Shown here piece after piece: positions 1 to 43,523 of a stretch of 43,523 nucleotides of DNA. Under the pieces are notes generated by a model. That model was given only the letters and a program-made list of their open reading frames with translations, was not told where the DNA came from and did no database searches. The stretch is from positions 1 through 43,523 of the forward strand of contig JBBRLJ010000043.1 in the NCBI GenBank assembly GCA_038231435.1, in the 5' to 3' direction. Made by a program: the position numbers and the translations under genes. The DNA comes from Planctomycetota bacterium. GTDB lineage: Bacteria; Planctomycetota; UBA11346. How positions within the stretch are numbered: the stretch's first letter is position 1; each line of letters begins with the position of its first letter.

Positions 1-74
1 ACGGCCTCCAGCTTGAACTCCTTGGTGTATTGCCTCCGGGTCTGCCTTCCTGCCTTCTCCTTAAAGCTGCTCAT
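1..74 (-). CDS. IS3-family transposase OrfA, N-terminus (partial)
   Basis: Own translation from ATG at 74: MSSFKEKAGRQTRRQYTKEFKLEA, the typical RRxYTxEFKxEAV start of IS3 OrfA. Not in the ORF track because it is truncated. Confidence 0.85.
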   Translation of the reverse strand, partial: MSSFKEKAGRQTRRQYTKEFKLEA

Positions 75-140
75 GCCTTCTTCTCCCCTGCGACATCGTC
101 TGTCGCTTATCTGGGAGTCCACCAAAGCGGGGGAAGATCA
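1..140 (-). mobile_element. IS3-family insertion sequence, left end (continues beyond window start)
   Basis: Minus strand from 140 reads TGATCTTCCCCCGCTTTGGTGGACTCCCAGATAAG, resembling the IS3 terminal inverted repeat (TGATCTT..CC.G....GTGGAC). It is followed by a transposase OrfA start. Confidence 0.85.
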
Positions 141-229
141 CGGTGGACGCGCTGATCGCGGCCGCACCGTCCTCCCCGCTAAGGTTAGTTACCGCCTGTC
201 GCTGAGTGTTGCGTCCCGACAGCGAGGGA

Positions 230-583
230 TCATGCCGAATGGGCAGGAGTCCCATGCAGGAGTCCCGCCTTACGCAGGCGGTTGATCTCGCGCTCGAGGA
301 CGTGCCGACGGAGCAGGTCATTGGTCATCGCGCTGAGGAAGGCGTTCACGCTGACGCCTTCATGCGCGGCAGCGTCGGCTAGCGCCTTCCAAATCACCTC
401 GGGCATCTTCACCGTCCGTGGCGTCAGTCGGAGATGCGGCGCTCCGGCCCGAGGACGGCCACGTGTCCCCGCGCGTTGCACGGGCAGCTTTTCCCAGGGG
501 ATGTCCGGTGCGTAGCGGGTCTCCGCCCAGCGGACGAGCTTGGCGTACGTGGCGCGATCTGGAAGCTTGGCGGCGTTTTTCAC
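230..583 (-). CDS. Putative antitoxin (BrnA/CopG-like, ribbon-helix-helix C-terminus)
   Basis: RGRP motif followed by an RHH-like segment (RTVKMPEVIWKALADAAAHEGVSVNAFL); starts 9 bp after the toxin-like ORF stop. Confidence 0.65.
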   Translation of the reverse strand: MKNAAKLPDRATYAKLVRWAETRYAPDIPWEKLPVQRAGTRGRPRAGAPHLRLTPRTVKMPEVIWKALADAAAHEGVSVNAFLSAMTNDLLRRHVLEREINRLRKAGLLHGTPAHSA

Positions 584-592
584 GGGGAACTC

Positions 593-877
593 CTACCGCA
601 GTCCGCGGCGGCTGATGGGGAAGCCGGTGATCGGGAAGACCACGATGGGGTAGACCACGGTGCCCTCCAAGATCGCGTAGATGAGGCGGTACCGCTTGCC
701 CCGCAATCGCCCCTCTGCGACCCAACGGTCCGGGTGGTCCCGGTCGCGATCGTGGTCCGAAGCGGTTCGGAAGAGGCGTTCGTAGTCATCGGAGGTGAGC
801 CCGTGCTCCGCGATGTGGTCGACGTTCATGCCAGGGCGAGGGTCCCAGGCGAAGACGAGATCCGGGTTCGGACACAC
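593..877 (-). CDS. Putative BrnT/RelE-like toxin
   Basis: 94 aa with FAWD...N..HI.EHGL....E..F, then R...EGR...GKRYRLIY...VYPI, a BrnT-like layout; lies upstream of the antitoxin-like gene. Confidence 0.65.
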   Translation of the reverse strand: MCPNPDLVFAWDPRPGMNVDHIAEHGLTSDDYERLFRTASDHDRDRDHPDRWVAEGRLRGKRYRLIYAILEGTVVYPIVVFPITGFPISRRGLR

Positions 878-1030
878 CGGTGCGATTCTAGCGGGCGGCT
901 CATAAAGGGGAACACCATTTGTCCATAGATGACTCGGATCAGGGCGGCATCACGGCCCGGGGGCGCATGCCGTGATGGCGCATCTCGGCGGCGGATGCGA
1001 ACAGCTGTGCCGGCAACGCTGCCTGCGCGG

Positions 1031-2392
1031 TCAGGCTGGGCGCGTGTAGGCGCCGGTGGCCTGGACGCGTTCGGGCCACACCAGCATCGGCGTCGCCAAG
1101 ATCCGCGCCGCGATCCCGGCAGCCACCATCCACCACGCCACCGGCGGCACGCCGGGATGGCTCGCGCAGTACGCGTCGAGCGCGCTGACCGCGGCGGGCA
1201 GCGCGGTAGAGACCAGCAGCGCCGCCAGGCTGGCGAGACCCATGAACACCGCCGCGAAGCGCGGGTCTCCGCGCGGCACGATCTCTTGCAGGCGCGCGAT
1301 CCAGGCGATCGACCAGATGCCCTTGGCGACCCCGAACAGCACCAGCACCGCCGGCAGCATCCACCCGATGCCGGCATGCTGCAGGCGCAGCAGGCACAGC
1401 TCGGCGGCGATGGTGATGACGTGCGCGAACACCAGCGTCCTGCGCGCGTGCACGCGCGGGAGCGCCCATCCGGTGGCGACGATCCCGACCAGCATCGCCG
1501 GGTACATCGCGAAGGCCTGCCACCACGCCATGGTCTCGGCGGCGACCCCCGCCTGCAGGTAGAGCTTCGGGATGTAGGCCGATGAGAGATTGACGCCGAC
1601 GCTGGTCACCACCATCCAGCCGACGTGACGCAGCAGCGCCGCGTTGGCGGTCAGTTGCGGCAGCATGGGGCGGTACTCGACGACGCGGTCGGCCGGCGGC
1701 ATGCCCGGCGCCAACGCGAGGGGCCATACGCCGATGATGCCCACCAGGGTCGCGGCGCCGAGCATCAGCATCAGATAGGGCAGATCCGCCGGCTCGTGGC
1801 CGAGGCCGGCCGGGCTGTGGCTGAGGAAGCGGTGCGTGTACCAATAGACCCCGAGCAGGACCAGGGCCACCACCACGTAGCTCGACAGCTGCCGCCACGC
1901 GTAGAAGACGCCGCGCAACTCACGCGGCACCAGCGCCTGCGTCCAGACGATGAACGAGGCGACGCTGACCGAGGCGATGAGCTGGGTGAGGAACACCGAC
2001 ACGAAGACGCCGGCGATGATCGCATTGGCGCCGAACCCGGCCCACCAGCCGAAGATGGGCCACAGCAGCGTGCCCGACCAGGCGCAGCGGCCGAGCAGGC
2101 AGTCGATCACGCAGGCGCGCTTCGGGTCGCTCGGGCGGCGCAGCAGCACCACCACGGTCTGGCCCACGCCACCGAGGGATACCATCATCGGCAGCCAGGC
2201 GAGGGTGGTGTCGGTGGCGCCGAGCAGGGTGAGGTAGGCGACGAAGTAGTAGAACTCCATCGACATGGCGCCGGTGATCTGCGTCCAGATGAACGCCGGC
2301 GTCACTTCGAAGACCAGCCAACCGATGCCGGGACGCCCCTCGACGAGGTCCTTGCCGCCCAGGGCCGCCACCGGCCGATCGATCGCCTGCAT
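1031..2392 (-). CDS. MFS transporter
   Basis: About 12 hydrophobic segments; likely start MQAIDRP at 2392, inside the longer ORF 1031..3232. Confidence 0.8.
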   Translation of the reverse strand: MQAIDRPVAALGGKDLVEGRPGIGWLVFEVTPAFIWTQITGAMSMEFYYFVAYLTLLGATDTTLAWLPMMVSLGGVGQTVVVLLRRPSDPKRACVIDCLLGRCAWSGTLLWPIFGWWAGFGANAIIAGVFVSVFLTQLIASVSVASFIVWTQALVPRELRGVFYAWRQLSSYVVVALVLLGVYWYTHRFLSHSPAGLGHEPADLPYLMLMLGAATLVGIIGVWPLALAPGMPPADRVVEYRPMLPQLTANAALLRHVGWMVVTSVGVNLSSAYIPKLYLQAGVAAETMAWWQAFAMYPAMLVGIVATGWALPRVHARRTLVFAHVITIAAELCLLRLQHAGIGWMLPAVLVLFGVAKGIWSIAWIARLQEIVPRGDPRFAAVFMGLASLAALLVSTALPAAVSALDAYCASHPGVPPVAWWMVAAGIAARILATPMLVWPERVQATGAYTRPA

Positions 2393-2457
2393 GCCGCAAC
2401 GATGCAGGGCGCGCGCGCGCCGCAAGCCCACCGACGGCCCGTGACTCGGAAGAGATC

Positions 2458-3198
2458 TTACGAGCGGTGGTCGCGCTCGATCTCGATGGCGCGCGCGTGA
2501 CGGTCGGCGCGATAGCTGGCGATGGCGAACTCGAGCGGCCGGCGTTGGGCGTCCGCGACCACCCGGCGGCGTTCCAGCACCGCGGCGCCGCGCTTGATGC
2601 CCAGGCGCCGGCTGGTGGCGGCATCGGCGAGGGTGGCTCGCACCTCCTCGTGGATGCGGGCGGGGATGATGCCGAGATCGTTCTCGAGCAGGACCCACAG
2701 CGGGCGCGTGAAATCCTCGGTCCCGCTCAGCTCGATGCGCGGATGGAGCCAAGACACCACCAGTGACACCGGTCCATGCTCGTCGCCGAGCAGCCGCTCG
2801 ACCCGCGTCATCTGGTCGCCCGGCGCCACCTGGAGCATGCGCGCGGCCACGGCATCCGCGGGAATCCGACCGATCGCCAGGTCGAGGGTCTTCGATCCCG
2901 GGGTGCGTGGCTCGATCTCGTCCAGGAAACCGTCCCAAGGAGCCCGGTGGGGCACCGCCCGGACCAGGACGACGTGGGTGCCGACGCCACGGCGGCGTTC
3001 CAGAAGCCCCTCTGAAGCCAGCCGACCGATGGCGGCCCGCACCGTGTTGCGGCTGATGCCGAGGCGCTTGGCGAGTCCGATCTCGTCCGGCAGCTTGGCG
3101 CCGGCGCGGTGTTCCGGCCTCTCGATCAGCTGCCGCAGCAGTGCTTCCACCTGTACGTGCAGTGGGATGTGACTCGCGGGGTCGACTTTGAAAGGCAT
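2458..3198 (-). CDS. GntR-family (HutC/UTRA) transcriptional regulator
   Basis: MPFKVDPASHIPLHVQV...KLPDEIGLAKRLGISRNTVRAAIGRLASEGLLERRRGVGT winged HTH, plus a UTRA-like C-terminus (PLEFAIASYRAD). Confidence 0.9.
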   Translation of the reverse strand: MPFKVDPASHIPLHVQVEALLRQLIERPEHRAGAKLPDEIGLAKRLGISRNTVRAAIGRLASEGLLERRRGVGTHVVLVRAVPHRAPWDGFLDEIEPRTPGSKTLDLAIGRIPADAVAARMLQVAPGDQMTRVERLLGDEHGPVSLVVSWLHPRIELSGTEDFTRPLWVLLENDLGIIPARIHEEVRATLADAATSRRLGIKRGAAVLERRRVVADAQRRPLEFAIASYRADRHARAIEIERDHRS

Positions 3199-3201
3199 GT
3201 C

Positions 3202-3227
3202 CCAATGTACCAATGTAGGTACATTGG
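3202..3227. promoter_or_regulatory. Palindromic operator, probably bound by the adjacent GntR
   Basis: CCAATGTA-GG-TACATTGG palindrome (3210-3227) with an extra CCAATGTA half-site at 3202, immediately upstream of the GntR ATG. Confidence 0.65.
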
Positions 3228-3304
3228 AACAAGTGACCCCTGAGGCCCGTGAGTGGGAGTGATACCGACTAGCACCATCAGGCACGCTTGCATCGTCTGA
3301 AAAA

Positions 3305-6300
3305 ATGACGTATGACCTCACTCCCATGGTTGCGACCGTTGCGTTCTGGTGCGTGGATTGCGGGTACCGGCAGGATGTGCCGGACCGGCTGCTCGGGCGC
3401 AAAGTCAGATGCCCCAAGTGCGAAACGCGGCAGATCGTGCGCGCTCGCGGCGCCAACGCCCGCGTCGACGGCACCGATTCGGATTCGGTCTCCGGCTCGG
3501 TCTCGTCGTCGTCGCTGCCTCCCAAAGCCGCACGGCCCGATCCGGGTCCGTCGCTGCCGCGCTCTCCAGCTTCGAACGCTCTCGAACGGCGCCGCGTCAC
3601 CGAGACCTTTGCCGGCGAGGATACGCTGTCATCCAGCCTGCCCGGAGACACGCCTCCCACGGTGGTGCGTCCGACCACGCGCACGGTGCGCGCGTCTACG
3701 CGAGCCGACACCGAGACGGAATCCCCGGACGAGCTCAGCTTCGCCGATGTGACCTTCAAGAAATCGCAGGACCTGCCCGAAGACGAGCAGTCGCTCAACA
3801 CCGACAGCATGAACTCGCTGGCGGGCACCTCGCTGGCGACGATCAAGCCGTCGACCGATGTCTACACCCGCGTCATGGCGCTCGGCACCGGCTACCGCCT
3901 CGGCAAGGTCATCGGCCGCGGCGGCATGGGCGCGGTGCACGCCTCCGAGCAGCTCTCGCTCGGCCGCATGGTGGCGATCAAGACCATCCGCGCCGATGCC
4001 GACGACGTGGCCGCCGCCGGTCGCTTCCGCGCAGAGGCCATGGTCATGGCCCTGCTCGAGCATCCGAACATCATTCCCGTGCACGATCTCGTCGACGTGC
4101 AGGGCGAACTGCGCTTGGTGATGAAGAAGATCCAGGGCGTGACCTGGCGCGACCTCATCTACCCGTCCAGCGAGCAGCACGTGAAGCGCTCGTTGGCGGC
4201 CAAGCTCGACGACCACCTCGACATCCTGCTGAAGACCTGCGACGCCATCGCCTTCGCGCATGATCGCGGCATCGTCCATCTCGACCTCAAACCCGCGAAC
4301 ATCATGGTGGGATCGTTCGGCGAGGTGCTGGTCCTCGATTGGGGCTGCGCACTGGCCACCGGACCAGTCGGTAGCGATGCGATCCCGACGGTAGCGGATT
4401 TCCACGGTCTGTCCGGCACCCCGGCGTACATGGCGCCCGAGATGGCCACCCAGTCCGGTGATCTCGGCACCACCACCGACGTGTACCTCCTTGGCGCCAT
4501 CCTCTACGAGCTGGTGGCCGGCCAGCCGCCGCATCGCGCCGATAGCGTGCACGCCAGTCTCGCCGCCGCCGCCCTGAACGAAGTCGCCCCGCCGCGCGCG
4601 CGCGGCGGTCGCCCCGCCCCGCCCGAACTGGTGGCGCTGGCGCTCGCCGCGATGTCGACGGACACCTCGAAGCGCCCGCCCACGGTGGCCGCGTTCGCCG
4701 CCCAGGTGCGCGACTACCGGCGGCATGTCGAGGCCATCCGCCTCGCTGACACCGCCAAGCAGCATCTCGCGGCTGCGGCGACCGATCGCGAGCGCGCCGA
4801 CGACGAATTCCGCAAGGCCCAGGCGGCCTGTGAGCAGGCCGTCTCGCAGTGGCCGGAATGGACGGCTGCGAAGGAGCTGCTGGCGCAGACCCTGCTCGCC
4901 TACTCCCAGCACTCCCTGTCGACCGGAGCGCACAAGCTCGCGCAGACGCACGCGCTCTCGGCGCTCGACCATTTCCGCAAGCTCGGCACCAACGCCCCCG
5001 ACGCGCAGCTGAAGGCGGCGAAGGACGTGATCGACCTCGCCACCGCCGATGAGCGCGCCCAGCGCGCGCGACAGAAGCACATCCGCGTACTGGTCGTGGG
5101 CCTGGTGCTGGTGCTGGTCCTCGGCGTCATCGGGCTGACCGTGGGCCTGGCGACGATGTCCTCGCAGCGCTCGCGCATCGTCGAAGAGAGCCGCAGCGCG
5201 GCCCAGGCGTTGGCGTCGCTGCGCGGCGAGCAGGAACAGCGCAAGAACGAGCAGCGCGCTTTCGCGCCGGTACTGATCGGCAAGGCCCGCCACGACGTCG
5301 ATGGTCGCAAGCCCAGCGACGCCCTGCAGGCCCTGTCGATCGCCCACGAGTTCGATCCCGAGAACGACGACGTGCCGCTCCTGCAGGCCGAGATCCACGC
5401 GGCGCAGAAGCACTGGCAGGAATGCGTCACCGCGCTCACCCCCTTGCGCGGGCGCATCGACGACGCCAACCAGCTCGCCACCATTGCCGAGGGCATGATC
5501 GCGCGCTGGACCCCCGAGCTCGAGTCGCACCTCGCCTCATTCCTGGTCGGTCATGGGCTGATCGCCCTGGTCGACGCCAAGAAGCTGCCGAAGGACGACC
5601 TCGAGGCCTTCTACCGTAGCGCTTTCGATGCGTTCTGGAACGGATCAGGCAAGAGCATCCGCATCGCCAACGGCACCATCGCATTCGAGCCGGCAGAGGA
5701 TGCCGCCGCCGCCCATCAGATCCGCGACCTCTCGCCGCTGCACGGATTGCCGTGCCGCGAACTGCGCCTGAACGACACCCGCGTCGCCGACCTGTCCTCG
5801 CTCAAGGGCATGCCCTTGACCAGACTCGCGCTCGCGCGCATGCCAGTGAGCGACCTCGATGCCCTCGGCGGCATGGGCCTCGAGGACCTCGACATCTCGG
5901 ACACCAGCGTCGCCGACCTGCGCCCGCTGGTGGGCCAGCCGCTCAAGCGCCTGGTCGCCGCCGGAACCCCGGTGGCAGATCTGCGCCCGCTCGCCGGACT
6001 GCCGCTCGAGGAGCTCGATCTGTCGCGCACCCGGGCCGCCGACCTCAAGCCGCTCTCGCGCCTGCCCTTGCGCGCGCTGTCGCTGGCCGCCACCCAGGTG
6101 GTCGAGCTCGAGCCGCTCGCGGCGATCCCGCTGCGCACGCTATCGTTGCGCGACACCCGCATCCGCGACCTCAGCGAGCTCGCGCACATCCCGCTGACCA
6201 CGCTCGACCTCGCCGGAACGCCAGTGCGCTCGCTGAACACCATCTCGGGGCTTGCGCTCGTCGAGCTCGACCTCGGCGGTTGCCGCGAGATCACCTCGAT

Positions 6301-6514
6301 CGCCGATCTCGCGGGCATGCCGCTCAAGCGCCTGAACCTGGTCGGCACCATGGTCACCGATCTGCGTCCGCTCGCCGCCATGCCCCTCGAGCGCCTCGAC
6401 TTCACCCCGTCGGCGATCACCGCTGGGATCGACGAACTGCGCGCCATTCCGACGCTCAAGCAGATCGGGCGCGAGGATGCGCAGGCCTTCTGGCAGCGCT
6501 ATGACCGCAAGTGA
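3305..6514 (+). CDS. Membrane Ser/Thr protein kinase with N-terminal Zn-ribbon and C-terminal leucine-rich repeats
   Basis: CVDC..CPKC N-terminus; kinase motifs IGRGGMG, VAIK, HLDLKPANI, DWG, GTPAYMAPE; one TM helix; about 11 LRRs (DLxPLxGLPLxxLxLxxT). Confidence 0.92.
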   Translation: MTYDLTPMVATVAFWCVDCGYRQDVPDRLLGRKVRCPKCETRQIVRARGANARVDGTDSDSVSGSVSSSSLPPKAARPDPGPSLPRSPASNALERRRVTETFAGEDTLSSSLPGDTPPTVVRPTTRTVRASTRADTETESPDELSFADVTFKKSQDLPEDEQSLNTDSMNSLAGTSLATIKPSTDVYTRVMALGTGYRLGKVIGRGGMGAVHASEQLSLGRMVAIKTIRADADDVAAAGRFRAEAMVMALLEHPNIIPVHDLVDVQGELRLVMKKIQGVTWRDLIYPSSEQHVKRSLAAKLDDHLDILLKTCDAIAFAHDRGIVHLDLKPANIMVGSFGEVLVLDWGCALATGPVGSDAIPTVADFHGLSGTPAYMAPEMATQSGDLGTTTDVYLLGAILYELVAGQPPHRADSVHASLAAAALNEVAPPRARGGRPAPPELVALALAAMSTDTSKRPPTVAAFAAQVRDYRRHVEAIRLADTAKQHLAAAATDRERADDEFRKAQAACEQAVSQWPEWTAAKELLAQTLLAYSQHSLSTGAHKLAQTHALSALDHFRKLGTNAPDAQLKAAKDVIDLATADERAQRARQKHIRVLVVGLVLVLVLGVIGLTVGLATMSSQRSRIVEESRSAAQALASLRGEQEQRKNEQRAFAPVLIGKARHDVDGRKPSDALQALSIAHEFDPENDDVPLLQAEIHAAQKHWQECVTALTPLRGRIDDANQLATIAEGMIARWTPELESHLASFLVGHGLIALVDAKKLPKDDLEAFYRSAFDAFWNGSGKSIRIANGTIAFEPAEDAAAAHQIRDLSPLHGLPCRELRLNDTRVADLSSLKGMPLTRLALARMPVSDLDALGGMGLEDLDISDTSVADLRPLVGQPLKRLVAAGTPVADLRPLAGLPLEELDLSRTRAADLKPLSRLPLRALSLAATQVVELEPLAAIPLRTLSLRDTRIRDLSELAHIPLTTLDLAGTPVRSLNTISGLALVELDLGGCREITSIADLAGMPLKRLNLVGTMVTDLRPLAAMPLERLDFTPSAITAGIDELRAIPTLKQIGREDAQAFWQRYDRK

Positions 6515-8558
6515 AGCGTCGCGAGTAGCCGCGCCCAGGCGGCTGCCTCCGGCCTCGGCCGCGGTCCAGGCGATGGTGGTCGCCGCGCGCCGGCGCTCGC
6601 TGCTCGATGACGAAGGCCTGCACCGGGTCGGATTGCGCGCCGTCCGCCGCGGCGTGCGTACGCTGGCCGAATTGCGCACCTGGCTGCGCGACGCCGGCGA
6701 CTGCACGCCGCGCCTGGCCGCGCGCCTGGCCGATCTGCTGCCGAGCCCGGAGGCCGAATCCGCCGGGCCGTTCCGCCTGCTCGCGCACCTCGCGGATGGC
6801 GGCATGGGGCGCGTCCACCTTGCCGAGGACGCCGTTGGCAGGCTGGTGGTGGTCAAGACGCTCAAGCCCGAGTACGGCAGCAGCGAGCGTTACGCGCACC
6901 GCTTCACGCGCGAGGCCGAGATCACCGCGCGCCTGGATCACGCCAATCTGGTGCGCAGCCTCGGCCATGGCCGCACCGCCCGCGGCGCGCTGTGGCTGGC
7001 GCTCGAATTCGTCCCGGGAGGGGACCTCGGCAGCCTGATCGAGAGCGGCGCGGTGCTCGGCGAGGCCGAGGCCCTGCTGATCACCTGCCAGGTCGCGCGT
7101 GCGCTCGAGCACGCGCATCGCATGGCGCTGATCCATCGTGATCTCAAGCCGAGCAACATCTTCCTCGCCGCCGATGGCACGGCGAAGCTCGCCGACTTCG
7201 GCCTCGCGCGTTCGACGGTCGAAGAGTACTCGGTGCAGACGGTGGCCGGCGCCGCCATGGGCAGCCCGAACTTCATGTCGCCCGAGCAGATCGAAGGCCG
7301 GCGGGACGTGGACATCCGCTGCGATCTCTATGCGCTCGGCTGCGTGCTCTATTTCGCGCTGACCGGATCGCCTCCGTACGTGGCCGACGAACCCGCCGAG
7401 ATCATGCGCATGCACCTGCGCGAACCTCCTCGTGACGTGCGCACCGTGCGCCCGGAAATCAGCGACCGCACCGCCAAGACCATCCTCAAGCTCATGCAGA
7501 AAGACCGCTCGCGGCGCTACCAGGAGCCGCGCCGTCTCGTCGAGAGCCTCGAGAAGACCCTGCGCGCCCTCGGCGCCGAGCCTGGCGACGCGCTGGCGGA
7601 GCAGACCATCAACCGCTCGATGCGCCGCCAGCCGGCGCCCATGGTCGCCGAGCCCACTCCGGCGCAGGCGCTCGCTGCCACCCCGACGACGGCACCGCGA
7701 CCCGCGCCGGAAAACGCGCGCGGAAGCGTGCCGGAAAGCGAGCCCGCTTCGTCGCCGGAGATGACCCGCGCCGACGACGCCGAGATGACTTTGGCGGTCT
7801 CAGGCGAGGGCCTGGATACGCTGCGCGATGACGGCCCGGCGCCCCAGCAGGCCGACCTCTCGCGCGCCATCGGCGCGCGTTGGCTGCACGTCGTAGGTGG
7901 GGGAAGCTATCCGCTGACGCTCATGCTGATGGCCCAGGCGCAGGCAGTGATGGGCAAGTTGCGCGAGTCGCCGATCGACATCCCGCTGCGCGTCTATCCG
8001 ATCGACGTCTTCGGCGACGAATGCCGCCGGGTCAGCCGCAGCCAATGCCGGGTGTGGGCCGATCCCGCCGCCGGCAAGGCGTACATCGAGGACAGCGGCA
8101 GCGCCAATGGCACGGTGCTCGACGGCCGCGTACTCAATCCCACGTCGCCGTGGGCGCTCGAGGACGGACGCGAGCATCGCCTCGAGGTCCCGCGGGCCAT
8201 CCGCCTGTCGTTGAAGGCGCTGCCACAACGCACGCGCCGGGAGACCTCCAGCGTCGGCCAGACCGCCGACGTCGGCATCGATTCCCTGCAGGTGCACGAC
8301 GCGCTGGTGCTGCGGCGGCTCGACAACCGGCCCTCGCTCGCCTATGCGCTGGTACTACGCCGGATCACCATCGGCTCCGTCGACGCCGATATCGCGTGCA
8401 GCAACTGGAGCGGGCCCGACCTCGAACTCGCGCTGCTCGGCGGCCGCTGGGTGTGGCGCAACCTCGGCCTGCGCAGCTGGTATCCGGTCGTCGCCGGCGA
8501 GGAGCTCGGCGCATCCGGGCTGCGCTGCTCGGCCGGCGACTACGACGCCTTCCGCTGA
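6501..8558 (+). CDS. Ser/Thr protein kinase with C-terminal FHA-like domain
   Basis: GGMGRV, HRDLKPSNI, DFG, GSPNFMSPE; FHA-like RVSRSQC...IEDSGSANGT. Start codon uncertain (6477, 6501 or later). Confidence 0.9.
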   Translation: MTASEASRVAAPRRLPPASAAVQAMVVAARRRSLLDDEGLHRVGLRAVRRGVRTLAELRTWLRDAGDCTPRLAARLADLLPSPEAESAGPFRLLAHLADGGMGRVHLAEDAVGRLVVVKTLKPEYGSSERYAHRFTREAEITARLDHANLVRSLGHGRTARGALWLALEFVPGGDLGSLIESGAVLGEAEALLITCQVARALEHAHRMALIHRDLKPSNIFLAADGTAKLADFGLARSTVEEYSVQTVAGAAMGSPNFMSPEQIEGRRDVDIRCDLYALGCVLYFALTGSPPYVADEPAEIMRMHLREPPRDVRTVRPEISDRTAKTILKLMQKDRSRRYQEPRRLVESLEKTLRALGAEPGDALAEQTINRSMRRQPAPMVAEPTPAQALAATPTTAPRPAPENARGSVPESEPASSPEMTRADDAEMTLAVSGEGLDTLRDDGPAPQQADLSRAIGARWLHVVGGGSYPLTLMLMAQAQAVMGKLRESPIDIPLRVYPIDVFGDECRRVSRSQCRVWADPAAGKAYIEDSGSANGTVLDGRVLNPTSPWALEDGREHRLEVPRAIRLSLKALPQRTRRETSSVGQTADVGIDSLQVHDALVLRRLDNRPSLAYALVLRRITIGSVDADIACSNWSGPDLELALLGGRWVWRNLGLRSWYPVVAGEELGASGLRCSAGDYDAFR

Positions 8559-8588
8559 GGCTGCATGCAGCCGAGTCGGCGGGGCTGG

Positions 8589-9725
8589 TCAGGGCCACGC
8601 CGCCAGCGCCGTGGCGCAATCGTCCAGCGATGGCACCAGCGCCAGACGGAACCAGCCATCGGCGCCAGCGCCAAAGAATCCGCCAGGACTGATGACGATG
8701 CCTGCTTCCAGGCAGCGCGTGGCGTACGTGTCCGCGCTGGCGCCGCCGGGAACTTTCGCCCACAGGTACAGGCCGGCATGCGACGGCAGGATCTCGATGC
8801 CCTTGGCCGCGAGGCCCGTCGCCAGCACACGGTACTTGGCCGCGAACACCTGGCGCCGCGCCGCGGCGTGCGTGTCGTCGCTCCACGCCATGGCGGCCGC
8901 GTTCTCGATGAAGGTGGGACTGCCCACGCCCATGTGCGCCCGCCAGCCGCGGTACGCGCCGATCAGCGCCGCGTCGCCGGCGATGAAGCCGCTGCGGTAC
9001 CCGGTCATGCCGCTGCGTTTCGAGCAGCTGTGGAAGGCGAGCACGCCCTGAGTCGTGGCCTCGAGCAGCGACGGCGGCGGCTCGGCGCCGTCGAACCACA
9101 GATCCTGATAGCACTCGTCGGAGGCGAGCAGGATGCCGTTGGCATTGGCCGCGGCGGCCTGGGCCGCGAAATAACCGCGGTCGACGCATGCTCCGGTGGG
9201 GTTGTGCGGATAGTTGATCCAGGCGATGGCGGTGCGCTCGAGCACGTCGCGGGGCAGACGTTCGAGCTCGAGGCGGTAGCCACGCGCGCGTTCGAGCACC
9301 ACCGCGTGCTCGCGTCCACCGGCGAAGAGCGCGCCCGACTGATAGACGGGGTATCCAGGAGTGCCGTGGACGACAGTGTCGCGCCCTGAGGAGGGATCGA
9401 GGAAGGCGAGCGGCAGGTGGAAGATCGCCTCCTTCGAACCGGCCGACGGCAGCACCTGGGTGGCGGGATCGATGCGCACGCCGAAGCGCCTGCCCAGGTA
9501 TTCCGCTGCCGCCTGGCGCAGCGTCGGCGTTCCGGCTACCGAGGGGTACTGGCTGACCGCCGGGACGGCCTGGCGCAATGCTTCGGGGATGAAGGACGGC
9601 GTCGGCTCGATCGGATCGCCGGTTCCGAAGTCGAACACCGTCTTGCCGGCCTTGGCCAAGGCGGCCTTGCGCGCCTGGAGCTCTGCCATCGGGTACGGCT
9701 TCAATGCGCGCAGCAGGGGGTTCAT
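8589..9725 (-). CDS. PLP-dependent class I/II aminotransferase (DapC/DapL-like)
   Basis: NYPHNPTG, SDECY, SCSKRSGMTGYRSGF motifs; start MNPLLRAL at 9725. Confidence 0.85.
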   Translation of the reverse strand: MNPLLRALKPYPMAELQARKAALAKAGKTVFDFGTGDPIEPTPSFIPEALRQAVPAVSQYPSVAGTPTLRQAAAEYLGRRFGVRIDPATQVLPSAGSKEAIFHLPLAFLDPSSGRDTVVHGTPGYPVYQSGALFAGGREHAVVLERARGYRLELERLPRDVLERTAIAWINYPHNPTGACVDRGYFAAQAAAANANGILLASDECYQDLWFDGAEPPPSLLEATTQGVLAFHSCSKRSGMTGYRSGFIAGDAALIGAYRGWRAHMGVGSPTFIENAAAMAWSDDTHAAARRQVFAAKYRVLATGLAAKGIEILPSHAGLYLWAKVPGGASADTYATRCLEAGIVISPGGFFGAGADGWFRLALVPSLDDCATALAAWP

Positions 9726-9780
9726 GCGAGGCAACGCTAGGGCTGCCCCGCGCTGGCCAAGCGAGGAACCGGCTCGCGGT

Positions 9781-11049
9781 TCAGCCCTGGCGCGCGAAGC
9801 GTCCGATCTCATCCACCGCCGTCACGCCGGCGTCTAGACATGCGCGATATCCGCCGGGCACCAGGTCGCCGCAGGCGTCGACATAGCCCGAGGATCCCAC
9901 GGCCACCCGCCGCTGATGGCCGAGCAGCACCAGCGCCCCTTCACGCAGGCGCGGACGGAAGCGCTCGTCGAGCCCCCAACGGGTGGTCATCGGTTCCATC
10001 GCCGGGGTGTTGTGCTCGGTGCCGTCGAACACCGGCCAGCCACGGCGCGTCGCCTCGGCCACCACCGCGGTCATGCGCGGCTCGGTGTTGCGCGCCGGGA
10101 TGAGCTCGAGCGCGCGGAAGCCCCAGCCATCGAGACGGTCGCACCATGAGGCGATGTCGCGTTCGCCGTCGGTGATCGGATCGCCGAGTACGGGATAGGT
10201 CGGAATCGAACCGAGCGATAGGTAGAGCGAGCGCAGGCCGGCGACGGTCGGGAAGGCAGCTGGATCCTCGGCGACATAGCACGGCTTGCCGGCCTTGAGC
10301 AGGTGCGAACGCACGTGGTTCTGCAGCTCGGCATCGACCTGCGAGGGCGGCGCCTTGCCAACCACCCGTTCGTACGCCGATGCCCACGCCGCGCTGCCGA
10401 CGGGCCGGCCGACAGGAGCGGCGAGCGCGCGCACGATCGCGCGCGCCACGTGACGCTCGGTGGTGTTCCCGGCTGGCGTCTGGCCCGAGACGTCGTCCCA
10501 GGTCGGACCGGGCTCGCCGAGAATCGCGCGGAAGCGAGCGTCAGCGCTCGCGGTCAGCTCGCGGTTGCGCCGCTCCTGGAAACCGCGCAGACGCGCGAGT
10601 TCCGCCGCGGCCAGCGCATCGTCGGGCCGGGCGATGCCCTTGCCGGTGAGGTAGATCTTCCCCGGATTGGCTGGATCGTTCACCAGCAGGCCCTCGGCCG
10701 CCAGGCGCGGATCGATGGCGACGCATTCGACGCCGAACACCGCGGCGATGCCGGCCGCCGCGCAGGCGCGGGCGAACTCGCCGCAGCCGGCGGTGGTGAA
10801 GAAGTCGTTGATGCCGAAGACCTCGATGCCGGCCTGCGCGGCATGCCAGACCGCCTCGCTCGGCGAGCGGAACACCCCGAACGAGTGGTTGGTGTGGACG
10901 TGGACGTTGGTCGGCCTGGGGGAAGCGCGTGCTTCAGGTCGTGACGCCGGTCGTGACGCCGTAAGGGAGGCGGCCAGCTCGCGCAATGCCTGTAGCCGGA
11001 TCTCGACATCGCCAGCCGCGAGGCGCTCGGTCGCAGGGACAGTGGACAT
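9781..11049 (-). CDS. PHP-domain metal-dependent phosphoesterase-like protein
   Basis: NVHVHTNHS, GINDF, GVE and GTEHN motifs. Confidence 0.75.
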   Translation of the reverse strand: MSTVPATERLAAGDVEIRLQALRELAASLTASRPASRPEARASPRPTNVHVHTNHSFGVFRSPSEAVWHAAQAGIEVFGINDFFTTAGCGEFARACAAAGIAAVFGVECVAIDPRLAAEGLLVNDPANPGKIYLTGKGIARPDDALAAAELARLRGFQERRNRELTASADARFRAILGEPGPTWDDVSGQTPAGNTTERHVARAIVRALAAPVGRPVGSAAWASAYERVVGKAPPSQVDAELQNHVRSHLLKAGKPCYVAEDPAAFPTVAGLRSLYLSLGSIPTYPVLGDPITDGERDIASWCDRLDGWGFRALELIPARNTEPRMTAVVAEATRRGWPVFDGTEHNTPAMEPMTTRWGLDERFRPRLREGALVLLGHQRRVAVGSSGYVDACGDLVPGGYRACLDAGVTAVDEIGRFARQG

Positions 11050-11094
11050 CAGGAGGCCGCGCCGCTCATCATCGTGGGGCGGGCATCGGACGGC

Positions 11095-12378
11095 CTAGGC
11101 CGTCTCCTTCGCGCCACCGGGCGGCTCGTAGATCGTGGCCTTGCCGGCGACGACGTCCGCGGTGACGGTGAACTGCTTCTGGAACTTCACGCGCTGGGGC
11201 AGGTCGAACATCATGTCGAGCATGACTTCCTCGAGGATGGCCCTGAGCGCGCGCGCTCCGGTCTTGCGTTCCTGCGCCTTGCGCGCGATGCCGCGGAGCG
11301 CTTCGTCGGTGAACGACAGCTCGGCGCCCTCCATCGAGAACAGCGCCTGGTACTGCTTGACCAGCGAGTTCTTCGGCTGGGTGAGGATCGAGCACAGCGC
11401 GTCCTCGGAGAGCGGCTGCAGCGCGACGGTGACCGGCAGGCGGCCGATGAATTCGGGGATCATGCCGAAGTTGACCAGGTCCTCGGGCAGGACCTGCGAC
11501 AGCAGGCGCTCGTCCTCGCTGACGTCCGAGCCCTGGGGCGAGGCGTCGTCCATCTTGAAGCCGACGGTGCGATCGCCGAGCCGGCGCGAGACGATTTCGG
11601 GCAGGCCCGAGAACGCGCCGCCGCAGATGAAGAGGATGTTCTCGGTGTTGACCTGAATGTACTTCTGCTCGGGGTGCTTGCGCCCGCCGCCCGGAGGCAC
11701 GTTCGCTACCGTGCCCTCGACCAGCTTGAGCAGCGCCTGCTGCACACCCTCGCCCGAGACGTCGCGCGTGATCGAGACGTTGCCGCTCGAGCGCGCGATC
11801 TTGTCGACCTCGTCGATGTAGATGATGCCCATCTCGGTACGCGGGATGTCGAAGTCGGCGTTCTGCAGCAACCGCAGGATGAGGTTCTCGACATCCTCGC
11901 CGACGTAGCCCGCCTCGGTGAGGGTGGTGGCGTCGCCGATCGCGAACGGGACGTTCAGGAGCTTCGCCAGGCAGCGCGCGATCGCGGTCTTGCCGCAGCC
12001 GGTGGGGCCGAGCACCAGGATGTTGGATTTCTCGAGCTCGACCGCGCTGCCCTGCTGGTTGTGGCGCAGGCGCTTGTAGTGGTTGTAGACGGCCACCGCG
12101 ACGGTGCGCTTCGCCTGCTCCTGACCGATGATGTACTGATCCAGGTGCGCCTTGATCTCGGAGGGCGTGAAGATCTTGCCCAGGCGCGGAGCCTCGGTGC
12201 CGCCCTTGCGCTTGCCCTGGTCGCGCAGCAGCGTCGAGCAGACCTCGACGCACTCGTTGCAGATGAAGATGTCAGGCGGGCCGGCGATCAGGCGATCGAC
12301 CTGGTTGGTATTGCGGCCGCAGAAGCTGCAGTTGTCCGACGGACCCTCGCCTTCGCCCTTCTTGTTCTTGATGACCAT
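11095..12378 (-). CDS. clpX: ATP-dependent Clp protease ATP-binding subunit ClpX
   Basis: CSFCG zinc finger, GPTGCGKT Walker [21 protein letters not shown]. Confidence 0.98.
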
Positions 12379-12436
12379 TGCTGACTTCTTCCCTAATGAC
12401 GATCGGGATGATGGTTCGGGTCGGCGAGGGGGGCGT

Positions 12437-13027
12437 TCAGGGCGTGATCACGGGCTTGGAGACGACCTTGTCGATCAGGCCGTAGGAGCAGGCCTCTTCG
12501 GCACTCATGTAGTGGTCGCGCTCGCAATCGCGGACGACCTTCTCGTAGGGCTGGCCGGTCTTGGCGGCGAGGATGCGATTGAGCTCGTTCTTGAGCCGCA
12601 GCAGCTCCTTCGCCTGGATCTCGATATCGGTCGCCTGGCCCTGGGTGCCACCCATGGGCTGGTGGATCATGATGCGCGCGTGGGGGAGCGCGAAGCGCTT
12701 GCCCTTGGTACCGGCGGCGAGCAGGAAGGCCGACATGCTGGCGGCCTGGCCGACGCAGACGGTGACCACGTCGCAGGTCAGGTACTGCATGGTATCGTAG
12801 ATGGCGAAGCCGGCGCTGACCACGCCGCCCGGGCTGTTGATGTACAAGGTGATGTCGGCGTCGCGCTTCTGGCTCTGCAGGAACAGCAGCTGGGCGACCA
12901 CGACGTTGCAGACGAAATCATCGATGGGCTCGCCCAGGAAGATGATGCGGTCCTTGAGCAGTCGGCTATAGATGTCGTAGCTGCGCTCGCCGCGCGAATC
13001 CTTCTCGATGACATAGGGAATGGGCAT
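12437..13027 (-). CDS. clpP: ATP-dependent Clp protease proteolytic subunit
   Basis: [37 protein letters not shown]. Confidence 0.98.
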
Positions 13028-13303
13028 GGGTTCCTCGGAGGAAGCGGGTACTCCCGCCCAGCGTACAGCGGGCGGAAATTTTCACAAATCGTTCTAGCAC
13101 ACCATGCGCAAGACGCCCGGGGCTCTTCAGCGGCGCTCGGACGCGCCATGGGTCACACGGCGCGGGATGCGTCACGAACGCGGCTGTAAACAGGACTGAT
13201 CCCGGTAGAACCGACGACGTTCACCCATGGCCGCGTGGCTTCGGGCCCACAAGCCCGCCCCCACGACGCCTTGTCCACCCCCAGCCCGCCGTCGAGGCCT
13301 CCT

Positions 13304-14827
13304 ATGTTCCTGCGCGCGCTCGCCGCCTTCATCCTCACCGTGTCGTTCGCCTTCGCCGAGGACACCCTCGACGACATGGTCAAGAAGACCGATATGAGCA
13401 GCGCCGACGCGGTGTTCTCGCTCGGCCAGTGGTGCAACGAGCACAGCCTGCCCACCAAGGCTCGCCAGTACTACAATCAGGCGATCAAGCTCGACAAGAA
13501 CCACGAGGGCGCGCGCGCAGCGCTCGGCCAGGTACGGGTCGGCGAGCGCTGGGTCGCGCAGAGCCAGCTGACTCCGCCCGCCGGCGGGAAGAAGCCCGAG
13601 GGTGCCGCGGCTGGCGGCGTCGGCGCAGCCGGCGGCTCGTCGCACGCCGGACCGAGCGCGGCACAGATCACCTGGGAGCTGAAGGTGCCGCGGGACCCGC
13701 AGCCCGACAACGTCTTCATCACCCAATACATCGAGAAGCTGCCCAGCCTGAAGAACGAGTCCACCGAGATGGACAGCGCGGTCATGACCATGGTGCGCGA
13801 CGACAATGTGGCGACAGCCATCCCGCGCCTGTGCGCCGCCTTGGCGCGCCCCGAGTTCAACGACGTCTATGGCGCCGCCAGCGTCGCGGCCCAACTGATC
13901 AAGGATGGCAAGATCGAGACCGCGCGCCCGCTCCTGCCTTTCCTGGCCAAGGCCAGCGAGCACGTCAGCGATCCGCAGGATCTGGACATGTGCGCCTTCG
14001 CGCTCGGCGCGTTCAAAGACCGCCGCGCGGTGCCACGCCTGATCGAACTGCTCGACAACAAGGACGCGCACGACACCGCCGAGGTCGCCCTCGGGTCGAT
14101 CACCGCATTGCCGCTGCCGATCCCGAAAGGCAAGGCCCAGGAATGGTGGGATCGCAATCACGACGCGGACCCGAAAGCTGTGTACCTTGAGCAGCTCAAG
14201 AGCAGCGACCCCAACGCGCAGGCAGACGCCGCGTCCGCGCTCCTGACGCTGCGCGAGAAAGCGATGTTCCCGACCGTCATCAAGCTGCTGCGCTCGGACG
14301 ATCGCCAGGTCAACGGCAAGGCGTTGAGGATCGTCGTCAAGATGACCGGGCTCGACTTCCAATATCTCGAGGCGAAGACCAAGGAGGACAAGGAGAAGCG
14401 GGTGCAGATGATCGAGAAGTGGTGGAAGGACAACGGCCCGCACTTCCAGTTCCCCGAGACCGCCAAGGATCCCGAGCCGGTCGCCCAGGCGAACGCGCCC
14501 GCTGTGGACGAGGCGTTGGCGTGGATCGACGACCTGTCCTCGATCGCCGGCAACAAGGCGCAGCAGGCCGAGGCCAACCTCCAGTCCAAGGGCCTGGGCG
14601 CGGTGCCGGCGCTGATCGGCGGGCTCGAGAGCAGCGCGCCGGTGGTGCGCCGCAAATGCAACGACCTGCTCAAGACCATCACCAAACAGGATTTCCAGTT
14701 CGATCCGCGTGCCGAAGACGCCGACCGCGCCAAGGCCGTGGGTGCCTGGCGCACCTGGGCCAAGGACAAGAACGTGATGACGGATTCGGGCGAGGTCCCC
14801 GAGCCGGCGGACGCGCCCAAGAAGTAG
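13304..14827 (+). CDS. Secreted HEAT-repeat protein
   Basis: Signal peptide MFLRALAAFILTVSFAFA; HEAT-like repeats (AVPRLIELL, AVPALIGGLES). Confidence 0.75.
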   Translation: MFLRALAAFILTVSFAFAEDTLDDMVKKTDMSSADAVFSLGQWCNEHSLPTKARQYYNQAIKLDKNHEGARAALGQVRVGERWVAQSQLTPPAGGKKPEGAAAGGVGAAGGSSHAGPSAAQITWELKVPRDPQPDNVFITQYIEKLPSLKNESTEMDSAVMTMVRDDNVATAIPRLCAALARPEFNDVYGAASVAAQLIKDGKIETARPLLPFLAKASEHVSDPQDLDMCAFALGAFKDRRAVPRLIELLDNKDAHDTAEVALGSITALPLPIPKGKAQEWWDRNHDADPKAVYLEQLKSSDPNAQADAASALLTLREKAMFPTVIKLLRSDDRQVNGKALRIVVKMTGLDFQYLEAKTKEDKEKRVQMIEKWWKDNGPHFQFPETAKDPEPVAQANAPAVDEALAWIDDLSSIAGNKAQQAEANLQSKGLGAVPALIGGLESSAPVVRRKCNDLLKTITKQDFQFDPRAEDADRAKAVGAWRTWAKDKNVMTDSGEVPEPADAPKK

Positions 14828-14907
14828 CGCGCGGAATGCGCTCCCGCTCGTTCCGGCTCGGCCGTGGCGCGGGATTGACCACGCTGGCGCTCGTCCAGGC
14901 TGCGCTC

Positions 14908-15636
14908 ATGGCGACCGCTGGAGATACCGACGGCAGGAGCGCTCGGCCCGACATCCGGGCCAATGTCGCCGCGGTCCGCGCCGACATGGCCGAGTCCTGC
15001 CGCCGCGCTCGGCGTGATCCCGCCTCGGTGCGCCTGATCGCCGTCACCAAGAGCCAAGGGCCAGAGGTGCTTGCCGCCCTCGCGGCCGAGGGTGTCCACG
15101 ATTTCGGCGAGAACCGCGTCGATCATCTCGAGCAGATGCTCGCTGCCGCGCCCGCGGACTCGGCCTTCCATGCCATCGGACGGATCCAGGGCCGTCAGCT
15201 GCGCGAGGTGGTCGCCGGGTGCGCCTGCCTGCATAGCCTGTGCGACGCCTCCCATCTGGCCAAGCTCTCGCAGCTGTGCGTCGACGCCCGGCGCACGCTG
15301 CCGGTCTTCGTCCAGGTGAACACCAGCGGCGAGGCCGCTAAAGCCGGTCTCGAGCCCACTGCGCTGGAAGCGTTCCTCGATGGCGCACGCGGCAAACCGG
15401 GCGTCGAGATCGTCGGGCTCATGACCATGGCGCCGGAGCTCTCATCCTCGGCGGCATCGTCGACGGCCTCGTCCGCACCATCCCCATCTGCCGTGCGCGC
15501 ATGCTTCGCGCGGCTGCGCGAGCTCGCGGCCGTCCATCGCCTGCCACGCCTGAGCATGGGCATGTCGCAGGATTTCGGCATCGCGATCGAGGAGGGGGCG
15601 ACCGACATCCGCGTCGGCACCCGGCTGTTCGCATGA
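14908..15636 (+). CDS. yggS: PLP homeostasis protein (YggS family)
   Basis: LIAVTK, FGENR, VQVNTSGE, GLMTM, LSMGMSQDF..AIEEGAT.IRVGT. Start may be 14836. Confidence 0.93.
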   Translation: MATAGDTDGRSARPDIRANVAAVRADMAESCRRARRDPASVRLIAVTKSQGPEVLAALAAEGVHDFGENRVDHLEQMLAAAPADSAFHAIGRIQGRQLREVVAGCACLHSLCDASHLAKLSQLCVDARRTLPVFVQVNTSGEAAKAGLEPTALEAFLDGARGKPGVEIVGLMTMAPELSSSAASSTASSAPSPSAVRACFARLRELAAVHRLPRLSMGMSQDFGIAIEEGATDIRVGTRLFA

Positions 15637-16367
15637 GCGGTGGACCGGAGCCGCACGGACAGATCGACGAAGTCGTCGCGCACGAGCTCGCCCTGGCGGA
15701 GCTGCGGCGCCAGCTGGTGTACGTGCGCTGGCCAGTGGAACTCGCTCTCAACCGCAATCGCCGCATCCTCATCAGCCTGCGCGGCTCGCGCTGGCGCGGC
15801 ATGCGCCTGAGCATCCATCGCGAACTGCTCCGCCACCCGGCCGCGCTCGCCGATCTGCCGCGCTGGGTCGCGGCGGGGGGGCGGACGCGCAGCCCGGCGA
15901 TCTCCGCTGCGCTCGATGCCGCCGGGCGCACGCTGCGCGCGCGCGAGCGCGTCGCCCATCCCCCACTGGTGCTCGAAGCGCTCGGCGGGCCGCTGGCGCT
16001 CGATACGGCGTTCGCGCGCATCCACGCGGAGTGGTTCCCGCACCTCGCCAAGCCCGCCGTGAGCTGGGGCCGGGCCGCTCGCCAGGCGCGCCGGCACGTG
16101 CGCTTCGCCATGTATCGCCGTTCGCCAACGCCGCAGGTCGTCGTCAACCGCAGGCTCGACCAGGCCTGGGTGGCGCGCGAGTTCGTCGACTTCGTCCTCT
16201 ACCACGAGCTCTGCCATCATGCCCAGGCGTGCGCCCCGCTGCGCGGCGAGACCGCCCACAGCGCACGGTTCCGCGCCTGGGAGCGCCGCTATCCGCGTTT
16301 CGACGAGATCCTGCGCTGGGAGCGCGAGAATCTCGACCGCTTCCTCGACCGCGCGAGTCCGGCGTGA
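15633..16367 (+). CDS. SprT/YgjP-like zinc metalloprotease-domain protein
   Basis: VLYHELCH (HExxH) plus HSARFRAWE; ATGA overlap with the yggS stop. Confidence 0.75.
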   Translation: MSGGPEPHGQIDEVVAHELALAELRRQLVYVRWPVELALNRNRRILISLRGSRWRGMRLSIHRELLRHPAALADLPRWVAAGGRTRSPAISAALDAAGRTLRARERVAHPPLVLEALGGPLALDTAFARIHAEWFPHLAKPAVSWGRAARQARRHVRFAMYRRSPTPQVVVNRRLDQAWVAREFVDFVLYHELCHHAQACAPLRGETAHSARFRAWERRYPRFDEILRWERENLDRFLDRASPA

Positions 16368-18358
16368 CCACCACCATCGCCTGCACGCTGGCGTGGAGCG
16401 CTGGTGCGATCGCCGTCCCAGCGGATGCGCCGGACATGCCGGGGGTCAAGGCCCTGCGTCTGGACATGGGCGACGCCCGCGGCCCGCTGCGCGTCAGCGC
16501 CTCCGACTGGCGCAGGCGCTACCTGACCATTGATCTCCGCCACCTCGGAGCGCACTGCGGCAGGCTGTTCGTGCGCTTCTTCGCGCATGGCGAAGCGGAA
16601 CGGCGGATCGAGATCCTGCTCGGCCTGATTCCCGGGGTGCGCGCGCGCATCTCGCTCGATCTCGAGCTGCTCGCCGGCCAACGTATCTTCCTGCGCCGGC
16701 ATCCGGGCGCCCTCAAGGGGGTGTGTTTCGGGCGCCGCGTCGATCCCGATGATGTCAGCCATGCGACCATCGAGCTCGAGGATACCGGAGGGGGGCAGCG
16801 ACTGTGGCTGGCCGCGCCGATACTGGGCGACGATGATCTCTGCCAGGTCGAAGTCGCCGAGCCGCTGGTCGACGAACTCGGTCAATGGCGGACCAAGGCC
16901 TGGCCAGGGAAGACCGGCGGCGCGCGGGAGCTTGCGCATGATCTCGCGGCCTCCGCCGCCGAGGATGGCGTCTGGCCCTCGACCTGGAGCCGCTTCGGCG
17001 GCAGCCTGGCGCATCGATTCGCGGCGAGCGGCTACTTCCGTACCCATCACGATGGGCGGCGCTGGTGGCTGGTCGATCCGGACGGCTGCGGATTCTGGAG
17101 CGCGGGCCTCGACTGCGTACGGCCCGGCGCCGACTCAGCGATGGTTCCAGGCACTGAGGGCATGTTCACCTGGCTGCCTCGCGACGATGCGGATTTCACG
17201 GACTGCTGGCATGGGCAGGGGGCGCGCGGGCCGAGTGCGGATTTCAGCGCCGCGAACCTGCGCCGGGTGTTCGGGGACGGATGGAAGAACACCTGGAGAT
17301 CGCTCACCGCCAAGCGGCTGCGTGCGTGGCGCTTCAATACCGTCGCCAACTGGTCCGACACCGAGATCGCGCGCGAGCAGGGGGTCCCCTACGTGACCCA
17401 GATGTCCGGCTATCCATCGACACCGATGACGCTGTTCCGCGATCTGCCCGACGTCTTCGATCCGGCGTTCGCCATAAACGCCGCCTCCTGGGCGGAATCC
17501 CTGCGACCGCTGCGCGACGACCCGCTGCTGATCGGTTATTTCCTCGCCAACGAACCTGAATGGGGCTTCGGGAAATTCAACCTGGCCGCGGAAATGCTGG
17601 AGGGGGCTCCCGGCTCGCACACGCGGCGCGCGCTCGCCGGCTTCGTCCGCCGCCGCTACGCGGACGATGTCGCCGCCTGGTCGCGCGCCTGGAAGCGCCC
17701 GTTCGACTCCTTCGACGATCTGGTCGACGGCATCCATCGGCGCCTGGCGGACAGCTCCCCTGCTGCGGACGCCGATCTCTGGGAATTCTCGAAGGACATC
17801 GTGCGCATGCACGCGCGCATCCCGAGCGAGGCAGCGCGCGCCGTGGATCCGCACCACCTGAACCTCGGCCTGCGCTACGCCTGGATCGCCTCGGACCTCT
17901 TCTACGAAGCCGGTGCCTTCTTCGACGTGTTCTCGGTCAACTGCTACGCCGCCATCCCAGACGAGGCCGCGGTGGCCGAGATCGCCAAACGCTGCCGGCT
18001 GCCGACGATGATCGGCGAATTCCACTTCGGCGCCCTCGACCGCGGCCTTCCGGCAACCGGCCTGCGCGGCGTCGCCGACCAGGTCCAACGCGGCGTCGCC
18101 TATCGACGCTTCGTCGAACGCTGCGCCGCCAATCCCGATCTCATCGGCGCGCACTATTTCACCTTGGCCGACCAGTCCCTGACCGGGCGCTTCGATGGCG
18201 AGAACTACCAGATCGGTTTCGTCGACGTCTGCCATCGCCCATACGCCGAACTGGTGGCAGCGGCCACGTCCACGCACGAGCGGCTCTACGCCATCGCCGA
18301 TGGCAGCGTCTCGCCCTTCGACACGCCTGCCGTCGAGGCTCCGCGAGTAGCGTTCTAG
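16364..18358 (+). CDS. Glycoside hydrolase, GH50/beta-agarase-like (clan GH-A)
   Basis: GRRWWLVDPDG, WRFNTVANWS, IGYFLANEP, DPHHLNLGLRY, MIGEFHFGA, DGENYQIGFVD; GTG start overlaps the upstream stop. Confidence 0.75.
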   Translation: MTTTIACTLAWSAGAIAVPADAPDMPGVKALRLDMGDARGPLRVSASDWRRRYLTIDLRHLGAHCGRLFVRFFAHGEAERRIEILLGLIPGVRARISLDLELLAGQRIFLRRHPGALKGVCFGRRVDPDDVSHATIELEDTGGGQRLWLAAPILGDDDLCQVEVAEPLVDELGQWRTKAWPGKTGGARELAHDLAASAAEDGVWPSTWSRFGGSLAHRFAASGYFRTHHDGRRWWLVDPDGCGFWSAGLDCVRPGADSAMVPGTEGMFTWLPRDDADFTDCWHGQGARGPSADFSAANLRRVFGDGWKNTWRSLTAKRLRAWRFNTVANWSDTEIAREQGVPYVTQMSGYPSTPMTLFRDLPDVFDPAFAINAASWAESLRPLRDDPLLIGYFLANEPEWGFGKFNLAAEMLEGAPGSHTRRALAGFVRRRYADDVAAWSRAWKRPFDSFDDLVDGIHRRLADSSPAADADLWEFSKDIVRMHARIPSEAARAVDPHHLNLGLRYAWIASDLFYEAGAFFDVFSVNCYAAIPDEAAVAEIAKRCRLPTMIGEFHFGALDRGLPATGLRGVADQVQRGVAYRRFVERCAANPDLIGAHYFTLADQSLTGRFDGENYQIGFVDVCHRPYAELVAAATSTHERLYAIADGSVSPFDTPAVEAPRVAF

Positions 18359-18434
18359 CCACAAAGTCCGTCGTCATGGCCTGACGTCGGCCTTGGATCG
18401 TCGAGTTCTGCACATTTCACGAAACCGCCTGATT

Positions 18435-19481
18435 CTAACGTGGTTTCACCATGATTAAATTTACATAATATATATTATCGGACATCTTGGAAATGGCGAC
18501 GGCTGCATGGTACCAGTCTCCGCCGGATCGGAAAACTGTCCACGATAAGCGCTTACGAAGCATGTTCTGGACATGGCGAAGCGGGATCGTGCGCCGGACC
18601 CAGCGCGAGAGCCGCGACACCTGGAACACATTCAGCGTGACCGACTGGCAGTCACCGTGGGGCAGGTTCCCGGGGTTTCGGATACCCCAGATCCGCCCGT
18701 CGAGACGACGCTCCGCATCCAACTTTCCGAGGTACTTGGCGCAGTACGCGGACGCGACTCGCCATGACCGCACGAGCTCGACGCGCGTTCCTGCTCGCAG
18801 GTGCTTGTCATCGCCTGAACCAACAACATCGAACCAGGATTTGGACACCCAGGCCTTCACCGCCACGCTGCACGGGACATTCCAGACCAGCAGGTGGAAA
18901 TGCGGAGCGCCGCGCTTTTGGTATTCGAGCTTCCAGATGGCGGCAGCATGCGGGAAGAACCTGAAGAATCGCCGAAACCAGTTATCGAGGTGCTTTTTCC
19001 AACCCCGCCAGTCTGGATCCCATGCAGCAGGATAGGTCAAGGTGATCATCACCGGGCGCGCGTCACGATCGAGCTTCGCGAATCGCCGTAAAAGACGCCG
19101 ACGCGAAGCCTTCGAGAAGCCGCACACCCGGCCGCGTATGGCAGGGGGCTCATCCCCCTCTGATGTCGTGACTCCTTGCCCCCCTGCATCACGTCGACAC
19201 GAACGGCTTGACCGTGAGCGCCCCCTGCCGGCCGGGAAGTCCAACGCCCGCGGCGTCGGCTCGACCACGCGACTACACTCGAGCAGACCGGGCCATGCCC
19301 TCACCTCGTACAGATCCTTCGATGACCCCCTGTACCCGCAGACATCGATCCCACGCGCTAGCGAACGCGGCGCGGCGCGCGCCGAGATATGCGCCGTAGA
19401 TAAACCCTGGGGGGCTGCGCCCCCCGAGACGGCAGCAGTCGCCAGCGCGTAGGGCGAGAACGTCTCGTACACGCGGCTCAC
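18435..19481 (-). CDS. Rolling-circle replication initiator (HUH endonuclease)
   Basis: Motif I MITLTYP, motif II EYQKRGAPHFHLLVW, motif III AYCAKYLGK (YxxKY). The C-terminal MSDNIYYVN is encoded by the dif site. True start uncertain. Confidence 0.9.
   Translation of the reverse strand: MSRVYETFSPYALATAAVSGGAAPQGLSTAHISARAAPRSLARGIDVCGYRGSSKDLYEVRAWPGLLECSRVVEPTPRALDFPAGRGRSRSSRSCRRDAGGQGVTTSEGDEPPAIRGRVCGFSKASRRRLLRRFAKLDRDARPVMITLTYPAAWDPDWRGWKKHLDNWFRRFFRFFPHAAAIWKLEYQKRGAPHFHLLVWNVPCSVAVKAWVSKSWFDVVGSGDDKHLRAGTRVELVRSWRVASAYCAKYLGKLDAERRLDGRIWGIRNPGNLPHGDCQSVTLNVFQVSRLSRWVRRTIPLRHVQNMLRKRLSWTVFRSGGDWYHAAVAISKMSDNIYYVNLIMVKPR
18458..18485 (-). other. dif: Complete dif-like Xer site (left attachment site; probable chromosomal dif)
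   Basis: Minus strand ATGTCCGATAA-TATATA-TTATGTAAATT has the 11-6-11 architecture. The right arm closely resembles the E. coli XerD arm TTATGTTAAAT and the left arm ends in ATAA like XerC arms. Confidence 0.88.
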
Positions 19482-19945
19482 ACGGCACCGCCTCGCGAGG
19501 CGTCGACAACCGACCGATGATCCCCCCGGCCCGGGCCGGGGTGCTCATCGGGCTGGCTGTCCTCCGCTTCGCTGGCGACGCCGTCCGCGCGCGCCTTGGG
19601 CGCGGGGGACCAACTTGCGGGGGCCCACTGCCCCGCTGCGCCTGGTCCCCCCGCCGAGGCGGCGGCACCCCCTCCGACGCTCTTGGTCGCTCCGGGAGTA
19701 TCGTTCTGCCCGTGCGGCGTGGTCTTGGGCGGCCGCCCGCTCCTGGGAGCGGTTGCAGCCTGCCCTTCGACCACTTCCACGTTCGCCCAATGCACACGGG
19801 GACAGATCGGCATACCAGGTCGGGCACGGCCATTGCCGTCGGTCATTCGCCCACAAAGACGACACTCCCATTTGAGGGAGGTGCGTCCCAATCGATTTCG
19901 ATAGGACCCGATGACCACCCAGCGGTGCCTTGATCGCCACGTCAT
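19478..19945 (-). CDS. Hypothetical protein with CxxC motif, coupled to rep
   Basis: WECRLCG...PIC; stop overlaps the rep GTG (GTGA); divergent from the repressor. The C-terminal half is low complexity. Confidence 0.45.
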   Translation of the reverse strand: MTWRSRHRWVVIGSYRNRLGRTSLKWECRLCGRMTDGNGRARPGMPICPRVHWANVEVVEGQAATAPRSGRPPKTTPHGQNDTPGATKSVGGGAAASAGGPGAAGQWAPASWSPAPKARADGVASEAEDSQPDEHPGPGRGDHRSVVDASRGGAV

Positions 19946-19998
19946 TGACGACGACGCTAAGATTGATCTTCACATCCTGGCTGCCACGTTTCGTGGCA
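19940..19998. promoter_or_regulatory. Divergent control region with palindromic operator candidates
   Basis: CGTCA-T-TGACG (19940-19950), AAGAT-TG-ATCTT (19959-19970) and TGCCACG-TTT-CGTGGCA (19982-19998) lie between the divergent starts. Confidence 0.55.
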
Positions 19999-20792
19999 TG
20001 CCCATCAAGCGGCCTCTACCCCCTACCGCAAAGCGCCTGCGCCAAGCGATGGGCATTGCCAAATTATCTGCAAAAAGCCTGGGCAAAAAGACCGGCCTAA
20101 GCCGCAATGCGATCCAATCCTACGCCGACGGAACGCGAACCGGACTGACCCATATCAAAGCGATGGCTGCGGCACTCGGTGTTTCTGAAGATTGGCTTCT
20201 CACCGGAAATACCCCACCTCCATGGGCAGTAAATGGGGCGACTGAGAGGGTGGAGCAAGTTTTCTCACACATCCCCGAAAGCGTACCGCTTGAAGATTCT
20301 ATAGCCTCCGGGACTACGCTGGCAAAAGACATGTATGTCAAAAGCGGCTTATTTCCTCGCTACTCAGTTGAGATGGATTTCTTTGAGATATGCCAGCTGC
20401 GCGTCTTACTGAATGCAATTGGAAAAATTAATCCGGATGGACTCGAAGGTCTTTTTGAGAAAGAAGTCTTGGCCCGCCTAAACAAAAAACTTGAGACGAT
20501 GATGTGGGGCGTGACGGGTGGAGAAAACCACCTAAAGCAAATGACAGATGCGATTGCTGGTATGAAAATTGCCGGAAAATATATGGATATGGCGAACGAA
20601 TTGTTTGCACGCCTAAGGACTAATGAAGCAAACAAAACGCCCGACATCGATTATGATAGAATTTTCAACGACACGGTTGCGAAGTACGGTTTTGAAATCG
20701 GCATGTCAATGCTTCCGGCCATTATTGAAAAAGCGCATTCCGAATCACTCTCGAAGGGGCCTTCGGCTCCTTCAGGCCCCTTCCCGCTGTAG
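19998..20792 (+). CDS. XRE/cI-like HTH repressor
   Basis: AKRLRQAM...LSAKSLGKKTGLSRNAIQSY...IKAMAAALGVSEDWLLTG is a typical XRE HTH; likely start MPIKRP at 19998; C-terminal domain unrecognised. Confidence 0.85.
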   Translation: MPIKRPLPPTAKRLRQAMGIAKLSAKSLGKKTGLSRNAIQSYADGTRTGLTHIKAMAAALGVSEDWLLTGNTPPPWAVNGATERVEQVFSHIPESVPLEDSIASGTTLAKDMYVKSGLFPRYSVEMDFFEICQLRVLLNAIGKINPDGLEGLFEKEVLARLNKKLETMMWGVTGGENHLKQMTDAIAGMKIAGKYMDMANELFARLRTNEANKTPDIDYDRIFNDTVAKYGFEIGMSMLPAIIEKAHSESLSKGPSAPSGPFPL

Positions 20793-20810
20793 CGGGCCCC
20801 TTCCTCTTAA

Positions 20811-20879
20811 GTCGCTTCGGCGCTCGCGCAGCCATGTGAAAGAGCTCGGCGAAACGTCCGGCGCAGTGACAAGTTAGGC
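20811..20879 (-). other. Truncated attC site (R''/L'' half only)
   Basis: Plus 20856-20882 GTCCGGCGCAGTGACAAGTTAGGCATC matches 22011-22037 of an intact attC at 24/27 positions; the L'/R' half is missing. Confidence 0.7.
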
Positions 20880-20894
20880 ATCGCTGATAAGTTA

Positions 20895-21356
20895 TTATTT
20901 ATTTCGAGGATCTATTGCTTCTTTAATTATTGATTTGAGCTCTTCCTGGTGCTTCTCAACGTTTTTTACCATATGTGTAGATATGGCTTCGTTTATGTCA
21001 TTAATCTTAGAAAAGTATCTACGGCCTGATTCTGTCTTCGCAAATGAAACGATGTCAGCTAACTCTTCCTTTGAAAAGGTATCTTTCATTTCCGCCTTAT
21101 ACGCTTCATCAAATGACTCTACTGTAAACCATTTATTATAATATTGTTCCAACTGTCCCTTTACCTTTATAAGAACTGGGTAACATTCAACTTCGGATCG
21201 CACAATAATTTTTTTTGTTGCCTCTACTTGTTTTTGAACGCCAGTTAGATCACTTAATTCTTGGATTAGCTCCTCTGAAGTTCGAATGACTTCAGCTGAC
21301 CACGCGGAACAGGATAGAATACTTTTCAGAATAATTAGAGTCAGGCAATACTTCAT
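20895..21356 (-). CDS. Cassette gene: secreted DUF2059-like protein
   Basis: Signal peptide; FSKEELADIVSFAKTESGRRY resembles the DUF2059 pattern; AT-rich; followed by an attC half-site. Confidence 0.7.
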   Translation of the reverse strand: MKYCLTLIILKSILSCSAWSAEVIRTSEELIQELSDLTGVQKQVEATKKIIVRSEVECYPVLIKVKGQLEQYYNKWFTVESFDEAYKAEMKDTFSKEELADIVSFAKTESGRRYFSKINDINEAISTHMVKNVEKHQEELKSIIKEAIDPRNK

Positions 21357-21517
21357 AAGGTATTTATCTTTCCTGTAATGCGTGGGTCAATGTTACGGAA
21401 TACTTTAATCGGTGTGGTTAGGGGCGTAGGTCATTGCCAGCTTCACAATGCGCAAATCCGCGGCGCAGGCACAATAGAATTGCAGCGATCTGATGGGCTC
21501 CTGATACATAGATAGTG

Positions 21518-21880
21518 TCAGTTTTTTTTAAGGAATGCGTACTTTTTCAGAAAGAGATAAGCAGATAAAATTCCTAATGGTAGTCCGAATAAAAAACGCA
21601 CAGTCATACTATAATTGGTATCGTTCTTAGCCATGTAAAAAAGTATGTTCCCAAATTTTGACGCGGGTGGCCAAAGATAGAAGGTAGCACAGTAAATTCC
21701 CATCAATATTCCACACAGCAAGCTAAAGCTACCATATATAATGATACCCAACAGCTTTGAGTCAGGTTCTATTAGAATCGGTATCCGTTCTCCTATGAAG
21801 GAATGCCCACAGGAACAGCGAGTCGCGTTCAAATAGGTCGACTGGCCGCAGTCTGGACAAAACCGTTTTTCGTAAGTCAT
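21518..21880 (-). CDS. Cassette gene: zinc-ribbon membrane protein
   Basis: CPDCG...RCSCG followed by two TM helices; starts 13 bp after a GTTAGGC core site. Confidence 0.7.
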   Translation of the reverse strand: MTYEKRFCPDCGQSTYLNATRCSCGHSFIGERIPILIEPDSKLLGIIIYGSFSLLCGILMGIYCATFYLWPPASKFGNILFYMAKNDTNYSMTVRFLFGLPLGILSAYLFLKKYAFLKKN

Positions 21881-21893
21881 GAGGTAATCAGAC

Positions 21894-22034
21894 GCCTAAC
21901 ACCCGAGGTCACCGGCGGCTGTCTGGGGGCACTTCTCGATGTCGCGGCGCAGGCACAATGGGAGCGTAGCGACCGCCGAGCACGACATTGAGAAGTGCCC
22001 CCAGACAGACGTCCGGTGCAGTGAGTAGTTAGGC
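21894..22034 (-). other. Integron attC site (141 bp)
   Basis: Top (minus) strand GCCTAAC-TACTC-ACTGCACCGGACG...CCGCCGGTGACCTCGGGT-GTTAGGC, with a long internal stem (plus strand CTGTCTGGGGGCACTTCTC / GAGAAGTGCCCCCAGACAG). Confidence 0.92.
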
Positions 22035-22044
22035 ATCACGGGGA

Positions 22045-22614
22045 TTATAAGGATTGCATTTCAGTAACTATATTTAATTCACTATAGTGAAGATAGACTA
22101 ACTTGCCTCTATTTAAATAGATTACATGATCTTTATCTGCGGTGTATGGGTTACCCATGATGGATACGACTTCCTTCCTTGTCATTCCCGCGTGTAATTC
22201 AGGGAATGGATCATAAGGTATTCTACCTTTGAAATATGCGACTTCAGGCTGGATAGAATGGAGGACGACATCAAAATAGACAACGCGAGCATACCCACTT
22301 GTCGTTTTTGTTATCACTGGATATAATTCTAAGTTCTCAATTCGTTTTGCATTCGTAGAGGAAATAATATCTGCGCTGGCCACTTGCTTAGGTGTAACCT
22401 TGCTACTGTGTGGCATTACATCCGGGTCTCTTAGTAAAGTCGGGATTGATTCTTCGTCTATGCTAACATAGCTGGCATCAAGTATAAGTTCTTCAGAATT
22501 GACAATGGTATAGGATTCAGCAGATATATTTTCATTTCTAATGTCGTTGCCGCAAGACGTGAGTGCAGAAAGTGCGAATATCATGACAGGACATGTTGAA
22601 TATTTATTATACAA
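22045..22614 (-). CDS. Cassette gene: putative lipoprotein with SmpA/OmlA-like C-terminal motif
   Basis: Lipobox-like ALTSC; LHAGMTRKEVVSIMGNP; start TTG 22614 or ATG 22584; stop lies 10 bp before the attC. Confidence 0.7.
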   Translation of the reverse strand: MYNKYSTCPVMIFALSALTSCGNDIRNENISAESYTIVNSEELILDASYVSIDEESIPTLLRDPDVMPHSSKVTPKQVASADIISSTNAKRIENLELYPVITKTTSGYARVVYFDVVLHSIQPEVAYFKGRIPYDPFPELHAGMTRKEVVSIMGNPYTADKDHVIYLNRGKLVYLHYSELNIVTEMQSL

Positions 22615-22652
22615 TTTATAATTCCATTTTCAAAGTAAACGATGCTCGTGAC

Positions 22653-22745
22653 GCCTAACAACCAAGATCAGCGGCGCCGAGCCAATAACCGTTCGCCAAG
22701 CACAGAAACCGCCCGACGGGGCGTCCGTTGCATCGCCAGTTAGGC
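22653..22745 (-). other. Integron attC site (93 bp)
   Basis: Top strand GCCTAAC-TGGCG-ATGCAACGGACGCC...GGCGCCGCTGATCTTGGTT-GTTAGGC. Confidence 0.9.
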
Positions 22746-22835
22746 CTGTGAGCAGAATAATTGTTACACTTCATTTTGAAATCAGGCTTGTCAAGAGATG
22801 AGTAAAATGATATCAAGATGGCTTCCATGCCTTCT

Positions 22836-23255
22836 TCATTTTATCTTATTAATTTTTAATGATTCCAATTCTTTTATAAAATCTGTCAGCTCACTGGAGG
22901 ATACCACTCGATTTGAATGAACTGTAAATTTAGATTTATCTTTAGTGTGAATTGTTATGGATGCATCGAATTTACTTCGGCTATATCCTATTATTTGATT
23001 AATTGGAATTTCAACATGCGTCGGTGAATAAAACACCAAATTGTCATTTTTAAGAGTTACATATGGGCGCCCAAGTTTAATAAACCAAATGAACAAACCA
23101 ATACATGGAATGGCAAGAGCACAAAGTGCAGATATATTGAAACCGCTTTTGGCTGCTGCACCAAAAGCCATTACAATAGCAATGCCTGCCGGAACTACCA
23201 TTTGGGTATTTCCAGAGTCGTAAATCAAAAGTTCTTCGTCTTTGGGGATTTTCAC
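22836..23255 (-). CDS. Cassette gene: small membrane protein (two TM helices plus beta-rich, PH-like C-terminus)
   Basis: Two hydrophobic segments followed by YVTLKNDNLVFY...IPINQI; AT-rich; first cassette after the putative attI. Confidence 0.7.
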   Translation of the reverse strand: MKIPKDEELLIYDSGNTQMVVPAGIAIVMAFGAAAKSGFNISALCALAIPCIGLFIWFIKLGRPYVTLKNDNLVFYSPTHVEIPINQIIGYSRSKFDASITIHTKDKSKFTVHSNRVVSSSELTDFIKELESLKINKIK

Positions 23256-23278
23256 GATTGTCGATCTATTAAATTCAG

Positions 23279-23296
23279 GCCTAACACCAATTAGGC
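23279..23296 (-). other. Putative attI-like simple site heading the cassette array
   Basis: Minus strand GCCTAA-TTGGT-GTTAGGC is a compact inverted pair resembling attI1 (CCCTAAAACAAAGTTRRRY). No matching R'' box exists upstream, unlike in an attC. Confidence 0.5.
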
Positions 23297-23709
23297 GTCA
23301 AAAGTGACGTAATATACCACGTCAGGCCAATGCCTGACGTGGTAAGGTCCTGAGTCCCAAAGGCTAGAAAACATTGAGCCCCAACGCGCATGTCACTGGT
23401 CATATTGGCCTAATTCGAATGAACAACTTCCAAGTAAAGCAATCACAATACATATTGTCACCGTTCATCGGGCAGAAAATTCCACCCGCGTCCTTTGGGA
23501 CAGACATTTAATCCCCCTGCCCTCATTCCGTTGGTGTCCGTCATCGCTCCACAGCGCTTGCATTGGAACTGGATGGTTGGCCTGCGGAGTCGGTTCAGAT
23601 AGTGTCCGATGTGTACCCATCGATGCCTCAGATACCAACTTGAAGAAGATCCGTGCGAATGGATCTTCCTAAGGTAGACTTGAAGTTGATCATAAAGTGC
23701 TTTGTCTAC

Positions 23710-23737
23710 TGGCCTTAGGATATATATTATCGGACAT
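23710..23737 (-). other. Right attachment site: dif-like with intact XerC arm and degenerate XerD arm
   Basis: Minus strand ATGTCCGATAA-TATATA-TCCTAAGGCCA; 18 bp identical to the left site. Confidence 0.85.
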
Positions 23738-23820
23738 TATATTCTAGATCAAGACATCATCTGCTTTGGAACCGAATGACGTGATTCCGAACATCCACCG
23801 CAGCCTGGCGATGACGTCGA

Positions 23821-26583
23821 TCAATGGCCCTCGATCACTCCAGCCGCGGCTTCGCGCATCGCCGTGAATGCACGTGGCGTAATTGATCCGTACGACGACG
23901 TGCCCGCGTCATCCTGGTTCTTCTGCATGTGGTGGCCGTCGAGATCCAGGTAGCGGGACATCCAGGTGCGCAGGTCCGCGCGCGAGAGACTGAGCTTGTC
24001 CTGCATCATCGTCAGGTATTCGACGTCCTGTTCGGCGCGCAGATATGCGTCCAGGCGTATGGAGGGGAAGATCTCGGTCCGGCTGTCTGTCGCGCCAACC
24101 GCCTTGCCATCCTGTTTCGATTCGGGGTGGGCGAAGACGAATAGCCCCAGCTGGTCCCCCTTCTTCATAGCCTCGCCGCTCTGGTCGATGGTTTGCCAGG
24201 GCACGACTCCGCTCGCGCCGCGCGAGAAGGCGTCGAGGACCCAGGCCTGAGTCTGGCGGTTACTCTCCTCGACGGCGTTGGTGGTGCCATAGACCCACAG
24301 CCGTTCGCCGGTCACGGCCGAGCGGTCGAGCACCAGGCGCTGGTACTGCTGGTATGCGCCAAAGGCCACCACCCACAGACCGGCGGCGCCGTCGAGGGCG
24401 CCGCGGTCGAACTCGGGGCGCGAGATGTCGATGCGGTAGTCGAGGCGGATCGGGCAGTGGTCGCCTTTCGCCTGGCGAACCAGATCGCCGAAGAATCCCA
24501 GCGCGCGGTAGTCCCACCACGACGCGGGCTCGTCGAGCGTCCAGGGATTGAATGCCGGATCGCCTGGCTTGGTCTTGTTGTTGCAGAACACCTGGAATCC
24601 GGTCTCGGTCCATTTCTGGGCCTTCGCGGTGCGGATGAAGTCCTGCAGGATTGCCACGAAGGTCGTGGCGTATTCGGGGTGCGCAGCGAATCCGGCCCGC
24701 GCGTCGAGGTCTCCGTTCCAATACGGACGCATGTTCAGCGGCCAGCTCTCATGGAAGGTGAGGTAGAACCCGGGCGCCGGCACCGGCCCGCGATGCCCGT
24801 CCGCGAACAGCGAGCCCGACAGGTACGGACCGAAGGCGGCGATGAAGTCGTCCCAGTAGGCATGGGTGTCACCGGGGGCGATGCGGTTGTAGCGGGCCTC
24901 GTCCATGCGCTCGCCCGACGGCAGGCGCATGTCGAGCGAGCATTTGCGTGCGCCAGCGGCGGCGGTGCGGTGCGAGTAATGCAGGATGTTGGCGTGCACG
25001 CGGCGATCGTAGGCGAGCCACTGCAGGCGGTCGAACTCGTCCACCGAATCGGGGAGCCCATAGCCGTTCATCTCGCAGGCGAAAGTCGCGCGCTTCGGCA
25101 GGGCGAAGGAGCGCACATGCAAGCGGATCGGCAGCGAGCGACCGTCGGACACGGTGAATGATCCGACCACGTCCCGCGCCGATCCGGCGAACGGCACGTA
25201 CACCTCGACCGCCAGCGGAAGGTCCTCGGTCGCCGACAATTCGATCTCGTGGTGTTCCGGGCAGGGGATCATCGGATCGGGGACGCGGCCAACGGGAGTA
25301 TCGACCAGCAGGACGCGATGCACGTCGACGCGGCAGCCGGGGACGGTCGCGGTCACGGCCACGCGCCCCCTGCCGCGCGCCAGCACCTGGAATCCAACCA
25401 CTTCGCCACGCGCGGCCGAGAGCGTGATGGCCGTGCCGTCGAAGACTTCGTTATGGGCGCGGAAATCGTCCGGCAGCGCGCCGATAGCCTTGCCCCCTAC
25501 GTCGTACTTGTCGAGCAGTGGGATCACCGCCAGGCCTTCCGGTGGGTCTTCAGGCGTGCTGCGGCCTGGAGCTTTCGCTACGTCCTTCGGCGGTATTGGC
25601 GGCATTGGCAGAGATGGCGGCCGTGGCGCTGTCACGGTGACGGTGGCCGCTGACGATGCGCGTCCAGCGCGGTCGATCACCGTCACCGAGATCGGTTCGC
25701 CCTTGGGGATCACCACGTCGCGCACCCAGATGGTCTGCAGCTCTCCAGGGATCAATCGAGGGATGTCCCAACGCGGCAAGGCCGCCGCTCCCACCATGAC
25801 GCGATAGGCGAATCCGTGCGTGGGCGCGCGCACGCGCACGGCGAACACCCCGGGCTCCACCGGACGCATGGAGAGCTCGCTCGCGGGCTCGGCGCGCTCG
25901 CCAGCATCGACAGGGGCGCATCGCACCAGCAGGTAGGGCTCGCTTCCGGACTGCTCGCGCGAACAGATCGTGGGATTGCGTGAATAGTCCACCGTGGCCT
26001 CGTGCACGCATAGGCCGAAGGCGCATCCGGTGGCGAGCGCGTTCACCAGATCGGGGTCGATGCGCCACGAGTAGACGCCGTCCGCGAGCGCCGCCGACGC
26101 GGCGCTCAACGCCGAACCGGCATTGCCGCCGCACACCGCCGGGAAACGCATGCCCAGCACGCCCCAGCCATCGACGCCGGCGATGCCAGCGGTGAGCGCG
26201 TTCGACGCGTACTCGTCCCACGGGGCCTGGATGGTCGAGACCACGACCGGGCCGAGGTCGATGTCTGCGCGATGGCACACCAGAGTCGCCTCGATGGCGA
26301 CGCGGCCATGCAATGGCGCCATATCGAATGCCAGCGCCACCAGGTGCTGGTTGCCCTTCACGCGGATGTGCGCGGCCTTGCCGGCGTTCTCGCGCTCCTC
26401 GCCCTGATAGAGCACGATCGAGTTGTCGGCCACGCAGGGAAGCCGCACCACCTCCGGTGCGCTGGCTCCGTGCGCGCTATCTGCGCCGAGGGCGACGAGC
26501 GCGACCAGCGGCAGCCACGACGGCCATCCGGAGCCTGCGGAGGCGATGCGCTCGCGGAGCCTAAGCGCCGGGGCGATGCTCAC
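23821..26583 (-). CDS. Large secreted protein with DUF4091/GH123-like C-terminus
   Basis: Signal-like N-terminus; LSAARGEVVGFQV; C-terminal PSIRLDAYLRAEQDVEYL; GTG at 26583 overlaps the upstream stop. Confidence 0.6.
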   Translation of the reverse strand: MSIAPALRLRERIASAGSGWPSWLPLVALVALGADSAHGASAPEVVRLPCVADNSIVLYQGEERENAGKAAHIRVKGNQHLVALAFDMAPLHGRVAIEATLVCHRADIDLGPVVVSTIQAPWDEYASNALTAGIAGVDGWGVLGMRFPAVCGGNAGSALSAASAALADGVYSWRIDPDLVNALATGCAFGLCVHEATVDYSRNPTICSREQSGSEPYLLVRCAPVDAGERAEPASELSMRPVEPGVFAVRVRAPTHGFAYRVMVGAAALPRWDIPRLIPGELQTIWVRDVVIPKGEPISVTVIDRAGRASSAATVTVTAPRPPSLPMPPIPPKDVAKAPGRSTPEDPPEGLAVIPLLDKYDVGGKAIGALPDDFRAHNEVFDGTAITLSAARGEVVGFQVLARGRGRVAVTATVPGCRVDVHRVLLVDTPVGRVPDPMIPCPEHHEIELSATEDLPLAVEVYVPFAGSARDVVGSFTVSDGRSLPIRLHVRSFALPKRATFACEMNGYGLPDSVDEFDRLQWLAYDRRVHANILHYSHRTAAAGARKCSLDMRLPSGERMDEARYNRIAPGDTHAYWDDFIAAFGPYLSGSLFADGHRGPVPAPGFYLTFHESWPLNMRPYWNGDLDARAGFAAHPEYATTFVAILQDFIRTAKAQKWTETGFQVFCNNKTKPGDPAFNPWTLDEPASWWDYRALGFFGDLVRQAKGDHCPIRLDYRIDISRPEFDRGALDGAAGLWVVAFGAYQQYQRLVLDRSAVTGERLWVYGTTNAVEESNRQTQAWVLDAFSRGASGVVPWQTIDQSGEAMKKGDQLGLFVFAHPESKQDGKAVGATDSRTEIFPSIRLDAYLRAEQDVEYLTMMQDKLSLSRADLRTWMSRYLDLDGHHMQKNQDDAGTSSYGSITPRAFTAMREAAAGVIEGH

Positions 26584-28946
26584 TCGCTCGCCGGTCCTTT
26601 CCAGACGCTGCCGCCGAACGTCGTCACGTAGATGACGTCGTCGTCCTTGGGGTCGACGGTGACGCGTTGGACATTGCTGAATGGCAGCCCGGTCATCGCC
26701 GTCCAGGTCGCGCCATCGTCCTTGCTCAGCCACAGGCCAGAGCCCGGCGCGCCCTCGCAGAGGGTCATATAGATCCAGCCCGCGCGATGCGGATGGAGGT
26801 ACGCGCCGAAGTGCTCGCTCCCCTGCCGGGCGAGCTTCGTCCACGTGGCACCGCCATCCTTGGTGCGGTAGAGGCCCGCGGTCTGCGCGCCGCTGGTGTC
26901 GCACGCGCCAAGATAGATCACCTTGCTGTCCTTGGGATCGACGGTGACGTCCTTGGGCCACAGCGAGACGTTCGAGCCCTTCACCAGATCCCAATGTCCG
27001 CCTTGATCCATGGAACGGTACAGGCCAGGGCCGTCGGCGAGGAACTTCTTGTCCTTGCGCATCGCGGTCACCAGCACGAAGAGCGTGCCGTCGGCATGCA
27101 GCTGGAGTCTGACCACGCGCAGATCCGCATCCGAGCCCACGCCGGTGCTACGAAGCACCCAATGCTTCCCGTCGTCCTCGGAGCGGTACACGCCGTGTCC
27201 GAAGACGCTCGCGAACAACGTACGCTTGCCCTTGGGGCTCTTCGGGTCGAGCACCAGCGAGGTCACGGGCGCCTTGGGCAGGCCATCGCTCGCGGTCGTC
27301 CAGGTGGCGGCATGGTCGCCGCTCACGCAGACTCCACCCTCGCCCTTGTCACCGTGGTTGCCCCAGATGATGTTGCCGTTGGGGATGTCGTGGATGTTCG
27401 AGAACGCGCCCCAGACCTTGCCGGGGATCTCGGGGTCGAAGGCCAGTTCGTAGCAGGTGTTCTGCCAGGGCGCGCGGCCCTCGAGCCCCCACCAGCGCCA
27501 GGTCTCGCCGGCATCGAGCGAGCGCGCGAAGCCGATGTCGGTGTAGCAGATGTAGCGCAGCTTCGCATCGAACGGGTCGACGTAATGGTTCCAGGTGGTG
27601 GTCACCACCAAGCCATTGCACAGCCAATCGAGCGGCGCGCCCTTCGCCTGGCCAGGCGCGGGACGGGTGTGGCCGCACGACCACGTCTTGCCGCCATCCC
27701 TGGTGATGTGGCAGCGCCCGCCATCGACCTGCATGACGTGGTCCGGATCGCGCGCATCGATGGCCACGCCGCAGGGCACGTCCTGGTAGAACTGCTTCAC
27801 CGTAGTGGTGGTGTAGTCGGGCTCCACGTTCGCTCCTGGCCAGCGCGGATCGGGGAAGAATGTCGGCTTCCAGCTCTTGCCCGCGTCGTCTGATCGGAAC
27901 GCCGCGGTCTGGTGCGGCGGGGCGATACCAGTATTGGCATTGAAGGCGTAGACGGTGGCGGGCTTGGCGTCGGTCGTGACCACCTGGTGGTATTGCGCGA
28001 CCTCGCCCATCGCCCACTGGTCGGCGGCCTTGATGTCGAGATTGAGTCCGGCGCCCATCGCCGATTGCCAGGAGTCGCCACCGTCGGCCGAACGGAAGAT
28101 CCCGCCAGTCAGCTTGCCCCCCTCCACCTTGCTGGGGATGGTGCAGTAGAGCACCGTGTCAGTGGCTTTCGCCGGAGTTCCACCCGTGAACGAGCGCAGC
28201 TCGCGCCACGGGAGGCCGGCTGATTTCTCGAGCCAGGTATCGCCGCCGTCATCCGAACGCCAGACGCCTTCGGTGGTCGCCGCGAACCAGGGCCGGTGAT
28301 GTTTGGCCTGGTCGTCGCCAGACGATGATGCCGACGGCACCGCGGGCGGCAGATGGAAGCCGACGCATGGCCCGTGCGGACCCTTGCACGCCGTCCAGGT
28401 CGCGCAGCCATCGATTGAGCGCCAGACGTCGGTGGTGGTGCCGGCGAGCATGCACTCCGGTTTGCCCGTCTGGATGCCGATCTCGCCGCGCAGTTCGCCG
28501 ACGATGTTTCCGCTCGGCTTCCAGGTCCTCCCGCCATCGTGCGTGACCATGAGCGCACCGTTCCAGCCGCCGGCGGCGAAGATGGTCTGGGGATCCTTCG
28601 GGTGGAACGCCGGACGGCATTGGGTGTTCCCGCGCAGCTGCGCGTGGTCGATCATGCGCCAGGTCAGGCCGCCATCGGCGGTCAGGTACGCGCCGCTCAT
28701 GTCGCAGTTGATCATCATCGTATTGCCGTCGATGGGGCTGATCGCCGGAGCGAACATCGCGCCCCCGCCAGAAAGCCCGAGCGGCTTCCACGCGGCGCCC
28801 GCGCGTTGGGCTCCACTGGCCGACTCCGCTGCTGCTTTCTCTGCAGCATCCGCGGAGATGAGCATCGCGGACGCCATCAGCGGCAGCAGCATCAACATCA
28901 CGGTGCCGAAGATGCTGCCGGCCGACCTGGAGAAGGGCTCGTTCAT
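26580..28946 (-). CDS. Secreted BNR/Asp-box beta-propeller protein (GH74/sialidase-like)
   Basis: Many SxDGGxTW repeats; N-terminal GLSGGG and CDMSGAY; signal peptide after MNEPF. Confidence 0.8.
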   Translation of the reverse strand: MNEPFSRSAGSIFGTVMLMLLPLMASAMLISADAAEKAAAESASGAQRAGAAWKPLGLSGGGAMFAPAISPIDGNTMMINCDMSGAYLTADGGLTWRMIDHAQLRGNTQCRPAFHPKDPQTIFAAGGWNGALMVTHDGGRTWKPSGNIVGELRGEIGIQTGKPECMLAGTTTDVWRSIDGCATWTACKGPHGPCVGFHLPPAVPSASSSGDDQAKHHRPWFAATTEGVWRSDDGGDTWLEKSAGLPWRELRSFTGGTPAKATDTVLYCTIPSKVEGGKLTGGIFRSADGGDSWQSAMGAGLNLDIKAADQWAMGEVAQYHQVVTTDAKPATVYAFNANTGIAPPHQTAAFRSDDAGKSWKPTFFPDPRWPGANVEPDYTTTTVKQFYQDVPCGVAIDARDPDHVMQVDGGRCHITRDGGKTWSCGHTRPAPGQAKGAPLDWLCNGLVVTTTWNHYVDPFDAKLRYICYTDIGFARSLDAGETWRWWGLEGRAPWQNTCYELAFDPEIPGKVWGAFSNIHDIPNGNIIWGNHGDKGEGGVCVSGDHAATWTTASDGLPKAPVTSLVLDPKSPKGKRTLFASVFGHGVYRSEDDGKHWVLRSTGVGSDADLRVVRLQLHADGTLFVLVTAMRKDKKFLADGPGLYRSMDQGGHWDLVKGSNVSLWPKDVTVDPKDSKVIYLGACDTSGAQTAGLYRTKDGGATWTKLARQGSEHFGAYLHPHRAGWIYMTLCEGAPGSGLWLSKDDGATWTAMTGLPFSNVQRVTVDPKDDDVIYVTTFGGSVWKGPASE

Positions 28947-28981
28947 GCGCCGGATCCTGGCGCGCTGCGGCCGCGGGGAAT

Positions 28982-31672
28982 CTAATTCGTCGTCATGGGT
29001 CGGTCGGATGCGCCATCCGACGCTGGCCCCGAGCCGACCGCTTGCCCAGCGCTCTCGCCGTGCCGCCCGCCCACCGCGATCGCTGGCGCTCTCCAGGCTG
29101 GAGACGACCGCCGATGGCGGGCGATGGCGCGATGCGACAAGAGGCTGGTCCAGCCGCCTCCGATCAGGATGGACAGGTTCGCGAGGATGCGCGGCACGGC
29201 GAGTCCTCCTGGGCAGGCGAGGTAGCGCGGTTCCCACGCCGGAGCGAACTTCTCCTTATATTCGCGCAAGCCGCGGAAGTTGTAGAATTGCTCGCCATGA
29301 TGGAACAGCATAGCGCCGACCCGGTTCCAGATCGGGGCGTGCGGACGGTTCTCGAGTCCCGACAGCGGCGCCATTCCCAGGCTGAACCGGCGGTAGCCCT
29401 GGGCCCGTCCCCAGCTCATCAGTTCGACGAGCAGGAAATCCATCGCTCCCCTCGGCGCATCGCTGGTGAATCGCATGAGATCGAACGATAGTTCGTGTCC
29501 GGTGCCACCAGCCCAGACATTCGCGAATGCGACCACCCGGCCCCCGCGCCGGACCAGGGCGATCGGCGTGCGGCGCAGATAGTCCTCGGCGAACCAGCCG
29601 AGCGAGAATCTCTTCTCGGCTGAGACCTTGTCGCGCAGCCAATCCTCCGAGACGCGGCGCAGCTCCGGCAGCAGCTCGTCTACGGCCGAGGTTGGCGCGA
29701 GCGCGAACTCGCAACCCTCCTTGACCGCGCGTTGATACGACCGGCGCAGATCCTTGCGGCAGGCGGCGATGGAGAACGCCGACAGATCCACGATCGCCTC
29801 CTCGCCGAGCTTGTGCAGGCTGAGGCCGAGATCGAGATACAGCGGCAGGCTCTCGCGGGTGATCTGGTAGAAGACCGGCCAACCGCCGTGGTCGGCGCAG
29901 CGCGTGCAGAATCGCCAGGCGAGATCCTCGCGCTCACGTACCCCTCCGATCGGGTCGCCCATCGAGATCCAGCTACGCCCCTCGATGGCGAACATGACGA
30001 ACGCCGTTCCCTGATCATCGAACATCAACGCCTTGTCGCCCAGGAGCGCCAGGTTACCCAGCGTGTCGGGAATCGTCCCGAGCAGCGCGCGGGCGCGCTC
30101 GATCTCGGCGTCGCACGCGGCGTCTTGTCGCGGCATCTCGGGCCGCAGCAGCCGCCACAGCGAGAAGAGCAGCAGCAGCACCGAGATTCCCACCGCGGCA
30201 CGCAGCGAACGCGGCGCGTCGCCAGAAAAAGCCACCTGCCACCACTTCTCGCCCGAGAGATCCACATGCTCGTAGCAGAACGAGGTCAGCCAGAAGGACG
30301 AGAGCAGCACGGTGACGATCGCCACGATCCAGCGCGTGGTGAAGCGCGGGCTGGTCAGCGCCGCCGCGCGACGGAACAGCGACCGGAAGGGCAGCATCGC
30401 GGCCGCGAGCGCGAGCAGGAGCAGAGCCTCCTCGTAGTCGAAACCCTTGAGCAGCGACAGCAGCGCGCTTCCGACGAGGATGGCCCAGGTCGCCGCGTAC
30501 GCAGCGCGCAAGCGCAGCTGCAACCCCCGCGCGAGCAGCAGGAGCAGCATCCCAGCGATCGAGGCGAGGAAGTGGGACGCCTCTACCACCGCCAGGGGCA
30601 CTAGGCGCGACAGCTTCAGCAGGCGTTCGTCTATCGCTGGCGTGGCTCCCGAGAAGATCAGCACCGTCCCGCCCACGAAGACCAGCACCGCGAACACGTG
30701 CGGCACCAATGGCCGCAGCAGGCGTCCGATCGCCGCGGCGGCGCGCCCGACCTTGCCACGATGGCGCAGCACCTCAAGTCCGCACAAGGTGCTCGCGGCG
30801 GCGCCGAATGGCAGCAGGTAGTACATCACCCGGTACGCTATCAGGGCGCCTGCCAAGGCGGGCTTGGGCACCTGGTCGCCGAGCAGCATGAGCAGGGTCG
30901 CCTCGAGCACGCCGAGCCCTCCTGGCACCTGGCTGACCGCTCCCGCCACCTGCGCGAGCATGAAATATCCGATGAATTTCGGGAAGCCGATGGACAGACC
31001 GCTCGGCAGCAGCGCATACACCACCCCGGAAACGAGCAGCCAATCCGCGCAGCCGACTCCCAGGAGCACCAGGGCCCATCCCGCCGGAGGCCGTGGAAAC
31101 GACCTGCGCCCGACGCGGACCGGCCGCCGCCGCGCGAGCAACGCCAGCATGCCTGCCGCGACCAGCCCCAACGCGACCACGCCGAACGCTCCGGCTCCGA
31201 ACGGCAGTCTCCACCACTCCGGCAGCGCCGGCGGCGAGATCACGAAGGCGCAGCCGCCGATGACGAGGAAACCCGACCAAAATGCTACGATGCCGCTGAC
31301 GGTGACCGCGGCGATGTCCACCGACGCCAGGCCCCAGGCCGAATACAGGCGGTAGCGCACCGATCCGCCGGACAACGCCGCATAACCGATGTTGTGGCTG
31401 AATGCGAAGGCGATGAATGCGGTGACGGCGGTCTTGCCATAGGCCAAGCTCCGGCCGACGATGCGCAGCGCGACTGCGTCGTAGGCGGTGAGCATCAGGT
31501 AGTCAGCCACCACCAATGCGCCTGCCAGCGCCAACATCCGCGCCGGTATCGCGCGCAGGTCCGCGACCAGCTCGTGGTAATGGTATTGCGCCAGCACGTG
31601 CTTGAGCACGACCAGCGCGAGCGCGAAGACCAGTACCCCGATGAACGGCAGCAGGCGTGACCAGCGCATCAC
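28982..31672 (-). CDS. mprF: Bifunctional lysylphosphatidylglycerol flippase/synthetase
   Basis: N-terminal multi-TM flippase (VPGGLGVLE); C-terminal synthase with MGDPIG, KLGEEA, DLMR, FSLGMAPLSG, FYNFRGLREYKEKF.P.WEPRYL. Confidence 0.95.
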   Translation of the reverse strand: MMRWSRLLPFIGVLVFALALVVLKHVLAQYHYHELVADLRAIPARMLALAGALVVADYLMLTAYDAVALRIVGRSLAYGKTAVTAFIAFAFSHNIGYAALSGGSVRYRLYSAWGLASVDIAAVTVSGIVAFWSGFLVIGGCAFVISPPALPEWWRLPFGAGAFGVVALGLVAAGMLALLARRRPVRVGRRSFPRPPAGWALVLLGVGCADWLLVSGVVYALLPSGLSIGFPKFIGYFMLAQVAGAVSQVPGGLGVLEATLLMLLGDQVPKPALAGALIAYRVMYYLLPFGAAASTLCGLEVLRHRGKVGRAAAAIGRLLRPLVPHVFAVLVFVGGTVLIFSGATPAIDERLLKLSRLVPLAVVEASHFLASIAGMLLLLLARGLQLRLRAAYAATWAILVGSALLSLLKGFDYEEALLLLALAAAMLPFRSLFRRAAALTSPRFTTRWIVAIVTVLLSSFWLTSFCYEHVDLSGEKWWQVAFSGDAPRSLRAAVGISVLLLLFSLWRLLRPEMPRQDAACDAEIERARALLGTIPDTLGNLALLGDKALMFDDQGTAFVMFAIEGRSWISMGDPIGGVREREDLAWRFCTRCADHGGWPVFYQITRESLPLYLDLGLSLHKLGEEAIVDLSAFSIAACRKDLRRSYQRAVKEGCEFALAPTSAVDELLPELRRVSEDWLRDKVSAEKRFSLGWFAEDYLRRTPIALVRRGGRVVAFANVWAGGTGHELSFDLMRFTSDAPRGAMDFLLVELMSWGRAQGYRRFSLGMAPLSGLENRPHAPIWNRVGAMLFHHGEQFYNFRGLREYKEKFAPAWEPRYLACPGGLAVPRILANLSILIGGGWTSLLSHRAIARHRRSSPAWRAPAIAVGGRHGESAGQAVGSGPASDGASDRPMTTN

Positions 31673-32340
31673 GCTGCTTCCTTGGGCGCGGGCTCGGGCG
31701 ACGCGGCGGAACCCATCATCCGCCTTGCCATGAACCCCAGCGCGATGGCGATGACATGATCGAGGTCACCGCTGAGCGCGCCGATATCGCGGAGGTGGCA
31801 ATGCCAGGCGACGTTGCCGCCCGTCATCGCGACGATGCCGAACAGCAGTAGCCAGCGCCAGGCGCGGGGCAATTCACCGAGCAGCATGCCGAAGCAGCCA
31901 TAACAGCCGGCCGATGGACCGAGATCGTAGGATCGATCGAGCGACACCGCCCAATCGGCGCCGGCGAGCACGAACGGCAGGATCACCAGTGATCCGATGA
32001 GCAAGGTGGCGATGTGCGTGAATGCGAAGGCGACCGCGACGCGCCTGGCGCCATGGCGCACCTCATAGGTTCCGCACGACGCGGCGATCAGGAACTGCAC
32101 TTTCCAAAAGTTGATTCCGCCGGTGATGAAGAACGCCGACGTCAGGATCCGGTGCCAGGCTCCGGTGCGCAGGTCGACCGGCGCGAATCCGAAGCGTTGA
32201 AGGATCCACGGATCCACACGTTCCCAGACTGCGCCAGTAGCGATGCCGGTGCTCAGCAGGGCGACGGCCAAGGCAATGGTGAACAGCGGGCGGTACATCA
32301 CAGCGACCTGGCGTATCGTAATCACGATGCGCTTGGCCAT
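31669..32340 (-). CDS. Rhomboid-like membrane protein
   Basis: WHRILTSAF, DLGPSAG (GxSxG) and a C-terminal His; overlaps the mprF start. Confidence 0.6.
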   Translation of the reverse strand: MAKRIVITIRQVAVMYRPLFTIALAVALLSTGIATGAVWERVDPWILQRFGFAPVDLRTGAWHRILTSAFFITGGINFWKVQFLIAASCGTYEVRHGARRVAVAFAFTHIATLLIGSLVILPFVLAGADWAVSLDRSYDLGPSAGCYGCFGMLLGELPRAWRWLLLFGIVAMTGGNVAWHCHLRDIGALSGDLDHVIAIALGFMARRMMGSAASPEPAPKEAA

Positions 32341-32457
32341 CTACCGCGGCGATGGTTCCCCTCTACATACAGTACCGTAGTCCGTGCACATTCCGTGATC
32401 CGTGCGGATCAGATGCGCTCTCGCAGTCCCCGTCGAGGACTAAAGTTTGCGTGGATC

Positions 32458-32784
32458 TCAGCCATTGCGGCGGTTGTGCAGCAACGCCTCGAGTTCGGCG
32501 TTCTTCTTGCGCAGATGCTGGATCGCGCGTTGGAGGAATTTCGGAGCGAGTTCGACCGAGCACAGCTCGTAGAACTTCTCGAGATCCCCTTCCTTGAGAC
32601 CGAGAGCCTTGGCCCACTCGTCGACGCGCTGGATCGGCAGGGATTTCTTGTGGTTGAGCACATTGGAAACGAATGAATTTCCCGAGTAGCCCAGTCTCGC
32701 GGACAGCTCGCGGATGGTGATCTTGCGGGTAGCCATCTGCTTGCGAATAAATGTGGCCAGGCGTTCCATTGCTTCAGGTCCCAT
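32458..32784 (-). CDS. XRE-family HTH protein
   Basis: ITIRELSARLGYSGNSFVSNVLNHKKSLP HTH followed by a short coiled coil. Confidence 0.75.
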   Translation of the reverse strand: MGPEAMERLATFIRKQMATRKITIRELSARLGYSGNSFVSNVLNHKKSLPIQRVDEWAKALGLKEGDLEKFYELCSVELAPKFLQRAIQHLRKKNAELEALLHNRRNG

Positions 32785-33228
32785 AGCCAGAGAGCCCACA
32801 GGTGATACGCCAAACGGGTTGCGACGCACCGGGAGCGCCCTGACGAGCCGCGAAGGGGAGCCGATGAGCCTCGGATGAGTGCCTGGATCTCAGTGGAACC
32901 TCATATCTCAACCCAGTTTAAGGTTCCCCTACGTAGGATAGAACAACTACCGGTGAGCCTCGGGCACCGTTGTTGAACCTTATGATGTAAGTGGGTACAT
33001 GCCTTGTGCTTATTGAACGAAGTTCAATCACGAGTTGGCAAGGAGGAGCGCTCTCCGTCGGGATAAAGTTAACTTCCAGGATAAATCCTTGGGACGACAT
33101 GGGCTGCCGCTGCGTCAGGGATTCGGCTTCACGTGCCCTTGCGATAATTCTCCAAGAACTAAGGGCATTTATGAGGCGAATTCGATCGCTCACTGTCCCA
33201 GCGGCGCGGACGTCATCCCTGGCGATGC

Positions 33229-34698
33229 ATGGGGAAACTTGCGAAGCCGCTTGCGCTTCCAGACTCCTCCCTGCCGAGAGGGATGATGGCCACGTTGTGG
33301 CGCAGCGAGCCATTGCCGAGCGACATCCGCCGAGGGATGAGGATTTCGCTCCTCGAAGCCGCGGTCGTTGGCGCGATGTTCGCAGCGACCGAGACCTGGC
33401 TGGTGCCCCTGCTCGTGCAGCGCCTCGGCGCGGCCGCGCATGTGATCGGGCTGCTGACCATCATACCGCAGCTCGGGGTGATCACCCTGGGAGCGGTCGC
33501 GCATCCGGTGATCCTCTTCCTGGGCGGCAACCGCCGCACCGTGCTGCTCGCCAGCGCCTTCCAAGTGCTGCTGCTGGTCGGATTGATCGTGCCGGTGTGC
33601 TACCCGGAACGTCCCTGGGCGACCGACATGGCGTTGTGGCTGTCGATCTCGATGGGGCTCTCGGGCGCGATCGGCGGGCCGGCGTGGACGGCGTGGATGG
33701 GCGATCTGATCCCGCGTTCGATGCTCGGCCGCTACCTGGGCTGGCGTTGGCGAATCTTCCTGCCCGCGAAGCTGGTGATCGGTTTCCTCTTCGCGATCGC
33801 GATCAAGGAATGGCCCGCGGATCACGAGCCGTGGGGCCTGGTGCTGGTGTTCGCGTCCGCCGCGCTGGCACGAGCCATCAGTACCTGGCTGGTGTCGCGC
33901 CAGCCGATGCCGCCTACGCGGCGGATCGTGCGCGGATCGGAGTCGGACAAGCGTTCATCGACGGATGTGACGCTGCTCCACTTCCTGCGCACCCTGTCGC
34001 GCACCGACATCGGGCGGTGGACCATGGTCTGGTCGGCGCTGCTGATCGGGGTGCTCATGGCTGGGCCGTTCTTTTCGGTCTATATGCTCAAGCCGATCGA
34101 CGAGGGCGGTCTCGGGCTCGATCCGCGCACCTATTGGTGGATGATCAACGTCTCCACCATCTCGCGCTTCGCCGTGGTCGCGCTGGTGGGGAGGCTGGTC
34201 GATCTCTGCGGTGCCGCCGCGGTGCTGCGCGTCGCGGTGGTGGGCATCACCGTCATTCCCGCCGCCTGGATCTGCACCACCGATCTGCGCTGGCTGATCC
34301 TGACCGAGGTCGCCAGCGGCTGCGCATGGACGGCGGCCGAATGCAGCGTCGGCGTGCTGCTGTTCTCGTGCAACCGCGACCCCCTCCAGCGCGTACGGCT
34401 GATCGGTTTCCACCAGGTGGTAGCGGGATGCGCGATGGTGCTGGGCAGCACCATCGGCACCGAACTGCTGCGACTCGACGCGTTGCCGCATTTCGAGGGC
34501 AGCCCGTTCCGCGCGCTGTTCCTGCTGAGCATGGCGATGCGCGTGCCGTCGGTGGTCCTCGCCTTGACTCTGCTGCCGCGCCTGCGCGACCTCGATCCTG
34601 CGGAAACCGCGGGCTTGTGGCGGATGATCCCGGGCGCCGGGGTGACTATGACCATCGGCCGCGGGCTCCTCGGAGCCTTCAGACGCCCCGAGGGCTGA
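33229..34698 (+). CDS. MFS transporter
   Basis: About 12 TM helices; AWTAWMGDLIP...GRYLG and GRLVDLCG motifs. Confidence 0.85.
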   Translation: MGKLAKPLALPDSSLPRGMMATLWRSEPLPSDIRRGMRISLLEAAVVGAMFAATETWLVPLLVQRLGAAAHVIGLLTIIPQLGVITLGAVAHPVILFLGGNRRTVLLASAFQVLLLVGLIVPVCYPERPWATDMALWLSISMGLSGAIGGPAWTAWMGDLIPRSMLGRYLGWRWRIFLPAKLVIGFLFAIAIKEWPADHEPWGLVLVFASAALARAISTWLVSRQPMPPTRRIVRGSESDKRSSTDVTLLHFLRTLSRTDIGRWTMVWSALLIGVLMAGPFFSVYMLKPIDEGGLGLDPRTYWWMINVSTISRFAVVALVGRLVDLCGAAAVLRVAVVGITVIPAAWICTTDLRWLILTEVASGCAWTAAECSVGVLLFSCNRDPLQRVRLIGFHQVVAGCAMVLGSTIGTELLRLDALPHFEGSPFRALFLLSMAMRVPSVVLALTLLPRLRDLDPAETAGLWRMIPGAGVTMTIGRGLLGAFRRPEG

Positions 34699-34792
34699 CC
34701 GGCTTCCGGGCGATGATGACGCTGCTGGTCGCACGAGCCAGCCGAGCGGGCTTTCCCGATCCCGCCTGAGCGCTACCGTCACAGCCACGACC

Positions 34793-35971
34793 ATGACCAG
34801 CAGCGACCGATCCCAGCGCGACGAGCCATCCCCAGCCAGCGCATTGCGCCACCTGCGCGCTGATGTGAAGGCCATGAAGGGCTACACGCCTGGCGAACAG
34901 GTGCGCGACTGCGTCAAGCTCAACACCAATGAATGCCCGTGGGGCCCTTCGCCCGCGGTGATGTCCACGATGGCCTCGCTCGCGACCGCGAGCGGCGAGG
35001 AGTCATTGCGCCTCTATCCCGATCCGGTCAGCCTGCGGCTGCGCGAGGCAGCCGCGTCGCTCTATCATGTCGGGCCCGATCAGGTGCTCGCCGGCAACGG
35101 TTCCGACGACTGCCTGACCATCATCTACCGCGCGTTCCTCCGTCCAGGCGAGCGCATCGCCTGCCCATGGCCCACCTATGGGCTGTACGACACCCTCGCC
35201 ACCCTGCAGGGCGCCGAGATCGTCCACGTGGACTACCTGGTGCCTTCTGCTGGAAACCCTCCCACAAGCCAGGCCGGCGCCCAGGGCGGATGGAAGCTGC
35301 CCTCGTCGCTCGCGAAGCAGGCGGCCAAGCTGGTGGTGGTCGCGAATCCCAACAATCCGTCGGCGACGCTCGTCCCGGTCGCGCAGCTGCGGCAGCTGGC
35401 GTACGAACTCGACGGCATCCTGGTGGTGGACGAGGCCTATGTCGATTTCGCCGCCACATCCGCTGGCGGCGAGGGCGCCAGCATCCTGCCGTATCTCGAC
35501 GAGCACCCGAACCTGATCGTGCTGCGGACCTTCTCGAAGAGCTACAGCCTCGCCGGGGCGCGCCTCGGCCTGCTGTTCGCGCATCCCGATCTGGTGGCGC
35601 AGCTGGTCAAGGTGAAGGACAGCTACAATGTCAACGTCCTCACCCAGGCGCTGGGCACGGCAGCCTTGAACGATCGCGATCACCACCGCGAGCTGGTGCG
35701 GCGCACGCTCGCCGAGCGCGATCGCCTCGAGCGCGAGCTGCGTGCGTTCGGTTGGACCTGGCCCGCCTCCGCGGCCAACTTCCTGCTCTGCGAGGTCGGG
35801 CCACGCGCGAAGGACATCTACCTCGCGCTCAAGGCCAAAGGGGTGCTGGTGCGCTGGTGGGATACCCCGGCCCTGTCATCCAAGCTGCGCATCACCGTGG
35901 GTCGTCCGGAATGGACCGATCGCCTGCTAGCCGAGCTGCGGCCGCTGATCGCGTCGGGAAGATCGCCGTGA
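34793..35971 (+). CDS. hisC: Histidinol-phosphate aminotransferase
   Basis: KLNTNECP, GNGSDD, NPNNPS, VDEAY, RTFSKSYSLAGARLG. Confidence 0.93.
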   Translation: MTSSDRSQRDEPSPASALRHLRADVKAMKGYTPGEQVRDCVKLNTNECPWGPSPAVMSTMASLATASGEESLRLYPDPVSLRLREAAASLYHVGPDQVLAGNGSDDCLTIIYRAFLRPGERIACPWPTYGLYDTLATLQGAEIVHVDYLVPSAGNPPTSQAGAQGGWKLPSSLAKQAAKLVVVANPNNPSATLVPVAQLRQLAYELDGILVVDEAYVDFAATSAGGEGASILPYLDEHPNLIVLRTFSKSYSLAGARLGLLFAHPDLVAQLVKVKDSYNVNVLTQALGTAALNDRDHHRELVRRTLAERDRLERELRAFGWTWPASAANFLLCEVGPRAKDIYLALKAKGVLVRWWDTPALSSKLRITVGRPEWTDRLLAELRPLIASGRSP

Positions 35972-37131
35972 CCACGCATACCGCGTCGAACGCGCACCGC
36001 TCCCGCGCGCTCACCATCCTCGGCTCGACCGGTTCGATCGGCATCAGCACGCTGGCGGTGGCCAAGGATCTGGGCATCCCCGTCCACGCGGTGACCGCCA
36101 ACAGCAAGGTCGACGAGCTCGCGCGCCAGGCGATCGCCTGCGGTGCGCGCGTGGCGGTGGTCGGCGATCCTGCCGGCTATCAACGCCTCAAGGCCGCGCT
36201 GTCGGGCAGCGGCGTGCGCGCCGAGGCCGGCGCCGAAGCGCTGTGCGCGGTGGCGGCAGCACCGGAAGCAGGCGCGGTCATGACCGCGATCGTCGGCGCC
36301 GCCGGGCTGCCCGCGACGCTGGCGGCGATCCGCGCGGGCAAACGCGTATGCGTCGCCAACAAGGAGCCACTGGTGATGGCGGGCGGGCTGATCATGTCCG
36401 AGGCGGACCGCTGCGGCGCCACCATCCTGCCCGTCGACAGCGAGCACTCGGCTATCTTCCAATGCCTCGAGGGGCACGGGCCCGACGAGGTCGAGCGACT
36501 GGTGCTGACGGCATCCGGCGGTCCGTTCCGCACCGTGCGCGACCTGTCGGCGGTCACCCGCGAGCAGGCCCTCAACCATCCCACCTGGACGATGGGCCCG
36601 AAGATCACCATCGATTCAGCGACGCTGATGAACAAGAGCCTCGAGATCATCGAGGCGCACTGGCTCTTCCGCGTCCCCGCCGAGCGCATCGCCCTGCTCA
36701 TCCATCCCCAGAGCGTGGTGCACAGCATGGTCGCCTACCGCGACGGCTCGGTGATGGCCCAGCTCGGGCGGCCGGACATGCGGGTGCCGATCCAGTACGC
36801 GCTCACCTGGCCCCGGCACGAGCCCGGCGCGGTGGCCGCCCCCGACCTCGCGGCGCTGGGCGCTCTCACCTTCGAACAGCCGGATGCGGCGCGCTTCCCG
36901 TCGATCGCCATGGGGTATGGCGCCGCCCGCGCCGGCGGCCTTGCGCCAACGGTCATGAACGCCGCTAACGAGATGGCGGTCGCGGCTTTCCTCGCTGGCA
37001 AGTCGACCTTCATCGACATCTTCCGTACCGTCGAGCGCGCGCTGTCGACGGTGACCCAGGTCGCGATGCCCAGCTTGGACGACATCCTCGCGGCCGACGC
37101 GGATGTGCGTTCGCGGCTCGCGGTGCCCTGA
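35968..37131 (+). CDS. dxr: 1-deoxy-D-xylulose-5-phosphate reductoisomerase
   Basis: ILGSTGSIG, ANKE, PVDSEHSAIFQ, HPTWTMGPKITIDSATLMNK; GTG start overlaps the hisC stop. Confidence 0.97.
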   Translation: MTTHTASNAHRSRALTILGSTGSIGISTLAVAKDLGIPVHAVTANSKVDELARQAIACGARVAVVGDPAGYQRLKAALSGSGVRAEAGAEALCAVAAAPEAGAVMTAIVGAAGLPATLAAIRAGKRVCVANKEPLVMAGGLIMSEADRCGATILPVDSEHSAIFQCLEGHGPDEVERLVLTASGGPFRTVRDLSAVTREQALNHPTWTMGPKITIDSATLMNKSLEIIEAHWLFRVPAERIALLIHPQSVVHSMVAYRDGSVMAQLGRPDMRVPIQYALTWPRHEPGAVAAPDLAALGALTFEQPDAARFPSIAMGYGAARAGGLAPTVMNAANEMAVAAFLAGKSTFIDIFRTVERALSTVTQVAMPSLDDILAADADVRSRLAVP

Positions 37132-37133
37132 TC

Positions 37134-37985
37134 ATGCCCGCGCGCATCCTGGTGGTGACCAAGACCCCGCTCGCCGAACGCCTCGGCGCCGAGGATCTCG
37201 AGCGTCTGCGCAGTAGCGGAGTACTGGAATCGCGCCGCCTCCAGGCCGCGGCATCGCATCACCACGACGCGCTGGTCGCGGTGCGCCGCGCGTTCGCCGG
37301 AGAGACGCTCATCGAGCGCGCGGTCGAGCAGGTGGTGCGCGCGGATGCGGCCGGCGTCGACCTGGTGGTCACCGTCGGCGGCGACGGCACGGTGTTCACC
37401 GCCAACGCGCTCGACGTGCCGGTCCCCTACCTGACCGTGAATTCGGATCCCGAGAGTTCGATCGGCCATTTCGCTCGTGCCCGCGCCGATACCGTCGGCG
37501 CGTTGGTGGCGCGCTGGCGCACCGGCGGCGCGAAGCTCGAGGAGGTTCCGCGCCTCTCGGTGCGGGTGGGCACGAACACCTGGCAGGTGCTCAACGACTG
37601 CCTGTTTTCGAGCCATAATCCCGCCGCGATGACGCGCTATCTGCTCGAATGTGATGGCCGGCGCGAGCACCAGCGCTCGAGCGGAGTCTGGGTCGCGACC
37701 GCCGCCGGCTCGACCGCCGCCATCCATAGCGCTGGGGCCGAACCGGTTCCGCCCCACCTCCCGGCATTGCTGTTCCGTGTGCGCGAGCCTTTCCAGCCGA
37801 GCCGCGACCAGGAGGTCGCATCCATCCTGGCCGACTCCCAACTGCCGCCGCGCGGCTTGCGCCTGACTCCGGCGGTTCCTGGAATCTCGCTCTATATCGA
37901 CGGGCCGAACATCACCGTTCCGCTGCCGGCGGGCATCACCGCGGAGTTCTCCGCCTCGCCGGTGCCTTTGCGCCTGGTGGTGTGA
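37134..37985 (+). CDS. NAD kinase-family protein
   Basis: VGGDGT, VLND, SSGVWVATAAGSTA. Confidence 0.85.
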   Translation: MPARILVVTKTPLAERLGAEDLERLRSSGVLESRRLQAAASHHHDALVAVRRAFAGETLIERAVEQVVRADAAGVDLVVTVGGDGTVFTANALDVPVPYLTVNSDPESSIGHFARARADTVGALVARWRTGGAKLEEVPRLSVRVGTNTWQVLNDCLFSSHNPAAMTRYLLECDGRREHQRSSGVWVATAAGSTAAIHSAGAEPVPPHLPALLFRVREPFQPSRDQEVASILADSQLPPRGLRLTPAVPGISLYIDGPNITVPLPAGITAEFSASPVPLRLVV

Positions 37986-38019
37986 CCGGTCTGGAGCAAC
38001 ACGCGCGGCTCCAGACTGT

Positions 38020-39321
38020 TCAGGCTGTCGCGGGAGCCGCAACCGCGGTGGACGAGCGACCCAGCGCCATCACACGCGGGATCAGCACCGCCTGCAGGAG
38101 CAGAGCCGCCAGCGCGCAGCTGGCGCAGTAGACGCCGAGCGCGGCGAGCTGCGCGGCCGCCGCGTCCGCGCCGGGCGCGAGCCTCACGGACAACGCGTCG
38201 ATGAGCAGGCCAGCGAGCAGCGGGCTGATGGTGTTGCCGATACCCAGGCACGCTTCGTGGAAGCTGGCGGCGCGCGCTGCGCCGTCTGGCAGCCGCATGC
38301 TGTAGTAGATGCTGCCGGTATAGGCGGCTCCATAACCGATGCCCATCACCGCGGCGCAGGCAGCGATCCAGATGGCGGGGGCGCTCGGCGTGAAACCGAT
38401 CACCACCACGCCTGCCGAACCCACCAGCATCCCCAGCTGCAGCAGCCACGGCCGCCACGGCCGGAAGGTCCAGCCGCCCCAGGAACCCAACAGCACGAAC
38501 ATGGAAATGTAGCCGGCGGCATAGCAGCCGAGGGCCACGCAGGTCAGCGTGTGGGCGGAGCCGCCCACGCGCGCGGTGAGCGAGCGCTCGAGGAGCGCGA
38601 TGAATGCCATGCCCATCATGCTCGCCACCAGCACCACCACGCGGCACATCGGGATCAGGATGCCGAGCGCCGGATGGGATCCTCGATCTCCCTGCTGTGC
38701 AGGCATCGTGGCGGGCATGCCCAGTCTGGGCCGTAGCACCGCGAGCACGATCAGGCAGGCGACGACGCCCACCGCGTATCCGTACGCCGGCGGGATGCCC
38801 GCGATCATGAATGCGAAGATGAAGGCGGAGAAATTGCCGCTCGACCAGCCCAGATTGTAGCGGCTGACCTTGGTATGCAGGGGCATGGGCGCGCTTCCCG
38901 CGCGCTCTCCTTCCGCATCGGAGAACAGTCCCGCGCACCCAGGAAAGAAAAAGGCCGAGCCCACGAACGTGGCGATGACCGCGACCGCAGCCGACGACGA
39001 CGACGGCCGAGCGCAAGCGAACGAGAGAGCGACCAGGGCGATCGACATGCCAAGGAAACTGGTCTTGGCCCGTCCCCAGCGGTCGGCCATGATGCCGGCG
39101 ACCGCCACTGGGCCCGCGTAGCCCAGGCAGGCCATGGTCATCACCAGGCCGATCCGGGCGGCCGTCCAATGATCGGCGTTCCACATCTGGGTGCCCAGGC
39201 TCACCGACAGATAGAGGCAGAAGCCGACCAGGGCGTTCAGCGATTGCAGGACCAGGATCGATGGCGGCTTCACAACGATGTCGTGGCCAACGAGAAGCCC
39301 CTCCAGCCGGGAATCAACCAC
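38020..39321 (-). CDS. MFS transporter
   Basis: GIMADRWGR motif A; about 12 TM helices. Confidence 0.85.
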   Translation of the reverse strand: MVDSRLEGLLVGHDIVVKPPSILVLQSLNALVGFCLYLSVSLGTQMWNADHWTAARIGLVMTMACLGYAGPVAVAGIMADRWGRAKTSFLGMSIALVALSFACARPSSSSAAVAVIATFVGSAFFFPGCAGLFSDAEGERAGSAPMPLHTKVSRYNLGWSSGNFSAFIFAFMIAGIPPAYGYAVGVVACLIVLAVLRPRLGMPATMPAQQGDRGSHPALGILIPMCRVVVLVASMMGMAFIALLERSLTARVGGSAHTLTCVALGCYAAGYISMFVLLGSWGGWTFRPWRPWLLQLGMLVGSAGVVVIGFTPSAPAIWIAACAAVMGIGYGAAYTGSIYYSMRLPDGAARAASFHEACLGIGNTISPLLAGLLIDALSVRLAPGADAAAAQLAALGVYCASCALAALLLQAVLIPRVMALGRSSTAVAAPATA

Positions 39322-39477
39322 TGCCTGCCGGGCGGGAGGGGTGCAGCCGTATTATGGCAATGGTCGGAACCCGCTCGGACCTGGCCGAGCGGGTGAGACA
39401 CCGTGTGAAAACCCAACCCCGCCATTGGCTTGGATCGGTCTTGTGCCGGGTGGACGGGTGCTTCAAGTAGAGACTTC

Positions 39478-40242
39478 ATGATCCAGGGCCTGATCAGCGA
39501 CATCCATGGCAACCTCTCGGCCCTCAAAGCCGTGATCGCCGATATGGAAAGCAAGGGCGCCGAGCGCGTGATCTGCCTGGGGGATGTGGTCGGCTACGGC
39601 CCCTATCCCGGCGAATGCCTCGATCTGGTCCGCCGCTGCGGCGCGGTGCTGATGGGCAATCACGAGGAAGCCCTGCTCTTCGGCGCCGAGAACTTCAATC
39701 CGCGCGCCAAGCGCGCCATCGATTGGACCCGCGACCATCTGAAGACCGCCGGCGACGAAGAGACGCGCAAGCATCGCTGGGACATCCTGCAGAATCTCCA
39801 GCTGCACGCCCAGGAAGGCGACTTCCTCTTCACCCACGCCAGCCCGCGCCAGCCTACCCGTGAATACGTGATGCCGAAGGACTGCAAGAACGGTCCGAAG
39901 ATGACCGAGATCTTCGCGCTCATCCCGCATGTGTGCTTCGTCGGGCATACGCATATCCCCGGGGTATTCCTCGAAGATCAGACGTTCATCCCCCCCAACA
40001 TGCTGTGGGGCCAGACCTATTTCATCGAGCGCGGCGAGAAGGCGCTCATCAACATCGGTTCCGTCGGCCAACCGCGCGACGGCGACCAGCGCGCCTCGTA
40101 CGTGCTGCTCGATGACGACGCCAGCGCGCCGCGCGCGATCTTCCGGCGCGTCGAGTACGACGTCGAGCACACCGCGAAGGCGATCGAGGCGAATCCGTAC
40201 CTCGACAACTACCTGGCCGAACGCCTCCGCCAAGGCCGCTGA
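39478..40242 (+). CDS. Calcineurin-like metallophosphoesterase
   Basis: SDIHGN, LGDVVGYG, GNHE, GHTH, NIGSVGQPRDG. Confidence 0.92.
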   Translation: MIQGLISDIHGNLSALKAVIADMESKGAERVICLGDVVGYGPYPGECLDLVRRCGAVLMGNHEEALLFGAENFNPRAKRAIDWTRDHLKTAGDEETRKHRWDILQNLQLHAQEGDFLFTHASPRQPTREYVMPKDCKNGPKMTEIFALIPHVCFVGHTHIPGVFLEDQTFIPPNMLWGQTYFIERGEKALINIGSVGQPRDGDQRASYVLLDDDASAPRAIFRRVEYDVEHTAKAIEANPYLDNYLAERLRQGR

Positions 40243-40439
40243 GCGGCCGCGTCTCGCGACGGTTCCGGAATATGTGGTGGTGAAAGAGGTGGTGAAATCG
40301 CCGGAGCGGACGCGTCGCGGTGTGTCATTGAGGGCGTGAAAGCCGCCTTCGGACGCGGGAAAATGCGCCAGCTTCGCTATTCCGGCGCCCGCACGTGCAG
40401 TTGCGCCGTCCCGTCCGCCACCGTAAGGTCTGCGTGCTC

Positions 40440-42380
40440 ATGGATGATCGCTCGAAACCTCCGCGGAGCGGGCACAAACCCGCCGCCGGCCTCGGCGTGC
40501 GCGGTGCGAGCCCGCTGTCCCAGACGGTACGCGATCGGCTCCTCGCCGACCCGGTATGGGCGTTCTTCGCGCAGAACGGCAAGTGGATCTGCCCCTTCTG
40601 CCTGAGCGCGGTGGTCAAGCGCCAGGGCCGCACGCGCGAGGATTCGATCGCCCTGCACCTCGAGGGCTGCCGGTCGTACAGCGCCGGCCGCGGCCAGGCG
40701 CAGAACCAGACCGTCGTCTCGGAGCGCATGCACTTCGAGAACATGACCTTCCAGGCGGAGAACAATCCGTCGTGGCGGGTCTACGACCACGAGGGCGTGT
40801 GGTTCTGTCCCTCGTGCCTCGATCGCATTCTCGCCGTCAGGTTGCAGGGTGGACAGCTGAACAATTTCGTCTTCCAGGCGATGGCCGGGCATCTGCGCGT
40901 GTGCGCGTCGTACCGCCAGGGCGTGGTCTATTCCGCGGAAGACATCCAGCGTGCCCGCGATCTCGCCGCCCGCGCTCCGGGACTCGCGCAGGTGGTGGCC
41001 ACGCAGCTGCAGTTCTCGGTGTGGCGCTACACCGATCGCGCGGGCCAGTGGGTCTGCCCGTGCTGCCTCGCGCACATCCCCGAGATCGTCATCACCAATC
41101 CCGCGGATTGGCAGTTTGCGGCCGATCCGATCAGCAAGCATCTGCTGCTGCGCTGCCCGGCGTTCACTCCGGAACGCCTCGAGACCCAGGCCGAGGCCGT
41201 GGTGCAGCAGGCCGCCGGCGCCACCACGCCCACGCCGCCGGGCATGCCGGCCACCAATACCCCCACCCACGCGACCAAGGTCAACCAGCCGAGCCTGCCG
41301 CAACGCCAAGGCTCGCGCATGCCCCCGGTCGCGCGGCCCGCCTCGGGATCCCAGCCGGTGGTGCCGCCGGCCACCGACCAGGTCCGCCAGAATCCCCTGC
41401 GCACCCAACGCTCGGTCTCTTCGGTGAACTTGCCGCCGGTGGTGGCGCAACAGGCGCCGCCGATCTCGCCGGCTCCTGTGCGGCCCGCCGAAGCCCCCGC
41501 GGCCCTGTTCGGCGATCTCGGCAAGGCCGACCCCCTCGCCGGCACTTCGCTCGACAAGGTGTCGTCGGATCGCATCAAGAATTCGCGCGACATCCAGATC
41601 GGGGAGTGGGGGGATGACGACGCGGTCAAGGAGCCCACGCCGCACAGCCGCACCGATGTGATCCACGCTCGCAACCTGCAGAAGAACATGTTCGCGCAGT
41701 CGCCCGAGTTGCCGGGCTTCAAGTTCGCCACCCGCTACGAGGCGTGCTCGGACATCACCGGCGACTTCTACGAGTTCATCACCCTCGCCGATGGCCGCAT
41801 CGGCTTCGCCCTCGGCGACGTCAGCGGCCACGGCGTGCAGGCCGGCCTGATCATGTCGATGGCCAAGAAGACCCTCGAGATCTACGCCTCGCTCGGCGCA
41901 GGCCCGGCGGAAACCCTCGCCAAGGTCAACGACGCGCTGACCCGCGATCTCGGCGGCAAGATGTTCATCTCGATGATCTACGGCATCCTCTCGCCCGAGC
42001 ACCAGAGCATCACCTGGGCGCGCGCGGGCGGCACGCCAGCGCTGCGCTACAACGCCGGCAAGAACGACATCATCGAGGTGAAACCGAAGGGCATGGTGCT
42101 GGGCATGAAGGCCGGGCAGATCTTCCGCCAGAGCCTGCAGGAAGAGACCACCCAGCTCGATCCAGGCGACATCTTCCTGCTCTACACCGACGGCATCAGC
42201 GAGACCATGAATGCCGACCAGGAGGAGTACGGCACCGAACGCCTCAACGAGGTGCTCAAGCGCCACGCCGCCGAAGGCCCCGAATCCCTGCTCGCCCATG
42301 TCATGGAACGGATCAAGGAATTCCGCGGCGCCCTCCCGGTGAGCGACGATCTGACCATGCTCGCATTGTCGGTCGAATGA
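40440..42380 (+). CDS. SpoIIE/RsbU-like PP2C phosphatase with N-terminal triple Cys/His repeat
   Basis: C-terminal GDFY, GDVSGHG, YTDGISE, DDLT; N-terminal three GxWxCPxCL...HLxxC repeats; Pro-rich linker. Confidence 0.88.
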   Translation: MDDRSKPPRSGHKPAAGLGVRGASPLSQTVRDRLLADPVWAFFAQNGKWICPFCLSAVVKRQGRTREDSIALHLEGCRSYSAGRGQAQNQTVVSERMHFENMTFQAENNPSWRVYDHEGVWFCPSCLDRILAVRLQGGQLNNFVFQAMAGHLRVCASYRQGVVYSAEDIQRARDLAARAPGLAQVVATQLQFSVWRYTDRAGQWVCPCCLAHIPEIVITNPADWQFAADPISKHLLLRCPAFTPERLETQAEAVVQQAAGATTPTPPGMPATNTPTHATKVNQPSLPQRQGSRMPPVARPASGSQPVVPPATDQVRQNPLRTQRSVSSVNLPPVVAQQAPPISPAPVRPAEAPAALFGDLGKADPLAGTSLDKVSSDRIKNSRDIQIGEWGDDDAVKEPTPHSRTDVIHARNLQKNMFAQSPELPGFKFATRYEACSDITGDFYEFITLADGRIGFALGDVSGHGVQAGLIMSMAKKTLEIYASLGAGPAETLAKVNDALTRDLGGKMFISMIYGILSPEHQSITWARAGGTPALRYNAGKNDIIEVKPKGMVLGMKAGQIFRQSLQEETTQLDPGDIFLLYTDGISETMNADQEEYGTERLNEVLKRHAAEGPESLLAHVMERIKEFRGALPVSDDLTMLALSVE

Positions 42381-42435
42381 GGAATCCCACGACTCGTTCG
42401 GCGTTCTCGAGCGACCTCCGTTGCGGAGGTCGTTG

Positions 42436-43164
42436 ATGCGACTTCAGATGGCCGCCCTGACCAACAAGGGCAGGGTACGCGAGAACAACGAGGATTCGGT
42501 GTATTTCGATGTCCGCGATCGCGTGGCGATCGTCTGCGACGGGATGGGCGGGCATGCTGGCGGTCACATCGCCAGCGAGCTTGCGGTGCAGGTGATCTCC
42601 AATGGCCTGCGCCAGCTGAAACAGGGCGACTGGGGCGACGAGGACAAGGTCGTCGAAGCCATGAAGCTGTCGGTGTTCGGCGCCAACGACCACATCCTCA
42701 GCCGCGCCCGCCTCGATCCGTCGCTCTTTGACATGGGCACCACCGTGGTGGCGTGCGCCTTCATGGATGACCGGGTCATCACCGCCAATGTCGGGGACAG
42801 CCGGATCTACCGCATCGCCGGCGCCGGCATCGAACAGGTCTCCACCGATCACAGCCTGGTCGCCGAGCGCGTACGTGCCGGGCTCCTCGACCCGAACAGC
42901 GAGGAGGCCGCGCTGCTCGCGAACATCGTCACCCGCGCGCTCGGTATGGACCAGATCACCGTCGACATCACCATCGAGGACCTGCGCCCAGGTGACGTCT
43001 ACCTGCTGTGCAGCGACGGGCTATGCGACATGGTCGCCGACCAGGAGATGCTGCAGCTGGTGGGTTCGGCCGCGAACCTCGAGCTCGCCTGCCTGGCGCT
43101 GGTGGATCTCGCGAACGAACGCGGCGGAGTCGACAACATCACGGTGGCGCTCATCAAGGCTTGA
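42436..43164 (+). CDS. PP2C-family Ser/Thr phosphatase (PrpC/Stp-like)
   Basis: GRVRENNED, VCDGMGGH, MGTT, NVGDSR, LLCSDGL, GGVDNIT. Confidence 0.93.
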   Translation: MRLQMAALTNKGRVRENNEDSVYFDVRDRVAIVCDGMGGHAGGHIASELAVQVISNGLRQLKQGDWGDEDKVVEAMKLSVFGANDHILSRARLDPSLFDMGTTVVACAFMDDRVITANVGDSRIYRIAGAGIEQVSTDHSLVAERVRAGLLDPNSEEAALLANIVTRALGMDQITVDITIEDLRPGDVYLLCSDGLCDMVADQEMLQLVGSAANLELACLALVDLANERGGVDNITVALIKA

Positions 43165-43168
43165 TCTT

Positions 43169-43273
43169 CTGGGGGCTCCGCCCCCAGGCCCCCACGACCT
43201 TTGTCGCCCTTCTTTTTCGCCGCCGGGCGGCGAAAAAGTTTGCGTGATGGGCTGCGCCCATTATTCACGCAAA
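43169..43273. repeat. Cluster of palindromes (REP-like element and/or terminator)
   Basis: CTGGGGG-CTCCG-CCCCCAG; CTTTTTCGCCGCC-G-GGCGGCGAAAAAG (43212-43238); TTTGCGTGA..TGGGC-TGC-GCCCA..TCACGCAAA. Confidence 0.55.
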
Positions 43274-43363
43274 CCAGGGCTCGGCGTTCGGCGGCTAGGC
43301 CGCGGTTAGAATGGAGCTGCGCCCCGGTCATGATCGACGGGGGACCCATCGCTCTGCGATGGG

Positions 43364-43523
43364 GCGGGCGCCGAGGGGCGGTCGGCGGATAGAATGGCCG
43401 TAGGCCATCCGCCGACGATTTCGCAGCGTAGCGGAGAAATCTAGCCCCGACAACGCCCGTGGGGTAGGCCGATGGCCGTAGGGGCGAAGCCCCTGACTAA
43501 ACAGCGGGCGCCGAGGGGCGGTC
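43364..43523 (+). repeat. 20-bp direct repeat, 140-bp period (cut by window end)
   Basis: GCGGGCGCCGAGGGGCGGTC at 43364-43383 and 43504-43523. Confidence 0.6.

Follow-up and report, generated by a model that had tools for sequence, protein, structure and literature searches.

The window, by which we mean the whole 43,523-nt stretch of DNA that was analysed, contains a small element with a gene for an HUH rolling-circle replication protein (Rep), a divergent XRE repressor gene, and a row of AT-rich ORFs accompanied by attC-type sites (Table 1). The first-pass annotation had taken an 18-bp direct repeat within dif-like sites as the bounds of this element, and the repeat (ATATATATTATCGGACAT) is indeed exact, occupying 18468-18485 and 23720-23737 at a spacing of 5252. 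It has just two copies in the 5.2-Mb assembly, which are the element borders, and by our own arithmetic only ~0.014 repeats of an 18-mer would be expected by chance in 43.5 kb. The names previously given to the two flanking genes (GH50-like and DUF4091-like) are unconfirmed, as neither gene has a Pfam or NCBIfam match.

Table 1. Coordinates of the features of the element and its borders within the window.
Feature	Position	Strand	Remarks
HUH rolling-circle Rep, 348 aa	18435..19481	-	PF23343, E 8.7e-13; phrog_3419, E 2.7e-11
Complete dif site, 28 bp	18458..18485		dif-type, AATTTACATAA / TATATA / TTATCGGACAT; on the + strand, XerD-arm side 18458-18468, central 18469-18474, XerC-arm side 18475-18485
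Small ORF (orf155), 155 aa	19478..19945	-	coding status doubtful
GC-rich palindromic hairpin	19505..19560	-	19-nt arms; ~30 nt upstream of Rep start
Divergent XRE/Cro-type repressor, 293 aa	19911..20792	+	HTH_3, E 5.5e-7; phage-repressor PHROGs, E 4e-11
Truncated long-type attC	20812..20879	-	only R''/L'' (5') half present
Cassette ORF c1, 153 aa	20895..21356	-	36% GC; DUF2059 match sub-threshold only
Degenerate attC remnant between c2 and c1	21410..21500	-	centre and part of 3' half kept
Cassette ORF c2, 120 aa	21518..21880	-	from ORF list and GC composition
Intact long-type attC, 141 nt	21894..22034	-	same family as attCs of the host's own integron
Cassette ORF c3, 189 aa	22045..22614	-	from ORF list
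Intact short-type attC, 93 nt	22653..22745	-	R''/R' boxes pair; unpaired spacer
Cassette ORF c4, 139 aa	22836..23255	-	first cassette, adjoins attI
attI-like site	23279..23345	-	simple site GCCTAA-N6-TTAGGC; cassette junction at GTTAGGC; adjacent inverted repeat
Second, diverged copy of the Rep-XRE divergent intergenic region	23494..23680		from tblastn and DNA alignment
Half-dif at right border	23710..23737		XerD arm replaced by element-derived sequence (23710-23720); remainder (central region, XerC arm) identical to dif

Borders and the chromosomal dif site

Only the left of the two dif-like sites proved to be a complete dif, while the right one is a half-site in which just 2 of the 11 positions of the XerD arm match. 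No further half-site was found between the 18-bp borders. The complete site is the sole match in the genome at ≤7 mismatches, and near-identical sites (1-3 mismatches) occur in six related genomes, each with other flanks and each as a solitary dif (6/6). From these comparisons, 18458-18485 appears to be the functional chromosomal dif, regenerated at the left border. An empty site had been sought in relatives, and two genomes of the same genus do carry the same dif beside the same SprT-like gene and lack the element, but the right flank is rearranged in the relatives such that no synteny remains across both flanking genes. Just right of the half-dif, TATATTCTAG bears a weak likeness to the sequences that follow dif in two of the relatives (G021 and G016).

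Profile searches of the element's seven ORFs detected no recombinase, Zot or coat family, in line with the earlier observation that no recombinase or morphogenesis gene is visible; serine recombinases were covered by the Pfam scan of these ORFs, and no tyrosine recombinase matched anywhere on the element's contig. A search of the rest of the genome, as had been suggested, recovered an intact intI (on contig C17) as well as XerC- and XerD-like genes, all away from the element's contig. The two Xer-like genes are full length (C30, 293 bits; C17, 307 bits), and both score under the curated XerC and XerD equivalog cut-offs. The proposal of an integrative element that would borrow the Xer machinery is supported by the features of an IMEX: insertion at the genome's only chromosomal dif (itself conserved in the six relatives), borders formed by a dif and a dif-like site with a common XerC arm and central region, and the pairing of host XerC/XerD-like genes with the lack of a recombinase of its own. 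Judging from the borders, a 5252-bp circle would have recombined with the chromosomal dif through an attachment site having the XerC arm and central region of the host dif and no XerD arm, an event that would leave the left border with an intact dif and the right border with only a half-site.

The source is a metagenome-assembled genome, GC content drops by 30 points, and Logan contigs break within the long attC hairpin (21905-21992), all of which could be taken to mean that an AT-rich cassette block was misjoined to a GC-rich contig via attC repeats. Such an assembly chimera is nonetheless exceedingly improbable: one independent contig spans 17800-21904 and another 21993-24400, with zero differences and similar depth figures (11.8 and 12.7, respectively); the left junction is bridged by independent Logan contigs X1, X3, and X4 and the right junction by X1 and X2; both borders are bridged in other samples too; and sites of these attI and attC families recur on other contigs of this genome. 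The depth figures of contig X1 are also alike for the element and its flanks. No excision, circle junction, or empty-site joint was seen in the public-run data, which consist of assembled contigs; it is possible that XerCD could still excise the unit.

Rep, its family and the divergent repressor

The HUH Rep and the divergent XRE repressor were both recovered by profile searches, as first annotated, with the PF23343 match of Rep lying above the family cut-off. Rep is full length, none of its conserved motifs is missing, and the invariant residues of the family are kept, including H194/H196 and Y246/K249. Its conservation stops at nt 18486, where both the profile match and the match to the closest relative end, and its last 17 codons cross dif and would differ in the circular form. 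In the available part of PMC5666396, the attP of XacF1 is likewise placed within a coding region; the att site here overlaps the 3' end of Rep. The HTH of the repressor occupies residues ~40-100, and all 136 of its 136 non-self HMMER matches are best in the N-terminal half (residues 12-161); for its AT-richer C-terminal 180 aa, there was no detectable relative and no match of similar length. It differs from the CTX repressor in scoring only 21.2 bits against the RstR model NF041951 (cut-off 80), leaving a generic HTH_3 match.

The small ORF reported between these genes exists, but whether it encodes a protein is doubtful. It has no codon-position GC periodicity (GC1/2/3 of 0.70/0.68/0.72), profile searches gave no family match, and it has no homologue beyond the window; its sole homologue is a remnant at 23494-23640. 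It is more likely that 19478-19945, which lies between Rep and XRE, is non-coding, with a regulatory or origin role. A replication origin was not located by comparison, although the hairpin at 19505-19560 (fold -24.7 kcal/mol, z -3.56, equalled by 1 of 200 shuffles) may be considered a candidate. The diverged copy of this region adjoins the right half-site and holds the start of orf155 (tblastn 49% over 49 aa, E 7e-11) together with the first ~20 codons of XRE. On alignment, it appears to be the remnant of a second element copy or of an internal duplication.

No close relative of the element was found in the databases searched, in which the best Rep relative is 45% identical, and a sample of 401 genomes from the phylum gave just one with Rep, namely the present genome. 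Members of the PF23343 Rep family occur in tiny circles, in elements integrated at tRNA or dif, and in Zot-bearing prophages. The link drawn earlier to dif-using phages is strengthened by one of the latter, a dif-flanked 10.5-kb prophage (L044) in which a Rep of this family adjoins Zot. Two Acidimicrobiales elements (L067 and L071) carry the same Rep family between a dif and a half-site, and in all three cases (3/3) the element-side site likewise lacks an XerD arm. Overall, about 3-4 of the 165 further loci with Rep relatives are at dif and one has an attC array; the single array-bearing locus (L050) is at a tRNA. These counts point to rare capture, not to a common system.

With respect to inoviruses, the element has an ORF2/G2P-type rolling-circle Rep (PF23343, phrog_3419) and lacks the morphogenesis ATPase (Zot/pI) and coat genes. 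PF05707 (Zot) had no match in the whole 87.6%-complete genome, and no helper phage was found there. CTX, RS1, and VGJ possess a rolling-circle Rep and a divergent repressor and integrate at dif via host XerCD. Our element resembles the CTXphi RS1/RS2, VGJphi, and Cf/XacF1 types in its rolling-circle Rep, divergent repressor, and lack of its own recombinase, and presumably shares dif integration by host XerCD with the Xer-dependent filamentous prophages; it differs from the CTX, VGJ, and Cf types in its Rep family (PF23343), absence of morphogenesis genes, high-GC host lineage, and integron-piece cargo. TLCphi, a Vibrio cholerae satellite of ~5 kb, encodes a Rep, lacks morphogenesis genes, and has an attachment site in which a proper XerD arm is missing, features that all recur here. 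The two differ in that our element has no Pfam match pointing to an XafT-like, XerD-activating factor (DUF3653, which XafT carries, had no match at E 0.01 or better in the Pfam scan), the Rep-XRE intergenic region and the orphan tail of XRE being without assignment, and in that no helper phage was found in its genome.

The integron piece

The cargo is an integron cassette array, as originally described, with attC families of the host genus. The description of four AT-rich genes separated by attC sites was accurate for the genes (35-40% GC versus 67-68% in the flanks), but only two of the four attCs are intact. Both attC and attI sites were called by homology in combination with a structure heuristic of our own. 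The intact long-type site (21894-22034; fold -52.4 kcal/mol, z -9.7) shares 74-76% identity with C17:108355-108497 and three sites on contig C13, whereas the intact short-type site (22653-22745) is 94% identical to G001:C12:69-165 from another species. The fold energy of the latter is by itself unexceptional (z -0.66), although the R and L boxes pair in all four members of its family, and the + strand, whose 3' arm has two bulged bases, is thereby identified as the bottom strand. The attC families are common to the host and its congeners, and strand polarity agrees with gene direction. In the remnant at 21410-21500, the 5' half and the canonical R' box are gone, leaving 83% identity over 30 nt and no hairpin (z +1.6). 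The site at 20812-20879 follows the host long-type attCs over their initial 60-70 nt, beyond which it diverges, with 90% identity over 29 nt to the end of attC2 and no hairpin (z +1.7); it appears to be an illegitimate left junction of the integron piece. A promoter-like site matching 11 of 12 consensus positions is located directly upstream of c3.

At the other end, the array seems to begin with an attI-like site, a feature that is new here. Its first portion (23279-23325) is 89% identical over 46-47 nt to C17:107780-107825, which is 200-245 nt upstream of the host intI, and the cassette junction falls at GTTAGGC in both sites. Hairpins in this region reach z -8.9, and a weaker similarity to the integron platform extends out to ~23400. 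By its sequence, 23279-23345 would qualify as the attI of a complete integron, which would also have intI beside the attI and array; no intI is present on the element's contig. The array instead corresponds to a CALIN (at least two attC within 4 kb and no intI nearby) in that its two intact attCs show R''/R' boxes, bulged bases, and an unpaired spacer and have relatives within their families. In total, the integrase-less piece amounts to ~2.6 kb, comprising ~130-170 bp of upstream platform, the attI, and the four cassettes. Both of its ends look like illegitimate, non-site-specific junctions, and the piece appears to be akin to the host's own integron without having been copied from it. The attI-like site (23279-23325) and the remnant second intergenic copy (23494-23680) are both additions to the first-pass annotation.

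Cassettes are known to travel on mobile integrons of transposons and plasmids, in phage-borne arrays, and by transformation. ISCR1 is an HUH rolling-circle enzyme linked to complex class 1 integrons, but it acts as a transposase, not as a replicon, and is not known to use dif; the resemblance lies in accessory genes being tied to an HUH rolling-circle enzyme, which in our case is a replicon-type Rep at dif. The pdif modules of Acinetobacter plasmids similarly link accessory genes to Xer sites (PMC7399989). These plasmid modules differ in lying between inverted Xer sites and in having neither Rep nor attC. As for CALINs, the available portions of the literature describe them as common, half being in genomes that encode IntI elsewhere (PMC4889954), and as mobilisable in trans (PMC11389934), with 17 found in phages and one Shewanella prophage having a CALIN with its own attI (PMC9892861). 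The available parts of these reports contain no dif-integrated or filamentous-type carrier, and the strings 'Inovir' and 'XerC' occur 0 times in that of PMC9892861. Compared with the known CALINs, the carrier here is a 5.25-kb Xer-dependent Rep element.

Probable capture of the cargo

Taken together, we consider it probable that the element is an IMEX whose Rep is of an inovirus-type family and which acquired an integron fragment ready-made, as a block. Its backbone would consist of no more than Rep, the divergent XRE repressor, and a GC-rich intergenic region that holds the possible origin hairpin, and because morphogenesis genes are absent, it would be a satellite, plasmid-like, or defective filamentous-prophage form. 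The cargo would have been taken up by non-site-specific recombination, such that its left end cuts an attC mid-way and its right end abuts the diverged copy of the element's own intergenic region, and the array would have partly decayed afterwards, with the loss of two attCs. Either the integron piece joined the circle before integration or it entered the resident element afterwards.

The first-pass annotation had instead suggested that a host IntI possibly loads the cargo in trans. Under this explanation, the element is an active satellite whose attI serves as a docking site at which the host IntI inserts and shuffles cassettes that are then ferried between cells. The attI-like simple site, the two intact attCs, and the intact host IntI are consistent with such a role, and it is possible that this IntI could act in trans on all three sites. 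In addition, the attI is just 89% identical to that of the host and the short-type attC is closest to that of another species, which hints at an outside origin of the piece. We consider active loading rather unlikely, since a block with its own attI and platform, non-site-specific ends, and two broken attCs argues for capture and decay. Moreover, no relatives with varied cargo were found, and the attCs would be presented as top strands, which recombine poorly, in the strand that is likely displaced (Rep sense). The L050 element bears on both sides of this question. Located in a Fodinibius sp. MAG (NZ_JAXHLU010000014.1), it resembles ours in being a small integrative element with a PF23343 Rep (E 1.2e-18) and an internal array of four or five attCs of its host's own family, with the host intI elsewhere, and it is thus a second array-bearing member of the Rep family. 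Unlike ours, it encodes a tyrosine integrase and an excisionase and is integrated in tRNA-Leu, its Rep and cassettes are convergent, and no attI could be shown when one was looked for; it is also the only such array among the 165 loci.

A similarly low probability is assigned to an immobile fossil, in which two IMEX copies, successive or duplicated, would have decayed where they had integrated, a chromosomal integron fragment would have entered the prophage after integration, and nothing would move any longer. The intergenic remnant adjoining the half-site, the broken attCs, the orphan and AT-richer C-terminal part of XRE, which resembles a fusion, and the absence of a helper Zot gene from the 87.6%-complete genome are as one would expect of a fossil; a full-length Rep with all of its motifs, Xer half-sites still identical over 18 bp, and the lack of an internal half-site marking an old boundary between two elements are not. 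In tandem CTX prophages, Rep copies out the intervening unit as a circle. A broader and quite doubtful reading is that small Rep elements, using either XerCD/dif or their own integrase and tRNA, recurrently take integron pieces (attI, cassette arrays, or both) and become portable docks serviced by resident IntI, thereby moving the cassettes of sedentary integrons between genomes; single-stranded intermediates of their replication would favour attC folding, and the bracketing intergenic copies could let Rep copy the cargo out as a circle.

As a single and partly decayed instance, the element carries limited weight. It nevertheless combines two known mobile systems in an unusual way, a dif-seated rolling-circle element and an integron piece, and illustrates one way in which cassettes might travel, which bears on how those of sedentary chromosomal integrons reach other genomes. 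A 5.25-kb element that holds an attI and array and requires only host XerCD for integration and its own Rep for replication would be a very cheap vehicle for both dock and cargo, and would unite Xer and IntI, each a site-specific recombination system, in a single unit. The analysis also supplies a dif sequence that is conserved in a high-GC lineage little studied so far.

Borders of the element and identity of the dif site

The element at 18458-23737 is a real, well-bounded composite: an integrative mobile element exploiting Xer (IMEX) whose cargo is an attC cluster without an integrase (CALIN) together with an attI-like site. Re-reading of the sequence bore out the outline in the first-pass annotation, in which an 18-bp direct repeat within dif-like sites encloses a Rep gene, an XRE-type repressor and four cassette genes. 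The two copies of this repeat, ATATATATTATCGGACAT, are spaced 5252 bp apart and are the only ones in the whole assembly (5,198,390 bases, 108 contigs), in which the window makes up all of contig C43. Around the left copy the sequence forms a 28-bp site laid out like dif, which is an 11-nt arm, a 6-nt centre and a second 11-nt arm. In the right copy, the XerC-arm side and the centre are kept and the bases at the XerD-arm position are unrelated. The 28-bp site has no second match at ≤7 mismatches anywhere in the host genome. A DNA search of 40 relatives recovered dif once per genome in six members of the host's family, with differing surroundings each time, and the second half-site was absent from the 2-12 kb fetched around each of these six. 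The consensus common to the seven genomes (window 18458-18485 and the relatives' sites L019-L024) is about AWTTACATAATATAYATTATCGGACAT. A 2011 survey reports that dif prediction failed in its single Planctomycetes test genome (PMC3025954).

The flanks have a GC content of 67-76%, which drops to 31-45% over 20850-23100; GC skew over the window offers no usable switch at dif. When relatives were compared for an empty dif between the two flanking genes, neither of two same-genus genomes (61% and 79% complete) yielded the left flanking gene, and the genes adjoining dif on the XerC-arm side in G002, a genome of the same genus, have their homologues on another host contig, C53, with synteny lost. 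In two same-genus genomes, a SprT-like gene (63% identical to that of the window) lies ~180 nt from dif; in the window, a 2-kb gene stands between the two (region 15501-18358) and has no Pfam or NCBIfam match. An inverted repeat (CCTAAGGTAGAC ... GTCTAC..CCTTAGG) directly adjoins the right half-dif and folds weakly (z -1.6); it may act as a terminator or belong to the attachment site.

An assembly error is countered by Logan contigs from the probable source run, which cover 17800-21904 and 21993-24400 with zero differences and have depth figures (11.8 and 12.7) close to the values in the flanking bins; their sole break lies inside the long attC hairpin. Both borders are also bridged in three further samples of the same study, the left one in X3 and X4, whose cover has gaps, and the right one in X2. 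We take the structure as real, and the Logan support is of limited independence because the four runs (X1-X4) belong to one study and one of them (X1) is perhaps the source. Neither the empty-site joint (18485 to 23738) nor the circle joint (23709 to 18486) occurs in the Logan contigs of X1-X4 over 17800-24400; since contigs drop rare forms, the absence of both speaks neither for nor against excision. Each of the eight joints listed connects an attC end (20878/20879, 22033, 22040) to a point adjoining the intact long attC or at the attI end (21889-21893, 23279). We rejected them as evidence of cassette shuffling in the element: in seven of the eight the sides are only 22-30 nt and match the conserved attC/attI ends of other arrays, an example being a loose end at 23279 in X4 that continues into the first cassette of the host's integron.

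Features of the element and its left flank
Feature	Position	Strand	Length	Fold
SprT-like gene	15501-16367
Rep ORF	18435-19481	-
dif site	18458-18485		28 bp
Direct repeat, left copy	18468-18485		18 bp
Palindrome	19505-19560		19-nt arms	z -3.56
XRE ORF	19911-20792	+
Cassette ORF c1	20895-21356	-
Cassette ORF c2	21518-21880	-
Intact long attC	21894-22034		141 nt	-52.4 kcal/mol, z -9.7
Cassette ORF c3	22045-22614	-
Promoter-like site	22606-22633	-
Intact short attC	22653-22745		93 nt	unexceptional, z -0.66
Cassette ORF c4	22836-23255	-
attI-like site	23279-23325
Second intergenic copy	23494-23680
Inverted repeat	23669-23719			z -1.6
Direct repeat, right copy	23720-23737		18 bp

Rep, its divergent regulator and the relatives of Rep

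Rep matches PF23343 (REP_ORF2-G2P; E 8.7e-13, above the gathering score) and phrog_3419, 'rolling circle DNA replication initiation' (E 2.7e-11), and, aligned to 31 relatives, retains 31/31 invariant columns, including T147/T149/Y150/P151, H194/H196 and Y246/K249. Its closest relative is 45% identical, with similarity spanning residues 19-332, and is encoded on one of the tiny terminal-repeat contigs described below (1997 nt with a 127-nt terminal repeat, hence a circle of about 1.87 kb). Given this homology and a profile match in the genome that stops at nt 18486, Rep is complete and its conserved part ends exactly at the start of the att site. The final 17 codons run through dif, and in the circle nine different codons would replace them.

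The XRE protein has a Cro/C1 HTH domain (E 5.5e-7) and matches phage repressor PHROGs (4e-11). The proposed resemblance to CTX rstR/rstA holds for the divergent repressor but not for family membership, as the RstR model gives only 21 bits versus a cut-off of 80. The C-terminal 180 residues are AT-richer (46% GC) and had no relative among 1.84 billion representatives in an exhaustive HMMER search, which matched the HTH domain only; a word-based search likewise gave no relative of similar length. The 430-bp gap between Rep and XRE does contain the open frame annotated as a small ORF, but its GC is flat across codon positions and no homologue was found elsewhere, and we therefore treat its coding status as doubtful. 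Next to Rep lies a well-folding palindrome, a candidate origin. An origin search found no non-coding motif that the intergenic copies or the Rep end have in common with 165 Rep-relative loci, and Rfam gave nothing at E ≤0.1 within 18000-24200.

Family searches agreed with the first reading in finding no recombinase, Zot or coat family in the element, and genome searches for intI, xerC and xerD located candidate enzymes elsewhere. The host intI (C17:106635-107582) has an open frame of 362 aa and scores 465-466 bits versus a cut-off of 265. Two full-length Xer-type recombinases, one on contig C30 (best to XerD, 293 bits) and one at C17:23262-24152 (best to XerC, 307 bits), both score below the curated equivalog cut-offs. 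A Zot-family gene was not found in the host genome, which is 87.6% complete.

A Rep protein search gave 889 matches at E ≤0.001 among 6451 candidates, none above 55% identity. Within the host's phylum, Rep at E ≤1e-10 was present only in this genome among 401 sampled, with five first-look candidates scored in each. In genome contigs, 151 stretches encode a Rep relative, and 80 loci were kept. A direct repeat of at least 15 nt surrounds Rep in 47 of the 80; among the repeats listed, many are tRNA 3' ends and some are terminal overlaps of circular contigs, and ARAGORN showed the right-hand repeat to lie at a tRNA gene in four of five loci checked (L045, L050, L066, L100). The expectation that Rep homologues would sit at dif with attC cargo stood for dif in a few loci, but only one of 165 other Rep loci has an array, and that one (L050) is at tRNA-Leu. 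At L044:7642-18193 (JBBROD010000003.1, a Tepidisphaerales MAG), a 15-nt repeat spans a dif-flanked 10.5 kb in which a Zot gene (E 7.8e-16) comes after Rep (PF23343). No tRNA gene was detected there by ARAGORN, and the locus has the look of a filamentous prophage at dif that is undescribed for its lineage. The XerC arm of its dif, GTCCGATAA, is that of the window dif. Two Acidimicrobiales loci (L067 and L071) have dif-type borders, and L075 has a dif-like site for which a partner site was not found. In all three clear dif cases (L044, L067, L071), the element-side site is without a XerD arm. The metagenome and IMG/VR loci number 85 (L109-L193, 281 kb); contigs 1.2-5.3 kb long that have k-mer-sized terminal repeats account for 39 of them and are probably tiny circular replicons encoding little besides Rep.

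The integron piece

Intact attC sites were recognized by inverse-complementary end boxes (GCCTAAC...GTTAGGC), an unpaired spacer and an imperfect inner stem, which left two. The long one is of the same family as the host's own integron sites (74-76% identity), of which one is at the C17 end after the first cassette and three are at the start of contig C13. The short one is 94% identical to a site in the same-genus genome G001 and has related sites in G002; its R and L boxes pair in 4/4 family members, with two compensatory pairs. On the + strand the bulged bases are in the 3' arm; by the rule for attC bottom strands, this makes the - strand the top strand, in agreement with the orientation of the four ORFs. 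Two further attC sites are broken and do not fold (z +1.6 and +1.7): the one between c2 and c1 is reduced to its centre and some of the 3' half, with no proper R' box, and the one after c1 consists of only the first 60-70 nt and stops against the end of the XRE gene (3').

Upstream of the first cassette, the attI-like site is 89% identical to C17:107780-107825, which lies 200-245 nt upstream of the host intI and is followed by the host's first cassette. The two share the simple site GCCTAA-N6-TTAGGC and, close to it, an inverted repeat TGACGT...ACGTCA, and each ends in GTTAGGC where the cassette joins. Weaker similarity to the host platform continues for ~100 nt more, and no intI remnant comes after it. 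Where intI would be, there is a diverged second copy of the Rep-XRE intergenic region (49% over 49 aa, E 7e-11, tblastn), in which the first ~20 XRE codons are recognisable, and then the half-dif.

The four cassette proteins had no homologue elsewhere in the host genome, no PADLOC defence-system match and only sub-threshold Pfam matches, while NCBIfam and PHROGS gave nothing useful. Just upstream of c3 is a promoter-like site with 11/12 consensus positions, and c3 may carry its own promoter. The host integron (G000:C17:106635-108675; intI, attI, first cassette and attC) runs off the end of C17, and C13:1-1565 holds three full attCs and one fragment at the contig start; the integron probably continues from the one contig to the other.

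Cassette arrays among Rep relatives and the origin of the composite

Arrays near other Rep genes were sought with a heuristic based on end boxes, end pairing and a fold-energy threshold, which finds the six true sites of the host genome. Of its 42 hits in the 5.2 Mb, 36 were singletons, or ~7 false hits per Mb in a GC-rich genome, and we therefore dismissed the single hits in 14 Rep loci and three scattered ones in L100. A repeated attC family was found only in L050:6791-16012 (NZ_JAXHLU010000014.1, a Fodinibius sp. MAG), a 9.2-kb element integrated at tRNA-Leu. It is bordered by a 15-nt repeat of the tRNA-Leu 3' end and has arm-type repeats near both ends; similar ones are seen in the sister elements L045 and L059. 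The element encodes a tyrosine integrase, an HTH_17 excisionase and Rep (PF23343, E 1.2e-18), and it holds four or five internal attC sites with cassettes, all of its host's own attC family. Besides a degraded intI with two TGA stops, the genome of that host encodes an intact one (438 bits) on a different contig, and 41 attC-motif copies are spread over several of its contigs. An attI search found no similarity in L050 to the 230 nt upstream of its host's intI, where the contig ends, and the sister elements L045, L059, L066 and L094 in related genomes have no attC repeat family. With the window, this Rep family has thus been seen with a cassette array twice, on two different integration modules, a rare occurrence.

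The annotation had read the element as a minimal satellite or integrative plasmid that borrows XerCD for integration and possibly a host IntI for loading cargo. Considering the illegitimate ends of the integron piece, the broken attCs and the rarity of arrays in the Rep family, the composite is best explained by a rare block capture rather than by a dedicated cargo-loading system. By this account, the 5252-bp circle would have joined dif by Xer recombination through its XerC-arm-plus-centre site, regenerating dif on the left, and the integron piece would have been taken up as a block via non-site-specific recombination and have since partly decayed. On sequence grounds, the piece may come from a related integron and not from the host's, because identity to the host attI reaches only 89% and no attC of the short type was seen in the host's array as assembled. 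IntI could still serve the piece in trans, and XerCD could still excise the unit.

The element would work like Xer-dependent filamentous prophages and their satellites (CTX RS1, TLC, VGJ, XacF1). It has the structural hallmarks of an IMEX but none of the morphogenesis genes that define an inovirus, and its cargo is by definition a CALIN, with attI in addition. A full-text literature search that covered few subscription journals found no description of an element of dif-integrated or filamentous type that carries an attC array; carrier and cargo are each of a known kind, and, in line with the first reading, the two were not found described in combination. CALINs are reported to be common, and for half of them the genome encodes IntI at another place (PMC4889954). 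They are considered open to mobilisation in trans (PMC11389934), and examples are reported from tailed phages, among them a prophage CALIN that has an attI of its own (PMC9892861). The host's main array, as assembled, is of about the same small size as the array at dif.

Follow-up and report, generated by a model that had tools for sequence, protein, structure and literature searches.

A probable dif-integrated rolling-circle element carrying attI and gene cassettes without a recombinase of its own in a planctomycete genome

What carries a row of integron gene cassettes that has no integrase beside it, and how could it have been assembled? The question is raised by a contig of the Planctomycetota bacterium assembly GCA_038231435.1 (JBBRLJ010000043.1), analysed over 43,523 nt and referred to here as the window. 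A preliminary description of the sequence had proposed an integrase-less array of four AT-rich minus-strand genes with genuine cassette boundaries. The cassette row was borne out by two intact attC sites, together with a truncated one and one that has probably decayed (Table 1). The four open reading frames are present and as AT-rich as described (GC 0.35–0.40 vs 0.674 for the genome), but only three bounded units could be delimited, and the integrase is lacking in cis only, since the genome encodes an IntI on another contig (C17). The view that these are genuine integron cassettes without a nearby integrase stands, but it had overlooked the attI site, the IntI of the host and the dif-bounded carrier in which the array lies.

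Table 1. Positions of features of the element in the window (+, forward strand; -, reverse strand)
Feature	Position	Strand	Remarks
Rolling-circle HUH replication initiator (rep), 348 aa	18435-19481	-	PF23343 REP_ORF2-G2P
Regenerated dif, left end	18458-18485	-	XerC arm 18475-18485, 6-bp spacer, XerD arm 18458-18468
Candidate double-strand origin	19385-19406	-	inferred; nucleotide motif within 5' part of rep
Small ORF, N-terminal CxxC zinc-ribbon-like part	19478-19945	-	stop overlaps rep start
XRE-type HTH regulator	19911-20792 (alternative start 19998)	+	HTH_3 above cut-off; divergent from rep
Truncated last attC	about 20821-20879	-	R'' + L'' half only; R' missing
Cargo ORF4, 153 aa	20895-21356	-	GC 0.357
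Probable decayed attC remnant	21405-21490 (approximate limits)	-	between ORF3 and ORF4
Cargo ORF3, 120 aa	21518-21880	-	zinc-ribbon-like start and hydrophobic segments read from sequence
attC2, 141 nt, intact	21894-22034	-	host-integron family
Cargo ORF2, 179-189 aa	22045-22614	-	lipoprotein-like start read from sequence
attC1, 93 nt, intact	22653-22745	-	sister-species family; canonical bottom-strand fold
Cargo ORF1, 139 aa	22836-23255	-	hydrophobic segments read from sequence
attI	23279-23325	-	homology to host site; crossover G/TT between 23285 and 23284
Perfect 13-bp inverted repeat	23315-23344		exact edge of attI homology
Open frame, paralogue of 19478-19945 ORF	23461-23718	-	49% over 49 aa, E 7e-17
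Second junction, right end	23710-23737	-	same XerC arm and spacer as dif; XerD arm (23710-23720) degenerate

The R'' (RYYYAAC) and R' (GTTRRRY) cores of attC1 and attC2 are complementary at 7/7 positions. The preliminary description had made the case for the sites depend on R/L-box hairpins; these form in the bottom strands of attC1 and attC2, where a 7-bp R box is followed, after an unpaired spacer, by an L box containing two extrahelical bases, but the truncated last site gave no significant fold. The fold of attC2 was far better than chance (z = -9.7; 0/200 shuffles as good), that of attC1 was not (z = -0.66; 55/200 shuffles as good), and the top strand of attC1 adopts a different fold; support for attC1 thus comes from geometry and homology, not from energy. 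A search for the same attC families in related chromosomal integrons, suggested in the preliminary description, was successful. Four attC sites of the host integron are 74–76% identical to attC2, and in a 42-pair structure drawn from the same five sequences that were used to score it, all 42 pairs are held in every sequence, 11 of them by two-sided changes that all fall within attC2. The relatives of attC1 were found in sister species, at 94% identity over 97 nt in G001 (contig C12) and at 80% in G002 (contig C16), with no other match to this family in its own assembly, host arrays included. The array accordingly combines attC families, the proximal one known from sister species only and the next from the host. 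Further from attI, the probable remnant contains a 30-nt repeat with 83% identity to attC2, its whole-region alignment score being borderline and not above the best of 300 shuffles, and the truncated last site matches a host attC at 81% over 62 columns, after which the homology ends. With distance from attI, the state of the sites hence runs intact, intact, remnant, half. A heuristic attC search of the 5.2-Mb genome returned ten matches, namely the two described here, four in the host integron arrays and four scattered singletons, and a search against Rfam gave nothing near gathering score.

The complementarity between the start of a cassette and its own R'' context, reported previously as 10/10 for cassette 1 and 12/13 for cassette 2, was confirmed and extends to the third unit (9/10). 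Its interpretation as a mark of cassettes that had existed as excised circles is weakened: all seven comparison cassettes checked (four from the host, three from sister species) have the same extended complementarity, a general cassette trait that alone is no proof that these copies were circles. ORF1 had no family match in Pfam, NCBIfam, PHROGs or PADLOC, and PADLOC gave no match for the cassette genes as a whole; ORF2, ORF3 and ORF4 had weak matches below cut-off to BamE, UPF0547 and DUF2059, respectively, and a homologue search with ORF2 returned only itself. Just within cassette 2, an 11/12 sigma-70-like match (22606–22633, minus strand) precedes an ATG near 22584, and this cassette may have its own promoter.

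The head of the array is formed by a close copy of the attI site of the host. It is 89% identical over 47 columns (E 4.9e-8) to a sequence between the host intI and the first cassette (G000:C17:107780–107825), and with as many as 8 mismatches allowed no further such site occurs in the genome. When aligned against 30 intI loci of the family, the site scored 71 with that of the host, the remaining 29 giving 26 or less. Although the two sites differ by about 11%, the R box and the motifs upstream are preserved in the copy. The perfect inverted repeat bordering the homology could be a relic of attI capture. Upstream of attI no sigma-70-like match was found on the cassette (minus) strand in a scan limited to promoters of that type. 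A pattern for attI had no match in the viral collection; the genus attI pattern, which was derived from the sequences it found and is not independent of them, misses the site at 23279–23325. TGACGT motifs are repeated in the attI regions of the host (G000:C17, L265:7780–7830) and of G015 (L269), whose IntI is the closest in the family (60%), and are candidate accessory binding sites.

The IntI of the host is encoded by an open frame on contig C17 and scored 466 bits against TIGR02249 (cut-off 265). Its gene is followed by attI and the first cassette, both of which the host integron retains, and three further attC lie at the start of C13. The host array is split between the end of C17 and the start of C13 by a repeat common to several contig ends, probably an insertion sequence. 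IntI scored above cut-off in 30 of 48 family genomes. On the contig with the array neither intI nor a remnant of it was found (best tblastn E of the host IntI against the window, 0.12), and none of seven tyrosine recombinase matches in the genome (PF00589) is located there. Sites resembling attI also head cassette arrays in the sister genomes G001 (L032:1084–1150, contig C12) and G002 (L033:520–580, contig C16). No intI lies within about 5 kb upstream of either site, and neither assembly (61% and 79% complete) has an IntI that scores above cut-off, which indicates that platforms of attI and cassettes without intI recur. The two arrays have a common 63-bp motif (89%) further upstream, just past which, in G002, lies a tRNA-Arg(TCT) gene; they are possibly intI-less arrays on tRNA-integrated islands.

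The array lies within an element of 5,252 bp, about half of which is filled by cassettes, enclosed by an 18-bp perfect direct repeat (18468–18485 and 23720–23737; spacing 5252). The left copy is part of a complete 11-6-11 site that overlaps the 3' end of rep and that we take to be dif, from its conservation in the family and the dif consensus. A 17-nt dif pattern was found once in each of 24 of the 47 family genomes and twice in this genome alone, with no match for a reversed control, and the arm past the pattern is conserved across the family loci, as expected of dif. Each of the sister genomes G001 and G002 has one dif site with host-like genes on both sides. Of the Xer candidates of the host, L002 matches XerC best (305 bits) and L001 XerD (292 bits), both under the equivalog cut-offs, and no recombinase is encoded within the element. 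Contigs from public sequencing runs (four DNA runs from one study, with no RNA listed and X1 possibly being the source) bridge both junctions, and the depth over the element is similar to that of the flanks. Neither an excised circle nor an empty dif was seen among 15 of the 24 joints listed from these runs, and as run contigs drop rare forms this speaks neither for nor against excision. Joints 20878–23279, 22033–23279 and 20879–21891/21893 were considered as products of cassette excision and rejected; only their sides, of 23–27 letters, are defined, and they are read as host-integron contigs. In the viral collection, the dif-arm pattern occurred at 12 loci, none with two attC matches near the pattern; the best look-alike (L182) was rejected because it falls in an ORF that resembles a DNA methyltransferase and belongs to an unrelated phage. 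The number of KOPS was too low for use. Elsewhere in the window lie ordinary host genes, among them two large Ser/Thr kinase genes (3305–8558) and, beside a rhomboid-like gene, one for an MprF-like lysylphosphatidylglycerol synthase (28982–32340, minus strand).

On the side of the dif site, the element encodes a replication initiator with a match above cut-off to PF23343 (E 8.7e-13) and a match to phrog_3419 (rolling-circle initiation). The motifs TxTYP, HxH and Y246/K249 are present and correspond to invariant columns in an alignment of 40 sequences, in which Y250 is nearly invariant. The candidate origin is a nucleotide motif, within the 5' part of rep, whose synonymous positions are restricted; it recurs in 30 of 177 scanned Rep loci. 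No Rep was found in 47 family genomes, and a sample of 400 genomes of the phylum yielded weak partial matches in four (E 5e-5 or worse). The closest relatives (45% identity over about 90%) are encoded on 1.87-kb circles, and many others (L185, L186 and others in L187–L259) on circles of 1.3–2.6 kb with little besides rep. Terminal or tandem redundancy in 49 of 75 metagenomic loci with a Rep relative suggests that these loci resemble small circles. P0003 and P0123 (the latter encoded on a 6,262-bp contig), which belong to one cluster and are about 55% identical to this Rep, likewise end in the dif read-through peptide, and this suggests a second dif-integrated member. Elsewhere in this Rep family no array was detected: at least two attC matches were found at 0/98 and 0/79 Rep loci (177 in total, with three singletons), many of these loci being short and the detector heuristic.

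The divergently encoded XRE protein has a weak match to RstR below cut-off. No full-length relative was found and none in the viral collection, the C-terminal region being without relatives; the protein had no match to DUF3653 (Pfam, E 0.01), and its structure model, with a mean pLDDT of 44, was too poor for comparison. The small frame upstream of rep contains a long hairpin (19505–19561) and had no match in Pfam, NCBIfam or PHROGs. Atlas searches with this frame and with the XRE C-terminal region gave leads only, below 0.9. Its paralogue at the right end has no in-frame ATG in the integrated copy and continues over the junction when the circular form is computed, such that integration may cut this frame from its own start.

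The element thus has dif and dif-like ends, an initiator with intact motifs, a regulator, a copy of the host attI and cassettes, and it has no recombinase of its own; the layout is very probably that of an IMEX bearing attI and cassettes. On balance, we favour the view that this is an IMEX, in the form of a TLC-like satellite or mini-plasmid, which the XerCD of the host would integrate and into which the host IntI would load cassettes in trans. We infer both activities from the layout. A circle of the element would enter dif by means of host XerCD and regenerate the site, most likely as double-stranded DNA, a form favoured because the spacer of the element equals that of dif. TLC integrates with a degenerate XerD arm and, according to the part of the report available, requires XafT (PMC6744903); no XafT-type DUF3653 was found in the element, so that either another activator would be needed or the route would be of the folded single-strand type. 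Entry might thus proceed through a folded single-stranded attachment site of CTX type. Pairing is predicted between the degenerate XerD arm and a copy located downstream (z -2.9), and an 8-nt inverted copy of the XerC arm lies near 23610 (63/3000 shuffles; pairing probability 0.17–0.93 by context). This copy lacks the inner arm bases, however, and together with the dif-identical spacer this places the CTX-type route below the double-stranded one.

Under the favoured IMEX model, attI of the element would be a working docking site at which host IntI inserts cassettes in trans, the newest cassette would sit at attI and older units would decay outward. With the aid of a helper, for which no candidate was found here, the element could then carry cassettes among related hosts and would amount to a mobile integron with both recombinases outsourced. 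The order from intact to half sites and the foreign attC family in first position are as expected of growth from attI, but agree just as well with an array that had grown in a donor and was captured whole, and the cut last site favours capture. Also weighing against the favoured reading are the single copy, with no variant seen that has other cassettes at the same attI, the lack of an array at the other Rep loci scanned, the failure to find Rep in 47 family genomes, the lack of a sigma-70-like match ahead of attI, the XafT-type DUF3653 and the Zot gene that were looked for and not found, and the scores of the XerC and XerD candidates below their equivalog cut-offs.

A one-off capture is accordingly the rival to be taken most seriously, plausible but less probable than loading in trans: the same dif-integrated element would have taken up attI and cassettes as one block, in a single event of illegitimate recombination with a relative's chromosomal integron, with an age gradient inherited from the donor and an array that is now passive cargo or a cassette donor only. 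The sharp start of homology at the inverted repeat and its stop in the middle of an attC are as expected from such an event, as are the lack of a sigma-70-like match upstream of attI and of an array at any other Rep locus examined, and phages with fragments of chromosomal integrons have been described (PMC9892861, in the portion of the text available). It is less easily reconciled with an R box and upstream motifs that have stayed intact despite the divergence of attI, with a proximal attC family that was not found in the arrays of the host itself, and with the sister species that likewise hold attI and cassettes without intI. A defective filamentous prophage, now immobile after deletion of its virion genes or their exchange for integron DNA, is unlikely. 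It could draw on the 41%-identical Rep on an inovirus-sized IMG/VR contig (L038, read by eye), the Inoviridae record that is the only Rep match in the phage collection, the arrangement of rep and divergent repressor as in CTX and TLC, and the depth of the element, which is about that of its flanks; against this, the 1.87-kb circles of the closest Rep relatives are too small for virion genes, no virion-gene match was found in the element (Pfam, PHROGs), and the Rep motifs and both junctions are intact. Zot/pI was not found in the host genome (87.6% complete). Least probable, and largely refuted, is an ordinary CALIN that lies near dif by chance, having arisen either from rearrangement of the host integron or from cassettes inserted at a secondary site. 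CALINs are common and often on the same replicon as IntI (PMC4889954, as far as its text was available), but the array here is inside the dif repeat and headed by a true copy of attI, and attI and the first cassette are still in place in the host integron.

A broader idea, which we put forward as speculation and regard as rather unlikely in its full extent, is that of a class of minimal rolling-circle 'integron satellites' that would carry a copy of the host attI, be loaded by the host IntI, dock at dif through host XerCD and in this way move cassettes from the chromosomal integron of one species to that of a related one. In this scheme the attI-headed arrays of the sister genomes, which lack intI, would follow the same strategy with different carriers, and a new Xer activator might be found in the orphan XRE protein or in the small ORF that spans the junction. 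How cassettes are transferred among the chromosomal integrons of species is poorly explained outside clinical integrons, and a small replicon with a working attI would, if true, be a simple cassette vehicle. Rolling-circle replication yields DNA in single-stranded form, and it is in this form that attC sites fold. The element would also offer a compact natural test of whether a CALIN gains cassettes in trans or only loses them. Tools that are blind to attI would class it as a plain CALIN, so that similar elements would be overlooked.

In comparison with known systems, the features examined place the element in both the CALIN and the IMEX class: it has two intact attC with no intI or pseudogene nearby, and a regenerated dif and a dif-like flank with no integrase, in a host with XerC/XerD-like genes. 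The gonococcal genetic island is a further IMEX of the same dif-flanked kind. The element is not a complete integron, since attI is at the head of the array but intI on contig C17; nor is it an inovirus, no pI/Zot ATPase or coat genes having been found; nor is it strictly of TLC type, as it has an HUH Rep, a repressor, a degenerate XerD arm and no virion genes but gave no match to DUF3653. Mobile integrons of classes 1–5 are borne on transposons or plasmids and encode intI and Pc next to attI. They likewise combine attI and a short array of mixed origin on a mobile carrier, and differ from the element, which is without intI and in which no promoter was detected. Replicons and inoviruses with REP_ORF2-G2P (PF23343) have the same Rep family and 5' rep motif, with an attC array at 0/177 loci.

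For the published systems the comparison relies on the parts of the texts that were available. CALINs and their use in trans have been described (PMC4889954, PMC11389934, PMC9668308), and those of Cury et al. (2016, PMC4889954) are alike in having at least two attC and no adjacent intI, with mobilisation in trans proposed. Phage-borne CALINs are known as well, and in one prophage a CALIN headed by attI accompanies the prophage's own complete integron (PMC9892861). This Shewanella prophage M16-3 (Qi et al., 2023) likewise has an attI-headed array without adjacent intI, but is a 40-kb tailed cryptic prophage that encodes IntI, in contrast to the 5-kb rolling-circle dif element without a recombinase found here. 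TLC and the IMEXs of V. cholerae (PMC6744903; bioRxiv 10.64898/2026.06.12.731946) likewise lie between a regenerated dif and a site with a degenerate XerD arm and have an HUH-type Rep and a repressor without integrase or virion genes; they differ in XafT/DUF3653, not detected here, and in cargo, which here is an integron platform. The word 'integron' does not occur in the available text of these two reports or of the Legionella IMEX paper (PMC9765430). In the literature covered, mostly open full text, we found neither an IMEX nor a rolling-circle element that bears attI together with cassettes; Table S1 of PMC9892861, cited in the part available, has 17 phage CALINs and could include a similar case. 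CALINs, phage attI and IMEXs are thus each known, and what appears to be new, from this single instance and its sequence, is their combination in a dif-integrated rolling-circle element with attI and cassettes.
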